From positions 1-56,640 of IMG/VR virus record IMGVR_UViG_3300020056_001798: DNA of 56,640 nucleotides. One strand, given 5' to 3'. Made by a program: the position numbers and the translations under genes. Position 1 is the first letter of the stretch. Each line of letters begins with the position of its first letter. The notes under the pieces were generated by a model, which was given only the letters and a program-made list of their open reading frames with translations, was not told the origin of the DNA and did no database searches. Source of the DNA: a virus (taxonomy: Duplodnaviria; Caudoviricetes). Below, piece by piece: positions 1 to 56,640 of this stretch.

Positions 1-2
1 TT

Positions 3-197
3 AATTACGAAGTTTTTAAAGCAGCATATGATGCTGATCCAAAACTTCAGCAACTTGTTACAAACTTTGATCAAGAAAAGATTGAGTTTAAATCAAGTGA
101 AGTAGACGATGTTAAGAATCTCAAAGGCAATCCAGGTCGTCCTAGCGACACTGTAGGTAAAATGGCAAAAAATGCTGTTGACCTTAAGGATCTATAA
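3..197 (+). CDS. 3' end of hypothetical protein, truncated at the window edge
   Basis: Open frame NYEVFKAAYDAD...AVDLKDL ends at TAA 195-197. Confidence 0.7.
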   Translation, partial: NYEVFKAAYDADPKLQQLVTNFDQEKIEFKSSEVDDVKNLKGNPGRPSDTVGKMAKNAVDLKDL

Positions 198-202
198 ACC
201 AC

Positions 203-231
203 TTGACAACTTTCCACACTGATGCTACACT
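203..231 (+). promoter_or_regulatory. sigma70-type early promoter, representative of about 17 in the window
   Basis: TTGACA-17 nt-TACACT. Similar TTGAC(A/T)-17/18 nt-TAnnnT sites start near 6925, 8944, 10389, 10713, 13730, 17338, 29101, 32932, 33369, 35281, 39923, 41886, 42256, 45394, 54176 and 56144. Confidence 0.8.
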
Positions 232-252
232 AAGTAATTACTAGGAGGTCTT

Positions 253-603
253 ATGACTGAACGAACCCATAGTGAGATTGTAGAACATATTGTAAGAATT
301 TTAAATGAATATGTAACTCCAGTTGTAGAACAACACGGAGGTGTTATAAATTTTATAAACTTCGAAAAAGGAATTGTAATTGTAGAGTTGAGTGGAGCCT
401 GTTCTGGTTGTGCCGGAAGTTATTTCACACTTCGTAATGGTGTGGAAAATATGCTAAGGAATATGGTACCAGAAGTAACAGGTGTAGAAGGTATAGAAGA
501 TCCTCACTCAACAGTAAATCCTTTTTACAGCGATCCTTTCTCCTTTCATCAGTCTTGGGATATTAGCGATATAGAAGAGATTGATAATGAGTCTGATAAC
601 TGA
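253..603 (+). CDS. NifU/NfuA-like Fe-S cluster scaffold (NifU C-terminal domain)
   Basis: P-x-V-x-x-HGG and LSGACSGC motifs, TLRNGVENML; SD AGGAGG. Confidence 0.88.
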   Translation: MTERTHSEIVEHIVRILNEYVTPVVEQHGGVINFINFEKGIVIVELSGACSGCAGSYFTLRNGVENMLRNMVPEVTGVEGIEDPHSTVNPFYSDPFSFHQSWDISDIEEIDNESDN

Positions 604-1267
604 AAAATTTAAATACGAACGCTTGAAACGAGTAGAAGTAGACGGTAAACGTAGATATGCTGCTCCGGGTGGTGCACCTGTAGCAAGTGTTACTACTATA
701 CTTGATGCAACAAAGGATAAAACACATCTTATTGCCTGGAAGAAGCGTGTAGGCGAAAAGAAAGCACAAGAGATTGTAACTGAAGCAGCAGGTGTAGGTA
801 CTAGAATGCACAAGTACCTAGAAGATTATATTGATACAGGTGACTGGCCTGATCCCGGCAGTAATCCTTATGCTCAACAAGCCCATATGATGGCTACACA
901 AATTAAAGAACAAGCAATGGTAGATGTAGACGAAATATGGGGCAGCGAAGTTCCTTTATATGTTCCAAACATCTATGCAGGTACTACAGATCTAGTTGGC
1001 ACCTACAAAGGCCAGCCCTGCATAATGGATTTTAAACAAACTAACAAGCCCAAGAAAGAAGAATGGGTAGTTGATTATTTTTTACAATTAACCGCCTATG
1101 CTATTGCACACAACGAAGTACACGGCACTGACATACGTGAAGGACACGTTTTTATGTGCAGCCGTGCAGGAGAATACCAGCAGTTTGATATTTGGCCAGA
1201 CGAATTTGCTGAATGGGAAAAAGAATGGTGGAATAGAGTGTATGATTATTATGAAAGGTATGCGTAA
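587..1267 (+). CDS. PD-(D/E)XK exonuclease (phage RecB-like)
   Basis: SVTTIL, GTRMH, E..L, YAGTTD, IMDFK and YFLQLTAY motifs. Confidence 0.85.
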   Translation: MSLITEKFKYERLKRVEVDGKRRYAAPGGAPVASVTTILDATKDKTHLIAWKKRVGEKKAQEIVTEAAGVGTRMHKYLEDYIDTGDWPDPGSNPYAQQAHMMATQIKEQAMVDVDEIWGSEVPLYVPNIYAGTTDLVGTYKGQPCIMDFKQTNKPKKEEWVVDYFLQLTAYAIAHNEVHGTDIREGHVFMCSRAGEYQQFDIWPDEFAEWEKEWWNRVYDYYERYA

Positions 1268-2525
1268 ATTATTTTTATTTTTAACATTTTTTGTTGTAGG
1301 TTTTTGGACAGGTGCCGCGTATGGTGATAAACTTATAAAAACTGGTTGCAGTAAAGACTATCCTGGTGTTCAGTGGTTTATTTACGAAGACGAACAAGGC
1401 AATCGTTACTCAACAAAAGATAGAAGATCTTGGAAATGTGGGTTTGATAGAACACTAACCTTAAAAATAGAACAAGCAATAGGCGACAGATTTAAACCTG
1501 CAATAATTGATGTAGAATATATTGATATGCTAGGCCGCGACGAACCTTGGGGTATGGTCCATCATAGTACAACTATTGGTAAAGCAATAAGAGTAGGGAG
1601 AGATACTGTAGAAATTTACGGCGACGGTGAAGTTGGTACAGGAATATTCACGCTAGGCAGACAAGAAATACAATATACAATTGATCCAGAACCTGTATGT
1701 GAAACTTATGACAGAGTAGACTGTGTAGGCTATGAAAACAGAAGCCGCCAGAATTTCATTTATTATGGAGAAGATGACACTACACTTGTTACCTGGGAAT
1801 TAGGCATCGTGGAATATGCATCTCATTATAAATATGGAGAAGATGTACCTGTAGAAATTTTGGACGAATATGCATCAGATTCTTCACAGTGGAAAAAATG
1901 GGAAAGAAAGGTGCAGCAGTATAATGAAATATATGCAAACTCCGGAGTGCATATTGAATTTAAACTAACAAAAGTATATATAGGGCACTGGCATAGGACT
2001 AGACAGTTAGAAAATATTACTACAGGTTTACCGGTTGATATTGTATTAGGATACGGCACATCATACCCTGATACCTGCGGTGTTGCAAATGTTAACACAA
2101 CTTTTAGAGAAGGTAAGCCTCCTGCTTCTATGAGTAGGTGTGATATCTATACAGATTTACACGAAATAGGACACTCGGTAGGACTTGCTCACGGACCAGA
2201 AAATCAAGCTTGGCAGGCAACAGGATATATTTTTCCAGAATTCGGACACGGATGGAATGATATCTGTGGTAGATACGATGATTTAATGTCATACGGTAGG
2301 AATGGTATATTCCATTCTAATTCTTTACTGGCCTGTTTTGAAGTTACACGTGATCAACAAACAAAATCAGCTGGTGATAGACAATGGTCTGATACAGCAT
2401 ATTCTTTGAATAGAATTAGATTTGATGTAAGTTTAGTACATAACGAACGTGAAAAAATTGATAATCACAAACTAAAACCAATACAATCTAAGGCACGGTA
2501 TATCAAAGAAGAAGTGATCGATTGA
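1260..2525 (+). CDS. secreted metzincin (reprolysin-like) zinc metallopeptidase
   Basis: Start moved to MRKLFLFL (signal peptide). HEIGHSVGLAH fits HExxHxxGxxH, followed by the Met-turn DLMSY. Confidence 0.8.
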   Translation: MRKLFLFLTFFVVGFWTGAAYGDKLIKTGCSKDYPGVQWFIYEDEQGNRYSTKDRRSWKCGFDRTLTLKIEQAIGDRFKPAIIDVEYIDMLGRDEPWGMVHHSTTIGKAIRVGRDTVEIYGDGEVGTGIFTLGRQEIQYTIDPEPVCETYDRVDCVGYENRSRQNFIYYGEDDTTLVTWELGIVEYASHYKYGEDVPVEILDEYASDSSQWKKWERKVQQYNEIYANSGVHIEFKLTKVYIGHWHRTRQLENITTGLPVDIVLGYGTSYPDTCGVANVNTTFREGKPPASMSRCDIYTDLHEIGHSVGLAHGPENQAWQATGYIFPEFGHGWNDICGRYDDLMSYGRNGIFHSNSLLACFEVTRDQQTKSAGDRQWSDTAYSLNRIRFDVSLVHNEREKIDNHKLKPIQSKARYIKEEVID

Positions 2526-2559
2526 ATAAATACATATAATTAATATGTAGGAGACACAA

Positions 2560-4158
2560 GTGGCTGTCGTATCAATATCAAGAATACAAATTCGCAGAGG
2601 TCAAAAGACTGATTTACCACAACTTGCATCAGGCGAGTTTGGCTGGTCAATAGATTCACAAGAATTATACATAGGTAATGGAGCGGTATCAGAAGGTTCA
2701 CCTTATGTAGGAAATACAAAACTATTAAGTGAGCACGATAATTTATTCCAATTTGCAAACACGTATTCTTATAAAAGCGTCGACGGTTATGTGCAAACAG
2801 GAGATACTGTAAACTCTCCTGTGCTTCGCACACTACAAGATAGACTAGATGATATTGTAAGTGTAAAAGCATTTGGAGCAGCAGGTGACGGAAGTGACCA
2901 AACAGATGCTTTACAAAGAGCAATAGATCAATTATATCTAAATGCAGCAAATAAAGGTACACCTTCATCAAGGGTCGTATTACACCTAGAGCCAGGAATA
3001 TATCAAATTTCTAGAACTTTGTATTTGCCGCCTTTTGCAACAATAAGAGGCGCAGGCATAGACAAAACTTATATACAATCCACAGTAAATGCTTTTGAAA
3101 CTGTAAATGACGAAAGCACCCCGGGTGCACCAGCAAATGATGCGACAAGCACAACAGCAAACCAAGCCCGTGAAATTGAATTAAGTGGTATGACAATACA
3201 GAGTGCAAACGCAATCGGTTTGCTTTTACAAAGTTGTAAAGAAAGTAAGTTCACAGATCTAAAATTTATGGGTACTTGGGACTTTGGAGATGCTGTTAGA
3301 TTAAACCAAGCTATTAAATTACAATCATTAAGTACGCTTGTTAGTTGTAACAATAATGTTTTTGAGAGAATTGAAATAGAAAATTATTCTGATGGTATAT
3401 ATTCTGATTTTGACATTAAGGAAAATATATTTGATAACATACGTTTCAATAATGTAGATATAGGAATTTACTTTGGCTATGGAACAACATTAGGTACTAC
3501 AGGACAAACTACAGGACCGTCTAATAATAAAATTTCAAATTGTGTTTTTGATAATGTTTACCGCGAAGGTATCAACATTGTTGAAGGTTTCTTTAATCTA
3601 AGCCAAAACAATATATTTAAAAATGTAGGTAACCACGGTGGTACAGATGGCAATGCTCAAACATCTATTATAAATTTCAATAAGCCGAATAATACTTCGG
3701 ATAATGATCAGTTTGTCAGAACTGCACAGCTATCTATAAATCCATTATATTTTATTAACTATCCATATATTCCTGAAATAACAGGTACAAATATTAGTGT
3801 ATCAGGATTTCCTGCAACTATTACAATAGGCAACAATAGTGCATTTGAAAAGACATTAAGATTTTCAGCAGATACTGCAAAAAGCTATCTAATCGATTAC
3901 ATCTACACAAGTGATGCAGTAAATGCAAAAAGAACAGGAAAGATAGAAATGATGATCGATCCTGCTAACAATGATATCCAAATCACTGATGAATATGTTT
4001 ATGTCGGAGACTCTGCATTTGATGAAAATTTGCAATTTAATGCAGAACTTTATGACGAAAATAGTGACGGAACGGTTGACACAGCCGCCCTGACTATGTT
4101 AAACTCTACTAGTGGAGACTCAGCAAGTTTCTCCTATAAAGTAACAATAAAACAGTAG
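2560..4158 (+). CDS. virion tail/spike protein with pectate-lyase-like beta-helix
   Basis: N-terminal RIQIRRG..LPQLASGEFGW..LYIGNG tail-fibre motif, VSVKAFGAAGDG..DALQRAID and Asn-rich beta-helix repeats; TAAATA and a SD upstream. Confidence 0.75.
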   Translation: MAVVSISRIQIRRGQKTDLPQLASGEFGWSIDSQELYIGNGAVSEGSPYVGNTKLLSEHDNLFQFANTYSYKSVDGYVQTGDTVNSPVLRTLQDRLDDIVSVKAFGAAGDGSDQTDALQRAIDQLYLNAANKGTPSSRVVLHLEPGIYQISRTLYLPPFATIRGAGIDKTYIQSTVNAFETVNDESTPGAPANDATSTTANQAREIELSGMTIQSANAIGLLLQSCKESKFTDLKFMGTWDFGDAVRLNQAIKLQSLSTLVSCNNNVFERIEIENYSDGIYSDFDIKENIFDNIRFNNVDIGIYFGYGTTLGTTGQTTGPSNNKISNCVFDNVYREGINIVEGFFNLSQNNIFKNVGNHGGTDGNAQTSIINFNKPNNTSDNDQFVRTAQLSINPLYFINYPYIPEITGTNISVSGFPATITIGNNSAFEKTLRFSADTAKSYLIDYIYTSDAVNAKRTGKIEMMIDPANNDIQITDEYVYVGDSAFDENLQFNAELYDENSDGTVDTAALTMLNSTSGDSASFSYKVTIKQ

Positions 4159-4162
4159 GTAG

Positions 4163-4588
4163 ATGTTTAACCTAAAATACGAAGAAAGATTGCAATACTG
4201 GAGTGACTTTCGTAAAAGTTTAGAGACTTCTCTTGACCCGATGCAGGATGTAATAGACCTGTATAACAAAGCACCTTTAGTTACGATAGCAACAGATCCT
4301 TATAGCCAAAGCACCTGGCCTGATCCTTGGGAGCTTTTGAAGGAAAATAATTATTGTCCCTTCGTTAAGATTTTAGCAATTTGTTACACCTTGCAATTAT
4401 CAGACGTTTTTTCCCAAGACTCGTATGAGATACATATTGTACGAGACAACGCAAAGTGTAGCACATATTATCTACTATATGTTAACAGTGTTGTGATCGG
4501 ATTCAACGGAGACACTTATGTTCATAAAAACGATATACCTCGTACTGCCTACTCAGAGATTGAATATAAGATGCCAACACTTCAATAA
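4163..4588 (+). CDS. hypothetical phage protein
   Basis: 141-aa ORF in tight operon context. Confidence 0.7.
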   Translation: MFNLKYEERLQYWSDFRKSLETSLDPMQDVIDLYNKAPLVTIATDPYSQSTWPDPWELLKENNYCPFVKILAICYTLQLSDVFSQDSYEIHIVRDNAKCSTYYLLYVNSVVIGFNGDTYVHKNDIPRTAYSEIEYKMPTLQ

Positions 4589-4619
4589 ATACCAAATATG
4601 AAAAGAAAAGAGGAATAAA

Positions 4620-6923
4620 ATGTCTAACGGAACAATGATCGTCAAACGTGACGGTACAAAAGAACACTTGAATATCGATAAAATACATAAAGTAGTCGAA
4701 CACGCTTGTGAGGGTCTAGCCGGAGTAAGCAGCAGTTTAATTGAGATGAATGCAAACATTCAATTTTATGACGGAATGGCAACTCACGAAATTCAAGAAG
4801 TTCTTATACGTTCTGCTAATGATTTAATTTCCTTAGACAATCCGAATTACCAATATGCCGCAGCACGTTTACTTTCTTATGGTACAAATAAACAAGTATT
4901 TGGTCGCTATGAAAGTATATCTCTTAAAGAAATGATTGAAAAGAATATTGATAGAGGCGTGTATGATCCGGGTATCTTAGATGTATATTCTGATGAAGAA
5001 ATAGAACGATTAGACAGCTATATTCACCACAAAAGAGATGAAAACTTTACCTACGCAGGATTACGTCAGGTTGTAGACAAGTACCTGTGTCAAGATAGGT
5101 CAACAGGTGAAATATTTGAAACGCCTCAATTTATGTATATGATGATTGCTGCAACTTTATTTGCAGGTTATCCAAAAGAAAGCCGTATGCACTACGTAAG
5201 GAGATACTACGATGCGACCTCACTTTTTAGAATCAACATTCCAACGCCGGTTATGGCAGGAGTCAGAACACCCGTTAGACAATTTGCAAGTTGCGTCCTT
5301 GTTGATTCAGACGACACCCTTGATTCCATTTTTGCCAGTGATATGTCTATTGGACGTTACACAGCGCAGAGAGCTGGCATCGGCATTAACGCAGGGCGCA
5401 TCAGAGGAGTTAATTCAAAAATTAGAGGAGGCGAAGTTGCACATACAGGAATCGTCCCGTTCCTCAAAAAGTTCGAAGCAACAGTCAGATGTTGCACACA
5501 AAACGGAGTAAGAGGTGGCTCAGCTACTACACACTTCCCGTTTTGGCATCAAGAGATTGAAGACATTCTAGTATTGAAAAACAACAAAGGTACAGAAGAC
5601 AACCGTGTACGTAAACTAGACTACTCAATACAACTTAATAAGACAATGTATGAACGTCTACTTGCTGGAGACGAAATAACTCTTTTCTCACCTCACGATG
5701 TTCCAGGATTATACGAAGCATACTTTGGTGATCCAGATGAGTTTAAAGAACTATATGAAAAATATGAGCGTGCCACAAGCATTAAGAAAAAGAAGATTGA
5801 TGCAATGGAATTGTTTTCTGCTCTAATTAAAGAACGTGCAGAAACAGGACGCATCTATATTATGAATGTTGATCACTGTAATACACACAGCTCGTTCAAA
5901 GATCCAGTGTATATGAGTAATTTATGTCAAGAGATTACACTACCCACTAAGCCACTACAGCACATTGATGACGAAGAAGGAGAAATTGCGCTGTGTATTC
6001 TTAGTGCAATCAATGTAGGTGTTATCAAAGAGCTAGACGATTTAGAAGAATTGTGTGATTTAGCAGTAAGAGCTTTAGAAGAAATTATTGACTACCAACG
6101 CTATCCAATCAAGGCAGCAGAAATTTCAACAAAAGCAAGACGTTCGTTAGGAGTTGGGTATATTGGATTGGCTCATTATCTTGCAAAGCACAAAGCAAAT
6201 TACGCAGACCAAAGTGCTTGGAAACTAGTACACGATTTATCCGAAGCGTTCCAATACTATCTACTTAAAGCCAGCAACAAATTGGCGCAGGAAAGAGGCG
6301 CCTGTGATGCATTTAACCGCACTAAATACAGCGACGGCATCCTTCCAATAGATACCTACAAGAAAGATGTTGATGCAATAGTGGAGAACAAGTTAAACTA
6401 TGATTGGGATGGTTTACGCAATGATATCAAACAACACGGCCTTCGACATTCGACATTGTCCGCTCAGATGCCATCAGAAAGCAGTTCCGTTGTGTCGAAC
6501 GCAACTAACGGAATCGAACCACCACGCGGATACTTGTCCGTTAAGAAGTCCAAAAAAGGGCCTCTTAAGCAAATTGTTCCACAGTTCCAAACATTAAAAA
6601 ACTCTTACACACTGCTTTGGGATATGCCAAGCAATGAAGGTTATATTAATGTAGTTGCTGTAATGCAAAAGTTTTTTGATCAAGCAATTAGCGGCAATTG
6701 GAGTTACAATCCTACACAGTATCCTGATAACGAAGTTCCGATGAGCGTAATGTTACAGGATTTGTTGAACACATATAAGTATGGTTGGAAAACTTCTTAC
6801 TATCAAAACACCTACGATTACAAAGAAGATCCAAGTGAACTAAAGGAAGAACTAGAAACTGCACTACAACCGTCTATACTAGACGAACAAGACGAAGAAG
6901 CTTGTGAAGCGTGTGCAATTTAA
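4620..6923 (+). CDS. nrdA: ribonucleotide reductase class Ia alpha subunit
   Basis: ATP-cone IVKRDG, PTPVMAG, SCVL, SNLCQEI, MPSESSS and C-terminal CEAC. Confidence 0.98.
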   Translation: MSNGTMIVKRDGTKEHLNIDKIHKVVEHACEGLAGVSSSLIEMNANIQFYDGMATHEIQEVLIRSANDLISLDNPNYQYAAARLLSYGTNKQVFGRYESISLKEMIEKNIDRGVYDPGILDVYSDEEIERLDSYIHHKRDENFTYAGLRQVVDKYLCQDRSTGEIFETPQFMYMMIAATLFAGYPKESRMHYVRRYYDATSLFRINIPTPVMAGVRTPVRQFASCVLVDSDDTLDSIFASDMSIGRYTAQRAGIGINAGRIRGVNSKIRGGEVAHTGIVPFLKKFEATVRCCTQNGVRGGSATTHFPFWHQEIEDILVLKNNKGTEDNRVRKLDYSIQLNKTMYERLLAGDEITLFSPHDVPGLYEAYFGDPDEFKELYEKYERATSIKKKKIDAMELFSALIKERAETGRIYIMNVDHCNTHSSFKDPVYMSNLCQEITLPTKPLQHIDDEEGEIALCILSAINVGVIKELDDLEELCDLAVRALEEIIDYQRYPIKAAEISTKARRSLGVGYIGLAHYLAKHKANYADQSAWKLVHDLSEAFQYYLLKASNKLAQERGACDAFNRTKYSDGILPIDTYKKDVDAIVENKLNYDWDGLRNDIKQHGLRHSTLSAQMPSESSSVVSNATNGIEPPRGYLSVKKSKKGPLKQIVPQFQTLKNSYTLLWDMPSNEGYINVVAVMQKFFDQAISGNWSYNPTQYPDNEVPMSVMLQDLLNTYKYGWKTSYYQNTYDYKEDPSELKEELETALQPSILDEQDEEACEACAI

Positions 6924-6983
6924 CTTGACAAATAAAACAAAAGAATGTACAGTAGTAGTACAAAAATGATTATAGGATGACAA

Positions 6984-8087
6984 ATGTCAAAGACAGTATT
7001 TAACAAAGAAAAGGTTGACTTTACAAAGCAGCCTATGTTCTTCGGAGCAGAACAAAACACACAGAGATATGACACATTCAAATTTCCTGTGTTTGACAAA
7101 CTAAATCAAACGATGCTAGGATATTTCTGGCGTCCAGAAGAAGTATCATTACAAAAGGATAGAGCGGATTATCAAAACTTCCGACCTGAGCAGAAGCACA
7201 TCTTTACTTCGAATCTTAAATATCAAACACTGCTAGACAGTGTACAAGGACGTGGTCCGTGCCTAGCATTTTTGCCGCACGTAAGTTTACCAGAACTAGA
7301 AGGTTGCATTGTTACTTGGGACTTCTTTGAAACTATTCACAGTCGGTCTTATACACACATTATGAAAAATGTGTATCCTGATCCAAGCGAAGTATTTGAT
7401 ACAATCTTAGACGACGAAAAAATCATTGCAAGAGCGACCAGCGTAACTAAACATTATGATGCATTTAACGAAGCGGCAGATGCATATTTCCATCGCGGTG
7501 AAGGTAGTATACGTGATGTTAAGAAGAAAATGTATCTTGCAATGATGACTGTAAACATTCTTGAAGGTTTACGTTTCTATGTAAGTTTTGCTTGTACGTT
7601 TGGATTTGGTGAACTGAAGCTAATGGAAGGCTCGGCTAAGATTATTTCACTTATCGCTAGAGACGAAGCACAGCATTTGGCACTTAGCACACACGTTCTT
7701 AAACTTTGGGCACAAGGCAAAGACGATCCTGAAATGGCTAAAATTGCTAAAGATTGCGAAGAAGAAGTTTATGACTTGTGGCGTGAGTGTGTTGCAGAAG
7801 AAAAAGATTGGGCAGAGTATCTGTTTCAAAATGGTTCAATGATCGGATTGAACACACAACTACTACATCAGTATGTTGAGTACATTGCCAACCGCAGACT
7901 AAAAGCATTAGGCTTCCAGGCAATATTCGATCAGCCCGTCAATACAAATCCGCTACCTTGGACAACTCATTGGTTAAGTTCATCAGGATTACAGGTTGCT
8001 CCACAAGAAACTGAAGTTGAAAGTTATATTGTTGGCGGTATCAAACAAGATGTTGATAAGGACAAACTGAAAGGATTTTCACTATGA
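6984..8087 (+). CDS. nrdB: ribonucleotide reductase class Ia beta subunit
   Basis: FWRPEE, ETIHSRSY, LEGLRFYVSF, RDEAQH and APQETE..SY motifs. Confidence 0.98.
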   Translation: MSKTVFNKEKVDFTKQPMFFGAEQNTQRYDTFKFPVFDKLNQTMLGYFWRPEEVSLQKDRADYQNFRPEQKHIFTSNLKYQTLLDSVQGRGPCLAFLPHVSLPELEGCIVTWDFFETIHSRSYTHIMKNVYPDPSEVFDTILDDEKIIARATSVTKHYDAFNEAADAYFHRGEGSIRDVKKKMYLAMMTVNILEGLRFYVSFACTFGFGELKLMEGSAKIISLIARDEAQHLALSTHVLKLWAQGKDDPEMAKIAKDCEEEVYDLWRECVAEEKDWAEYLFQNGSMIGLNTQLLHQYVEYIANRRLKALGFQAIFDQPVNTNPLPWTTHWLSSSGLQVAPQETEVESYIVGGIKQDVDKDKLKGFSL

Positions 8088-8341
8088 CAATACAAATTTG
8101 GGGCAAGCCTGCTTGTCCTTCTTGCGAAAAGGCCAAACAACTTTTGCTTAACAGAAATATTGCTTTTGAATATTTGCAGTTAGGCACTGATTTTGATAGA
8201 GATAAAATTCTAGAAACTTTTCCGGGTGCTAGAACTTTCCCGCAAATTATTATGAACGGAAAAAAGATAGGCGGCTTCGAAAATTTACAACAAGAATTAG
8301 AAGACACAGCCTATAATGGAACAGGACATTCACTTAGTTAG
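8084..8341 (+). CDS. glutaredoxin
   Basis: CPSC, ARTFPQI and IGGF motifs; follows nrdB. Confidence 0.92.
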   Translation: MTIQIWGKPACPSCEKAKQLLLNRNIAFEYLQLGTDFDRDKILETFPGARTFPQIIMNGKKIGGFENLQQELEDTAYNGTGHSLS

Positions 8342-8353
8342 GTAAAATAATTT

Positions 8354-8644
8354 ATGTTATTAGAAACACCATACAAATCTCAAGACACTATCACTATAAA
8401 AACAACAGCAGGTGAAGAACTTGTTGCTCGTTTCATAGAGGAAGACAGCAATTTTATTACAGTGCAAAAGCCTATGGCTATTATGGCAACACAACAAGGC
8501 ATTGGATTAGGACCATTTACTTTTACAATCAATCCTGATGCAAAAGTAGAAATAAATAAAAGTGCAGTGCTGGTAGTGCATAAAACAGATTCAGAAATGG
8601 CGAAACAGTACGTTAGCAGCACAACTGGGATACAAATGGCTTAA
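8354..8644 (+). CDS. hypothetical protein, possibly Sm-like fold
   Basis: TIKTTAGEELVA pattern in a small beta-rich ORF. Confidence 0.65.
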   Translation: MLLETPYKSQDTITIKTTAGEELVARFIEEDSNFITVQKPMAIMATQQGIGLGPFTFTINPDAKVEINKSAVLVVHKTDSEMAKQYVSSTTGIQMA

Positions 8645-8940
8645 TGACAATAGCAGTGCATAGACATACAGATGTTCGTGTTTGCGGACACACAACAGTT
8701 GTTCAAGGACAGGATAATGTCTATGCTAATAATTTGTTGATCGCTGTTGATAATGATCCTAATAATGCTGGCGGCGGAGAACTAGATGCTTCTAATACAA
8801 AAAATGTTTACATTAATAATAAATTAATAGTAAACAATACTGTAGATAATGCTGCACCTGATAGTAGTTGTCCAGAATCCCCACATTGCAATCCTCACAC
8901 CAATCAAGGCTCTCCTGATGTTTTTGTTGCAGACAAATAA
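8644..8940 (+). CDS. PAAR-like tail spike tip protein
   Basis: AVHRHTD..CGH, NVYANN, H...GSPDVFV. Confidence 0.8.
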   Translation: MTIAVHRHTDVRVCGHTTVVQGQDNVYANNLLIAVDNDPNNAGGGELDASNTKNVYINNKLIVNNTVDNAAPDSSCPESPHCNPHTNQGSPDVFVADK

Positions 8941-9007
8941 AGGTTGACAACATATCTATTTTGTGCTATTATACAATATAAAATAGAAAAGGCAAAAGAG
9001 AGGCAAA

Positions 9008-9592
9008 ATGCAAAATAAATTGATTTTAACAGATTGTGACGGTGTGCTATTCGATTGGGAATATGCCTACGGACGTTGGATGAAGAAACACGGCTATGAA
9101 GTTGTAGCACCCGGCAATTACAATATGGATGTAAAATATGGCATATCCAAAGACGAAGCAAAAAAGTTATGCCGTATGTTTAATGAAAGTGCGTGGATAA
9201 GAAAACTTCCACCACTGCGTGATGCTATCAAGTATGTTAAAAAATTGAATGAAGAACACGGATTTGTGTTTCACGCAATAACTAGCTTGAGTGATGATTA
9301 TTATGCACAGCATTTACGCACAAAGAACTTGATCGAAATGTTTGGACCTACTGTATTTGAAAAATTTGTATATTTAGATACAGGTGCAGACAAAGATGAA
9401 GCACTTGAGTGTTATCGAGATTCCAATTGTTGGTGGATTGAAGATAAACCTCAAAACGTTGACCTAGGTATTAGTATGGGTCTTAATGGTATTTTAGTTA
9501 ACCACGAACATAACAAAGACTATGCAGGTAATGCAATTTGTGTATGGGATTGGAAAAAAATATACGAAATCGTAACAGGAGGAACAATATGA
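9008..9592 (+). CDS. HAD-family 5'(3')-nucleotidase-like protein
   Basis: DCDGVL, ITS, K and WIEDK HAD motifs. Confidence 0.82.
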   Translation: MQNKLILTDCDGVLFDWEYAYGRWMKKHGYEVVAPGNYNMDVKYGISKDEAKKLCRMFNESAWIRKLPPLRDAIKYVKKLNEEHGFVFHAITSLSDDYYAQHLRTKNLIEMFGPTVFEKFVYLDTGADKDEALECYRDSNCWWIEDKPQNVDLGISMGLNGILVNHEHNKDYAGNAICVWDWKKIYEIVTGGTI

Positions 9593-9765
9593 CTTTACAC
9601 GAAGAAATCGTACAAGCGTTTAATAACTATCTCAAAGAAGCCGAAACCTTTGATGAAAAAGGTGTCAAAGCAGCAGCAACTAGAGCTCGTAAGGCACTCG
9701 GTGATCTAGGCAAACTTACAAAAACACGTAGAGCCGAAATCCAAGATAAAAAGAACGCAATGTAA
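9589..9765 (+). CDS. Hc1-like (histone H1-like) small basic protein
   Basis: Start MTLHEE after SD AGGAGG; KGVKAAATRARKALGDLGKL motif. Confidence 0.7.
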   Translation: MTLHEEIVQAFNNYLKEAETFDEKGVKAAATRARKALGDLGKLTKTRRAEIQDKKNAM

Positions 9766-9767
9766 TC

Positions 9768-9796
9768 AAAAGGGTTGCTTAGTCAACCCTTTTTTT
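9768..9796 (+). terminator. intrinsic terminator
   Basis: AAAAGGGTTG-loop-CAACCC followed by a T-tract. Confidence 0.85.
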
Positions 9797-9810
9797 ATGA
9801 AAGAAATTTA

Positions 9811-9972
9811 ATGAATCCAGTACCACGCAAGATAGATCCCGAATCACAAAAATTAATTGATGAATGGTTGAAAACTAATAAACCACAGGAATGTGAACCA
9901 TACAAGCGAAGTGAGAATGTAGAATATACAACAGGCTTTTATGGTACAAAGAAAAAGTCAAAAAAGGATTGA
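9811..9972 (+). CDS. small hypothetical protein
   Basis: Start MNPVPRK, downstream of the terminator. Confidence 0.6.
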   Translation: MNPVPRKIDPESQKLIDEWLKTNKPQECEPYKRSENVEYTTGFYGTKKKSKKD

Positions 9973-10009
9973 TGTTAGCGCCTACATTTACAAGGAATGT
10001 AAATACGTT

Positions 10010-10210
10010 ATGCTTCGAAATGATCTTAAAGAAGAATACAGATTATTTTATATGGTTAAAGGCCATCTCGACGCCACTCCTGAAACAGTAGTCCAAAGTG
10101 CAGAAGGATATTTCAAACGCCTTTGGTATGATGGTGCCAATGGTGCACCTTTGTATGACTATGCAGAACAGTTCGAACAAGCCTGGAAAGAAAAACAAAA
10201 TGGTATCTAA
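10010..10210 (+). CDS. hypothetical protein, probably leaderless
   Basis: TAAATA-4 nt-ATG; MLRNDLKEEY. Confidence 0.65.
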   Translation: MLRNDLKEEYRLFYMVKGHLDATPETVVQSAEGYFKRLWYDGANGAPLYDYAEQFEQAWKEKQNGI

Positions 10211-10412
10211 AAAATTTGATGAACTCAGCACTGATGATTTGTGCTACTTAGAAAAAATATTAGGTGAAAAGTTTGCTCAACAACTAGAAGCAGATCAAAC
10301 CTGGGCTGCAAAAAATCACTATGACCGTCCTGGTAATAAAAAGAAACAAATACTTCGTATTATGGATGCTGTCCGTTCACAAAAACGGTTGACAAGTGTA
10401 GCCAAGTGGTAG
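10200..10412 (+). CDS. hypothetical protein
   Basis: Start MVSKKFDE overlaps the end of the upstream gene. Confidence 0.6.
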   Translation: MVSKKFDELSTDDLCYLEKILGEKFAQQLEADQTWAAKNHYDRPGNKKKQILRIMDAVRSQKRLTSVAKW

Positions 10413-10424
10413 TATAAATAAACT

Positions 10425-10690
10425 GTAACGTTGAAGCCAATCAACGACGAACTGGACGGGAGTTCGAATCTCCCCACCTCCACCAATAAACTTCTATGGG
10501 GGTGTTCCGGGAATCGACAGGCGTAATAGAGAACGTGGAGTTACCGGTAGGCGAGACCGTAAATCAGCAAACACAATAATTGCAAACAGCAATTTTAAAC
10601 CTGAACTTTTCTTTGACGCAGAAGTCTTAGAAGCAGCCTAAGGGCAAGTTCGCGGTATAGGCTCCACCGGGCAACAGAACGGGCCTGCTA
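10425..10690 (+). ncRNA. ssrA: circularly permuted two-piece tmRNA, alphaproteobacterial type
   Basis: T-arm GGGAG-TTCGAAT-CTCCC and CACCTCC-ACCA (ends 10485) precede GGGGGTG (10498), giving an acceptor stem with G3.U70 and a 12-nt spacer. Tag frame 10582-10641 reads ANSNFKPELFFDAEVLEAA*. GGCAACAGAA lies near the 3' end. Outer ends are approximate. Confidence 0.93.
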
Positions 10691-10765
10691 CATTTTAGCG
10701 CACCTTTAGTTGTTGACTTCTCTTACAATCCGTGCTATATATTATTACACACATAGGAGACACGG

Positions 10766-10861
10766 ATGTTAAAATTCTTTTTAAACCTTTTCAAAATAGA
10801 AACCCCAAACGGTGTGCTACACAGAGCTCATACAACAAAGTATGAGGATCTATGTCAATGA
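10766..10861 (+). CDS. 31-aa protein MLKFFLNLFKIETPNGVLHRAHTTKYEDLCQ
   Basis: Promoter at 10713, SD AGGAG, ATGA coupling to the next gene; absent from the ORF track. Confidence 0.7.
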   Translation: MLKFFLNLFKIETPNGVLHRAHTTKYEDLCQ

Positions 10862-11073
10862 GTGATGATGTAAGAGCAGCCGCACAAAAACAAGCAGAAC
10901 AAGCAATGGATGGGTTTATCCTTTGGAGCAAACGAGCTACACTATGGAGCGCATTCTTTTTATGTGTTGTTGTATTTGCTTGCAACAGCGGCGTAGAAAC
11001 AGGACCGAACGCAACAGGAAGTGGCTATAACGGCGAACAGTATAGCCCAAGTAATTTGAGCGTAAAAAAATGA
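10858..11073 (+). CDS. aa3-type cytochrome c oxidase subunit IV-like membrane protein
   Basis: QAEQAMDGFILWSKR followed by one TM helix, resembling alphaproteobacterial CtaH. Confidence 0.55.
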   Translation: MSDDVRAAAQKQAEQAMDGFILWSKRATLWSAFFLCVVVFACNSGVETGPNATGSGYNGEQYSPSNLSVKK

Positions 11074-11198
11074 TAGAAGTTATCGGTATATTTAGAGACA
11101 AAACTGTCAAAAAAATATTTGATAATGTATTAGATGCAATAGATTTTAGGGACGATCTAGATGCACAGTATGCTAAAGTAATATGGAGGGCATTATGA
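11070..11198 (+). CDS. 42-aa hypothetical protein
   Basis: MIEVIGIFRDK...WRAL; ATGA overlaps at both ends. Confidence 0.65.
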   Translation: MIEVIGIFRDKTVKKIFDNVLDAIDFRDDLDAQYAKVIWRAL

Positions 11199-11413
11199 AA
11201 CCTAATTTAAAGTTTGAACTTAGCGTAAAGGACATTCGTATTATCGAAGAAGCACTAAACAATAAAGTTATGCGCAGAAGTCAGCGGATACTTGACGGAG
11301 AAGATCCTGAAATCTTGCAAACAGAAGCAGCAGAGATAAGGGATTTACTAGGACGAATTCACAACCAGAAGAACTGGTATCGTCCAAACAACGCAATCTA
11401 TGTAGGAGGATAA
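11195..11413 (+). CDS. hypothetical protein
   Basis: MKPNLKFELS...LGRIHNQKNWYRP; SD GGAGG. Confidence 0.7.
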   Translation: MKPNLKFELSVKDIRIIEEALNNKVMRRSQRILDGEDPEILQTEAAEIRDLLGRIHNQKNWYRPNNAIYVGG

Positions 11414-11414
11414 G

Positions 11415-11837
11415 ATGCGGATTTTTTTAACTACACTAGGACTAATTTTTGCAATGGCCACAGGAGCGTTGGCAGCAGATATCTCAATCGATATGTTGAA
11501 CAAACGTGACGACGGTGCTAAGATGGTGTATTCAGAAGACATTGCACGTATTGATGTAGGTGACACCATTACTTGGCTACCAAAAAGTAAAGGTCACAAT
11601 GTAGAATTTATCGCGGGCCCAGATGGTTGGGAAGCACCAAAGAAATCAAAACAAGGCAAAGAATATGCCTACACATTTGATACACCGGGTGTTTATTTGT
11701 ATCAATGCACACCACACAAGTCAATGGGTATGATTGCCATTGTAGTTGTAGGTGATGGCGATAACGATATCTCAGGTGCTAAGGTAAAAGGCAAGTCTAA
11801 GAAAAAACTAAAAGAGCTTTTAGCTAACCTATCCTAG
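11415..11837 (+). CDS. pseudoazurin (blue copper protein)
   Basis: Signal peptide, MLNK and type-1 Cu ligands in GHNV and CTPH..MGM. Confidence 0.92.
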   Translation: MRIFLTTLGLIFAMATGALAADISIDMLNKRDDGAKMVYSEDIARIDVGDTITWLPKSKGHNVEFIAGPDGWEAPKKSKQGKEYAYTFDTPGVYLYQCTPHKSMGMIAIVVVGDGDNDISGAKVKGKSKKKLKELLANLS

Positions 11838-11927
11838 TGTTGCACAGATACAACACTTAATGCTATTATAATCAAGAATAGTTCTTATTTAGGTTATACA
11901 CATCTAAAAATATGTAAATAAAAAGTC

Positions 11928-11958
11928 AAAAGGGCAAGCTGATCACTTGCCCTTTTTT
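11928..11958 (+). terminator. terminator-like hairpin upstream of the porin gene
   Basis: AAAAGGGCAAG/CTTGCCCTTTT followed by T residues. Confidence 0.7.
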
Positions 11959-11992
11959 ACGCAATAACAAAAATAAAAAGAAAGGTAAATTA

Positions 11993-12775
11993 ATGCGCAA
12001 TGTATTTATTTTAGCAGCAGCCGCAGCAATGGCCGCGACTGTAGCAAACGCAGACACTGTTAATCCAATGCCGGTAGGTGCAATGCTAACTGGCTCAATG
12101 GAAGTTGAAATCAACAGTGACAAAGAAGCAACTCTTACACTAGGTGCAGGCCTAAGTGCAGGTAATGTTGCATTTGGTTCATTCAATGTTGAATCAGTAG
12201 ACGGTGGTACTTTTACACTAGACCAATGGCAAATTGGTGCAGATGTTGCAGGAGCAACACTATCATTTGGTGATCAAGACGGTGTATTTGTTGAAGGCGA
12301 AAACGGTGCAACATTAGCAGCGCCAGCAATGGAAGAATCACTTAAAGTATCTGTAGGCGATGCACAAGTTGCAGTAGGCTTAACAGATTGGAATGCAGAT
12401 ATCTCAGACATTTCAAATGTTCAAGGTGCTTACACAATGGGAACAGGATTTGCATCAATCACAGCAAGTGGTGACTACAACCTAGACACAGAAAACTGGA
12501 CACTAGGTGGTCGTGCTGACGGAGTTGAAGTTGCAAACATTATGCTAGGTTCAACATTAACATACGGTTCAGCAGACGAGCAAATTGCTTTTGAAGTTGA
12601 TGGTTCTATGATGGGTCTAACAGCATATGCAAACGGTGATGCAGATGATGTGCTACAGAACGTAGGTGCTTCATACGGTCGTACAGTTTCAGGTTTAGAA
12701 CTAGGTACAGAACTAAACTACAACCTAGACTCAGAAGAGTTTACTCCAAGTGTAACAGTTGGTTTTAGTTTCTAA
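11993..12775 (+). CDS. outer-membrane porin, Rhodobacter-type beta-barrel
   Basis: Signal peptide, alternating beta strands, LSFGD and a C-terminal Phe (VTVGFSF). Confidence 0.8.
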   Translation: MRNVFILAAAAAMAATVANADTVNPMPVGAMLTGSMEVEINSDKEATLTLGAGLSAGNVAFGSFNVESVDGGTFTLDQWQIGADVAGATLSFGDQDGVFVEGENGATLAAPAMEESLKVSVGDAQVAVGLTDWNADISDISNVQGAYTMGTGFASITASGDYNLDTENWTLGGRADGVEVANIMLGSTLTYGSADEQIAFEVDGSMMGLTAYANGDADDVLQNVGASYGRTVSGLELGTELNYNLDSEEFTPSVTVGFSF

Positions 12776-12801
12776 GAAAAACACATAGAAGAAACAGTGT
12801 A

Positions 12802-12827
12802 AAAGGGCGGTGGCAACATCGCCCTTT
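12802..12827 (+). terminator. intrinsic terminator
   Basis: AAAGGGCGGTG-GCAA-CATCGCCCTTT. Confidence 0.8.
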
Positions 12828-12871
12828 AGTCTTGACTAAATAACGTAGTATATAACTGTAAAGGAATTCCT

Positions 12872-13213
12872 ATGAACGCAAAATTTGGAATAGGTGTTGT
12901 TATAGCGATCGTTATGCAAGTAAGTGCATTTGTATGGTGGACAGCACAACAAGCACAAACAATAGAAACACTCAAGGGGGAAGTAAGTGAACTAACAAGT
13001 CGTATGGCAGTTGAAGATGAAATCAATATGGCACGTGACTTAAAAGATATGAAAGAACAACTTGCAGAACACGAACAATGGATATCTGAAAACTACGAAG
13101 AAATTTTAATGTTAATTGACTTTGCAAAGTTTACAGAAAACAAATGGGCAGACTCGTATGCAACAGACGACACATACGAACGCAAATGGGGTAACAAACC
13201 GCCACAAGAATAA
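12872..13213 (+). CDS. membrane-anchored coiled-coil protein
   Basis: N-terminal TM helix followed by heptad repeats. Confidence 0.7.
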   Translation: MNAKFGIGVVIAIVMQVSAFVWWTAQQAQTIETLKGEVSELTSRMAVEDEINMARDLKDMKEQLAEHEQWISENYEEILMLIDFAKFTENKWADSYATDDTYERKWGNKPPQE

Positions 13214-13235
13214 GCATTAACAAGAGAGGGCAAAA

Positions 13236-13733
13236 ATGCAACAAAATGAATATGACGTCACAGTTATTAAGGTAGTCGACGGTGACACTGTTGACGTAGA
13301 TATTGACTTAGGATTTGGTGTAACACTGAGAGATGAACGTGTTCGAATTATGGGGATAGATACTCCTGAATCACGCACAAGAGATAAAGTAGAAGATCTA
13401 TTTGGTGAAGCAGCAAAGGCTAGATTGAAAGAACTCCTTCAAGATGGCGGCAAACTAATTACAACTGAAAACAAAAAAGGCGAAGATATGAAAGGCAAGT
13501 TCGGACGTATCTTAGGCGACTTCAAAGTAGAACGCTATGAAGGACAACCAGCAGAGCGTGTTACAGATATCCTTATTGAAGAAGGTCACGCAGTAGCATA
13601 CTTTGGCGGATCAAAAGAAGAGATTGCTCTAAAGCACGAGGCAAATAGACAGAAGTTGTTGCGTGAAGGTGTTATTGCACAAGAAGATTACGATGCAGCA
13701 GTCGCTCTAATGGAAGGAAAGAAAAACAGTTGA
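13236..13733 (+). CDS. thermonuclease (SNase family)
   Basis: VVDGDT, RIMGIDTPE and KFGRILG motifs. Confidence 0.92.
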   Translation: MQQNEYDVTVIKVVDGDTVDVDIDLGFGVTLRDERVRIMGIDTPESRTRDKVEDLFGEAAKARLKELLQDGGKLITTENKKGEDMKGKFGRILGDFKVERYEGQPAERVTDILIEEGHAVAYFGGSKEEIALKHEANRQKLLREGVIAQEDYDAAVALMEGKKNS

Positions 13734-13793
13734 CAACCCCTCAAACTCCTGCTATAATAGTAACACTATTAACAAAATAGCAGGAGTTTTATT

Positions 13794-14222
13794 ATGACGA
13801 TGCATTTAGTAGGGCCGTATATGACTACGACCAACTACAAGAAGCGTAAGCCTAAGAAACTAACCAACAATCAAAGACTTAAACTAGAACAAGAATGGCG
13901 AGCATACAACAAACGTATGCGGCAACAAAACTGTCATTCGGCACAGTTCGAGCAGTTCGAACAGTATCTTTCGTACCTTCGCGGCGAACACAAACCACGC
14001 AAAAAAGAGTTTGAAACATACAAACCAAAACCTACCGTACATCGCGAAACCAAGCAATATCCTAGCCTATCTAATAACATTGCAGGATTTGCACCTCGTA
14101 AAGAATCACAACAATATACAGGAGACCTTATCGTTGGCATTGGCACTATGCACAAATCTAATGCTGTACCTATTATGCGAGGTACTAATGAAGCAAAAGA
14201 TCTTGCAAGAATGCGCCGGTAA
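13794..14222 (+). CDS. basic hypothetical phage protein
   Basis: C-terminal YTG..IVGIGTMHKSNAVP motif; own promoter and SD. Confidence 0.75.
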   Translation: MTMHLVGPYMTTTNYKKRKPKKLTNNQRLKLEQEWRAYNKRMRQQNCHSAQFEQFEQYLSYLRGEHKPRKKEFETYKPKPTVHRETKQYPSLSNNIAGFAPRKESQQYTGDLIVGIGTMHKSNAVPIMRGTNEAKDLARMRR

Positions 14223-14243
14223 ATAACGTGAGGGGATAAATCA

Positions 14244-14753
14244 ATGAAACATCTAATTTTGACAACAGTAATGTTGTTTGTTGCCGCTACGGCAAATGCT
14301 CAAGAACTTTTTACAAAAGATGCGCATCCAGAGGAATATTGTCTAGCTCTTAACATTTACCACGAAGCACGAGGATCTAATTTTGCAGATCAGGTTGCTG
14401 TAGCTGATGTTGTTCTTAATCGAGTAGATGACAGTAGATATCCGAATTCGGTATGTAATGTTGTGTACGATGGACGCCATAAACCTAGCTGGAAAACAGG
14501 GGAGCCTGTTCCTATCCGAAATCAATGTCAGTTTAGTTGGTATTGTGATGGTAAATCAGACGATCCAAAAGACACAGATGCGTGGCGCAAAGCACAACAA
14601 ACAGCATATATGATTGTGAACTATGGTGACTTTAGAGGTATTACTGAAGGGTCTACACATTATCACGCAACTTATGTTGCGCCAAGTTGGGCACGGGGAT
14701 TTCAACTCATTGGCCGTATAGGAGATCATATCTATTATAGGTGGAATGATTAA
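14244..14753 (+). CDS. SleB/CwlJ-family cell wall hydrolase
   Basis: CLALNIYHEARG, VVLNRV, CQFSW, THYHA and IGDHIYY motifs. Confidence 0.92.
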   Translation: MKHLILTTVMLFVAATANAQELFTKDAHPEEYCLALNIYHEARGSNFADQVAVADVVLNRVDDSRYPNSVCNVVYDGRHKPSWKTGEPVPIRNQCQFSWYCDGKSDDPKDTDAWRKAQQTAYMIVNYGDFRGITEGSTHYHATYVAPSWARGFQLIGRIGDHIYYRWND

Positions 14754-14794
14754 ATTACAGTTTAATTTGGAGATCATATGGGGTTAAATATTAT

Positions 14795-17038
14795 ATGATA
14801 TTTGCATTACTTACAATGCTGACAGCACTATCTATTAGTGCTGTGGCAATATATTATTCTGTAGCAGGCCTTGTGGCTATTTTTGCTGCGGCTGCTATAC
14901 CTATTATTATTATGGGCAGTGTGTTAGAAGTTGGTAAACTTGTAACTGCTGTATGGCTACACAGATATTGGCAGCAAGCAACTTGGTGGTTAAAAACTTA
15001 TCTTACAGTTGCGGTGCTTGTTTTGATGTTTATTACTTCAATGGGCATATTTGGTTTCTTATCTAAAGCACACATTGAACAAACAAGTGCAAGCCAAGAA
15101 AGTGTTGCACAAGTTGAAAGGCTTACAACAGAGATTGCACGTCAAGAAGGTATTGTTGTAAGAGCACAAGAACGTATTGAAGATCTACAATCTAACGGTG
15201 TAGGTGCAGATGCGAATATACAAGCACAAATTGATAAAGAGCAGGAACGTATAGATAAAGCATTCGAACGCATACAGCCTGCTATTGATCAACAAAATCA
15301 AATTATAGCTGATGCTCGTGAAACTGATGCGACTAGAACAAAACCTTATGAGGATCAACTATCTAATTTATCTGAAGAACTACGTAGGCTTAATGAGCAA
15401 GCAAACCAGTATGAAGACAGAATCAGTGCCTTGGTAGTAGATACTAGTGCTGTAGATCCTCTGCTTGCACAAATTGCACAGATTGAAGAAAGTATAGTCA
15501 AAGTACAAGGACAAATTGCAAGCGGCGAACGTGAACAGATTAGACAAGCACAACAAACAATAGGTTCAAACCCTGACGGATTTGTAGGTAACAACACACG
15601 CAGAGCAGTAAATGCTTGGATTGAACAACAGCGTGTTAGAATCACAGATATAAATTCTCAAATTAGTAATTTACGTAAAGAAGCGCAAGATGCCTTGGCA
15701 GACGAACGTGATAGACTAGGTATGCTTGTTTCCCGTATACGAGGTGAACAAACAGATGCTATTAAGGATAGAGAACTTGAAATTCTTGCACAAATAGACA
15801 ATGTTCGAGGAACTGAATCACCTGCAATCCAAACAGCAAGAGATGAAATACAAAGACTACGTGAAAGTGCAGAATCGCAGGTTGCACAGTCACAAGCATT
15901 AATTGAACGACTAAGAGCGCAACTAGCACAAGAAGATAAGGCAGCTGAAATAGATGCTGCAATCGAAGAACAAAACGCTAGAATAAAAAATGCTAACACA
16001 GAAATTGATACACTTACAGAAGAAAAATATGCCTTAGAAGCAGAATATAGAAAATTAGAAGCTGAAGTAGGTCCAGTAAAATATTTGGCTGAGTTTGTTT
16101 ACGGAGAGAAAGCAGACCAAGACCTACTAGAAGAAGCAGTCCGCTGGGTGATACTAGTTATCATCTTTGTTTTTGACCCATTGGCCGTGTTACTTTTGAT
16201 CGCAAGTCAATATACGTTTGAACTACATCGCAAACGTAAAGACGATCAGAAGGAGGGACATCGGCTCGACTGGGCAGAATATGAAAGACTAAGAGCGCAG
16301 AAAATCAATGACAACCCTGGTTTTGATATTGACGATCCTACGCCGCCTGCGGAAGAGGAGAAATTAAATGAAACACCTGATAGACCTAATGATGAACAAT
16401 CAGATAGGACAGAAGAAGACAGAACCGGAAGAGAAAGCAGAGGAGACTCCAACACAGAAAGTTCAGCCGCCGATGACACCGTCGAGGTTGGCAGAGATAC
16501 TACCGATGATAGAGCCACAAATGATGGAGGAGACACTTCCAACAGAGTGGACGAAGGAGAAAGAGTAGATGATACAGAACCTACTACTACAACAGATGCA
16601 GATTTGGGAGACGTGGTATCAGAAGATGATATTACCGACACAGATGTTCCAAATACAACAATGGAACAGCCTGAAGTACAGACTGATGAGGACCGTCCTG
16701 AAGGATGGACGCCAACAAGAAACAAGTTCTTCTACAAAGACGAACACGACGAAGTAGTTTCTAAAAAAATTAAACACCCTGAAGAAATTAAAAGAGAACT
16801 TGAGTACGAAGAAAAGGAAAAAGACGAACAGTTTCAAGCAAGCAAAACAGCCTGGAAGGAACAACATCCTAACGATACACTAAAAAGGTATAAAAATCTG
16901 TATGTGAAGGGTTTAATTGATTCACTTCCTTGGGAAGACACTTCGACAAGCGATAACTACAAAGAGCAAGAAGGTTATTCGCAAAATGCTGAACAATCAG
17001 AAAACACAATCTTTAATAAAATTAACAAAGAGTCTTAA
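14795..17038 (+). CDS. multi-TM long coiled-coil protein with peptidoglycan-binding-like motif and acidic tail
   Basis: Three N-terminal TMs, long heptad region, PDGFVGNNTRRA and a late TM (IIFVFDPLAVLLL). Confidence 0.75.
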   Translation: MIFALLTMLTALSISAVAIYYSVAGLVAIFAAAAIPIIIMGSVLEVGKLVTAVWLHRYWQQATWWLKTYLTVAVLVLMFITSMGIFGFLSKAHIEQTSASQESVAQVERLTTEIARQEGIVVRAQERIEDLQSNGVGADANIQAQIDKEQERIDKAFERIQPAIDQQNQIIADARETDATRTKPYEDQLSNLSEELRRLNEQANQYEDRISALVVDTSAVDPLLAQIAQIEESIVKVQGQIASGEREQIRQAQQTIGSNPDGFVGNNTRRAVNAWIEQQRVRITDINSQISNLRKEAQDALADERDRLGMLVSRIRGEQTDAIKDRELEILAQIDNVRGTESPAIQTARDEIQRLRESAESQVAQSQALIERLRAQLAQEDKAAEIDAAIEEQNARIKNANTEIDTLTEEKYALEAEYRKLEAEVGPVKYLAEFVYGEKADQDLLEEAVRWVILVIIFVFDPLAVLLLIASQYTFELHRKRKDDQKEGHRLDWAEYERLRAQKINDNPGFDIDDPTPPAEEEKLNETPDRPNDEQSDRTEEDRTGRESRGDSNTESSAADDTVEVGRDTTDDRATNDGGDTSNRVDEGERVDDTEPTTTTDADLGDVVSEDDITDTDVPNTTMEQPEVQTDEDRPEGWTPTRNKFFYKDEHDEVVSKKIKHPEEIKRELEYEEKEKDEQFQASKTAWKEQHPNDTLKRYKNLYVKGLIDSLPWEDTSTSDNYKEQEGYSQNAEQSENTIFNKINKES

Positions 17039-17040
17039 TA

Positions 17041-17436
17041 TTGACTAAAGTACAACTTATCACGCCGTTTGATATTCTTAGGGATGATAATTATCAAATG
17101 CTTTTGATGTATCCTTCTGCTGATACACAAAAATCACTGCAATATGATTTTCTTGGCAAAATAGATTTTGACATCAATGTTTACATCTATGACAAGCCAG
17201 AATATAATGACAAAGAAGTTGAATGGCTACTTAATGTTTTTGGCGTATGCGATTTAGCAATTATAGACGTTGATTACGTAAGTCCTCATATAAGAGATTT
17301 GCTTGGATACTTTATTGCAAAACCTAAAACTTATTGGTTGACAAACAGCCAAGATACAGTGTATAATCATATTAGTAAAAATAGAAATTATACGCTAGAT
17401 TTCTTATCGAACCTAGGAGGTACAATTGAAACGTAA
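17041..17436 (+). CDS. hypothetical protein
   Basis: 131-aa ORF in operon context. Confidence 0.65.
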   Translation: MTKVQLITPFDILRDDNYQMLLMYPSADTQKSLQYDFLGKIDFDINVYIYDKPEYNDKEVEWLLNVFGVCDLAIIDVDYVSPHIRDLLGYFIAKPKTYWLTNSQDTVYNHISKNRNYTLDFLSNLGGTIET

Positions 17437-17677
17437 TAAGAATTTCAACAATCAAGATCACAATGTCAAAGGACTCAGTGTTGAAGTACGTAATGGAGAC
17501 TTTAATTTTGCATTACGTAAATTTAAAAAGAAAGTTCAAGAAGCTGGTATACTTCAAGAACTACGTGAAAGAGAATTTTATACTAAACCTAGCTTAAAAA
17601 GGAAGAAAGCAAAAGCTGCAGGCAGAGCACGTTGGTTGAAAAAACTACGTAAACAAGAACAGGAAAGAGGATACTAG
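17426..17677 (+). CDS. rpsU: ribosomal protein bS21
   Basis: VEVRNGDFNFALRKFKKKV..GILQELREREFYTKPS; SD AGGAGG with TTG start. Confidence 0.93.
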   Translation: MKRNKNFNNQDHNVKGLSVEVRNGDFNFALRKFKKKVQEAGILQELREREFYTKPSLKRKKAKAAGRARWLKKLRKQEQERGY

Positions 17678-17680
17678 AAA

Positions 17681-18823
17681 ATGCGTCTCGAAGAAGATGT
17701 AAAACTAGACTATAAGGACGTTTTGATTCGTCCTAAGCGTTCAACACTTGGCAGCCGCAAAGAAGTTGATCTAGAACGTGGTTACACATTCCGTAACTAT
17801 GAACCAGACTTTCCAGATAATATAGAACATCGTCATTGGCGAGGAGTTCCTATTATGGCAAGTAATATGGACGGTGTTGGCACATTTGAAATGGCTGACA
17901 GTCTTGCTAGAGAAGGTATTTTTACTTGTCTAGTTAAAACTTATAGTGTAAACGAACTAGTAAACTTCTTTGATACTGACGACTACAATCGTACCAACTA
18001 TGTTGCTATGAGCATTGGTATTACAGACAAAGACGAAATGAAGTTCCGCGATGTATATGAACAAGCAGACAGTAATCTAAAGTATGTTTGCATTGATGTT
18101 GCTAACGGATATTCAGAACGTTTTGCTGAATTTGTGCGCAATTTTAGACAGCGTTATCCACACATTGTAATCATTGCAGGTAACGTTGTTACAGGCGAAA
18201 TGACGGAGGAACTTATTCTTGCTGGAGCAGATATTATTAAAGTTGGGATTGGCCCTGGGTCGGTCTGTACGACACGTATACAAACTGGTGTTGGTTATCC
18301 GCAACTATCCGCAGTCATTGAGTGTGCGGATGCTGCTCACGGGCTTGGCGGGCATATTATCGCTGATGGTGGTTGTACAACTCCAGGCGATGTAGCAAAA
18401 GCATTTGCAGCAGGTGCTGACTTTGTGATGCTTGGTGGTATGCTTGCCGGACACGATGAAGGTGGCGGCGAAGTAATCACTAAGACTTACGAAACTAATG
18501 AAGTGACTAAAACAGATGACGGATTCTTTGAGTCCGTTTATGAAGAAAAGAAGTTTGTGCAATTCTACGGTATGAGTAGTAAAAGCGCAAACGAAAAGCA
18601 TTTTGGCGGGTTGAAAGATTATCGCTCGTCAGAAGGCAGGACGGTTCTAGTACCTTACAAAGGATCCGTAGCAGATACTGTACAAGAGATCCTCGGGGGT
18701 GTTAGATCCACCTGCACATACGCTGGGGCAGTGCGATTGAAGCACTTGTCAAAGTGTACAACATTTGTTCGTTGTACTCAAACTCATAATGCAATTTATG
18801 AATCGAGTACGATTGGCAAATGA
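17681..18823 (+). CDS. guaC: GMP reductase
   Basis: [40 protein letters not shown] and YRSSEG motifs. Confidence 0.95.
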
Positions 18824-18834
18824 TAAATAAACTT

Positions 18835-18888
18835 GGACGCCGAAAGGGTCCTTACATTAATCTTGCTTATTAAAGGAGAAACAAAATG
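18835..18888 (+). promoter_or_regulatory. ROSE-like RNA thermometer in the hsp20 leader
   Basis: GAAA-capped hairpin 18835-18851, then TCTTGCTT-ATTA-AAGGAGA with a bulged G opposite the SD. Confidence 0.7.
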
Positions 18889-19347
18889 ACAAGACTAACA
18901 ACTCTAGACCTACCTAACTTTCACAGAGCAACTATTGGCTTTGATAGACTATTTGATGAAATGGAAGCACGTTTTGCAAATAGCGCATCAAATGGTTACC
19001 CTCCATACAACATTGCACAAATCAACGAAGACGAGTATATGATCTCTCTTGCGGTTGCAGGCTTTGGTATGGATAACTTAGATGTAACCAAAGATGGTAA
19101 CATTTTGAGAGTAGAAGGTACATCTCCGAAAGGCGATGAAACAGTAAACTACCTACACAAAGGAATCGGCGGACGCAACTTCCGTAGAGAGTTTACACTT
19201 GCTGATCACGTAGAAGTGCATTGTGCAAATCTTGAATTAGGTATGCTAAACATCCACTTGAAGCGTGAAGTTCCAGAAGAACTACAGCCTAAGAAAATTA
19301 AGATTCAAGATAATTCTTATATCGAAGGCGAATTAGACAGCAAGTAA
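18886..19347 (+). CDS. small heat shock protein Hsp20 (IbpA-like)
   Basis: IGFDRLF, YPPYNI, LAVAGF, YLHKGI and KKIKI motifs. Confidence 0.95.
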   Translation: MTRLTTLDLPNFHRATIGFDRLFDEMEARFANSASNGYPPYNIAQINEDEYMISLAVAGFGMDNLDVTKDGNILRVEGTSPKGDETVNYLHKGIGGRNFRREFTLADHVEVHCANLELGMLNIHLKREVPEELQPKKIKIQDNSYIEGELDSK

Positions 19348-19355
19348 TCTGTCTA

Positions 19356-19383
19356 GGGGGAGTTTTTATACTCCCCCATCTTT
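19356..19383 (+). terminator. hairpin, possible terminator or RNA stabiliser
   Basis: GGGGGAGT/ACTCCCCC stem with a weak T tail. Confidence 0.5.
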
Positions 19384-19395
19384 AAAGGAGATAAA

Positions 19396-19707
19396 ATGAA
19401 TACTAATACTACACAAGATGTCATTATTGACGAAAAAATCAAAAAAGAAATTAAAGAGCCTTCACTATATAATGTTATTATGCTCAATGACGATGCTACA
19501 CCAATGGAATGGGTAATTGGTGTTTTACAGGAAATCTTTAAGCATAGCCAATCAGGTGCAGAAAATTTATGTATGCAAATTCATAATGAAGGCTCAGCCA
19601 TCGTAGGCACGTATAAGTACGAAATAGCAGAAACTAAATCCTTAGAAGCTACTAATGCAAGTAGATCACACGGATTTCCACTTCAGGTAAGAGTAGAAGA
19701 AGAATGA
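19396..19707 (+). CDS. clpS: ClpS N-degron adaptor
   Basis: PSLYNVIMLNDDATPMEWV, IHNEG and GFPL motifs. Confidence 0.93.
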   Translation: MNTNTTQDVIIDEKIKKEIKEPSLYNVIMLNDDATPMEWVIGVLQEIFKHSQSGAENLCMQIHNEGSAIVGTYKYEIAETKSLEATNASRSHGFPLQVRVEEE

Positions 19708-20234
19708 GTCTAAAAGAATTAACTTGGGAACATCATAAAAATGCAGAACGCCAAGAGTTTGTAAAAGAACTAATGAGCGGTGACATATCAAATGAAAGAT
19801 ATGCTACATTTCTTTTTAATCTGCACCCCCAGTATAATTTATTAGAAACTTTAAGTATGTTACACAATCTGTTAGACACAAGAAGAGCACCCGCAATACA
19901 CCAAGACTATCAAGAACTATGGGGCGAAACGAATCCGAATCAACCTCCGTTACTTCCGGTTGTCAAAGACTATATGGATCATCTTATGTCTATAAAAGAC
20001 GATCCAGATAAATTAATGGCCCATATTTACGTTAGGCATATGGGAGATGCAAGCGGCGGACAAATGATTTCAAAAAAAGTTCCTGGCGAAGGTCGTTTAT
20101 ATCAATTTGAAACAGATGTCGATAGTCTAAAAGAATCGATTAGATCTCGTTGCAACGATTCTATGGCAGATGAAGCAAAAATATGTTTTGATTTTGCTAC
20201 AAAATTATTTCAACAAATGATAGATGTAAAATGA
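19704..20234 (+). CDS. hemO: heme oxygenase (phage HemO type)
   Basis: LKELTWEHHKNAE, AHIYVRHMGDASGGQMI and EAKICF motifs. Confidence 0.92.
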   Translation: MSLKELTWEHHKNAERQEFVKELMSGDISNERYATFLFNLHPQYNLLETLSMLHNLLDTRRAPAIHQDYQELWGETNPNQPPLLPVVKDYMDHLMSIKDDPDKLMAHIYVRHMGDASGGQMISKKVPGEGRLYQFETDVDSLKESIRSRCNDSMADEAKICFDFATKLFQQMIDVK

Positions 20235-21025
20235 GAATAGCTGGCGCACAAATTCCTGTTACAAATAATGTAAAAAAAAATGTAAGTCAAATACTAACAG
20301 CTTTAGAATGGGCATCAGACAATAAAGTAGATTTTATTTTATTTCCTGAAGGCGCCCTTAGTGGATATTTAAGACCATTTCGAGATATATTTGAAGAAGA
20401 CATTGAATTCCATCTTAGTAATGTTGTAAGAGCAGCAACATCTGCAGGTGTAAGTATAGGTTTGCCAACACTTTATATTCAACCTGTAGATTTTGGCTTA
20501 GTGAAACAAAGTCAAATAAAATATTACAATGATGCAGGACAGCCTGCAGGAACTTATAGTAAGCAAATGGTTATACCCGCAGATGAATGTTATCCAGGAC
20601 AGAGTTCTGTAATTACAAATTTTGAGGGTATAAATGCAAATGGTCGTTACGATTTTAGTGTGGGTAGTTTTGTCTGTAATGATTTATGGGGTGAACTAAA
20701 TCAAAAAGTAATTGCTAACGAAAATTTGCAATATTATGCAGACAATAATGTAGATTTTATTTGTCATAGTACAAATGGATTTAGAGCTGAAAAAGCAGGC
20801 GACGAGAAGAGCAATCAAAAAATTAAAGAATACGGGGATATACACTTATGGATGGCCGCCCGATACGGTGTACCAATTCTTACTGTTGATAATTGTAATA
20901 CAATAGATGGAAAAGTGTATACAGGAACGACAAGTAGTACCAGCGGTATAATATACAGAGGCGAATGGCTTGTCACTGCAAACGATAACGGACTTAATTA
21001 TTTTTACTACGATTTAGAGGTATAG
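20231..21025 (+). CDS. carbon-nitrogen hydrolase (nitrilase superfamily)
   Basis: E-K-C triad in FPEG, YSKQ and VCND. Confidence 0.85.
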   Translation: MRIAGAQIPVTNNVKKNVSQILTALEWASDNKVDFILFPEGALSGYLRPFRDIFEEDIEFHLSNVVRAATSAGVSIGLPTLYIQPVDFGLVKQSQIKYYNDAGQPAGTYSKQMVIPADECYPGQSSVITNFEGINANGRYDFSVGSFVCNDLWGELNQKVIANENLQYYADNNVDFICHSTNGFRAEKAGDEKSNQKIKEYGDIHLWMAARYGVPILTVDNCNTIDGKVYTGTTSSTSGIIYRGEWLVTANDNGLNYFYYDLEV

Positions 21026-21026
21026 A

Positions 21027-21716
21027 ATGAGTGCAATATGGAATAAACTAATAGATTGTAAGGAGGAAATACTTGACATTTTTGATGAATATGCAAAAGA
21101 AATTGAAGAGCCAGGACTTTCAGAATTCAATCAACCAGATAACGGTTGGGTTAATAGGGTATGGAGTAATGATAGCGTTCGCCGTGCTCATATTGATGTT
21201 GTAGATGCTCGTGAGACTAAAGGCCTGTGGATGATGCACGTATGTTGTTTTCCTGTACTACACAACGATGCGCCTATATACGGCTTTGATGTTATTGCAG
21301 GCAAAAACAAAATGACAGGAGCCTTTCACGACTTTTCACCAAGTGCTACTTTCGACCATCCAATGATCGATGGATATAAAGAAAGTGTAGAAGACTTCAT
21401 TCCTAAGAAACAACGTGAACTACCAGAATGGGCACAAAACATTTTTACAGATAAAATGCTTGCCGCCGGCAATGTCAAAGAAGATGAAGCAGGACCTATT
21501 ATAGATATTGCTTTGTCTAATCTACGTGCTTGGTTTGAAGAAGTTCCGCAATTTAATGGTTATGGGGACAAAAATTTAGTGCAAGCTGCACAAGATTATT
21601 ATTGTCATAATCAGCAGCAAAACCCTCATACACCCGCCGTAATGAAGTCGTTGGGCTTACCTGAAGAAGATGTAGAAATATTCTGTAGAGATATGTTGTT
21701 TCCAAAGATCGCATAA
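21027..21716 (+). CDS. pcyX: ferredoxin-dependent bilin reductase, PcyX-like
   Basis: RRAHIDVVDARETKGLWMMH, PIYGFD, HDFSP, LPEWA.IF and YCHNQQQNPHT; Asp at the position of PcyA Glu76. Confidence 0.88.
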   Translation: MSAIWNKLIDCKEEILDIFDEYAKEIEEPGLSEFNQPDNGWVNRVWSNDSVRRAHIDVVDARETKGLWMMHVCCFPVLHNDAPIYGFDVIAGKNKMTGAFHDFSPSATFDHPMIDGYKESVEDFIPKKQRELPEWAQNIFTDKMLAAGNVKEDEAGPIIDIALSNLRAWFEEVPQFNGYGDKNLVQAAQDYYCHNQQQNPHTPAVMKSLGLPEEDVEIFCRDMLFPKIA

Positions 21717-21742
21717 ATACTATAAATTAGTAGGAATACAAA

Positions 21743-23110
21743 ATGCGATTTGAAGAAATAAGAGAAGCTAGTATAATTAGCCGCCCTGGAGCATATTCAT
21801 ACGGACATAAAGTAAACGTATCTGGAAGTAAAGGCGGTCAAGCATTATTAAGTATCATCCAGCAAGAAGTTCCAGATTTTCAACAATCAGAAACATTAAC
21901 CTGGGTAGAAAAAATTCAAGGACCTACAATACAAGTTGGTAGAGGATCAGGCGGCATAATGTCGTTCCAAAGGCCAAACGGACAAGGATTTACACTTACT
22001 GGATCAGTAAGTAACATCGAATCAGGATTAAATCACGCAGCAGGTGCAAAAGGTAGCACAGCAGAAAACAAAGGTGATCTTGCAGAACCCTTATTGTCAG
22101 CAGCAGTTGTTGCAAAATTAATTAAACGTGGTAAGAATTCTGTAGAAGACATAAACTTTGACGATTTAAAAACTACACTAAACAAAGCTATTGGCTCAGG
22201 TGCAGAAACATATAAAGTAACCGACCTTAATAGTAAGATTGCTGATACTATTGAATTTAAAGTTGCTATACGTGGTCCTGCAATGGAGTTTTTAAGATCA
22301 GAAAACTTTTGGCCTAAAATGGCAAACATTGCACAATCAGCAGTTCACTATGCTAATAGTGGACAAATTGACAAATACGCAGATTACTTTTATAAAAATG
22401 GTAAAGCAGACTTAATTAAAGTAGACAGCGATGGTCTTAGTGATCAAAAAGGACGTAAAACAGATATTGATGCATTTGTTCGTGGCGAGGACGGAAAGAT
22501 GCGTCCACTGAAAGGACTTGCTATCAGTCTTAAAGCAGGTAGTGATACTATTGGTCAAGTAGGTGGCGGAGCATTAAAAAATGACGGGGTTGTTGTAGCA
22601 GCACAAAAACTATTCGGGCCACTAGGTGTTGAAATACAAAGACCAGAAGGTAAAATAGAAAGTAAAACTGATTTCTGGGTTGACGCTTATGAACAAGCAC
22701 ATCGTCAACTTAAAGAAATACTAGCAGGACAAGATGCAAAAAATGAAGCAGGTGTCGTTGCAAAAATAGGTGAATACACATCTCAGGCAGCTACATCCGG
22801 TAATCCAAATGTAAGACTTATAAGTTTGAAGTCAACAGGCAAAAGTAGTGTGCATACATTTAGTCGCCTTGCTAGTAGATTAAGAGCACAAGACATTGAC
22901 CTTGATTCTAAACTTGTTATGGGTAAAGGCAAAGATGGATTTCCTAGACCTGGTATTTTTATATATGATAAAAATTCCGGAGATGTAGCACTTAAAATTA
23001 GATATAGTGTAGCAAACGCAGGCAGTACTAAAGAAAAAATATGGAACCCTGTTGAGATGGGGCCTCTTGTACAAAGACTTACTACAGTTAAGTACAAAAA
23101 AGATAACTAA
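21743..23110 (+). CDS. late protein with PD-(D/E)XK-like motif
   Basis: TAAATA upstream; KGDLAE and KTDI...ISLK motifs. Confidence 0.6.
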   Translation: MRFEEIREASIISRPGAYSYGHKVNVSGSKGGQALLSIIQQEVPDFQQSETLTWVEKIQGPTIQVGRGSGGIMSFQRPNGQGFTLTGSVSNIESGLNHAAGAKGSTAENKGDLAEPLLSAAVVAKLIKRGKNSVEDINFDDLKTTLNKAIGSGAETYKVTDLNSKIADTIEFKVAIRGPAMEFLRSENFWPKMANIAQSAVHYANSGQIDKYADYFYKNGKADLIKVDSDGLSDQKGRKTDIDAFVRGEDGKMRPLKGLAISLKAGSDTIGQVGGGALKNDGVVVAAQKLFGPLGVEIQRPEGKIESKTDFWVDAYEQAHRQLKEILAGQDAKNEAGVVAKIGEYTSQAATSGNPNVRLISLKSTGKSSVHTFSRLASRLRAQDIDLDSKLVMGKGKDGFPRPGIFIYDKNSGDVALKIRYSVANAGSTKEKIWNPVEMGPLVQRLTTVKYKKDN

Positions 23111-23170
23111 CATAAATATGATTATACATTGAGGGCTCAGTGTATTACTAGTACCCACGAGGGCGTAGGT

Positions 23171-23647
23171 ATGGTAGAAATTGCAGCCGCAGTAAGTATG
23201 GCAACATCTGCTTACAATGGTATTAAACGTGCGATAGAAATGGGGCGAGAAGCCCAAGACGTTGCAAGTGCATTTGGTAAATTCTTTGATGCAAAAGAAA
23301 GTATTGCAGAAGCAAGTGTTGAACACAAAGAAGGTTCTAAAGTTAAGAGACTTTTTAGTGGCACTAGTGTAGAAGCACAAGCACTTGAAATCACAGCAGC
23401 AAAACACAAGACTATGCAGCTAGAAAAAGAACTAAGAGAATTCTTGTTGTACACAGGTCAAAGTCAATTCTACGAAGATATGATGTTAGAACGTAGACGC
23501 ATTCGCGAAGCACGAATAGCAGAGGCAAGAAGACGAGCAGCTAAACAAGCACTAATAATAGACGGAACTATTATAGGTGTTTCCTGCATAGGAACTTTTG
23601 TGTTTGTAATGTGGGTTGTAAACTTAATTGTTAGTAACGCAGCATAA
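23171..23647 (+). CDS. helical protein with C-terminal TM (paralog A)
   Basis: MVEIAAAVSMATSAYNGIK; start moved to 23171. Confidence 0.7.
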   Translation: MVEIAAAVSMATSAYNGIKRAIEMGREAQDVASAFGKFFDAKESIAEASVEHKEGSKVKRLFSGTSVEAQALEITAAKHKTMQLEKELREFLLYTGQSQFYEDMMLERRRIREARIAEARRRAAKQALIIDGTIIGVSCIGTFVFVMWVVNLIVSNAA

Positions 23648-23711
23648 TTAGAATTTTATATAAATACTAGTGTAGAGCGTGAGGGCTCTTCTATCAAAGA
23701 AAGGGCAATAT

Positions 23712-24194
23712 TTGATAGATCCAGTCAGCGCCATTGGAATGGCAACCGCAGCTTACAATGGCATCAAAAGTGCAATAGCAACAGGTAAAGAAATATCTGA
23801 TATGGCAGGTACCCTTAACCAATGGGCTACCAGTGTAAGCGATTTAGACTTTGCACACAAACAAGCAGAAAATCCTCCATTCTTTAAAAAATTATTCGGC
23901 GCAAGTGAAATTGAGCAAAATGCTCTTGAAGTGTGGGGACAGAAGCAAAAGGCTAAAGAAATGCGTGAAGAATTGCGCAGTTATATTTCATTGTACTATG
24001 GTCCAAGTGCCTGGGATCAAATTGTTAAAATAGAGGGCGAAATGCGCAAGAAGCGCAAGGAAGCAGTCTATGCAGCAGAAGAACGCAAGCAGGCAATACT
24101 AGAATGGACTGTAGGAATAATTGCAGCAATTATTGGAGCAGCAATTTTAACAGCAGTTTTTTACTTCATTGGTAAAAGTCAGGGCAAGTGGTAA
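23712..24194 (+). CDS. helical protein with C-terminal TM (paralog B)
   Basis: TTG start, (M)IDPVSAIGMATAAYNGIK; clear similarity to paralog A. Confidence 0.7.
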   Translation: MIDPVSAIGMATAAYNGIKSAIATGKEISDMAGTLNQWATSVSDLDFAHKQAENPPFFKKLFGASEIEQNALEVWGQKQKAKEMREELRSYISLYYGPSAWDQIVKIEGEMRKKRKEAVYAAEERKQAILEWTVGIIAAIIGAAILTAVFYFIGKSQGKW

Positions 24195-24195
24195 T

Positions 24196-24372
24196 ATGTG
24201 GATATTGATTTGGTTAGCACTAAACGGACAAACAATAGAACATTATCACATTGGCAATTACAACGATAAAGATGCTTGTATTAAAGCAATGAGCAAAGCA
24301 GCAGTGCTTGTTACAGGTCCAAATCAAAGTGTAGATTGTTTGTGGATTAAAGATAAACCTGTTGAAGGTTAA
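24196..24372 (+). CDS. small hypothetical protein
   Basis: MWILIWL start with two Cys residues. Confidence 0.6.
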   Translation: MWILIWLALNGQTIEHYHIGNYNDKDACIKAMSKAAVLVTGPNQSVDCLWIKDKPVEG

Positions 24373-24596
24373 AATATTTTAAGACGTTTGCACATAGCAA
24401 TAAGTGTAGTGCGTTTGATACCTAAGCAATTACTTGCCTTAGTTTGATTCCAATTTTCTTGTATAAGCGCATCTTTTATTTTATCAATAATAAAATCATC
24501 AACCGCAGCGTCTAGTGGCTGTGGTTCACGTTCTTTTCTGTATTGATCCATTTCATCAAACACTTCAAATAGTGCGTCTTGTTCATCTTTATACAT
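24369..24596 (-). CDS. Fis-like HTH DNA-binding protein
   Basis: IKDALIQENWNQTKASNCLGIKRTTL matches the HTH_8 pattern. Confidence 0.85.
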   Translation of the reverse strand: MYKDEQDALFEVFDEMDQYRKEREPQPLDAAVDDFIIDKIKDALIQENWNQTKASNCLGIKRTTLIAMCKRLKIF

Positions 24597-24716
24597 ACTG
24601 TATTTATTAACTAGGTGTTAAATTATTAACACCAGAACGATTAAATATATGTGAGGGAATCTAAAAATTGTACTGTAAATTGTACTATATAAATATATTA
24701 GAGGGTAAAAAAAATA

Positions 24717-25946
24717 ATGAAGAAGTATACATCTTGGGCACTAATGGCTGGTGTAGTAATGCTATTATCTTTAGAAAGTAGGGCGCAAACTGTAATTGAC
24801 GGGACTAGTTACGATTCTACTAGCTATGTCACCACTAACAATGACTCCACTACAAACACAACTAGTAATGTAACAACGGACAACACCAACACTAATACAA
24901 GTACTATTGACAGTACTAGCACTAACACAAATACTAACACTAATACTAACAATACAACAATTGATAGTACAAATACCAACACCAATTTGAATACTAACAA
25001 TACAACAATTACTAGCACTAATACAAACAACAATGTGTTGAGTGGCGGTACAAACAATACAAACACAAATACAAATACTAACAATACAACAATTGATAGT
25101 ACAACTACCTCTACAAATACAAATACTAATTTGAATACAAATAATACTACTGTAAATAGTACATCAAATAATACTAATACGAATACAAACACCAATGTGA
25201 ATACCAACGACACAACTATTAACAGCACAACTACCAACACAAATAATAATATATTGAGTGGTGGCACAAACAATACAAACACTAATACTAATAACACGAC
25301 TATTAACCAAACTAGTGATTCAACAATCAATCAAAATGTGAACCAAACTACTGATTCAAATGTAAATCAAACAGTTAATAGCACAAGTAATGTTACTAGT
25401 AATAATACCAATACAAACGTAAACACCAATAATACTACTTCTAATAACACAAATACGAATACTAATACAAATAATAATACAAACAATAATAACAATAACA
25501 ATAAAAGTGATATAAGACAAGAAATCATATCACCTCCTCCAAGTGCTATTGCACCTACTGTTATGCTAGGCGGCAACGACACTTGTACGGTGACATATTC
25601 TGCGGCTGTGCAAACACAAATACTTGGTGCATCGGGCGGTGGACACGTTCGTGATTTAAATTGTGAAAGACTAAAAAATTCTAAAACACTCTACAATATG
25701 GGTATGAAGGTTGCAGCAGTTGCTCTTATGTGTCAAGATGCTAGTGTTTATCGTGCAATGGAAATGGCAGGTACTCCTTGCCCGTTTGATGGATCAATTG
25801 GCGTAGAAGCAAAAGAGAAGTGGGAACTAAATCCTGAGCTACAACCAACAAACATAGAACAGGAGACAAGACGTAATGACCAAATGGAAGGGGCTGTTAA
25901 AGGCATCCTCGGTGCTGGGATTATGGTTCTGCTTTTGGGCCTCTAA
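24717..25946 (+). CDS. secreted Asn/Thr-rich repeat protein with Cys-rich C-terminal domain
   Basis: Signal peptide, about 220 aa of N/T repeats, PPPSAIAP..CERLK..MCQD..GTPCP and a terminal TM. Confidence 0.8.
   Translation: MKKYTSWALMAGVVMLLSLESRAQTVIDGTSYDSTSYVTTNNDSTTNTTSNVTTDNTNTNTSTIDSTSTNTNTNTNTNNTTIDSTNTNTNLNTNNTTITSTNTNNNVLSGGTNNTNTNTNTNNTTIDSTTTSTNTNTNLNTNNTTVNSTSNNTNTNTNTNVNTNDTTINSTTTNTNNNILSGGTNNTNTNTNNTTINQTSDSTINQNVNQTTDSNVNQTVNSTSNVTSNNTNTNVNTNNTTSNNTNTNTNTNNNTNNNNNNNKSDIRQEIISPPPSAIAPTVMLGGNDTCTVTYSAAVQTQILGASGGGHVRDLNCERLKNSKTLYNMGMKVAAVALMCQDASVYRAMEMAGTPCPFDGSIGVEAKEKWELNPELQPTNIEQETRRNDQMEGAVKGILGAGIMVLLLGL
24835..25502 (+). repeat. coding low-complexity repeat (AAY/ACN codons) with a duplicated NNxLSGGTNNTNTNT block
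   Basis: TTGAGTGGYGGYACAAACAATACAAACAC occurs near 25037 and 25254. Confidence 0.85.
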
Positions 25947-28047
25947 TAGTTTAGCACAAGAAACTACGTTTAGTGACGGTACTACTGGTACAGTAGATAC
26001 TTCCATCATCTATGGCTTGCCTGGCGATCCTGATTATCTTGAAGAAGATATAACCTACTTTGATCCATTATTAACTAATGATCCAAATGCTTGGAGTGTG
26101 AAACCTGGCAACGGCCACGGATGCTTAATACAAAGTACAGATAATAATGGTGACGGCTCGTGGGCAGGAAATACAAGCGGCTCTTGTGCTAACATTGGTG
26201 TCAACGGTGATGGTGCTATACGTTTTGGTTATAATGCAGCAAATATTGTCCAAACACAAGATGTAATTTCTGATGCACTACGCAGTGTAGGTATTGATGT
26301 TGTTGGATACTTGTACCAATGGAAAGTTAAAAACTACAACGCAAATGAAACGACAGCAAATCAAACCTGTTGTCAAGATCCATTAACTGTAACAGTAACA
26401 TTTAAGGATACCGCAGGCAATGAATTATATTCAAAAGAATATGATTACTCGTATGAAATAGCAAACTGGCAGCTACAGTACGGACAGCAATTATTCCCAC
26501 AAGCATTTGGTACAGACGCAACAGGTGTTGATACAGTAACAATTGAAGTATACGGAATGGATGCAGGATACTGGTTAGGTTGGTGGGGTCCAGAATTTAG
26601 AGAAGGACAGGTATACGGATTGTATGTTTATCGTCCGCCAGAAGAAGATAATAGTTGTGATTTAGATCCATTGAGTGATCCTACGTGTCCTGGCTATGCA
26701 GATGCACTAGCAGCAGAACAAGATGCACTACTAGAACTAATTGCAAGTTCTAATACAGCAGATCCTGCAGGAACAACAGACGATCAAGCATTCCTAGAGT
26801 CAGTACAAGAAACATCAACAGCATCATTAGATGACGGATCGGGAGCATTAGAGGAGACATTAGGTGAAACATTTACAGAAACTCAGACGCAAACTATTGA
26901 AGAAGTGGACACAGGGCAAACGCAAGAAAGCACTCAAGTTGCGGTGGCAACTGATCCTGCTCCAGTTGAAACAGTCGCAGAAGAAGCAGCAATAGAAGAA
27001 GCTATTGAGGAAGTAGCTGTGGTAGAAGAAGTTGCTGTGGTAGAAGAAACAGCAGTAGAAGAAGCTACAGAAGAAGTAGCACAAGAAGAATCATCAGCGT
27101 CTAATGCACCTAGTACTAATCCTTTGAGTGTAGCAGCAGCCGCAGTGGCAGCAGCAGACAACGTAGCAAGTGCAGCAAGCTCAGGAGCAGTTGCAAACTC
27201 ACAATCCAGTGTAGCAGCCGCAGAACAAACAAGTGCAGATATACAATCTGACATAGCAGCAGCAGATGCAGTTAACGCAGAACAAACTGCAACAGCAACA
27301 GCAGTTGTTGCAGGTTCAACAGAAGTAGGTTCAGTAGCATCTACTACATCAACAGCAGTTGGAGCAAGTTCAGACACAACTACAAACACTGGCAGTAGCA
27401 CAACAGGTAGTTCAGATACAAGTGTAGCAGGCACAGGTTCTACAGGATCACAAAACTTTGGATCACAGTCTATGAGCGGAAGCGATGATGGCAGTGGTTC
27501 ATCAGCAAGTCAAGCACTAGCAATGGGTACAACAACAGACACAACAACAGACACAACAGGATTACCTAGCAGTTTTGGAGAGCCTGGCACAATGAATGTT
27601 GTTATATCGTCTACTCCAGGACAATCAAATGATCCAGGAGACACAGGCGGATTAGCAATCGAACTAGTAGTTGGATCTAACTTTGATATTGCAGCAGTAG
27701 ACAGTGCAATTAACCTTGCTCTTGCTAGAGTACAAGATTTAGAAACAAGTATAGTAGAAAACTCAATAGAAGAAAGCACAGAATCTTTTGAAGATCAAAA
27801 TGCAAAAGAAGATGCACTAGTTGCAGAAGCTCTAGCAGGCACAGACAACGAAGATGCAAATGCTGCACTAATGGGTTACAATCCCAACTTTAGAGCATAC
27901 CAAACAGACGGACTAGCAGACGGTGCATTTTACGCACCTAAAGAAATATACGAAGGACAACAAAATTATGACAACCCTAATGCAAGGTTGTTCAATGGGG
28001 CAAGCGATCAACTGCATAGAGATATGGTTAGATCGCAATACGAATAA
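25876..28047 (+). CDS. large secreted acidic protein with Ala/Ser/Thr/Glu low-complexity stalk
   Basis: Signal peptide, globular N-domain, CDLDPLSDPTCPGY and EEVAVV repeats. Confidence 0.75.
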   Translation: MTKWKGLLKASSVLGLWFCFWASNSLAQETTFSDGTTGTVDTSIIYGLPGDPDYLEEDITYFDPLLTNDPNAWSVKPGNGHGCLIQSTDNNGDGSWAGNTSGSCANIGVNGDGAIRFGYNAANIVQTQDVISDALRSVGIDVVGYLYQWKVKNYNANETTANQTCCQDPLTVTVTFKDTAGNELYSKEYDYSYEIANWQLQYGQQLFPQAFGTDATGVDTVTIEVYGMDAGYWLGWWGPEFREGQVYGLYVYRPPEEDNSCDLDPLSDPTCPGYADALAAEQDALLELIASSNTADPAGTTDDQAFLESVQETSTASLDDGSGALEETLGETFTETQTQTIEEVDTGQTQESTQVAVATDPAPVETVAEEAAIEEAIEEVAVVEEVAVVEETAVEEATEEVAQEESSASNAPSTNPLSVAAAAVAAADNVASAASSGAVANSQSSVAAAEQTSADIQSDIAAADAVNAEQTATATAVVAGSTEVGSVASTTSTAVGASSDTTTNTGSSTTGSSDTSVAGTGSTGSQNFGSQSMSGSDDGSGSSASQALAMGTTTDTTTDTTGLPSSFGEPGTMNVVISSTPGQSNDPGDTGGLAIELVVGSNFDIAAVDSAINLALARVQDLETSIVENSIEESTESFEDQNAKEDALVAEALAGTDNEDANAALMGYNPNFRAYQTDGLADGAFYAPKEIYEGQQNYDNPNARLFNGASDQLHRDMVRSQYE

Positions 28048-28058
28048 AGGAGAGGGCA

Positions 28059-28697
28059 ATGGCTGACAAAGACTTAGGTGAAAGCCTAGAAAATATGGAA
28101 GAGGGCATAGAAAATCTAAAGAACAAAGAGTTCCGTGTCCTTGGTATAAAAGTTACGTTTGTAACTGCAACAGCAGCACTTAGTTTAGTAGGTGCTGTAA
28201 TAGGTTCATTATACGGAGGCTTCTTGATGTATCAAAAGATAGAAGAAGCAATAGCTTTTGTAGACCAACAGCAGGAGTATCAAGAGCTTATGGCATCATA
28301 CAGCGAGCGTATGGACATTATAGAAGTCAAACTTGAAGAAGCAGTAGACTACACTCGTGACATCAAAGACGGACTACGTGAAGACATTCTAAAGACTGAG
28401 CAAGCAGTTGATAGAATGGAGGACAAAGTAGACGCCTCAGAGAAACGTGTTAAAGATGCACAAGCAAGTATTGAAGCAACTCTTGAAGGTGTACGTGCCG
28501 ACATAAATCAGGTTGAAAAAGATGTAGCACAAAGCATACGTGAAGTTGAGTCACTTAATCGCGAAACTGAAAAAGATGTGCGTGATACAATGAGAGCAAC
28601 TGAAAGTAGAATAGACGAAGATATGGATAAGCTAGACAAGGACATTAGAGAATTACTACAGGAGGCACTGGATAATCCTCTAAATGATATGAAGTAA
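28059..28697 (+). CDS. single-TM coiled-coil protein
   Basis: TM helix, heptads, C-terminal ALDNPL. Confidence 0.75.
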   Translation: MADKDLGESLENMEEGIENLKNKEFRVLGIKVTFVTATAALSLVGAVIGSLYGGFLMYQKIEEAIAFVDQQQEYQELMASYSERMDIIEVKLEEAVDYTRDIKDGLREDILKTEQAVDRMEDKVDASEKRVKDAQASIEATLEGVRADINQVEKDVAQSIREVESLNRETEKDVRDTMRATESRIDEDMDKLDKDIRELLQEALDNPLNDMK

Positions 28698-28795
28698 TGT
28701 GGAGTCATAGAGACACAACAGCAATGCACTATATATGGCTTTGTGTCATACTTATTGCAATCATAGGAGGAGCCACTGTTACGTTTTTAGGATAA
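28697..28795 (+). CDS. 32-aa membrane peptide
   Basis: TAATG coupling; YIWLCVILIAIIGGATVTFLG. Confidence 0.5.
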   Translation: MWSHRDTTAMHYIWLCVILIAIIGGATVTFLG

Positions 28796-28803
28796 ATATT
28801 TTT

Positions 28804-29091
28804 ATGAAAAATAATACCTCATTAACTTTTGATTCTCACGAAGACTTGATGGCACAATTTGGGCCTGTAGAAGTAAATCCAATTAAAGATGAACTGAAGC
28901 CTTTTGGGCAACCTCATTTAACCGAATTAGAGGCAGCTAAACAGGCAGCAGTAGATGAAGTTTGTAAACTAATGGTTTTACATAATGTAAATAATCCCGA
29001 AGATCTTTTTGTAGATGCTAATTATACTGATGATACAGCAAGGTATTACTTTAATGATAAAGAGATTCCTCGGCCAAAACAAGGTTGGTAA
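28804..29091 (+). CDS. hypothetical protein
   Basis: TAAATA-5 nt-ATG; MKNNTSL. Confidence 0.6.
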   Translation: MKNNTSLTFDSHEDLMAQFGPVEVNPIKDELKPFGQPHLTELEAAKQAAVDEVCKLMVLHNVNNPEDLFVDANYTDDTARYYFNDKEIPRPKQGW

Positions 29092-29156
29092 TTTTATTGG
29101 TTGACTAAGTAAACTTTTAGTGCTACACTAATTATATTACTTAGGAGATTAATATT

Positions 29157-29708
29157 ATGATTGAAGGGTTCAAATTACCCCAGGTCACGTTCAAAACACG
29201 AGTCCGAGATGAAAGTATCGGCGGAGACAACCCTTACCGTTGGGAAGATAAAACAACAGACGATTACTTCAAAGGCAAAAGAGTAGTGTTGTTTAGCTTG
29301 CCGGGTGCATTTACACCTACTTGCTCTACATATCAGTTACCAGGCTTTGAAGAAAACTACGATCGTATTCGTAACCAAGATATTGATGAAATTTATTGTA
29401 TGAGCGTCAACGATGCATTTGTTATGAATGCTTGGGCAAAGTCTCAAGGTATTCAAAACGTAAAAGTGATTCCAGATGGATCAGGAAACTTTACTCGTTT
29501 TATGGGTATGTTGATTGGCAAAAATCATCTAGGATTTGGTTTACGTAGCTGGCGATATATGGCTATTATCAATAACGGCATTGTAGAAAAATGGTGGCAA
29601 GAACCAGGCATTAACAACGATGGTTCGGATGATGACCCATATGTGGAATCAACTCCTGAAAATTGTGTAGACTACTTAGAAAAAGATTTGGTTATAAACA
29701 TTGACTGA
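29157..29708 (+). CDS. peroxiredoxin (Prx5/redoxin)
   Basis: LPGAFTPTCS, SVNDAFVMNAW and RSWRY motifs. Confidence 0.95.
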   Translation: MIEGFKLPQVTFKTRVRDESIGGDNPYRWEDKTTDDYFKGKRVVLFSLPGAFTPTCSTYQLPGFEENYDRIRNQDIDEIYCMSVNDAFVMNAWAKSQGIQNVKVIPDGSGNFTRFMGMLIGKNHLGFGLRSWRYMAIINNGIVEKWWQEPGINNDGSDDDPYVESTPENCVDYLEKDLVINID

Positions 29709-30585
29709 TGTAATTAGGTTTGCCGGAGCTCAGATTGCCTGTACTGACGATTTAGAAACTAATGTTTCTAATATCAAAAAAGCAATAGATTGGGCTCAGG
29801 TAAAAGAAGTAGATTATTTGCTTACACCGGAAGGTTCGCTTTCCGGTTATATTCCTGATTGGGATTCATATAAAGGACGTACCGTACAAGATGTAATTAA
29901 TGCAGAAGCTTTAGTGGTTGCATATGCAAAAGATGCAAAAGTGGGATTATGCCTAGGTACAATGTGGGCAGAAGATGATGATCGATTTCCGAAAGGATAT
30001 AGAAAAGAAAACCAAATACGTTTTTATTCTAAAACAGGTAACTTTTTGGGATCTACAAACAAACATCATACAATAACAAGTTATGATCAGACAGTTCCAA
30101 GTGAAGTAACTTTAATTGATATGGAAGATAGCAGACAAAATTTTTGGGCTGCTGGATTAATTTGTAACGATTTTTGGGGAGGGCCATTACGGGGACAACC
30201 TAGTTTACCTATGTTTGTCACAGATAATTTGAACGCACAAGTTATCTTTCACGCCACAAATGGTTTTAGAGGCGAATTGCCTAACTATGACGATATCACA
30301 GATGCTTGGCACGAAGGTAACTTACGTATGTTAAGTTATACTTGCGGCATTCCTATAATTACAGTTGATAATAGTTGTAAAATGAACGGGTTTCCGTATG
30401 AGGGGAAAACAAGTAGTGCAAGCGGCATATTATTAAACGGTGTTTGGCAAGTCAAAGTTCCTAGAACAGGCACTCAATATTTTTATTACGATTTTAATCA
30501 TAGCGACATAATTAATTTTGCAACTAGAAAACATCCAGATCAAGATATTTTAGATCAACGACCAGACATAACAGGAGAAATGTAA
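29701..30585 (+). CDS. carbon-nitrogen hydrolase, second paralog
   Basis: TPEG, TNKH and ICND triad motifs. Confidence 0.85.
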   Translation: MTDVIRFAGAQIACTDDLETNVSNIKKAIDWAQVKEVDYLLTPEGSLSGYIPDWDSYKGRTVQDVINAEALVVAYAKDAKVGLCLGTMWAEDDDRFPKGYRKENQIRFYSKTGNFLGSTNKHHTITSYDQTVPSEVTLIDMEDSRQNFWAAGLICNDFWGGPLRGQPSLPMFVTDNLNAQVIFHATNGFRGELPNYDDITDAWHEGNLRMLSYTCGIPIITVDNSCKMNGFPYEGKTSSASGILLNGVWQVKVPRTGTQYFYYDFNHSDIINFATRKHPDQDILDQRPDITGEM

Positions 30586-31304
30586 TGGCAACATCTGAAG
30601 AAAAACAAGAACTTGTAGATAAATTAAGCGGACCTAGATTTTATCGTATAAACCTATGGGGATACGGCGGTGAAGCTGCATACATTAACTTAAACCGTGA
30701 TCAGTATGAATTCTGGAATGAAGTAGTAGAAGAACACGGTGACAGTGATGTTGTAAATTATATGGTAAGTGCTGAAGATGGAGAGTTTGAGTTTGAGGAT
30801 ATTACCGGTGTACCCGACGAAGCTGATTTTATGAAAGACCAAGACGGTGACTATCGTCCTTGGTATGAACACCACAATGAATTTAGCCATCAATGGGGAT
30901 TAGAATATTCTAATGCAACTTTTAGTGTTGATGAAGTAGATTCTGCAGAGTATGGCGCAAACTATATAGGTGAAATTATTAATGGAACCAATCTCGATGA
31001 TTACATTCAAAATATTATGGAAGAATCTGACTACGAAGCAGAATTATTAGATTCTGGACCAGAAGAAGAATACGGAGATGAGTATGTGCTTCAATTTTAT
31101 AGTGCAGAAAAAGGAACATTCTTTGATGGTGTAATTGAAACTACTGGTGATTTTGACCCAAAAAAACTTAAGGTATATACGAGTGAATTTCCTAATGGAG
31201 AAGACATAATCACAAGCATTGAATACGATGGGGTAGACATTGATAATGAAGGTGGTGATACTAACGGAAAAGGTTATTCAGTTCACGTTTGGACGAATGA
31301 ATAG
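30585..31304 (+). CDS. highly acidic hypothetical protein
   Basis: SD AGGAG; GYGGE, EKGTFF and DTNGKG motifs. Confidence 0.75.
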   Translation: MATSEEKQELVDKLSGPRFYRINLWGYGGEAAYINLNRDQYEFWNEVVEEHGDSDVVNYMVSAEDGEFEFEDITGVPDEADFMKDQDGDYRPWYEHHNEFSHQWGLEYSNATFSVDEVDSAEYGANYIGEIINGTNLDDYIQNIMEESDYEAELLDSGPEEEYGDEYVLQFYSAEKGTFFDGVIETTGDFDPKKLKVYTSEFPNGEDIITSIEYDGVDIDNEGGDTNGKGYSVHVWTNE

Positions 31305-31695
31305 TTATTTCAATGAAATCACTTACAAAGTCAAAATGTTGAGACAATGGATAAAAAAGATCGTAGTTCATCACTTCACTTACAATTTCATAAGAACTAG
31401 ATCCTATATCTTGAAAGTATTTTCTATTTAATCCTTTTTTAGACCCATATGCAGGAAACACACCAGTTACAAATAAACAAGTATCGCCTAGCTCTTTTGC
31501 TGAATAATCGCCGGGCCGCGAAAGTTTTAGGTATGCTTCGGCAAAGGTTTCTTCAGGCAAAAACTCTGGTCGGTCTACGTAACTTGCTAACAGCATTACA
31601 ACGTAGGCCTCTATATCGTGTGGCAAATCATATCCGTGTTTGCCTTTGCTTTCTTGGACAACATCATAAAAGACATTGGTGTAAGCGTCTTGCAT
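31261..31695 (-). CDS. hypothetical protein
   Basis: MQDAY after TAAATA-5 nt; KELGDTCLFVTGVFP. Confidence 0.7.
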   Translation of the reverse strand: MQDAYTNVFYDVVQESKGKHGYDLPHDIEAYVVMLLASYVDRPEFLPEETFAEAYLKLSRPGDYSAKELGDTCLFVTGVFPAYGSKKGLNRKYFQDIGSSSYEIVSEVMNYDLFYPLSQHFDFVSDFIEITIHSSKRELNNLFR

Positions 31696-31710
31696 ATAAG
31701 TATTTATATT

Positions 31711-31947
31711 ATGACACCACAAGAAATATTTGAGTATAAACAAAGTTGGCTACCAGGTCACACTGTAAGACTACATAGCGATGTAGTTGATAGAGGCAAA
31801 ACTTGGTGCAAGCGTCAGTGTGAAAAACACGAATGGAGTTGCACAACGTGGACAAATGTTTACGAACACACTTTTCATTTTGAAAACATTTATGCAGCTC
31901 AAAACTTTGAAATGGAAATGGGAAGGTATGCTAATCAATGCACGTAG
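31711..31947 (+). CDS. hypothetical protein
   Basis: MTPQEIFEYK start, divergent from the previous gene. Confidence 0.65.
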   Translation: MTPQEIFEYKQSWLPGHTVRLHSDVVDRGKTWCKRQCEKHEWSCTTWTNVYEHTFHFENIYAAQNFEMEMGRYANQCT

Positions 31948-32528
31948 ACACACTTTTTTCTGTAGGTATAATGTCACACGATGTACCTGAAGAAATAGCA
32001 AATAAAGTAGAAAAAACTTTTTTAGAAAAAGAACACCAATTGCCTAACACCGGAAGCCAGTACGGAGATTTTGCATTACCTCAACGAGTTCTTGATCTAC
32101 AACACGATACACCCGAATTGTTCGAAGAAATTTTAAAAGTTAAGGATGCTTATTCAGATTGCACAGGACTAGAAGTAAGTCCAGGTTTGATGGAGTTTTG
32201 GACTCAAGATTACAAAGACGAAGGTAATAAACACGGAAGACATTGTCACGGAATACACGGCATTAGTGGAGTGTATTGGATTAGAGCAAATGAAAATGCA
32301 CAAGAACTTATTTTTCATAATCCAAATAATCTAGTTGATTATTCAAAACATTACAAAGATACACCCTGGAGTTGGAATAGTTTTGGTTATAAACCAAAAA
32401 AAGGTCTTATGCTATTTTTCCCATCATACTTAGAACACGAAGTTCAAGAATCGCCGCCAAACACAGTGCGCACAACAATAGCTTTTAATTTTCCTTATGT
32501 ACCAGGATTTAACCCGGAGAATAAATAA
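31938..32528 (+). CDS. 2OG-Fe(II) oxygenase
   Basis: HCH..ISGVYW, FFPSYLEHEV and RTTIAFN motifs. Confidence 0.85.
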   Translation: MHVDTLFSVGIMSHDVPEEIANKVEKTFLEKEHQLPNTGSQYGDFALPQRVLDLQHDTPELFEEILKVKDAYSDCTGLEVSPGLMEFWTQDYKDEGNKHGRHCHGIHGISGVYWIRANENAQELIFHNPNNLVDYSKHYKDTPWSWNSFGYKPKKGLMLFFPSYLEHEVQESPPNTVRTTIAFNFPYVPGFNPENK

Positions 32529-32531
32529 TAG

Positions 32532-32726
32532 ATGAGTAAAACAATAACATATAAAGTAGAAGACATATTTGAAGACATCGATGGTGATGACAAAAACGTA
32601 CTAATGAACATTCCTCCTGAAGTAAGTGAACGAATGGGCTGGCAACCAGGTGATGTATTAAAGATAACTGTTGAAGACGGAGTTATTACAATGTCTAAAA
32701 AAGAGGAGACAAATGGGGAAGAATAG
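32532..32726 (+). CDS. AbrB/MazE-like DNA-binding protein
   Basis: [19 protein letters not shown]. Confidence 0.78.
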
Positions 32727-32931
32727 CGACCTTTTTGAACTAGAAGGTGAAATAGTAGAAGTCCTGCCTAATCAAATGTTTAAGATACAGCTAGACAATG
32801 ATCATATTGTTACAGCATATACTGGCGGGAAAATGAGGCAATTTAGAATCAGATTAGTACAGGGTGACAGAGTAAGAGTAGAAATGACACCATATGATTT
32901 ATCTAAAGGCAGAATTACTTTTAGATTATAG
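32713..32931 (+). CDS. infA: translation initiation factor IF-1
   Basis: [42 protein letters not shown]. Confidence 0.96.
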
Positions 32932-32992
32932 TTGACAAAGTCAAAAAACTATAATATAATATTAATTCATTCATCAAAAAGAGGAAAATTTA

Positions 32993-33388
32993 ATGTTTGA
33001 TTACGAAAAAGCTCGTCAGTCTACCCTAGCCTATTGGAATAACCAACCCCAAGATATTCCATTTTATATTAACGGCTTTACCGGCACGTTTGCATATTCA
33101 GATCATTCGCTGATACCACAATCTATTCAATCTTTTTTATTAGAATATTTTTGGGATCAACTTGCTGAGACTAGACGTAATCATATTACTTCTATTTCAT
33201 TAGATAAGATTAATTCTTGTTTAAATGAATTATGGGAGGGCCCTGGTAGTATGCAAAAACTGGTAAATATTATGTATGATATACGCAAATTTAGGCAATC
33301 TGGCGAAAATAATTCAAAAGATGTGCTCAAAGGGTATCATACACCGACTCTAGATTCAAATTTAGTGGTTGACACATCCGAAGATTGA
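32993..33388 (+). CDS. hypothetical protein
   Basis: Promoter at 32932 and SD GAGG. Confidence 0.6.
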   Translation: MFDYEKARQSTLAYWNNQPQDIPFYINGFTGTFAYSDHSLIPQSIQSFLLEYFWDQLAETRRNHITSISLDKINSCLNELWEGPGSMQKLVNIMYDIRKFRQSGENNSKDVLKGYHTPTLDSNLVVDTSED

Positions 33389-33431
33389 GTATATTATAGT
33401 AGTATAAGTTGTAACAAAATGGGGCTACGTT

Positions 33432-33893
33432 ATGGATATCTCGATTGAAGGCGGCACAGCATCACAACAGAAGCACGTCAAAAGTATTGTTGAGTTTTGT
33501 GCTGAGTTGCTTATGCCTAGATTAACAAATCTAGATATTCATATCAAGCTTACACAACTTAAAGATGCTTACGGGTATTGCTTGTCTAATGATTACGATT
33601 GTCCTAGCCGACCTAGACAGTTTGAATTAGAAATCCATAAAGGACTTAGACTTCGTAGACTATTAGAAACTGTATGCCACGAAATGGTTCACGTGAAGCA
33701 ATATGCACGGGGAGAGTTGTACGAAAGCACTATTCAAAATAAGCATAGGTGGCAAGGTAAATGGTTGGCAAAAGATCCTGAGTATTGGGATCGACCTTGG
33801 GAAATTGAAGCACACGGAAGAGAGTGTGGTCTATTTATTCGTTGGGCAGAAGCAAACGATTTAGGCGGTTATACCTGGACACACGACGAATAA
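33432..33893 (+). CDS. zincin-like metallopeptidase
   Basis: HEMVHVKQ...PWEIEA. Confidence 0.78.
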   Translation: MDISIEGGTASQQKHVKSIVEFCAELLMPRLTNLDIHIKLTQLKDAYGYCLSNDYDCPSRPRQFELEIHKGLRLRRLLETVCHEMVHVKQYARGELYESTIQNKHRWQGKWLAKDPEYWDRPWEIEAHGRECGLFIRWAEANDLGGYTWTHDE

Positions 33894-33900
33894 ATATAAT

Positions 33901-35277
33901 ATGCGATATGTAGAAATGACCCAACAAAAAATTGCTGATCTAAATGATTTATCTGATCTTGTAAAAAGGGTAAACGACCCTGCTCTTTACATACAAGACA
34001 CAAGAGAAACAGAAAAGTATGGTAGACCTTATCATCTTCGTACACTTAAAAAAGTATCCATACTAGACAAAGATGAGGCAGAACAGTTGCTTAAGAAAGT
34101 TGATGCCTCTATTACACTAAAGCCCACTTCGGCTAAACTAACATCTTATAGTCAAGCAGCACCATTTGAATTTCAGCATCAAGGCAAAACATATTATATT
34201 GCCACTCGCAGGAAGGTTGAAGGCAGCGGCAAGAGTGTAAAAGGGTTCAACAAAAAAGAATTAACGCCTGTAACACTAGGTCTAGGAAACGTATACACAA
34301 GCAAAAAAGAACTATATCAAGACATTAAAAGACTTGTAATAGAAAAATATGAAGATGACCGTCAAAATGCTCTGCTACATATTTTAGATAATGCTATGCA
34401 GTTTGGTTCGCAAAAGCCTATGCCAGAAGAACTTCAATATGTGTTAACTGGCACTAATCTAAAACAAATCAGCCAAGACTTTGGAGAGTGTATTGCTCCT
34501 CTATGTTATGCCGACGACAGTCAAACTATAGAATTCCCCCCAGGCAACGAACCTGTAGTTGATGTTATAGTAGGTGGACAAAAAATTGCTGTTAAAAGTT
34601 TGTCAGGAAGCGGAAACAGTCTTGTTAAGATGAAAGACATTGTAGACACTTATAAAGATACTCTTGATCCAAAAGATCTACAGCGACAAGCAAGATATGC
34701 AACGATTCAAAAACTTGCTGATCCAAGCAGAAGTGTAATAAATCTTATACTTGAGCTATGTATGGATTTAAAAACACCTGAAATGGTACAACTGATTGCA
34801 GATACTATTCCAAATGCATCTATAACAAAACTAGACGATCTTACAAAGGCAGTTAAAGTCTTGATATACAAAGATGGCAAACTTATACCATATCAGGATG
34901 TGATAGCAAAGTGTAAGGTAATATTAGGAGCCAGCAATCACAAAGTTTTTGGCATACCGAGAGATGTTGCAACTACAGGTGAAAAAAAGTTTAAAAGAGA
35001 TCCGGTACAGTATACAGCCTATATGATCACTTATGGGCTAGGCAAAGGTCTTGAAAACGTAATTGTCAGAGGCATTGATAAAGACGCATATGCAGAGATC
35101 ATAAAGGACATTATGACACAGGTTGAAGCTAGTGTTGGTTTTGTCGGAGTAAATGCTAACGGAATAATTGATCTAAAAATGAAGAAATTTAGCGATCTAG
35201 ATTTTAAGTTTGATTACCACGCATTTACTACAAATCCAGGAAATAATCGTCCAGGTTTTGCAATTATCTCAAATTAA
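33901..35277 (+). CDS. late protein with PD-(D/E)XK-like motif
   Basis: QDFGE and EPVVD...IAVKS; TAAATA-4 nt-ATG. Confidence 0.6.
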   Translation: MRYVEMTQQKIADLNDLSDLVKRVNDPALYIQDTRETEKYGRPYHLRTLKKVSILDKDEAEQLLKKVDASITLKPTSAKLTSYSQAAPFEFQHQGKTYYIATRRKVEGSGKSVKGFNKKELTPVTLGLGNVYTSKKELYQDIKRLVIEKYEDDRQNALLHILDNAMQFGSQKPMPEELQYVLTGTNLKQISQDFGECIAPLCYADDSQTIEFPPGNEPVVDVIVGGQKIAVKSLSGSGNSLVKMKDIVDTYKDTLDPKDLQRQARYATIQKLADPSRSVINLILELCMDLKTPEMVQLIADTIPNASITKLDDLTKAVKVLIYKDGKLIPYQDVIAKCKVILGASNHKVFGIPRDVATTGEKKFKRDPVQYTAYMITYGLGKGLENVIVRGIDKDAYAEIIKDIMTQVEASVGFVGVNANGIIDLKMKKFSDLDFKFDYHAFTTNPGNNRPGFAIISN

Positions 35278-35343
35278 TGGTTGACAAAGGGTCTAGATGA
35301 GCTTATACTATTATTAATAGTTAGGCATACACAGAGGCACACA

Positions 35344-36099
35344 ATGACAGCACATACGCTATATAGACCGATTGGTTGGGCTACTCGGCTATCTTCTAAA
35401 AAAGATGTTTTACCTTTGAGAACAGTATCAACACAAGATGCTTTGGCAGTGGCGGTGGCAGCACACCGTATTCGTAACGGCTATCAAAAGCACACTCAGC
35501 GTTACAGCACAGAAGGCAAAGTTACAGAACATTCAAACAAAGAAATGGTGAAATTTTATTTTGCCCAAAAATCCGGACACTATGTTGATCCTGATTTTGT
35601 TCTTTTCGAGCCGACAGCAGAAGACTACCAAACTGTAGCTGAAATACAAAAGTGGATGAAGCGTTATGTAATGCTAGGCTTAGGTGATTTAGATGACTTC
35701 AAGCGAGATATGATTCAATCGGTTTCTGAAGAAAGTGTTGCTGTAAATAATCTAGGTCGTGTTGCCTTTATTCCAGAGTTTGTAAAACGTGACCAGCACG
35801 AAAGCGGTCTTAAGAAAGAGATTCGTATTGAATATCGCGACAGTGTGCATCTTGGAAAAGATAAAGACAATGTAGAGGCTGTTGTGAAAATTCTTGACAA
35901 GCGTTATAGCGCACAATGGGAGTCGTATAATTACACAGCAGTAACCACAGATGGTAACCTTGTATCTTTTATGAACAAGTTCGAGCACAATGTTGGTGAT
36001 ACAAAGCGTGTAAAAGCAAAAGTAAAGGCACAAACAAAAAATCGTTTGTTCGATGCAAACGAAACTCGTTTAAATTATGTAAAGTTATACAAGGTGTAA
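35344..36099 (+). CDS. hypothetical protein with C-terminal OB-fold-like region
   Basis: Start moved downstream of the promoter at 35281; KAKVK...ETRLNYVK. Confidence 0.65.
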   Translation: MTAHTLYRPIGWATRLSSKKDVLPLRTVSTQDALAVAVAAHRIRNGYQKHTQRYSTEGKVTEHSNKEMVKFYFAQKSGHYVDPDFVLFEPTAEDYQTVAEIQKWMKRYVMLGLGDLDDFKRDMIQSVSEESVAVNNLGRVAFIPEFVKRDQHESGLKKEIRIEYRDSVHLGKDKDNVEAVVKILDKRYSAQWESYNYTAVTTDGNLVSFMNKFEHNVGDTKRVKAKVKAQTKNRLFDANETRLNYVKLYKV

Positions 36100-36101
36100 T
36101 A

Positions 36102-36377
36102 ATGGTTATTTTGAAAGAAACACCACACGATGTAGACAAGGATGGTATCCAAAGAGTCTACACGTTTGAAGATGGTACAATACTAAGTGCAATAAAAACT
36201 TCTTTTAGTTACGGCGGTGAGATGGACAAATGGGAAATCGCTGTTCTTGATGAAAATGGGGAATTTATTACACAAGAAGTTTGGAACGACACATACGATG
36301 ATGTAATTGGCTGGGTGAGCGACAGCAACTTAACCGAGTACGTAAAGGATGTTGAACTACACGTTGGAGGTATTTAA
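36102..36377 (+). CDS. hypothetical phage protein
   Basis: SYGG...WEIAVL...DDVIGW motif. Confidence 0.7.
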   Translation: MVILKETPHDVDKDGIQRVYTFEDGTILSAIKTSFSYGGEMDKWEIAVLDENGEFITQEVWNDTYDDVIGWVSDSNLTEYVKDVELHVGGI

Positions 36378-36580
36378 TGTTTACAGAAAATGTAATGTGG
36401 TTATTCGGTGCTTACCTAGCCGGGAGTTTTGCTACATATTTTTTGATGCTCAAGTCAACATATATTGATGCAAGCGGCAAAACCATTGACACGTTAATTG
36501 AAAACGGGTTTTTACGTCACCGTAAAAATGCAGACGGTGAAATAGAAATTTTAAAGTGGAACGACAACTCCGACGTATGA
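36377..36580 (+). CDS. small membrane protein
   Basis: SD GGAGG; N-terminal TM. Confidence 0.65.
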   Translation: MFTENVMWLFGAYLAGSFATYFLMLKSTYIDASGKTIDTLIENGFLRHRKNADGEIEILKWNDNSDV

Positions 36581-36864
36581 ACAAATTATTAAATGCAATT
36601 GTGTACTATGTAAAGGAAGATTGGAAAGAAAATCCTGCGCGATGTTTTTTAGAGATTATTGCTTGGTTTTTGAGTATATTTTGTGCAGTAACAATGATGC
36701 TCACAGTTCCTAATCCTCCTTTTTTATTGCTGTATCCTTTGTTCATATGTCAATGTGTAATATTTGCTTGGGCAGCGTGGACAAGACGTAGCACAGGTAT
36801 GTTAGCAAACTATATGTTACTAGTAACAATTGATAGTGTAGCATTAACAAGATTGGTTATGTAA
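36577..36864 (+). CDS. small 3-TM membrane protein
   Basis: ATGA coupling and three hydrophobic segments. Confidence 0.7.
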   Translation: MNKLLNAIVYYVKEDWKENPARCFLEIIAWFLSIFCAVTMMLTVPNPPFLLLYPLFICQCVIFAWAAWTRRSTGMLANYMLLVTIDSVALTRLVM

Positions 36865-37478
36865 TGATTAAGATCCAAGGCAAGTTGCCTAGAAAATTTT
36901 TCCTTGCTTGTTCTGGGGGAATTGACTCTATGGCAGCTTTGCACTTTCTAAAGAACAATCACGATATTACTGTGTTGCATTTTAATCACGGTACAGCACA
37001 CGGACAAAAAGCTGAACCTTGGTTAATCAAATACTGTAGGCAGAACGATATTCCTTTTATTATGGATCGTGTTAAAGAAACTATTCCGCCTGGTCCAAGT
37101 AAAGAAGAATGGTGGCGGGAAAAAAGATATAGATTTTTTGATTCTTACCCTGGATATCCTGTTGTAACTTGTCATCATTTAGACGATTGTGTAGAAACTT
37201 GGATTTGGTCGAGTTTACACGGCACAGGAAAAATTATTCCGTACAGAAGGAAACATATCATCCGTCCTTTTCGTCTCACACGCAAGAGAGATTTCGAACT
37301 TTGGGCAAGAATGAAGAATGTTCCTTTTTTAGAGGATGACAGCAACACTGATCTGTGTTATACTAGAAACTATATTAGACACGAAATGATGCCTCACATT
37401 TTGAAAGTAAATCCTGGCATCTACAAGACTATCTCAAAAAAGGTTAAAGAGGACCAAGATGGACATAAAACACCCTAA
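36864..37478 (+). CDS. tilS: tRNA(Ile)-lysidine synthetase, catalytic domain only
   Basis: SGGIDS PP-loop, HFNHG, RY, HHLDD..ET, IIRP and DDSN....YTRNYIRH. Confidence 0.88.
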   Translation: MIKIQGKLPRKFFLACSGGIDSMAALHFLKNNHDITVLHFNHGTAHGQKAEPWLIKYCRQNDIPFIMDRVKETIPPGPSKEEWWREKRYRFFDSYPGYPVVTCHHLDDCVETWIWSSLHGTGKIIPYRRKHIIRPFRLTRKRDFELWARMKNVPFLEDDSNTDLCYTRNYIRHEMMPHILKVNPGIYKTISKKVKEDQDGHKTP

Positions 37479-37875
37479 TGTTTTTGATATAGAAAAAGTA
37501 GAATCACTTTATACAGAAAAGGACGGTGTGCCGGTTAAGTATGTGTGTACTACTGATTTAAAAGCAAGCGATGTGCCTGTAGACATTTTTTATAGAGCTA
37601 CGCCACATCCTGAGTTTGGTAATTGTTACTTTGGATTGTACAACGACAGAATGAACGATCGTATGATGATTTGTAATGCAGATATCGTTGAAGATTTTGA
37701 ATTTGGAATGATCAAAGACAAAGATAATAATTGGTACTATTCTTGTAGTCATCACGATTGTATTTTTATTGACGGTAAAATGATTGACGGCGGAAGAAAA
37801 TATATTAGATCAACAGGACTTGACGGTGTATTTAAAATCGTTAAGGGTAAATTTGTGGAGAAAAATAATGGCTAA
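37459..37875 (+). CDS. hypothetical phage protein
   Basis: YSCSHHD...IDGGRKY motif. Confidence 0.7.
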   Translation: MDIKHPNVFDIEKVESLYTEKDGVPVKYVCTTDLKASDVPVDIFYRATPHPEFGNCYFGLYNDRMNDRMMICNADIVEDFEFGMIKDKDNNWYYSCSHHDCIFIDGKMIDGGRKYIRSTGLDGVFKIVKGKFVEKNNG

Positions 37876-38074
37876 AAAAGATGCTAGTAAATTTGAAGAC
37901 TTTCTCACAGATGATGATTATGGATTTATTGTTTGTTCAAAAACAGGTGTACTCAAAGGATTGTGGATACCTGAAAATCAAGAGGAAGAAGAAGTTCCGG
38001 AGACAATTGTAAATATCTGTAAGGATTACTTTAACATAGATCCTAACCAAGACGAGGATTATACAATCCACTAG
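37868..38074 (+). CDS. acidic hypothetical protein
   Basis: SD GGAG; start MAKKD. Confidence 0.65.
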   Translation: MAKKDASKFEDFLTDDDYGFIVCSKTGVLKGLWIPENQEEEEVPETIVNICKDYFNIDPNQDEDYTIH

Positions 38075-38082
38075 GAGAGTTT

Positions 38083-38325
38083 ATGGAAAATGTAGTAGAA
38101 CAATTATCTCAATTGGCACAAGAAGCAGCTCTTGCTGAACCTATCAATTGGGAAGGATTGAATTTGAAAAAAGAAGAAGTTTATAAACATATGGCAAAGA
38201 ATGTTTTAGACCAGATGGAAAGTGTAAACGAGCAAGAAAGAGCTGTCGTTGCTATGGCAACTATGACAAAACTTTTAGTTGAGAATTTTATTTACAAAGC
38301 GAGGTTAGAATCACGTAGTGAGTGA
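38083..38325 (+). CDS. hypothetical protein (tandem paralog 1)
   Basis: PINW..LNL and KLLVENF. Confidence 0.7.
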   Translation: MENVVEQLSQLAQEAALAEPINWEGLNLKKEEVYKHMAKNVLDQMESVNEQERAVVAMATMTKLLVENFIYKARLESRSE

Positions 38326-38563
38326 TAACTTCCTTGAGCCTGACAATGAGGCGATATTAAATTTAGTTGCTCTAGCAAAAGAAGGTGCTGAGTTTGATCC
38401 TATCGATTGGGGAGATCTAAATATTAGTGAGGATCAGGCATATATAATGATGGCAGCACACGTATTAGAGATGGAAAGAAACCACTTGACAGACGGAGCA
38501 ATTATTGTTAAACTGTTAGTAGAAAATTTTGTTTTAAACTTAAAACTGTTAGGAAAAAAATGA
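38318..38563 (+). CDS. hypothetical protein (tandem paralog 2)
   Basis: PIDW..LNI and KLLVENF. Confidence 0.7.
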   Translation: MSDNFLEPDNEAILNLVALAKEGAEFDPIDWGDLNISEDQAYIMMAAHVLEMERNHLTDGAIIVKLLVENFVLNLKLLGKK

Positions 38564-38784
38564 GAACTATCGTAGACAACAAAGCAATACTCACAAACAC
38601 CAATAGTGGTGTAAGTGCAGAAGCAGAAGCAGACAATTTTCAAGAAGGTAAGTCTTTTGACGCATTTCTTGCAACCAATAAAATTCCAATGCGCTGGAAT
38701 GGGCGTACCTATGTAGGTAATGCACACGGTATGGAATTTACCTCAGAAGGTCCTACAGTACGTTATATTAAGGAGGGACGCTAA
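38560..38784 (+). CDS. hypothetical protein
   Basis: Translationally coupled at both ends. Confidence 0.65.
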
Positions 38785-39401
38785 TGCCACTAGTACCAAT
38801 GGTTGTTGAGCAAGAAGCTCGCGGAGAACGTTCATACGACATTTATAGTCGTTTGATGAAAGATCGTATTGTAATGCTGAACGGTCCAGTAGAAGATAAT
38901 ATGGCTAATCTAATTGTAGCACAGTTGTTGTTCCTAGAGTCAGAAAATCCTGATAAGTCTATTAATTTGTACATTAACTCACCTGGCGGCGCAGTAACAG
39001 CAGGACTTGCTATTTACGATACAATGCAGTATATTAAATGTCCTGTGCGAACTATTGTAATGGGCCAGGCCTGCTCAATGGGATCATTCTTGGCACAGGC
39101 AGGTACTGCTGGAATGCGAATTGTATTGCCTGAAAGCCGTACAATGATTCATCGTGTTAGTTCAGGCACACCAGGCACAAGTGGATCTGTACACGTACAA
39201 GAACTACAGTTTGAAGATGCAAAACGTCATTACGAAGAGTCACAAAAGGTCAATAAACGTCTTACAGAACTTTATGTAAAGCACAACACAAAAGGTAAGA
39301 CATATGAAGAATTATTTGAAACAATGAAATTTGATACATTCTTAACTGCACAAGAAGCTGTTGATAACGGTTTCGCAGATAAGGTAGTAGAGAGTAGATA
39401 G
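38784..39401 (+). CDS. clpP: Clp protease proteolytic subunit
   Basis: [23 protein letters not shown] (Ser), MIH (His) and FDTFL (Asp). Confidence 0.95.
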
Positions 39402-39511
39402 TGACAGGTGTAATCGGTATAGGAGCAGTTATGATGATTGCTCCTATTTGCATAGGCATAACACTATATTACTCGTTTGTTTTTTCACAAAGAGGTAGAA
39501 ATGATGACTAA
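39401..39511 (+). CDS. 36-aa membrane peptide
   Basis: GTG start overlapping the clpP stop; one TM. Confidence 0.45.
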   Translation: MTGVIGIGAVMMIAPICIGITLYYSFVFSQRGRNDD

Positions 39512-39668
39512 TAGTCAATGGCACGGAGGAAAAGGCAGTGGAAGAAGAAAAGGCGCAGATGACGCAAAATACAGAGAAAGCTGGGAGCGAATCTTCGGTA
39601 AGCGAGACAATAGCAAGTCTCAAGGGAATACCGACAAAGGAAGATCTACTAAACCTACTAAAGAATGA
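39501..39668 (+). CDS. small basic phage protein
   Basis: SD GAGG; GGKGSGRR...YRESWERIF. Confidence 0.6.
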   Translation: MMTNSQWHGGKGSGRRKGADDAKYRESWERIFGKRDNSKSQGNTDKGRSTKPTKE

Positions 39669-39921
39669 AGTAGTTGAAGTAACTTTTACAAAATTAAATG
39701 GTGACGAGCGTGTAATGCCTTGTACGTTAATTAAGAGTATGTTACCGCCTGCAAAGAAAGACGATCCTATGAGTCAGACAAAGATTCGCGAGATATCGGA
39801 TAAAGTAATTGCTGCGTGGGCAATCGAATCTAAAGGATTTCGTAGTTTTAGATATGATAGGGTTAAGTCTGTACGAGTTATGCAATACGGTAATGGCACA
39901 GAAGACTCTGCTAATTATTAG
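39559..39921 (+). CDS. WYL-like/SH3 beta-barrel protein
   Basis: VEVTFTKLNGDERVMPCTL...W..E.KGFRSFR.D. Confidence 0.75.
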   Translation: MTQNTEKAGSESSVSETIASLKGIPTKEDLLNLLKNEVVEVTFTKLNGDERVMPCTLIKSMLPPAKKDDPMSQTKIREISDKVIAAWAIESKGFRSFRYDRVKSVRVMQYGNGTEDSANY

Positions 39922-39974
39922 GTTGACTTTGGATAACTTTGATGCTATTGTATAATAAATATTAACTCAAGGAG

Positions 39975-40496
39975 ATGATTATGAAAAAACTATTTGCATC
40001 TATTGTAGTAATCGCAGGAATGGCATATACACTGCCAGCCTCGGCGCAAAGTTTGTACGCAGAAATTACTAGAGTAGAACCAAACTACACTACTGTATAT
40101 CAAAATATTCCACGCACCGAATGTAGAGATATAGAAGTTCCTATTTACGGAAATGTGCAAGGACAAGCCAGCACTGGCGATGCATTAGCAGGAGCCATTA
40201 TTGGTGGTGTTATTGGTAACCAATTTGGTGGTGGCGATGGAAAAAAAGCTGCAACTGTTCTTGGTGCAATTGTAGGTGCCGACATTGCTAACAAGCGTGG
40301 AAGTAACCAACAGGTTATTACAGGTTATAGAATCCAACAGCAATGTACTGAAACTATCGTTCGTGAGCAACAAACACAGTTGAAGAACTATACTATCTGG
40401 TATGAGTGGAATGGTGTTCAAGGGCGTAGCTATACTTACAATCAATACAATGTAGGTGATAGTGTTCCAATTTCTGTAAATATCAACGCTAACTAA
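39975..40496 (+). CDS. glycine-zipper 2TM envelope protein
   Basis: Signal peptide; GAIIGGVIGNQFGGGDGKKAATVLGAIVG. Confidence 0.85.
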   Translation: MIMKKLFASIVVIAGMAYTLPASAQSLYAEITRVEPNYTTVYQNIPRTECRDIEVPIYGNVQGQASTGDALAGAIIGGVIGNQFGGGDGKKAATVLGAIVGADIANKRGSNQQVITGYRIQQQCTETIVREQQTQLKNYTIWYEWNGVQGRSYTYNQYNVGDSVPISVNINAN

Positions 40497-40506
40497 GAGC
40501 TGCCAA

Positions 40507-41133
40507 TTGGACAACAATTTTACATATAGGCAGATCAATCTGGCGCCACCACAAATGGCAAACTGGATAGAAGAAAGAATTATCCATAATGGATTATGGG
40601 TATTCAATGAAGTAACTAGTAGTGTAGGTGAAAACGTTGATGCTAACGATCAAAACATTTTAGAAACACATCAATTTACAAACACCTACTTTACTCAAGA
40701 AGAAGGCCCCGGACATAACCTTTTTGGCGAAATTGCACAACCATTGTTGTGGATGCTAGAAAAAGAAACAGGTTTGGTAGTCGATGGTTTAGTTAGAATA
40801 AAAGCCAATTTATTAAATCAACATCCGGAATTTACAAAAGACAATTACCATATTCCACATATTGATCACGGAAGTAATCATTGTGTAAGTATGGTGTATT
40901 ATGTGAACGAAAGTGACGGCGATACAAGATTGTTTGATCATTATGTAGAGGATGGCCCTTTTGATATGAAAATGATACATTCGAACACTCCGAAAAAGGG
41001 TAATGCATTATTTTTTCAAAGTCATAGATTCCACGCAAGTAGTAATCCTGTGGATTCTAAATCAAGATGCATTATTAATTTTGTATTTTCTGTCACCCCA
41101 AACTCATTAGAACAGTTTTTAGCAAAAGGCTAG
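40507..41133 (+). CDS. 2OG-Fe(II) oxygenase
   Basis: PHID, YYVNESDGDT, HASS and R.IINF motifs. Confidence 0.85.
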   Translation: MDNNFTYRQINLAPPQMANWIEERIIHNGLWVFNEVTSSVGENVDANDQNILETHQFTNTYFTQEEGPGHNLFGEIAQPLLWMLEKETGLVVDGLVRIKANLLNQHPEFTKDNYHIPHIDHGSNHCVSMVYYVNESDGDTRLFDHYVEDGPFDMKMIHSNTPKKGNALFFQSHRFHASSNPVDSKSRCIINFVFSVTPNSLEQFLAKG

Positions 41134-41145
41134 GATAAGTAAAGT

Positions 41146-41220
41146 ATGAATACTTGTCCAGAATGTAAGACAGAGTTAGGACATAACGATTGGTGTCCTA
41201 ACTGTAAAGTAAGAAGATAA
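41146..41220 (+). CDS. 24-aa zinc-ribbon microprotein MNTCPECKTELGHNDWCPNCKVRR
   Basis: Two CPxC motifs; TAAGTA-4 nt-ATG. Confidence 0.6.
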   Translation: MNTCPECKTELGHNDWCPNCKVRR

Positions 41221-41221
41221 C

Positions 41222-41296
41222 GCCGGTTTAGCACAGTGGTAGTGCAACGGTTTTGTAAACCGTAGGTCGGGAGTTCGAATCTCTCAACCGGCACCA
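41222..41296 (+). tRNA. tRNA-Thr(UGU)
   Basis: Full cloverleaf, ACGGT-TTTGTAA-ACCGT anticodon arm, TTCGAAT loop, encoded CCA. Confidence 0.97.
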
Positions 41297-41337
41297 TTTT
41301 ATAAATACAGCATAGTCGGAAAACAGGAGCAAGCAAA

Positions 41338-41721
41338 ATGGCTTACTCAGACAAAGTAATCGATCACTATGAAAATCCAAGAAATGTAGGCAAGTGGGAT
41401 CCAGACACCGACGGTGTAGGTACTGGTATGGTAGGCGCACCTGCTTGCGGTGATGTGATGCGACTGCAAATTAAAGTAAACGATGATGGTATAATTGAAG
41501 ATGCAAAATTTAAAACTTATGGTTGTGGTAGTGCTATTGCTAGTTCTAGTCTTCTTACCGAATGGGTCAAAGGAAAAAGTCTTGAAGACGCCGGGCGTAT
41601 CCGTAATACAGAAATAGCTCAAGAGCTTGCATTACCTCCAGTAAAAATACATTGTTCTGTTCTAGCAGAAGATGCAATCAAAGCAGCTATAAATGATTAC
41701 AAAGACAAACACAGTAAATAA
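41338..41721 (+). CDS. iscU: Fe-S cluster scaffold IscU
   Basis: YSDKVIDHYENPRNVG, APACGDVM, GCGSAIASS and LPPVKIHCS. Confidence 0.97.
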   Translation: MAYSDKVIDHYENPRNVGKWDPDTDGVGTGMVGAPACGDVMRLQIKVNDDGIIEDAKFKTYGCGSAIASSSLLTEWVKGKSLEDAGRIRNTEIAQELALPPVKIHCSVLAEDAIKAAINDYKDKHSK

Positions 41722-41731
41722 ATACTTTACA

Positions 41732-41896
41732 ATGTTTAAAGCAGTCAAGGAAATTATTTGGCACTTAACTTGCAGTAGTTGCAAAGGCTACTTTACTTTT
41801 GCAACGATGGAAGACAAATATTGTATAGATAGAGCAACCTTCCATTGTCCACATTGCGGAACTAAAGCAAAATGTGAAAAAGTGGTTGACAAATAA
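41732..41896 (+). CDS. small zinc-ribbon protein
   Basis: MFKAVKE start; CSSC and CPHC. Confidence 0.7.
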   Translation: MFKAVKEIIWHLTCSSCKGYFTFATMEDKYCIDRATFHCPHCGTKAKCEKVVDK

Positions 41897-41914
41897 ATAC
41901 AAAGAAGTTATAGT
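41886..41914 (+). promoter_or_regulatory. sigma70 promoter of the leader-tRNA unit
   Basis: TTGACA-17 nt-TATAGT. Confidence 0.85.
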
Positions 41915-41943
41915 AAGTATATAAACTAAGAAGGAATAGATAC

Positions 41944-42006
41944 GTGATTAAGACTAACACAACAAATATTACTTGTTGGCCTCCGAAAGAAAGGGGTATG
42001 TCTTAA
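41944..42006 (+). CDS. putative attenuator leader peptide MIKTNTTNITCWPPKERGMS
   Basis: SD AAGGA 8 nt before GTG; TGT-TGG at 41974-41979. Confidence 0.75.
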   Translation: MIKTNTTNITCWPPKERGMS

Positions 42007-42035
42007 CACGACTTTTGAAAAAAGTTATTTTAGAT

Positions 42036-42069
42036 AAGCCCCTAGCATTAAGTTGTTAGGGGCTTTTTT
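42036..42069 (+). terminator. attenuator intrinsic terminator
   Basis: 12-bp stem AAGCCCCTAGCA/TGTTAGGGGCTT with a T6 tract ending 1 nt before tRNA-Trp. Confidence 0.88.
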
Positions 42070-42143
42070 ATGGGTGTGGTGTAATGGTAACACGTCAGTC
42101 TCCAAAACTGAAAATAGGGGTTCGATTCCCTTCACCTATGCCA
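42070..42143 (+). tRNA. tRNA-Trp(CCA)
   Basis: ATGGGTG/CACCTAT acceptor stem, G73, CCA; anticodon arm TCAGT-CTCCAAA-ACTGA. Confidence 0.95.
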
Positions 42144-42148
42144 ATTTT

Positions 42149-42222
42149 GTGAGCGTGGCGGAATGGTTACGCAGAGGATTGCAAATCCTTGTATGTGAGT
42201 TCGATTCTCACCGCTCACTCCA
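42149..42222 (+). tRNA. tRNA-Cys(GCA)
   Basis: GTGAGCG/CGCTCAC acceptor stem, U73, CCA; anticodon loop TTGCAAA. Confidence 0.96.
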
Positions 42223-42320
42223 CTAAGTTGTTGATTTTGTTACAAATCATAATGGTTGACACAATAGCAAATCCTTGCTATAATATATACATAAATTAGG
42301 CAAATACATAGGCACAAAAG

Positions 42321-42839
42321 ATGGCAAATACTTGGGTAATAAGCGATACACACTTCAACCACGCTGGTATCCTTACGTTCAAAGATTATGCAGGTAAGCC
42401 CCCAAGGGTTTTTGATTCTGTAGAGCAAATGAACGAGTGTATGCTTGATAACTGGGCGAGTGTTGTTAAATCAGGTGATACAGTTATCCACTGCGGTGAT
42501 GTTCTTTTTGGTATGGACAAGGTTGAGTGGTTAGAAGCAAACTTTGCTAAACTGCCTGGCAAGAAAAGACTTGTGCTAGGTAACCACGATAACGTAAAGT
42601 TCCTTGCTCCGTTCTTCAAAGACATTCAGCTTTGGATTGACACTATTCCAGGCTTGATTTTTACACACACTCCTTTGCACCCAACTACACTTGCCGAAAG
42701 GCACAGATGGGGCGATGAGCCAATGTTGAATGTACACGGACACATCCACAGCAATCCTTCACCAGAAGGTCCGTTCAAATGTGTTTGTGTAGAGCAAATC
42801 AATTTTACACCAATCAACGTTGAGGAGTTGACAGTATGA
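42321..42839 (+). CDS. calcineurin-like metallophosphoesterase
   Basis: SDTHF, GD, GNHD, TH.P and HGHIH motifs. Confidence 0.9.
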   Translation: MANTWVISDTHFNHAGILTFKDYAGKPPRVFDSVEQMNECMLDNWASVVKSGDTVIHCGDVLFGMDKVEWLEANFAKLPGKKRLVLGNHDNVKFLAPFFKDIQLWIDTIPGLIFTHTPLHPTTLAERHRWGDEPMLNVHGHIHSNPSPEGPFKCVCVEQINFTPINVEELTV

Positions 42840-43084
42840 GTAAGTATAAACAAAAGTACTTGAAACCCTCAGCGTTTGATCCAAAAGGACATTGGATGGT
42901 CGGCATCGTATGGCCCGTTGAAGGTTCAAAGGGTAATACATACGGTGTCGAACTTCACGACCAAGGTTTTGAATGTGAGTGTACTGGTTTTTCTTTTCAC
43001 GGTAAATGTAAACATTCTACAGCAGTAGATAAGCAAATTAAGGAGGCAATAAATGGCCAAGTTCCAGAATACGAATGGGTATAG
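42836..43084 (+). CDS. SWIM zinc-finger protein
   Basis: GSKGNTY.V...CEC.GF...CKH. Confidence 0.8.
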   Translation: MSKYKQKYLKPSAFDPKGHWMVGIVWPVEGSKGNTYGVELHDQGFECECTGFSFHGKCKHSTAVDKQIKEAINGQVPEYEWV

Positions 43085-43250
43085 TTTTTCTTGGACGCAA
43101 GATTACACAGGATGGACTGTCCCACAAATTTATTATCATCAAGTAAATATGGATAATGAACTTGCAAGGTTAGATTTTATTGAACAGCAGGTTCAGGAAA
43201 TGGAAAGCTTTCCTGAAGTAGAAGCATTGCTCGAAAGGATAATGAAATGA
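43053..43250 (+). CDS. hypothetical protein
   Basis: SD AGGAGG; coupled to the ligase gene. Confidence 0.6.
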   Translation: MAKFQNTNGYSFSWTQDYTGWTVPQIYYHQVNMDNELARLDFIEQQVQEMESFPEVEALLERIMK

Positions 43251-44548
43251 GAACTCAGCCACAAAACATAATTGCGCAGCTTGAAGCAGACAATAGTCGT
43301 CTTGCAAAAGAAGCAATCTTATTAGAAGCAAAAGATCAAGAACTTTCGGAGTTTTTTGAAGGTCTTACAATGGCCCTTGATCCACTTGTAACATTTGGTG
43401 TTAAACAGGTTCCAGAAGCAACTGTTGATGGACAAGGACTTGCGTGGCCAGTATTTAAGGAATTAACACGTAAACTCATCAACCGCAGTCTTACAGGACA
43501 CGCTGCTCGTGATGCCATTATTCTTTGTAAAGATCTTGCTACTGTATCACAATGGAACGATTGGTACCGCCGTATCCTTATTAAGGACCTACGTTGCGGT
43601 GTAAGTGAAAAGACTGTAAACAAAGTTGCTCCAGGTACAGTGCCTGTGTTCACTTGCGCTCTTGCACACGACTCAGCCAAGCACGAAAAGAAAATGACGG
43701 GTCAAAAGCAGATTGAAATTAAACTGGATGGTGTTCGTGTTATTACAGTTATTCAAGGCAACAAGGTAGAGATGTTTTCACGTAATGGAAAACAGTTTCA
43801 CAACTTCGGACACATCATTGCAGAGATTGAGCAAGTAATTGCTGAGAAGCCTGTTCCGTATGATCTTGTTCTAGACGGCGAAGTAATGAGTGCTAACTTC
43901 CAAGATCTTATGAAGCAAGTGCATCGCAAAGATAATGTAGAAGCAAATGACGCTGTATTACATTTGTTTGATATAGTTCCTCTAGAAAACTTCCAACAAG
44001 GTGTATGGGACAAACCACAACACGTTAGAAGTCAATATGTTAGCGTATGGGTGGAGCAAAATAAAGACGTCTTAGAGCACGTACAAGCACTAGATTGGGA
44101 AGATGTAGACTTAGACACAGCCGAAGGACAAACACGCTTTACAGAGCTTAATAAAGCGGCTGTAGACGGTGGTTACGAGGGTGTTATGATTAAGGATATT
44201 GATGCACCATACGAATGTAAGCGTACACACGCTTGGTTAAAAGCAAAGCCATTTATTGAAGTAACATTGGAGGTAAAAGAAATTGAAGAAGGTACTGGTC
44301 GCAACGAAGGGCGCCTTGGAGCGTTTGTATGCGAAGGAGTCGACGACGACAGACATATTTCTGTTAATGTCGGTAGTGGTTTCACTGATGCTAATCGTGA
44401 TGATTTCTGGAGTGGTCGTGACAGCATTATCGGAAATCTTGTAGAGGTAAGAGCAGATGCTGTTACAAAAAATCAAGATGGTACTTATTCGTTACGGTTT
44501 CCTCGATTCAAAACCTTCCGTGGATTTGCGGTACACGAAAAGTTATAA
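43247..44548 (+). CDS. ATP-dependent DNA ligase
   Basis: KLDGVR, SRNGK, LDGE, EGVMIK, WLKAK, VGSG and SLRFPRF. Confidence 0.96.
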   Translation: MRTQPQNIIAQLEADNSRLAKEAILLEAKDQELSEFFEGLTMALDPLVTFGVKQVPEATVDGQGLAWPVFKELTRKLINRSLTGHAARDAIILCKDLATVSQWNDWYRRILIKDLRCGVSEKTVNKVAPGTVPVFTCALAHDSAKHEKKMTGQKQIEIKLDGVRVITVIQGNKVEMFSRNGKQFHNFGHIIAEIEQVIAEKPVPYDLVLDGEVMSANFQDLMKQVHRKDNVEANDAVLHLFDIVPLENFQQGVWDKPQHVRSQYVSVWVEQNKDVLEHVQALDWEDVDLDTAEGQTRFTELNKAAVDGGYEGVMIKDIDAPYECKRTHAWLKAKPFIEVTLEVKEIEEGTGRNEGRLGAFVCEGVDDDRHISVNVGSGFTDANRDDFWSGRDSIIGNLVEVRADAVTKNQDGTYSLRFPRFKTFRGFAVHEKL

Positions 44549-44583
44549 GTATGAAAACCCACGCTGTATCTGGGACTTAGAAA

Positions 44584-45000
44584 ATGAAGGTTAGAATTGG
44601 CCCATATAGAAAGAACAGGGCAGAACGGATTGAAATAGAGCCGTTTGACACTTGGAGTATGGATTATACACTTGCTATGATTGTGTTACCTATGCTTCAG
44701 CAATTACAAAAAACAAAACACGGTTCTCCTAGTGTAGATGATGAAGATGTACCAGAAGAACTACGTTCAACTTCTGCCCCTGCCAAAGAGAATGAGTGGG
44801 ACACTGACGAGAATTGGCACAAGCGTTGGGATTGGGTGTTGGACGAAATGATCTATGCATTTGATTCAAAAGTAAACAAGGACGAAGTGTATATGCGTTT
44901 CGATATAGCAACAGAAAGAGACGCAATGGAAAAAGAACAAGAACGTATCTCTAACGGTTTTAGGCTATTTGGAAAATACTACGAAGGTCTTTGGGACTAA
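44584..45000 (+). CDS. conserved hypothetical phage protein
   Basis: DTWSMD.TLA, WDWVLDEMI and GFRLFGKYY..LWD. Confidence 0.75.
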   Translation: MKVRIGPYRKNRAERIEIEPFDTWSMDYTLAMIVLPMLQQLQKTKHGSPSVDDEDVPEELRSTSAPAKENEWDTDENWHKRWDWVLDEMIYAFDSKVNKDEVYMRFDIATERDAMEKEQERISNGFRLFGKYYEGLWD

Positions 45001-45407
45001 TGTCTAGAATCACACAAATGTTGACTCGCCTTGCGATTGAATCAGGCGGCTATGGACAACGTGTTCCTATGGCTGCCGGTATCGTGTACAAGCGACATCT
45101 TATTGCAACAGGTGTAAACCAGCCTAAAACACACCCTTTAATGCTTACACAAGGTTATCGTAACGATCAGCGTTTTAGACACGCTGAAGTAGACGCAATA
45201 CGAAGCGCACTACGCTTGATTACAGCAGAGCAGCTCAAACAGTGCGAGCTACACATAGTACGTGTTAAACGACCTTATACGTGGTCTAAGACGTGGGTAC
45301 ACGGGCTTGCTAAACCTTGTGTAGGTTGCGCAAATGTAATTGAGAATTACGGCATCGAAAAAGTATTTTGGACCAAAGATGAATCAAAAGAACTTGACTT
45401 TTCTTAA
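45000..45407 (+). CDS. cytidine/dCMP deaminase-family protein
   Basis: HAE and PCVGC zinc motifs. Confidence 0.82.
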   Translation: MSRITQMLTRLAIESGGYGQRVPMAAGIVYKRHLIATGVNQPKTHPLMLTQGYRNDQRFRHAEVDAIRSALRLITAEQLKQCELHIVRVKRPYTWSKTWVHGLAKPCVGCANVIENYGIEKVFWTKDESKELDFS

Positions 45408-45450
45408 TGATACATATATACTTAAATAAAATTACATCCAGGAGATTCAA

Positions 45451-46728
45451 ATGGCACTGCCGAAAACTAGGAAAAAGAAAGCACGAGCACCTGTCCGACG
45501 CAAAACAGGACAACATACATTTAGCTTTGATGGCTGGGAAAATTGGGACGGGCAAAAGTTCCATAGGTTTGTGCAAGGTGCAAGACAGGAATTATATCAA
45601 GAATATAAGGCTACAGATCTTGCAGCCGACATCTTCAATTGGATGAAAGATAATGGCTATGAGAAAAAAGACATAGCATCAGCAAAGAAAGCACCAGGTA
45701 CAAATCATACTCTTGCTATTAGTTGTAAGTTGCTGAATCTAGGTATGCCCGATTTTAATCCTAAAGAAGCTGAGTACTGGGAAAGTCTTCCTGGTACAAT
45801 GGGGAAGTTACGGCCCACCACCGATTGGGTAAAAACTAAGATTGCTGAAATGATACAATCAGGAAGTAAGGTTGTAGAAGAAAAGAAAGCAGAAGAAGAA
45901 ACAAAACAGAAAGTTTATGTTCCTTCTATTCAAGAACGTATTAGAGATCAGTCTTATGATATTGTTGAAGACATAGATACTTGGTTAGAAGACTGGATTA
46001 TTGATCCTAATAGTTTTGATCCTAAAGGGTTTGATGTAAAAAGGCATTTCACCAAAATGTCAACTAGCCAGGCACACGCACGTAAAATAAAATCTTTTTA
46101 TGAAGACGCTCTCACTGACTATGATGATCTAGAAAGAATGCCAACAAAAGGTCAATTGGCAAAAATGAGCGAAACAGATGCAGATCAATGGGAACAACTC
46201 AAAGAAGGATATGCACATATTAAAAAAGCAGATATTAAGAAGTATCGAGCTGCTATTGAAGAAGTGCGCTCTGCACTAGACTTCATTATTGATCAGGCAA
46301 AAGCAAACCGTAAACCGCGAAAAGCAAAACCACGTAGTGCAGACAAGGTTGTTGCTAAACTTAAATTCTGTAAAGCAGATCCAAAGTACAACCTAGCAAG
46401 TGTCAATCCTGTGGATGTTGTAGGTGCAAATGAGCTTTGGGTATTTAATGTTAAGACACGTAAACTTGGAAAGTATGTAGCAAGTAATATTGATCCTAAA
46501 GGACTAGCTAGGGATGGTACAGGGCTTAGTGTTAAAGGCACTACTATTATAGGTTTTGATGAAAACGCAAGCATACAAAAAACACTCAGGAAGCCTGTAG
46601 ATCAGCTAAAAGAGTTTAAGTCAGCTGGTAAAGTTGCTTTGCGTAAATTTATGGATGAAATTAAAACCACAGATACTAAATTAAATGGTAGATGTAATCT
46701 AGATACTATACTTCTAAAGGTAAGCTGA
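45451..46728 (+). CDS. hypothetical phage protein
   Basis: 425 aa; promoter at 45394 and SD AGGAG. Confidence 0.75.
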   Translation: MALPKTRKKKARAPVRRKTGQHTFSFDGWENWDGQKFHRFVQGARQELYQEYKATDLAADIFNWMKDNGYEKKDIASAKKAPGTNHTLAISCKLLNLGMPDFNPKEAEYWESLPGTMGKLRPTTDWVKTKIAEMIQSGSKVVEEKKAEEETKQKVYVPSIQERIRDQSYDIVEDIDTWLEDWIIDPNSFDPKGFDVKRHFTKMSTSQAHARKIKSFYEDALTDYDDLERMPTKGQLAKMSETDADQWEQLKEGYAHIKKADIKKYRAAIEEVRSALDFIIDQAKANRKPRKAKPRSADKVVAKLKFCKADPKYNLASVNPVDVVGANELWVFNVKTRKLGKYVASNIDPKGLARDGTGLSVKGTTIIGFDENASIQKTLRKPVDQLKEFKSAGKVALRKFMDEIKTTDTKLNGRCNLDTILLKVS

Positions 46729-46761
46729 TAAATACAGTTGTAATCAGATTAGGATTAGATA

Positions 46762-47856
46762 ATGGATGATTTAAGACAAGGGTTGGAGCAAATTGTAAAT
46801 GCTATAGAAGAAGTAGCAAATAAACCTGCGCCTAAACAAAAATTTATAACAAATGAGCTTAGTGGTGATATCATCCACGGCGGCACTATTACAAATTTTA
46901 ATAGTACCGGCATTGCTGATCAATCTACAAAAAGAGTTATGCTTGTAAGTGATGCAGGTGTGACTACAGATAATTTAAGTGTTTCTAACGTAAAAACTGA
47001 AGTTACTTTTGAAAAGAATGTTGTAGTTGACGGATTGCTTACTGTAGGTAAGCTACACGTAGATGAACTAAGTGCTGATGTAAGAAATGAACGCAGTAGT
47101 TCTTTAGAGTTTACCGATGATAATGTCGTTGGTAAAGGACTTGTATGGAGAGTAGAAGATGAAAGTTCTAAACAACTTACATACAAAATAAATCCAAATC
47201 GTATCCATTCTACAGAAACATTTGACTTAGACAAAAATGCTGTTTATTCTATTGGTAATGCTACTGTATTGACTCAAACTGAATTAGGTTCAAGCGTCAG
47301 AACAAGTAGTTTGACAAGAGTCGGCACATTACAGGATTTGCATACACACGGCAATCTTACTATAGATGAATTTATTTTTTACGATACAGACAGTCAAAGA
47401 CTAGGCATAGGCACTGATGCACCTAATGCAAATCTTAGTCTTACAAGCTATGACACAGAATTTATTGTTGATGTAGAGAGTAACAGTACTAAATTAGGAA
47501 ACTGGACGAATAACGATTTAGAAATTGTTACAGATGATACTGCAAGAATTACTATTAAATCAAACGGAAACATAGAAGTAGGTTCCAAAGGCAACTCCAA
47601 CGCAAGATTAAATGTTTTTGGAAAACTAGGTGTAGGTATAAACAATGTACCTGATGATGTAGATTTAAGTGTGAGCAACTCTGTAGAAATAGCAGGCCAT
47701 AAAATATTCTATACCGATACAATTCCTTTTAACGGGTCATATAGGCAAGGAGATATTGCATATAATACAAATCCTCAACCAACAGGATACGTTGGGTGGG
47801 TATGTACTAGAGACGGAACACCTGGTGAATGGAAAGCATTTGGCAAAATTAGCTAG
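46762..47856 (+). CDS. virion/tail-associated beta-rich protein
   Basis: TAAATA upstream; SSLTRVGTL, RLGIGT..P and GWVC...GTPGEW fibre-type motifs. Confidence 0.7.
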   Translation: MDDLRQGLEQIVNAIEEVANKPAPKQKFITNELSGDIIHGGTITNFNSTGIADQSTKRVMLVSDAGVTTDNLSVSNVKTEVTFEKNVVVDGLLTVGKLHVDELSADVRNERSSSLEFTDDNVVGKGLVWRVEDESSKQLTYKINPNRIHSTETFDLDKNAVYSIGNATVLTQTELGSSVRTSSLTRVGTLQDLHTHGNLTIDEFIFYDTDSQRLGIGTDAPNANLSLTSYDTEFIVDVESNSTKLGNWTNNDLEIVTDDTARITIKSNGNIEVGSKGNSNARLNVFGKLGVGINNVPDDVDLSVSNSVEIAGHKIFYTDTIPFNGSYRQGDIAYNTNPQPTGYVGWVCTRDGTPGEWKAFGKIS

Positions 47857-47864
47857 GACTAGCG

Positions 47865-48188
47865 TTGCAAATACTCAAAGATTTTCATTTAAAGAAACTA
47901 AATCAAATTAGATGGTGGGCCTGGGCAGCAACAGTACTGCCTATAGTATCTCTTGCTGGTTTATTTTTTATTAATTATATCGGCACCGAAACTTATTGGG
48001 AAATTGCCCTTACCTGTGGTGCAACAATTATGTTTGCTATCGCAGTCATTTGGTGGTGGTGGGCGATTTATACTATCGCACAGGTCACAAATATTTTAGG
48101 AACTATTGCTGATAAATTTCAGGATGTAGGACAAGAAATTAAATTAATTAAGAAAGATATTTCTCAACCCGATGATCAAGCAGATTAG
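47865..48188 (+). CDS. 2-TM membrane protein
   Basis: Two TMs with Trp clusters and a charged C-terminus. Confidence 0.65.
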   Translation: MQILKDFHLKKLNQIRWWAWAATVLPIVSLAGLFFINYIGTETYWEIALTCGATIMFAIAVIWWWWAIYTIAQVTNILGTIADKFQDVGQEIKLIKKDISQPDDQAD

Positions 48189-49587
48189 GTTTTATATCAA
48201 ATCCTAAAAATAAAAACATATGGCTACTATTGTCAAATATACTATGTCCATCAAATATATTTGACACATTAAATTTCTGTTTTTTAGTAGCATAAGATTT
48301 TAGAATATTTTTTTGCATAGGAGTTAACTCTAAACTAGAAAAATCTCTCCAAAACTGAGTATCACGTCTATTAGAAAATATGTAGTGCATTTCTATATAG
48401 CTTGCAATTGCATCTAAACTTAAATTATTAAGATAATTAAATCGTTGACGTTTCTTATGCATTGGTATATGAGACGAAGTTAACATATCTAAAACAGTGT
48501 CTGCCTGATGTTGCAAATGGGCAATTGCTGTACTTTCGATAGGTTCTAAGAAAAAGCTACTTAATCCTATTGCTACAACATTATTCTTCCAGGTCTCTCT
48601 ACGTAAGCCTACATTGAAAGGCACAGTTCGAAATGTCAAATCTTCTTTTTTGTAACCATAAGTTGAATGCAAATGCTCTTTAAATTCTTCAGTAGCCTGT
48701 TCTACTGTAGTATGTCTAGAACTGAAAACATAGCCTGTACCTATTCTATTTTGAAGAGGCACATTCCAACTCCATCCGTATCCTAGTGCGTGACAGTAAG
48801 TAGTATTGCGCATTTGAATATTTTTGTCAATGTAAGGCAGTTGAACAGCAATTGCAGTATCAACAAAAAGTCTCTGTTTGTAGGAATCGTCCCAATCTGC
48901 TTCTATAGCATTTGCAAGGATTGATCTAAACCCTGTACAATCTATATATAAATCTGCTGTAATTTCTGTATCATTTTTCAAAATTAGCTTTTGTATTTCT
49001 TGATTTACTACTACAATATCTTTGACACTGTTGTCTAAGTAATTACAGTTGCTTCTTTTTAAACTTTCTTCTTTGAGTAAATTTCCATATAAGCCTGCAT
49101 CAATATGATATCCGGCACTTGGTGTAAACTCATAATTGTATTGGTCAGTATAAGGTGTAAACTGTTTTGCACGTAAGTTTGCAAATACATAAGTATCTTC
49201 AACAAAATCAGGCTGATCTTTATAAAAGCCTAAATCTAATGTTCCGTTACAAGTCATTCTTGTTATAAGATCATCAGGTGCAGTTGGACTTGTAAATGGA
49301 TGTATCCATTTATGGCCTTTATCGTGATAATCTGCAAATTCTATACTAAATTTTAATGTACCATTAACTTTTTTAAGCCAATCTGAATTTTCAAATATAG
49401 GGAATTGCATTTTAGAATGGATTACATTCATATAAGGAATAGTGCTTTCGCCTACACCGATTGTAGGAATATCACTAGGTTCTATTACAGTAACATTTAA
49501 ATTTGAATTAGTAGATATTAGTGCAGCAGTACTCCATCCTGCAGTTCCGCCACCTACTATCACTACATCATAGGTTGCCTTCTGCAT
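48148..49587 (-). CDS. flavin-dependent (tryptophan) halogenase family protein
   Basis: GGGTAG, GVGEST, Lys in TLKFSI, IDCTGF, WSWNVP and FLEPIEST. Confidence 0.9.
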   Translation of the reverse strand: MQKATYDVVIVGGGTAGWSTAALISTNSNLNVTVIEPSDIPTIGVGESTIPYMNVIHSKMQFPIFENSDWLKKVNGTLKFSIEFADYHDKGHKWIHPFTSPTAPDDLITRMTCNGTLDLGFYKDQPDFVEDTYVFANLRAKQFTPYTDQYNYEFTPSAGYHIDAGLYGNLLKEESLKRSNCNYLDNSVKDIVVVNQEIQKLILKNDTEITADLYIDCTGFRSILANAIEADWDDSYKQRLFVDTAIAVQLPYIDKNIQMRNTTYCHALGYGWSWNVPLQNRIGTGYVFSSRHTTVEQATEEFKEHLHSTYGYKKEDLTFRTVPFNVGLRRETWKNNVVAIGLSSFFLEPIESTAIAHLQHQADTVLDMLTSSHIPMHKKRQRFNYLNNLSLDAIASYIEMHYIFSNRRDTQFWRDFSSLELTPMQKNILKSYATKKQKFNVSNIFDGHSIFDNSSHMFLFLGFDIKPNLLDHRVEKYLS

Positions 49588-49957
49588 CGTTAATTATACT
49601 TCTAGCAGTTGCTCTCATTTCGGATATATTTGCAGGTATTTCTTTACCTGTTTCTAATTTACGTATCACATACCAATCAGTAGCAGCAAGTATAGATTTG
49701 CTCTGATGTATCTCTGTCATTGATTGCGTTGTAGTAGGATTTTCTTCTATAGTTGATATATAATTTTCAACCTCGACAATTTCTTCTGCACTTAACTCGT
49801 ATCTACTACCTCGCCAAAAACGTGATTTGTCAGATCCTGTATATGTTAAAACTTCGTAATCGAAACTCATAGGAGGTCTTGCGTTTGAACGTAAAACCGA
49901 ACCGTTTTCTTGTTTAAGTATACTTTGAAATTCGTTAACTTGAAATGCTATTGCCAT
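49568..49957 (-). CDS. tail fibre assembly-like protein
   Basis: C-terminal LAATDWYVIR..ETG..IP....R..AR. Confidence 0.65.
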   Translation of the reverse strand: MAIAFQVNEFQSILKQENGSVLRSNARPPMSFDYEVLTYTGSDKSRFWRGSRYELSAEEIVEVENYISTIEENPTTTQSMTEIHQSKSILAATDWYVIRKLETGKEIPANISEMRATARSIINDAEGNL

Positions 49958-49966
49958 AATTCATCC

Positions 49967-50527
49967 TTAAAAATAATCCCATACATCATAGTAATTAGTC
50001 ACAATATCTATTTGTTCAACATAAACTGGCGGCGGATAGTAGGTGTAATAATATCCATTTATACCATAAACATCAAAACTCCAATATGTGCAAGTAGCTG
50101 AGCTTCCAAAAGAAGTCCAATCACGTTGAGTGCCACCTGCATAACCAGCGCCACTGTGGCCGCCCATACTGCCCTGAGGCCACATCACACTTGGACACGC
50201 TGAATATGGATTCCAGGTGTATCCGCCTCCTAAAAAAGTTCTACTTGTTTCTTGGAACGCCTGTTGTGGAGGTTGGCTTTCGTAGTAACTGTTATCAACT
50301 TCTGTAGTGATAGCGTGGTTTTCTACAAATTTTAATCCTGTAGATAGGTGCCATATTCCGCTTGTCTTATCAACATTATCATCAAGATTGTCGGACAGGC
50401 GTTCACCGGCACCTATGTATCCGCCATTATGACGCCCTCGTGGAAGAATTGCTGATTTAATATAGCCTGGTTCGGTTTCTATATTTTGGACCTTATATCC
50501 GAAAATACCACCGTTAAATCTGTACAT
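49967..50527 (-). CDS. Gly/Tyr/Trp-rich virion-associated protein
   Basis: NGGIFG, NGGYIG and SGIW motifs within the tail operon. Confidence 0.6.
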   Translation of the reverse strand: MYRFNGGIFGYKVQNIETEPGYIKSAILPRGRHNGGYIGAGERLSDNLDDNVDKTSGIWHLSTGLKFVENHAITTEVDNSYYESQPPQQAFQETSRTFLGGGYTWNPYSACPSVMWPQGSMGGHSGAGYAGGTQRDWTSFGSSATCTYWSFDVYGINGYYYTYYPPPVYVEQIDIVTNYYDVWDYF

Positions 50528-50889
50528 TACTTAATAATCTCATAACTTACCATTATTTCTAAATTAGCACCGTTTGCCTGCGCTGCTAAAATATCATCTT
50601 CTTCTAGATAAAAAGAAGTATCTTTTGATGTAACAACTAGAGTAGAATTGTTTGGAACAGATACTGAGTTTGCTATTTCGTAATAGTTTGCTAACGAAGT
50701 CCTGTATATAGCTACATCAGCAGCAATTGTGCCGCCTGTACCGTTACTAATAGATATTGTGTTTACTTTTACAACACTATTACTACCTGAAGTGTTTGAT
50801 ATCAGTGTAGCATAAGATCCGTTGCTGATAGTGCCAACAAATGTCTTGCCTCTAATATCTGTTACATTTACTATGTTTGGGTTTGCCAT
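50527..50889 (-). CDS. small virion structural protein
   Basis: MANPNIVNV...FYLEEDD...VSYEII. Confidence 0.7.
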   Translation of the reverse strand: MANPNIVNVTDIRGKTFVGTISNGSYATLISNTSGSNSVVKVNTISISNGTGGTIAADVAIYRTSLANYYEIANSVSVPNNSTLVVTSKDTSFYLEEDDILAAQANGANLEIMVSYEIIK

Positions 50890-50890
50890 T

Positions 50891-53572
50891 TTATCCTCCG
50901 AAAATTAGTGACATTGCTATTGATCTACCAGTGGTTGCACTTTGCGCTCTTGCATCAGTATAATAAAGGTTATTTGCACCTTCATTTAAATCGTCTGTAT
51001 CATTGTTGATAAAGTTTAGAAAACTATTTACTCCATCTACTAATATTGTACTATCATCTCCGACTACTGTGCCTTGCACATCCCCTACAACGTTGCCTGT
51101 TAAGTTGCCACTTAGGCCATTATTAAATGTAGTTGATCCTGAAATAGTGATCGTTGTTGATGTCATTTCTATGCTAGTGTTATCACCGCCAAATAATGGA
51201 CCGTTTATAAGGTTTAGTTCTCCAGACTCGGCGTACTGCCTAATGTCAATTGATCCAGAATCTTGATTGATATTAACAAGATTAATTTCATTACCTTGAA
51301 CACTAAGTCCAGTTACAAGCTTCACACTTGTTCCTGGGTCATCTATGTTACCTAATATAAATGTATCCCCGTGTCCTAGTGCAGGATCACCAACTGAAGC
51401 TCTTAAAGCGTCACTTGCATTTCCTCTCACTAATCGCATTCCTGCTTTGTTGTGTGTATACAAAGTTCCAGTGATAGGTGTCCATTTTGCAGATAAAGAA
51501 TCTGCAGATAAGAACGCCGTTTCAGTCATTTGTGTACCGCTTCCAAACAGCGAGTACTTAGAAGAATCTGAAGCAAATACTGATCCATCTCCTGTTATGT
51601 CAAAATCAACCACAGGTGCAAAACCATTCAATGCTATTGTTTTTTCTTGTAATTGAATTGTACCGCTATCATTTGGTATGGTTACGGTAGCATCTGCTGT
51701 GGGCTCTTCTGCGTTAAGAACTGTTTCGAACTCGTTATATACTGCACCTTCATATATTATTTCATTTAGATGTCTAATTGCTGTATTGTTTAAATAAATG
51801 TCTTTATCAAAATATGCAGGTCCGTCTGTGCTTTGACTAGAAAAACCTGCACCTGCTTGACAAAAATAATATTTTACACCCGAGTCTTCTATATATTCAT
51901 TTATGTATAATGCTGGCTGTGCTTCTATGGCGTCTCCAATAAACCCATAGGTGTTAATAGCAAACGAACCTGGATTAGTTCCTGATTGGTCACCGTTCAC
52001 CCAGGGGATAATCTGTCCTAGCACAGTTTCGTCATTGGCATCAACAGCAGCATCATTATTAAAATCTAAGTATGTAATGAAACTATTATCACTTAGTAAA
52101 TTGAAAAAACTGTTGGCGTTTGGATAACTTGCAATAGTAGTTTGTCCTGCAACAACATTTGCTAAAAATTTTACTAATCCGCTCTTAGCTGGATCTTTTT
52201 CTAGTTTTGGAACACGACCACCGATTGAATTTAAAGATATTGTATTTTCATCTGTCTCGATAATACCGTCTGGCGCCCCTAAAGTATTATAAGTCACTTC
52301 GCCACTAGTCTCATCGTACTTTAAAAAGTATGGACCATCTGTTTGTCTTATTGGTTTAACAACAAAAGAACTTGCTGTGGTATTTTGTAATGCAGACCCA
52401 GTTGCGTTTATGATTATACTGTTTGCTGCTTGGTTTAATGTGCCGGCAAATGCACCAACTGCTATTGCAGACTCTCCCTGAGTGTCTTCTCCTGCATAAT
52501 GGCCTAATGCTACTGCTTTATCACTTTGAGAATTATTTGCTGCATAAGACCCTACTGCTGTTGCGTAGAAGCCTTGGTAAGCATTACCTGTAGCGTTACC
52601 AACAGCAACACTTAAATTCTTTTGATATGCTTGGGCTGCTTGGTATCCAATAGCCACAGCTCCAAGTTGTCCAAGTTGTCCTGAATCCTTACCGATAGCA
52701 ATGCTAAAATTGCCTTGTGTGTTTTCTCCAGCACCGTCTCCTATAGCAATATTATATGTGCCGGGTGTAATAGAGCCCGCAGTATTGCCTAATCGAATTG
52801 CTGTTTCGGTTGTTCTTAATTCTGAAAATGTGCCAGCTGCTGGAGTTGTACCTCCAACTATACCATCAAGATTTCCAGTTACGTCAACTAGTATATTACT
52901 TGTAGGTTGCCAAGTTCCTGCCTGATATGCTAACAAATCATTTGTTTGTATCCCTGTAACGTCTGTGTCTGATAGTGACGCAAGTGTTTTTTGTGTAGAA
53001 TAATCAGCTGTTGCTACACCGCCTGTAGAGTAGGCAGTAAACCCTGTACCATCTACCGGGGTAGTCAATAGATCATCTTCGTAAAGAGCAAAAGTAGTGC
53101 TGGTTAGAATATCCATATAATATTCATTACCATTAAGTTGTGTCATACCTACTACATCGGTAATTGTGACTTCTGTACCTTCTGTAAAGTCGTGTGCGTT
53201 TGTTGTTGTTACAACAACTGGCACAGCTCTAGTTGCATTAGTAATACTTTTACTCGCAGCACCTACTGTAGCAGTAATAATCAATTCACTATCAGAACCA
53301 CGTACAATACTAATGTTAGAACCAGGTGTCAGTGCAACCCCACTAAACGTTGAGTTGACATCTTGTAATCTAATATTTGTTGTTCCTACAGGAACATAAA
53401 GCTGATAGTCAACATCTATGCTAAAACTATCATTTGTAGCGTTAGGATTAAAAGCAACACCAGCACCTCTTGTAATTGTAAGTTCATCTGTAGTGCTATC
53501 TGCTTCTAACGTAATATTGTCAGGTTGTAAGACAACTTTTCTAAAAAAGTCATAAACTGCGACATCAGCCAT
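50891..53572 (-). CDS. long tail fibre protein
   Basis: FCCH-like domain (ITNAT...H....G..VTI..V.GMTQLNG), YadA-head-like AIG/AVG repeats, NLYYTDAR. Confidence 0.8.
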   Translation of the reverse strand: MADVAVYDFFRKVVLQPDNITLEADSTTDELTITRGAGVAFNPNATNDSFSIDVDYQLYVPVGTTNIRLQDVNSTFSGVALTPGSNISIVRGSDSELIITATVGAASKSITNATRAVPVVVTTTNAHDFTEGTEVTITDVVGMTQLNGNEYYMDILTSTTFALYEDDLLTTPVDGTGFTAYSTGGVATADYSTQKTLASLSDTDVTGIQTNDLLAYQAGTWQPTSNILVDVTGNLDGIVGGTTPAAGTFSELRTTETAIRLGNTAGSITPGTYNIAIGDGAGENTQGNFSIAIGKDSGQLGQLGAVAIGYQAAQAYQKNLSVAVGNATGNAYQGFYATAVGSYAANNSQSDKAVALGHYAGEDTQGESAIAVGAFAGTLNQAANSIIINATGSALQNTTASSFVVKPIRQTDGPYFLKYDETSGEVTYNTLGAPDGIIETDENTISLNSIGGRVPKLEKDPAKSGLVKFLANVVAGQTTIASYPNANSFFNLLSDNSFITYLDFNNDAAVDANDETVLGQIIPWVNGDQSGTNPGSFAINTYGFIGDAIEAQPALYINEYIEDSGVKYYFCQAGAGFSSQSTDGPAYFDKDIYLNNTAIRHLNEIIYEGAVYNEFETVLNAEEPTADATVTIPNDSGTIQLQEKTIALNGFAPVVDFDITGDGSVFASDSSKYSLFGSGTQMTETAFLSADSLSAKWTPITGTLYTHNKAGMRLVRGNASDALRASVGDPALGHGDTFILGNIDDPGTSVKLVTGLSVQGNEINLVNINQDSGSIDIRQYAESGELNLINGPLFGGDNTSIEMTSTTITISGSTTFNNGLSGNLTGNVVGDVQGTVVGDDSTILVDGVNSFLNFINNDTDDLNEGANNLYYTDARAQSATTGRSIAMSLIFGG

Positions 53573-53603
53573 TTAAGAGCTCCAAAATTATATTCTTATA
53601 ACG

Positions 53604-53618
53604 TATTTATGTTAAATA
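53604..53618. promoter_or_regulatory. back-to-back late-type TAAATA promoters
   Basis: TATTTA (53604-53609) and TAAATA (53613-53618) between divergent genes. Confidence 0.65.
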
Positions 53619-53625
53619 AGGTACT

Positions 53626-54213
53626 ATGTTAGTTATAGGAAATGGCGAAAGTAGGTTAGGTATAAATCTAGATGAATTTGACGTCCTTAAGATAGGATGT
53701 AATGCTATCTATAGAGATTTTTTTACAGATCATTTAGTTTGTGTAGATAAGCGTATGTGTGATGAGGCATTAAATGCTGAAGTAAATCATAAATCGCTAA
53801 TATATACCCGGCCAGAAAATTATATATCATATACCAAACGGCTTAGAGAGGTTCCGCTTTTGCCTTATGCAGGTATGGAAAGACCAGATCAACCAAAACA
53901 TTGGGGCAGTGGTCCATATGCGCTGCTGATTGCTGCAAAAAAATACAATACCATAAGTATGTTAGGTTTTGATTTATACAGCCAAACTAAAAACGTTAAT
54001 AACATTTATAAAGGCACAAAGAATTATATTGCAGCAGAAAAAAGTGCTGTAGATCCTAGTTATTGGATATACCAGATATCAAAAATATTTGAAAATTTTA
54101 CCACAACAAAATTTATAATATATCAGGTCGAAGGATGGCAAAGACCTAAATCCTGGAAAAAGCCTAATGTAAAGGTTGACAATATAAGTAACATATACTA
54201 TAATATAAACTAG
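53626..54213 (+). CDS. Rossmann-like putative glycosyl/modification transferase
   Basis: VIGNGESR, GCNAIYRD, VD, SGPYAL and LGFD. Confidence 0.6.
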   Translation: MLVIGNGESRLGINLDEFDVLKIGCNAIYRDFFTDHLVCVDKRMCDEALNAEVNHKSLIYTRPENYISYTKRLREVPLLPYAGMERPDQPKHWGSGPYALLIAAKKYNTISMLGFDLYSQTKNVNNIYKGTKNYIAAEKSAVDPSYWIYQISKIFENFTTTKFIIYQVEGWQRPKSWKKPNVKVDNISNIYYNIN

Positions 54214-54218
54214 TAAAC

Positions 54219-54254
54219 AAGGTCTTAGCGTCACCCCTTCTAATTCTGCCGCTA
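54219..54254 (+). promoter_or_regulatory. candidate preQ1-I-like pseudoknot riboswitch
   Basis: AAGG/CCTT stem; loop TAGCG pairs with downstream CGCTA; lies in the queD leader. Confidence 0.5.
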
Positions 54255-54273
54255 TATTATACAGGAGATAATT

Positions 54274-54723
54274 ATGGCAAAGCACTACTCAACAAAACAT
54301 TACGGACACAACATTGGACTATCAGCAGTTTTTAGACAGCCCAATGCAGATCATTCACACTGTCATTTGCTACACGGATATAGTCTAGCATTTACATTCA
54401 CTTTTGGATGTGATCATCTCGATAACAAGAACTGGGCTGTAGACTTTGGCGGCTTAAAGCCCTTAAAGGCTTGGCTAGAAGATTCATTCGATCATAAAAC
54501 TTGTGTGGATATTGCAGATCCTATGAAAGATGAATTGCTACGTTTAGAAACACTAGGACTTGCAGAGATACGTCAGTTTGACGGTGTTGGTGCAGAGAAG
54601 TTTGCAGAACACGCATTTAACTTTGCAGATGCTCTTATCCGTGAGGCAACAGACAACCGTTGTTATTGTGTTAAAGTAGAATGTGCAGAACACGGAGCAA
54701 ACTCAGCTATTTACGAGGCATAG
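54274..54723 (+). CDS. queD: 6-carboxytetrahydropterin synthase (QueD/PTPS family)
   Basis: HCHLLHGY, VDFGGLK, FDH, E..A and E..ANSA.Y. Confidence 0.88.
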   Translation: MAKHYSTKHYGHNIGLSAVFRQPNADHSHCHLLHGYSLAFTFTFGCDHLDNKNWAVDFGGLKPLKAWLEDSFDHKTCVDIADPMKDELLRLETLGLAEIRQFDGVGAEKFAEHAFNFADALIREATDNRCYCVKVECAEHGANSAIYEA

Positions 54724-54724
54724 T

Positions 54725-55546
54725 TTGACAAAAATATACATAGAAGGCGAAACAAAAGAACAGCGTAAAGCTCGTAAATCTATAGAAAAGGCGCAGAAAA
54801 GTGTCGTTTCTCCAGAAATTTTGCCGCAGGAAAATGTAGAAAGATTTGTATGCTGCCTAAAATATGGCAACAAATATTCTGCTGACTATGTAAACAAATT
54901 ATATAATATGGTGCAAAGGCATCTTACTCTTGATCATCAATTTGTATGTTATACAGAAGATCCAAAAGACATTGATCCTAATATTCGAATAGAGCCATTG
55001 GAAACATTACCAGGAATTCAAGGATGGTGGTACAAGCCAATGTTCTTCAATCCAAAAATAGGTATTGACGGTACTTTGTTATTTTTAGATTTAGATATGA
55101 TTATTTTTGATAACATAGATAAACTTTTTACATACAAGCCTGGAGAATTTTGTATAATTCAAGACTTTAATAGATATGTTGTAAAAAATTATAATAAATT
55201 TAATAGTAGTATTTTTAGATTAGATACACATAAGGCAACACATAAAAATGTATACGAGGATTTTATAAAAGATCCTAAAATACCTATTACTAGATACCAC
55301 GGGGATCAAGATTGGATACGCAAGTGTATCCAAAAAGATTATAATTATTGGCCAGAAGATTGGATACAAAGTTACAAATGGGAAATGAGAGGTAAGCCAA
55401 AATTTAATGGTAGGCCAAGAGGTGAAAGAGATTTTTTAGAACAAGCTGAACCCGTAGTAAAAGCAGGAACTGCAATAGCAGTATTCCACGGAGATCCTAA
55501 TCCGCATAACTGTAAAGATCCTTGGGTGTTGGAGCATTGGCAATGA
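54725..55546 (+). CDS. GT-A glycosyltransferase-like protein
   Basis: KYG.KY...YVNKL, WWYK, FLDLD, NSS, GDQD and FHG.PNPH. Confidence 0.8.
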   Translation: MTKIYIEGETKEQRKARKSIEKAQKSVVSPEILPQENVERFVCCLKYGNKYSADYVNKLYNMVQRHLTLDHQFVCYTEDPKDIDPNIRIEPLETLPGIQGWWYKPMFFNPKIGIDGTLLFLDLDMIIFDNIDKLFTYKPGEFCIIQDFNRYVVKNYNKFNSSIFRLDTHKATHKNVYEDFIKDPKIPITRYHGDQDWIRKCIQKDYNYWPEDWIQSYKWEMRGKPKFNGRPRGERDFLEQAEPVVKAGTAIAVFHGDPNPHNCKDPWVLEHWQ

Positions 55547-56118
55547 AACGATTTGTAAATTTATTTCCAACACCTGTTATGCTTGTAGATATGAGTAGTA
55601 TTCAATGTAAATCTAAATTACTTGAAATTATAGATAACACACCTGCTGAACCGCACGATCTTGTTGAAAACGGTAAAAGTAGTTTTACTACAGCACCTAT
55701 ATTGTTTCATCCGCAACTAAAAGAATTAAACGATACAATCCATTTTCATCTTGACGAATATGCAAAACATCTAGGTTTAAGAAAATTGCGTGTTACTAAC
55801 AATTGGTTCAACATTATGGACCAAGGCAGCAAAGTTGTTAGACATAGACACGAAGGCAGTTTAGTAAGCGGAGCATACTATCCACGGGCGCCAGAAGGAA
55901 GTACAAAGTTAAATTTTGTAAATCCTCTTATACCTTTTAGGATGACAGAAATTTACAGTCACGACACGCCTTATTCAGGATTTGGTCAAAATGTTGAATG
56001 TATAGAAGATCTTATGGTATTATTTCCTAGTTGGTTAGAACATTTTACGGAAGAAAACAATACTACTAATCGAACTGTAATAAGTTTTAACACAATGATA
56101 GCAGATGACTCGGTTTAA
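55543..56118 (+). CDS. 2OG-Fe(II) oxygenase
   Basis: LFPTP, HRH..S.VSGAYY, FPSWLEH and RTVISFN. Confidence 0.85.
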   Translation: MKRFVNLFPTPVMLVDMSSIQCKSKLLEIIDNTPAEPHDLVENGKSSFTTAPILFHPQLKELNDTIHFHLDEYAKHLGLRKLRVTNNWFNIMDQGSKVVRHRHEGSLVSGAYYPRAPEGSTKLNFVNPLIPFRMTEIYSHDTPYSGFGQNVECIEDLMVLFPSWLEHFTEENNTTNRTVISFNTMIADDSV

Positions 56119-56232
56119 ACTTTTTATAAAATGGTATAAACTCTTGACTTCTCAAGGTTATGGTAGTATAATTAGTATTAATTATGCAATATATAACAGT
56201 AAATATTACACAATAGATGGCAAATAAAGATA

Positions 56233-56640
56233 ATGGACTTAAAATTTACAACCTGTGGTGACTTTATGAAATCTACACAACAACGCATAGGCTTTGCTTG
56301 CAAGTATATGCACCCAGATCAAACGCAAAAAAAGAAGCTGTTAGAAGAGATACAACGACCGCTAAATACTAGAGCAACAACAGTGCAGTGGCTTAACCGT
56401 CAAACTGTAGATGTTGCTGAAGAACGCTTGTGGGACATTATGGTCCATAACATTGCGTCCTATGGGAGACTTATAGAGTATGTTGGAAATCTTCCCCCTA
56501 GCCTTAGAATGGTCAGACTGGGTAGTGATGTACTTCCTGTTTATACCGAGCCTACTTGGTGTTATTTTTGGCGCCGTCCTGATGTGGTTGCGTACTGTGA
56601 ACAAGAATTCGCAAAAGTTGGAGAACGAGCCAGAGAACTT
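56233..56640 (+). CDS. uvsE: UV-damage endonuclease, runs off the window
   Basis: RIGFACKY...HNI...RMVRLGSDVLP; promoter at 56144; not in the ORF track. Confidence 0.85.
   Translation, partial: MDLKFTTCGDFMKSTQQRIGFACKYMHPDQTQKKKLLEEIQRPLNTRATTVQWLNRQTVDVAEERLWDIMVHNIASYGRLIEYVGNLPPSLRMVRLGSDVLPVYTEPTWCYFWRRPDVVAYCEQEFAKVGERAREL

What the first reader, a model, noticed from the sequence alone, without database searches (positions are those of the whole stretch)
41886..42222. Leader-peptide attenuator that appears to switch on phage tRNA-Trp and tRNA-Cys when those tRNAs run short
Seen: a sigma70 promoter (41886-41914), a SD, and a GTG-started 20-codon ORF MIKTNTTNITCWPPKERGMS (41944-42006). 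Its only Cys and Trp codons are adjacent (TGT TGG, 41974-41979). Three overlapping, mutually exclusive helices follow. Helix 1:2 is CGTG-A-TTAAGAC (41943-41954) with GTCTTAA-CACG (42000-42010). The 2:3 antiterminator is AGGGGTATGTCT (41992-42003) with AGATAAGCCCCT (42032-42043), 11 of 12 positions paired. The 3:4 terminator is a 12-bp stem (42036-42065) plus T6. The next base is +1 of tRNA-Trp(CCA), followed by tRNA-Cys(GCA): the two tRNAs that decode the sensor codons. Established: this is trp/his-operon attenuation logic, and host anti-phage anticodon nucleases deplete tRNAs. Inference: a ribosome stalled at Cys-Trp covers segment 1 to about 41990 and frees segment 2, allowing readthrough. 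A ribosome reaching the stop covers segment 2 and allows termination. The phage would then sense tRNA loss or uncharging and supply replacements on demand. I know of no described attenuator whose output is the cognate tRNA genes, in phages or otherwise.
Basis: partly seen in the sequence, partly recalled or inferred. Interest (0 to 1): 0.95.

Follow-up and report, generated by a model that had tools for sequence, protein, structure and literature searches.

The report
Leader-peptide attenuator controlling phage tRNA genes
A large uncultured marine phage places a short translated leader and a switchable terminator in front of its tRNA-Trp operon, and the leader's codons match the tRNAs that the operon supplies, so the phage probably makes these tRNAs only when decoding of their codons slows down.

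Summary
More than 200 related loci in viral and metagenome contigs keep the same unit: promoter, Shine-Dalgarno, a 17-24 codon ORF, a start/stop helix, an antiterminator, a terminator, then tRNA-Trp.

- **Trp link:** a Trp codon occurs in 216 of 216 leaders. tRNA-Trp is called as the first downstream gene in 214 of 216.
- **Codon tracking:** in 103 distinct leader/operon pairs, 158 of 159 other tRNAs of the tightly packed operon have their amino acid in the leader. Shuffled pairings gave a mean of 136.8 and a maximum of 148.
- **Held-out test:** 44 new leaders gave 65 of 65.
- **Divergent lineage:** it gave 42 of 42. One example is MTTMMKHIQQYCIRWF before Trp-Ile-Tyr-Lys-Gln-Cys-Met-Arg-Phe-His.
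- **Position:** matches cluster at codons -8 to +2 around Trp, where a stalled ribosome would leave the antiterminator free.
- **Specificity:** only Trp-headed clusters carry the terminator, 74 of 76 against 3 of 152.

Six literature searches and Rfam found no precedent. No experiment exists. The trigger, whether host tRNA loss or starvation, is inferred. Pro codons do not track tRNA-Pro.

The parts
41886..41914 (+). Sigma-70-type promoter of the leader (TTGACA, 17 nt, TATAGT)
   Evidence: 11 of 12 matches. A -35/-10 pair is conserved in 87 of 99 distinct upstream regions of relatives.
41931..41935 (+). Shine-Dalgarno AAGGA, 8 nt before the start codon
   Evidence: An SD-like motif was found before 226 of 231 leader ORFs.
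41944..42006 (+). Leader ORF, GTG start, 20 codons, MIKTNTTNITCWPPKERGMS, TAA stop
   Evidence: An ORF is kept in 231 of 233 instances with enough 5' sequence. Lengths are 17-24 codons, all in frame. Pro codons vary synonymously: CCA 113, CCG 31, CCT 20, CCC 2.
41974..41979 (+). Sensor codons TGT (Cys) and TGG (Trp). They are the 3' end of a sensor window that in relatives runs from about codon -8 to +2 around Trp.
   Evidence: Trp codon in 216 of 216 leaders. Positional enrichment at -8 to +2 only.
41943..41954 (+). Segment 1. It pairs with 42000-42010 and holds the start codon.
   Evidence: The pair between the start codon's first base and the base after the stop covaries (AU 40, GC 16).
41960..41978 (+). 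Inner hairpin within the ORF (41960-65 with 41973-78). It holds the Cys codon and two bases of the Trp codon. It is a possible pause hairpin.
   Evidence: Four of 6 pairs change on both sides.
41992..42010 (+). Segment 2. Bases 42000-10 pair with segment 1. Bases 41992-42003 pair with segment 3 as the antiterminator. The stop codon lies inside it.
42011..42025 (+). Small A/U hairpin (ACUUUU/AAAAGU) nested inside the antiterminator loop
   Evidence: Conserved in sequence, no covariation.
42032..42047 (+). Segment 3: the terminator 5' arm plus 4 upstream bases. It pairs either with segment 2 or with segment 4.
42036..42069 (+). Intrinsic terminator: 12-pair stem, 6-nt loop, T run 42064-42069 that abuts tRNA-Trp
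   Evidence: Fold -20.8 kcal/mol. Five covarying pairs. Present before 74 of 76 Trp-headed clusters against 3 of 152 others.
42070..42143 (+). tRNA-Trp (CCA), first gene of the controlled operon
42149..42222 (+). tRNA-Cys (GCA), second gene, 5 nt after tRNA-Trp

Best explanation
This is a ribosome-mediated (leader-peptide) transcription attenuator whose regulated genes are the phage's own tRNA-Trp-headed tRNA operon.

Proposed mechanism:
1. Transcription starts at the promoter at 41886-41914, and a ribosome loads on the nascent leader.
2. If the leader's codons are decoded fast, the ribosome reaches the stop codon. The stop lies inside segment 2, so segment 2 is masked. After release, segment 2 re-pairs with segment 1.
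3. Segment 3 is then free to pair with segment 4. The terminator forms and transcription ends at the T run, one base before tRNA-Trp.
4. If the ribosome waits at the Trp codon, or at one of the roughly ten codons before it or two after it, segment 2 stays exposed.
5. Segment 2 then pairs with segment 3 as it emerges, the terminator cannot form, and the operon is transcribed.

The waiting codons are those read by the operon's own tRNAs. The circuit is therefore a negative feedback on the supply of exactly the tRNAs it produces.

Shown by sequence comparison: the parts, their conservation, the alternative pairings, and the match between codons and tRNAs.

Inferred: translation of the leader, the direction of the switch, and the physiological trigger. 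The trigger could be loss or dilution of host tRNAs during infection, cleavage by defence nucleases, or lack of charging.
For: **Anatomy in the window**
- All parts are present at the stated coordinates.
- Folds of the three states: helix 1:2 -20.9, antiterminator -18.4, terminator -20.8 kcal/mol.

**Conservation**
- There were 244 matches to the leader's 3' motif in viral and metagenome contigs plus the window. Of these, 216 were complete enough to score.
- The Trp codon is present in 216 of 216. tRNA-Trp is called first downstream in 214 of 216. Of the other 2, L128 has a tRNA-Trp that ARAGORN missed. L296 has the order Cys-Trp.

**Structure**
- Terminated-state helices are 90.6% paired, against 32-51% in slid controls.
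- Eleven pairs change on both sides, against 6.1 sd 1.2 in shuffles (0 of 500 as high).
- The ATG/GTG start covaries with the base after the stop (AU 40, GC 16).
- The antiterminator is 90.3% paired, against 25-65% in slid controls.
- The antiterminator is rebuilt with different sequences in the other lineages: GGCAGGAGUGUGUC with ACACACCCCUGC, and CCGGGGGU with ACCCCCGG. Mean duplex energy is -15.9 kcal/mol over 64 leaders.

**Codon tracking, main lineage**
- In 103 distinct pairs, 158 of 159 non-Trp tRNAs in tight clusters have their amino acid in the leader. Shuffles: mean 136.8, sd 3.4, max 148, 0 of 5000 as high.
- By strict wobble, 153 of 159 have a readable codon (shuffle mean 124.9, sd 4.1).
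- Held-out set of 44 new leaders: 65 of 65 (shuffle mean 56.2, max 63).
- Same-length windows from long ORFs of the same loci cover 53.9 sd 4.6 of 102, against 102 for the leaders. They hold a Trp codon in 16.8 of 61, against 61 of 61.

**Codon tracking, lineage 2:** 42 of 42.

**Per tRNA, with the tRNA against without it**
- Cys 52/53 against 32/50.
- Ser(UGA) 16/17 against 42/86.
- Gln 13/13 against 43/90.
- Tyr 5/5 against 48/98.
- ATA codon with tRNA(UAU) or tRNA(CAU) 16/16 against 16/87.

**Tree-aware independent pairs, same way / opposite way**
- Cys 4.5/0.
- Ser 3.9/0.1.
- Gln 3.6/0.
- ATA 5.7/0.
- Tyr 1.5/0.

**Geometry and specificity**
- Enrichment is confined to offsets -8 to +2 from Trp and absent from +3 on.
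- The first paired base of segment 2 sits a median of 12 nt after the first base of TGG.
- The stop lies inside segment 2 in 205 of 209.
- tRNAs behind gaps of 42 nt or more are mostly not represented, 12 of 23 by strict codon. A promoter of their own is seen in one case.
- A terminator precedes 74 of 76 Trp heads against 3 of 152 other cluster heads.
Against: - No experimental or usable transcript evidence exists. The only RNA data are assembled metatranscriptome contigs at low depth, which cannot show ends or exclude DNA carry-over.
- Tracking runs one way only. Many leaders keep Cys and Pro codons with no tRNA-Cys or tRNA-Pro in the operon, for example MSQTNTTYITCWPPSGGMS before tRNA-Trp alone.
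- Pro codons show no association with tRNA-Pro: 38/44 against 50/59. Independent pairs go 0.8 the same way and 2.7 the opposite way.
- tRNA-Gly(UCC) is matched only at amino-acid level, 0 of 3 by strict wobble.
- Sister-leader contrasts were mixed: 12 concordant and 8 discordant of 87 differences.
- Shuffle baselines are high because most leaders share C, P, S, Q, and the rows are related to one another.
- Each sensor codon occurs once or twice, not in runs as in classical attenuators, so sensitivity is unknown.
- A ribosome stalled at Trp does not cover segment 1, so helix 1:2 could in principle compete with the antiterminator.
- Helix 1:2 sequesters the start codon, so loading must happen within about 55 nt of transcription.
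- Within the main lineage the antiterminator shows little two-sided covariation (3 pairs; 25 of 500 shuffles as high).
- The inner ORF hairpin links codons -5 and -1 by base pairing. This confounds some codon changes.
- Exceptions: L302 has a TAG just before Trp. L296 has tRNA-Cys without a Cys codon.
Confidence: 0.72

Rival explanations
1. A small peptide gene followed by a leaky terminator. The tRNAs are made by constitutive partial readthrough or from elsewhere, and translation of the ORF has no effect on termination.
For: The promoter, ORF and terminator alone are compatible with a short independent transcription unit. Phage genomes often have leaky terminators (general knowledge). Twelve of 99 upstream regions lack a recognisable promoter.
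Against: This does not explain why the stop codon lies inside a segment complementary to both the start region and the terminator arm. It does not explain why the ORF's codons follow the operon's tRNA content. It does not explain why only Trp-headed clusters have the terminator. Codon positions 1, 2 and 3 vary about equally, so the peptide is not conserved as a protein.
Confidence: 0.1
2. A nascent-peptide arrest element. The invariant Trp followed by Pro-Pro or Cys-Pro stalls the ribosome through the exit tunnel or through slow Pro-Pro bond formation. It would report free tryptophan or EF-P activity, not tRNA supply.
For: Trp is invariant (216 of 216). Pro follows at +1 or +2 in most main-lineage leaders whether or not tRNA-Pro is present. 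Lineage 2 leaders read ..HICIRWF.., which from memory resembles the KWFNID core of TnaC.
Against: Residues after Trp differ between lineages: WPP, WCPP, WF, WCGC. Lineage 2 has no Pro-Pro. A ribosome held at Pro-Pro would cover the GGGG core of segment 2 and favour termination (geometry). The model does not explain the tracking of Cys, Ser, Gln, Tyr and ATA codons with tRNA content.
Confidence: 0.08
3. A structured small RNA or a processing and stability element. The roughly 145-nt terminated transcript acts in trans, or the hairpin guides 5' maturation of tRNA-Trp, and the ORF is incidental.
For: The region folds strongly (z -5.3). Attenuator RNAs with trans functions are known in Sinorhizobium (PMC6614838, abstract seen in the listings).
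Against: The frame is kept through indels, with lengths of 17-24 codons. An SD lies at constant spacing. Pro codons vary synonymously. Codons track tRNA content. In many relatives a 70-95 nt insert separates the terminator from tRNA-Trp, so the abutment is not needed for processing. A trans role could coexist with attenuation.
Confidence: 0.05

Closest known systems
Leader-peptide attenuators of amino-acid operons in Proteobacteria (trpL, hisL, pheL, thrL, leuL, ilv leaders)
   Same: Promoter-proximal short ORF with SD. Regulatory codons. Three overlapping helices (1:2, 2:3, 3:4). An intrinsic terminator just before the regulated genes. A stop codon placed so that a terminating ribosome masks segment 2. 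The energies resemble the values I recall for the trp leader, with the terminator more stable than the antiterminator.
   Different: The output is tRNA genes, not biosynthetic enzymes. The sensor is one or two codons each for up to ten different amino acids, matching the operon's tRNA set, instead of a run of one amino acid's codons. Segment 1 holds the start codon, not the sensor codons. It is carried by a phage. No Rfam leader family matched at E up to 1.
T-box riboswitches
   Same: They sense tRNA status and control an intrinsic terminator through an antiterminator.
   Different: T-boxes bind uncharged tRNA directly, are not translated, and regulate aminoacyl-tRNA synthetase and amino-acid genes. 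There is no T-box match here. This element has an SD and a frame-conserved ORF.
pheST and thrS-type control of the translation apparatus by attenuation (pheM leader)
   Same: An attenuator that controls a component of the decoding machinery rather than a biosynthetic pathway (recalled).
   Different: There the product is the synthetase. Here it is the tRNAs themselves.
Phage-encoded tRNAs as a counter to tRNA-targeting host defences
   Same: Gives a reason why a phage would need tRNAs on demand. Sources: PMC10264068, PMC11555353 and PMC11464382, abstracts seen in the listing.
   Different: In the parts I saw, those papers deal with which tRNAs phages carry and how they escape cleavage. A search of PMC10264068 for attenuat, leader, terminator and promoter gave 0 hits. 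No regulation by a leader is described.
TnaC and other arrest peptides
   Same: A short leader with an essential Trp.
   Different: TnaC acts through Rho and free tryptophan with a Pro at the last codon (recalled). Here there is an intrinsic terminator, a variable C-terminus and codon tracking.

Membership tests
Ribosome-mediated (leader-peptide) transcription attenuators | Short ORF with a ribosome-binding site between the promoter and the regulated genes | tested here: met
   An ORF is kept in 231 of 233 instances and an SD motif in 226 of 231.
Ribosome-mediated (leader-peptide) transcription attenuators | Intrinsic terminator directly upstream of the regulated genes | tested here: met
   Present before 74 of 76 Trp-headed clusters. 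Five covarying pairs.
Ribosome-mediated (leader-peptide) transcription attenuators | Antiterminator mutually exclusive with the terminator and placed just 3' of the regulatory codons | tested here: met
   (-18.4 kcal/mol). (90.3% paired, slid controls 25-65%). (present in all 3 lineages with different sequences; starts a median of 12 nt after TGG).
Ribosome-mediated (leader-peptide) transcription attenuators | A helix that sequesters the antiterminator segment when the leader is not translated (1:2) | tested here: met
   (AU 40, GC 16 at the start-codon pair). Unlike the trp leader, it includes the start codon.
Ribosome-mediated (leader-peptide) transcription attenuators | Regulatory codons cognate to what the operon supplies | tested here: met
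   Trp 216 of 216. Other tRNAs 158 of 159, 65 of 65 held out, and 42 of 42 in lineage 2. The exception is Pro, which shows no association.
Ribosome-mediated (leader-peptide) transcription attenuators | Tandem runs of the regulatory codon | tested here: not met
   Single codons for many amino acids.
Ribosome-mediated (leader-peptide) transcription attenuators | Readthrough rises when the cognate charged tRNA is limiting | not testable with these tools
   Needs reporter, cell-free or Term-seq experiments.
Curated Rfam leader families (Trp, His, Thr, Leu, Phe leaders and others) | Match to the family covariance model | tested here: not met
   cmscan of 40500-43000 at E up to 1 returned only the three tRNAs.
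T-box riboswitch | Match to the T-box model (Stem I specifier and T-box antiterminator) | tested here: not met
   No match at E up to 1. The leader is about 145 nt and translated.
TnaC-type arrest peptide | Conserved Trp with fixed spacing to a C-terminal Pro at the stop codon (motif recalled, not from a call) | tested here: not met
   Leaders end in GMS, GLS, GVL or GSC. The spacing from Trp to the stop is 5-10 codons.

The most novel reading that the evidence does not exclude
The leader is an evolvable 'codon test strip'. Each tRNA that joins the phage's Trp-headed operon is matched by a codon for it in the roughly ten-codon sensor window. The phage thereby measures, codon by codon, whether the cell can still decode what its own operon can supply, and transcribes replacement tRNAs only on demand. 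This would be the first attenuator in which tRNA genes are the output. It would be a direct feedback loop on tRNA supply, and a plausible inducible counter to host tRNA depletion or tRNA-cleaving defences.
Probability: 0.6. Interest if true: 0.93.

Novelty: new variant of a known kind. Interest (0 to 1): 0.9.

Why it matters
**Regulation of phage tRNAs.** Why phages carry tRNAs, and how those genes are regulated, are old open questions. In the papers I could search, phage tRNA genes are treated as constitutively expressed cargo. A leader whose codons mirror the downstream tRNA set would show that at least one widespread group of large marine and estuarine phages regulates tRNA supply by measuring decoding speed. 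That makes the demand for phage tRNAs directly testable, through codon swaps, defined tRNA pools and defence nucleases.

**Extension of classical attenuation.** It adds a new output, tRNA genes, and a new sensor design with many different single codons.

**A compact synthetic part.** It is a natural element of about 180 nt that reports on the availability of chosen tRNAs.

**A search rule.** Look for a short ORF plus terminator before a tRNA cluster and compare codons with anticodons. This rule can be applied to all phage and bacterial genomes.

Tried and rejected
**Known families**
- T-box and all curated Rfam leader families: no match at E up to 1.

**Recalled lead on E. coli pheU and pheV**
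- I recalled that these tRNA genes have an attenuator-like leader.
- The K-12 sequence shows the promoter directly before each tRNA, with no ORF or terminator. Rejected.
- The two old papers I tried to open by DOI are not held.

**TnaC resemblance of lineage 2 (..HICIRWF..)**
- From memory only. The spacing and C-terminus do not fit. Kept as a minor rival.

**Expression data**
- Four metatranscriptome runs (X15-X18), kept as assembled contigs, were laid on 41300-42900.
- Pieces cover the flanks, part of the leader and the tRNAs, at depths of about 2-30.
- Two runs (X15, X16) showed loose ends at 42064 in which a relative's terminator sequence runs on into tRNA-Trp.
- The bin 42002-42055 had no cover.
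- Contigs cannot show ends, strand or level, and DNA carry-over is not excluded. No verdict either way.

**Sister-leader contrasts**
- 37 non-independent pairs gave 12 concordant and 8 discordant of 87 differences. This is too noisy and was replaced by tree-aware pairs.

**Associations that failed**
- Pro codons with tRNA-Pro.
- ATG with tRNA(CAU) in the sensor window: 0 of 10.
- GGA/GGG with tRNA-Gly(UCC): 0 of 3.
- The CAU tRNA instead goes with ATA codons, 10 of 10 against 22 of 93. It is probably an Ile2-type tRNA, which is an inference.

**Other negative results**
- Third-codon-position excess as evidence of a conserved protein: not seen.
- Other tRNA clusters of the same loci (Thr, Ser, Gly, Leu, Asn, Glu, Arg heads) lack an upstream terminator: 3 of 152 have one.
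- Cultured relatives: none. The best hit in 50,697 phage records covers only the NifU-like gene at 75.6% DNA identity. The best ligase match is 34.5% identical.
- Rfam at gathering threshold found no family for the roughly 770-nt insertion in tRNA-Trp of L176, nor for the roughly 90-nt hairpin insert.

**Limits and failures**
- Supplementary files of papers were not opened. They could hold promoter or terminator maps of phage tRNA regions that I did not see.
- Script failures: one search timed out and crashed on a locus without a long ORF. Both were rerun.
- My first ORF caller mis-called several leaders. They were re-inspected by eye and recounted with a forward caller.
Full report
**1. The observation**

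The window is a whole IMG/VR record of 56,640 bases. CheckV rates it 18% complete, so it is a fragment of a large phage.
- The promoter is TTGACA-17-TATAGT at 41886-41914.
- AAGGA lies at 41931-41935.
- A GTG-started ORF of 20 codons at 41944-42006 encodes MIKTNTTNITCWPPKERGMS.
- Its only Cys and Trp codons are adjacent, at 41974-41979.
- A 12-pair terminator lies at 42036-42065, with six T ending at 42069.
- tRNA-Trp(CCA) starts at 42070 and tRNA-Cys(GCA) at 42149.

The leader folds much better than shuffled sequence: -44.9 kcal/mol, z -5.3. That fold consists of helix 1:2, in which the start region pairs with the stop region, plus the terminator. When the 5' part is left out and the 3' arm is not yet made, segment 2 pairs with the terminator's 5' arm at -18.4 kcal/mol, z -3.9.

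The neighbouring genes are ordinary phage cargo:
- ClpP;
- a NifU-like protein;
- a 2OG-Fe(II) oxygenase;
- a metallophosphoesterase;
- an ATP-dependent DNA ligase;
- a dCMP deaminase.

No cultured phage is close.

**2. Relatives**

I gathered related loci by three routes.
- The downstream phosphoesterase gave 73 viral loci.
- Two leader-derived patterns gave 101 and 10 further viral stretches.

Of 244 matches to the leader's 3' motif:
- 11 were cut at the 5' end;
- 2 had no ORF reaching the motif (L302 has a TAG just before Trp; L234 gave no candidate ORF in the automatic caller and was not read by eye beyond the upstream stretch printed);
- 15 were cut at the 3' end or had no tRNA called downstream;
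- 216 could be scored.

All 216 leaders contain a Trp codon. tRNA-Trp is the first gene downstream in 214. Of the other two, L128 has a tRNA-Trp that ARAGORN missed (seen by eye), and L296 has the order Cys-Trp.

A -35/-10 pair is kept in 87 of 99 distinct upstream regions. An SD motif is kept in 226 of 231.

Leader length varies from 17 to 24 codons, always in frame. The stop lies inside segment 2 in 205 of 209 instances. The four frame variants stop 5 or 13 nt later.

Three lineages exist:
- the main one (..C-W-P-P.. or ..W-C-P-P.. ..R/G-G-M-S);
- a second (MTT..HICIRWFSEG..);
- a third (MNTKYTNNYEWCGCEPPGGVL).

**3. RNA structure**

I aligned 56 main-lineage leaders.
- The terminated-state helices are 90.6% paired, against 32-51% when partners are slid.
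- Eleven pairs change on both sides, against 6.1 in shuffles (0 of 500 as high).
- The clearest case is the start codon: ATG goes with ..CAT.. and GTG with ..CGC/CAC.. after the stop (AU 40, GC 16).
- The terminator has five covarying pairs.

The antiterminator is 90.3% paired, against 25-65% slid. It varies mostly by wobble-compatible one-sided changes. Its best support comes from the other lineages. There the terminator arm has a different sequence, and segment 2 has changed to match it.

An inner hairpin within the ORF holds the Cys and Trp codons and has four covarying pairs. It may be a pause signal. It also links codons -5 and -1, which is a caveat for the codon analysis.

**4. The key test: do leader codons follow the tRNAs?**

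I define a tight cluster as tRNAs separated by 30 nt or less.

- First set, 61 distinct pairs: 102 of 102 non-Trp tRNAs had their amino acid in the leader. Shuffled pairings gave 85.9 sd 2.8, max 96. Strictly readable codons: 96 of 102.
- Final caller, all main-lineage loci, 103 pairs: 158 of 159. Shuffled pairings gave 136.8 sd 3.4, max 148, 0 of 5000 as high.
- Held-out set of 44 leaders not seen before the metagenome scan: 65 of 65 by amino acid and by codon. Shuffled pairings gave 56.2, max 63.
- Lineage 2: 42 of 42 by amino acid and 40 of 42 by strict wobble. In L179 the thirteen residues MMKHIQQYCIRWF are all served by the ten tRNAs that follow. A Tyr codon is present in both leaders whose cluster holds tRNA-Tyr (L179, L184) and absent in two that lack it (L066, L073). 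L182 has the Tyr codon with no tRNA-Tyr called, but an 87-nt gap lies where tRNA-Tyr sits in L179.

General phage codon usage does not explain this. Windows of equal length from long ORFs of the same loci cover 53.9 sd 4.6 of 102. They hold a Trp codon in 16.8 of 61, against 61 of 61 for the leaders.

The matches lie at offsets -8 to +2 from Trp (z up to 6.1) and are not enriched from +3 to +8, where the RNA pairing lies.

Per tRNA, with the tRNA against without it:
- Cys 52/53 against 32/50.
- Ser(UGA) 16/17 against 42/86.
- Gln 13/13 against 43/90.
- Tyr 5/5 against 48/98.
- ATA with tRNA(UAU) or tRNA(CAU) 16/16 against 16/87.

I built a tree from the flanks, leaving out the sensor window. 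Independent pairs went the same way or the opposite way as follows:
- Cys 4.5 / 0.
- Ser 3.9 / 0.1.
- Gln 3.6 / 0.
- ATA 5.7 / 0.
- Tyr 1.5 / 0.
- Pro 0.8 / 2.7.

So the rule is one-way. A tRNA in the operon nearly always has its codon in the leader, but a codon in the leader does not imply a tRNA. Pro is an exception.

tRNAs that follow a gap of 42 nt or more are mostly not represented, 12 of 23 by strict codon. A promoter was seen in one such gap.

**5. Specificity**

In the held loci a strong hairpin plus T run lies within 125 nt upstream of 74 of 76 Trp-headed clusters. It lies upstream of only 3 of 152 clusters headed by other tRNAs, and one of those three is the L128 miss.

**6. Mechanism**

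The geometry fits classical attenuation.
- A ribosome with TGG in its A site covers to about 12 nt past the first base of the codon.
- The first paired base of segment 2 lies a median of 12 nt after it.
- Stalling at Trp or upstream therefore frees segment 2. Stalling from +3 on would cover it, which agrees with where codon matching stops.
- The stop codon sits in segment 2, so an unimpeded ribosome masks it while segments 3 and 4 are made.

The open points are these:
- segment 1 is not covered by a ribosome at Trp;
- helix 1:2 hides the start codon;
- each codon occurs only once or twice;
- the sensed variable is unknown (tRNA amount, charging, or general slowing).

The defence-nuclease trigger is speculation. 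It is consistent with recent work on phage tRNAs, whose abstracts I saw in the listing.

**7. Comparison and novelty**

The element works like the trp, his and phe leaders, but it is not a member of any curated family. It differs in its output and in its sensor design.

Six full-text searches found no description of a leader-peptide attenuator before tRNA genes. Two phage-tRNA papers contained none of the words attenuat, leader or terminator. My recalled pheU/pheV precedent failed on inspection of the sequence. The library lacks most subscription journals and I saw no supplements, so an older report cannot be excluded.

**8. Verdict**

Function is not yet shown by experiment.

- Confidence in the attenuator reading: about 0.72.
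- Novelty: a new variant of a known kind.
- Interest: high.

Noticed in passing
L176:1340-2230 (also L180, L181, L183; the same contigs as L062-L065): In these relatives the tRNA-Trp gene behind the leader is split by an insertion of about 770 nt. The 3' half of the tRNA lies just before tRNA-Ile. The insertion carries a 284-aa ORF on the opposite strand that is Cys-rich and has an HNH-like stretch. It may be an intron or a homing-endonuclease insertion. No Rfam family matched at gathering threshold.
   Followed up: partly
L012:1006-1097, and likewise in L009, L016, L033, L039 and about 20 more loci: A conserved insert of 70-95 nt with long terminal inverted repeats (ACTACACTA...TAGTGTAGT) sits between the terminator and tRNA-Trp in many relatives but not in the window. 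No Rfam match. It may be a small mobile hairpin element or an extra processing signal.
   Followed up: partly
window 42256-42284: A perfect 12 of 12 sigma-70 promoter with an extended TG lies 34 nt after tRNA-Cys and drives the metallophosphoesterase gene (42321-42839). The tRNA operon is thus bracketed by two consensus promoters.
   Followed up: no
L139 (= L020 contig), between tRNA-Trp and tRNA-Arg; 42-50 nt gaps before Glu-Arg, Arg or Ala in L009, L012, L033, L084, L096, L111, L132: Some tRNAs that follow the Trp operon after a gap of about 45 nt have a consensus promoter of their own in that gap (seen in L139). Their codons are mostly absent from the leader.
   Followed up: partly
window 41146-41220 and 41222-41296: A 24-codon zinc-ribbon-like ORF (MNTCPECKTELGHNDWCPNCKVRR) ends one base before tRNA-Thr(UGU). 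No terminator lies between them, so it is not an attenuator of the same kind.
   Followed up: no
L302 (leader) and L203, L229, L263, L292: L302 has a TAG stop in place of the Tyr codon just before Trp. Four others have one base more or fewer near the G run, so the ORF ends 5 or 13 nt later at a second in-frame stop. These may be natural variants or assembly errors at homopolymers.
   Followed up: partly
L014:2826-2919 and other loci with 'tRNA-Ile(tat)': ARAGORN calls a 94-nt tRNA with anticodon UAU, unusually long for tRNA-Ile. It and the CAU tRNA go strictly with ATA codons in the leader (16 of 16 against 16 of 87).
   Followed up: partly
window 38784-39401 and 41338-41721: The phage encodes a ClpP protease (Pfam E 4e-64) and a NifU/IscU-like Fe-S scaffold protein (E 2.7e-53) next to its tRNA genes.
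   Followed up: no
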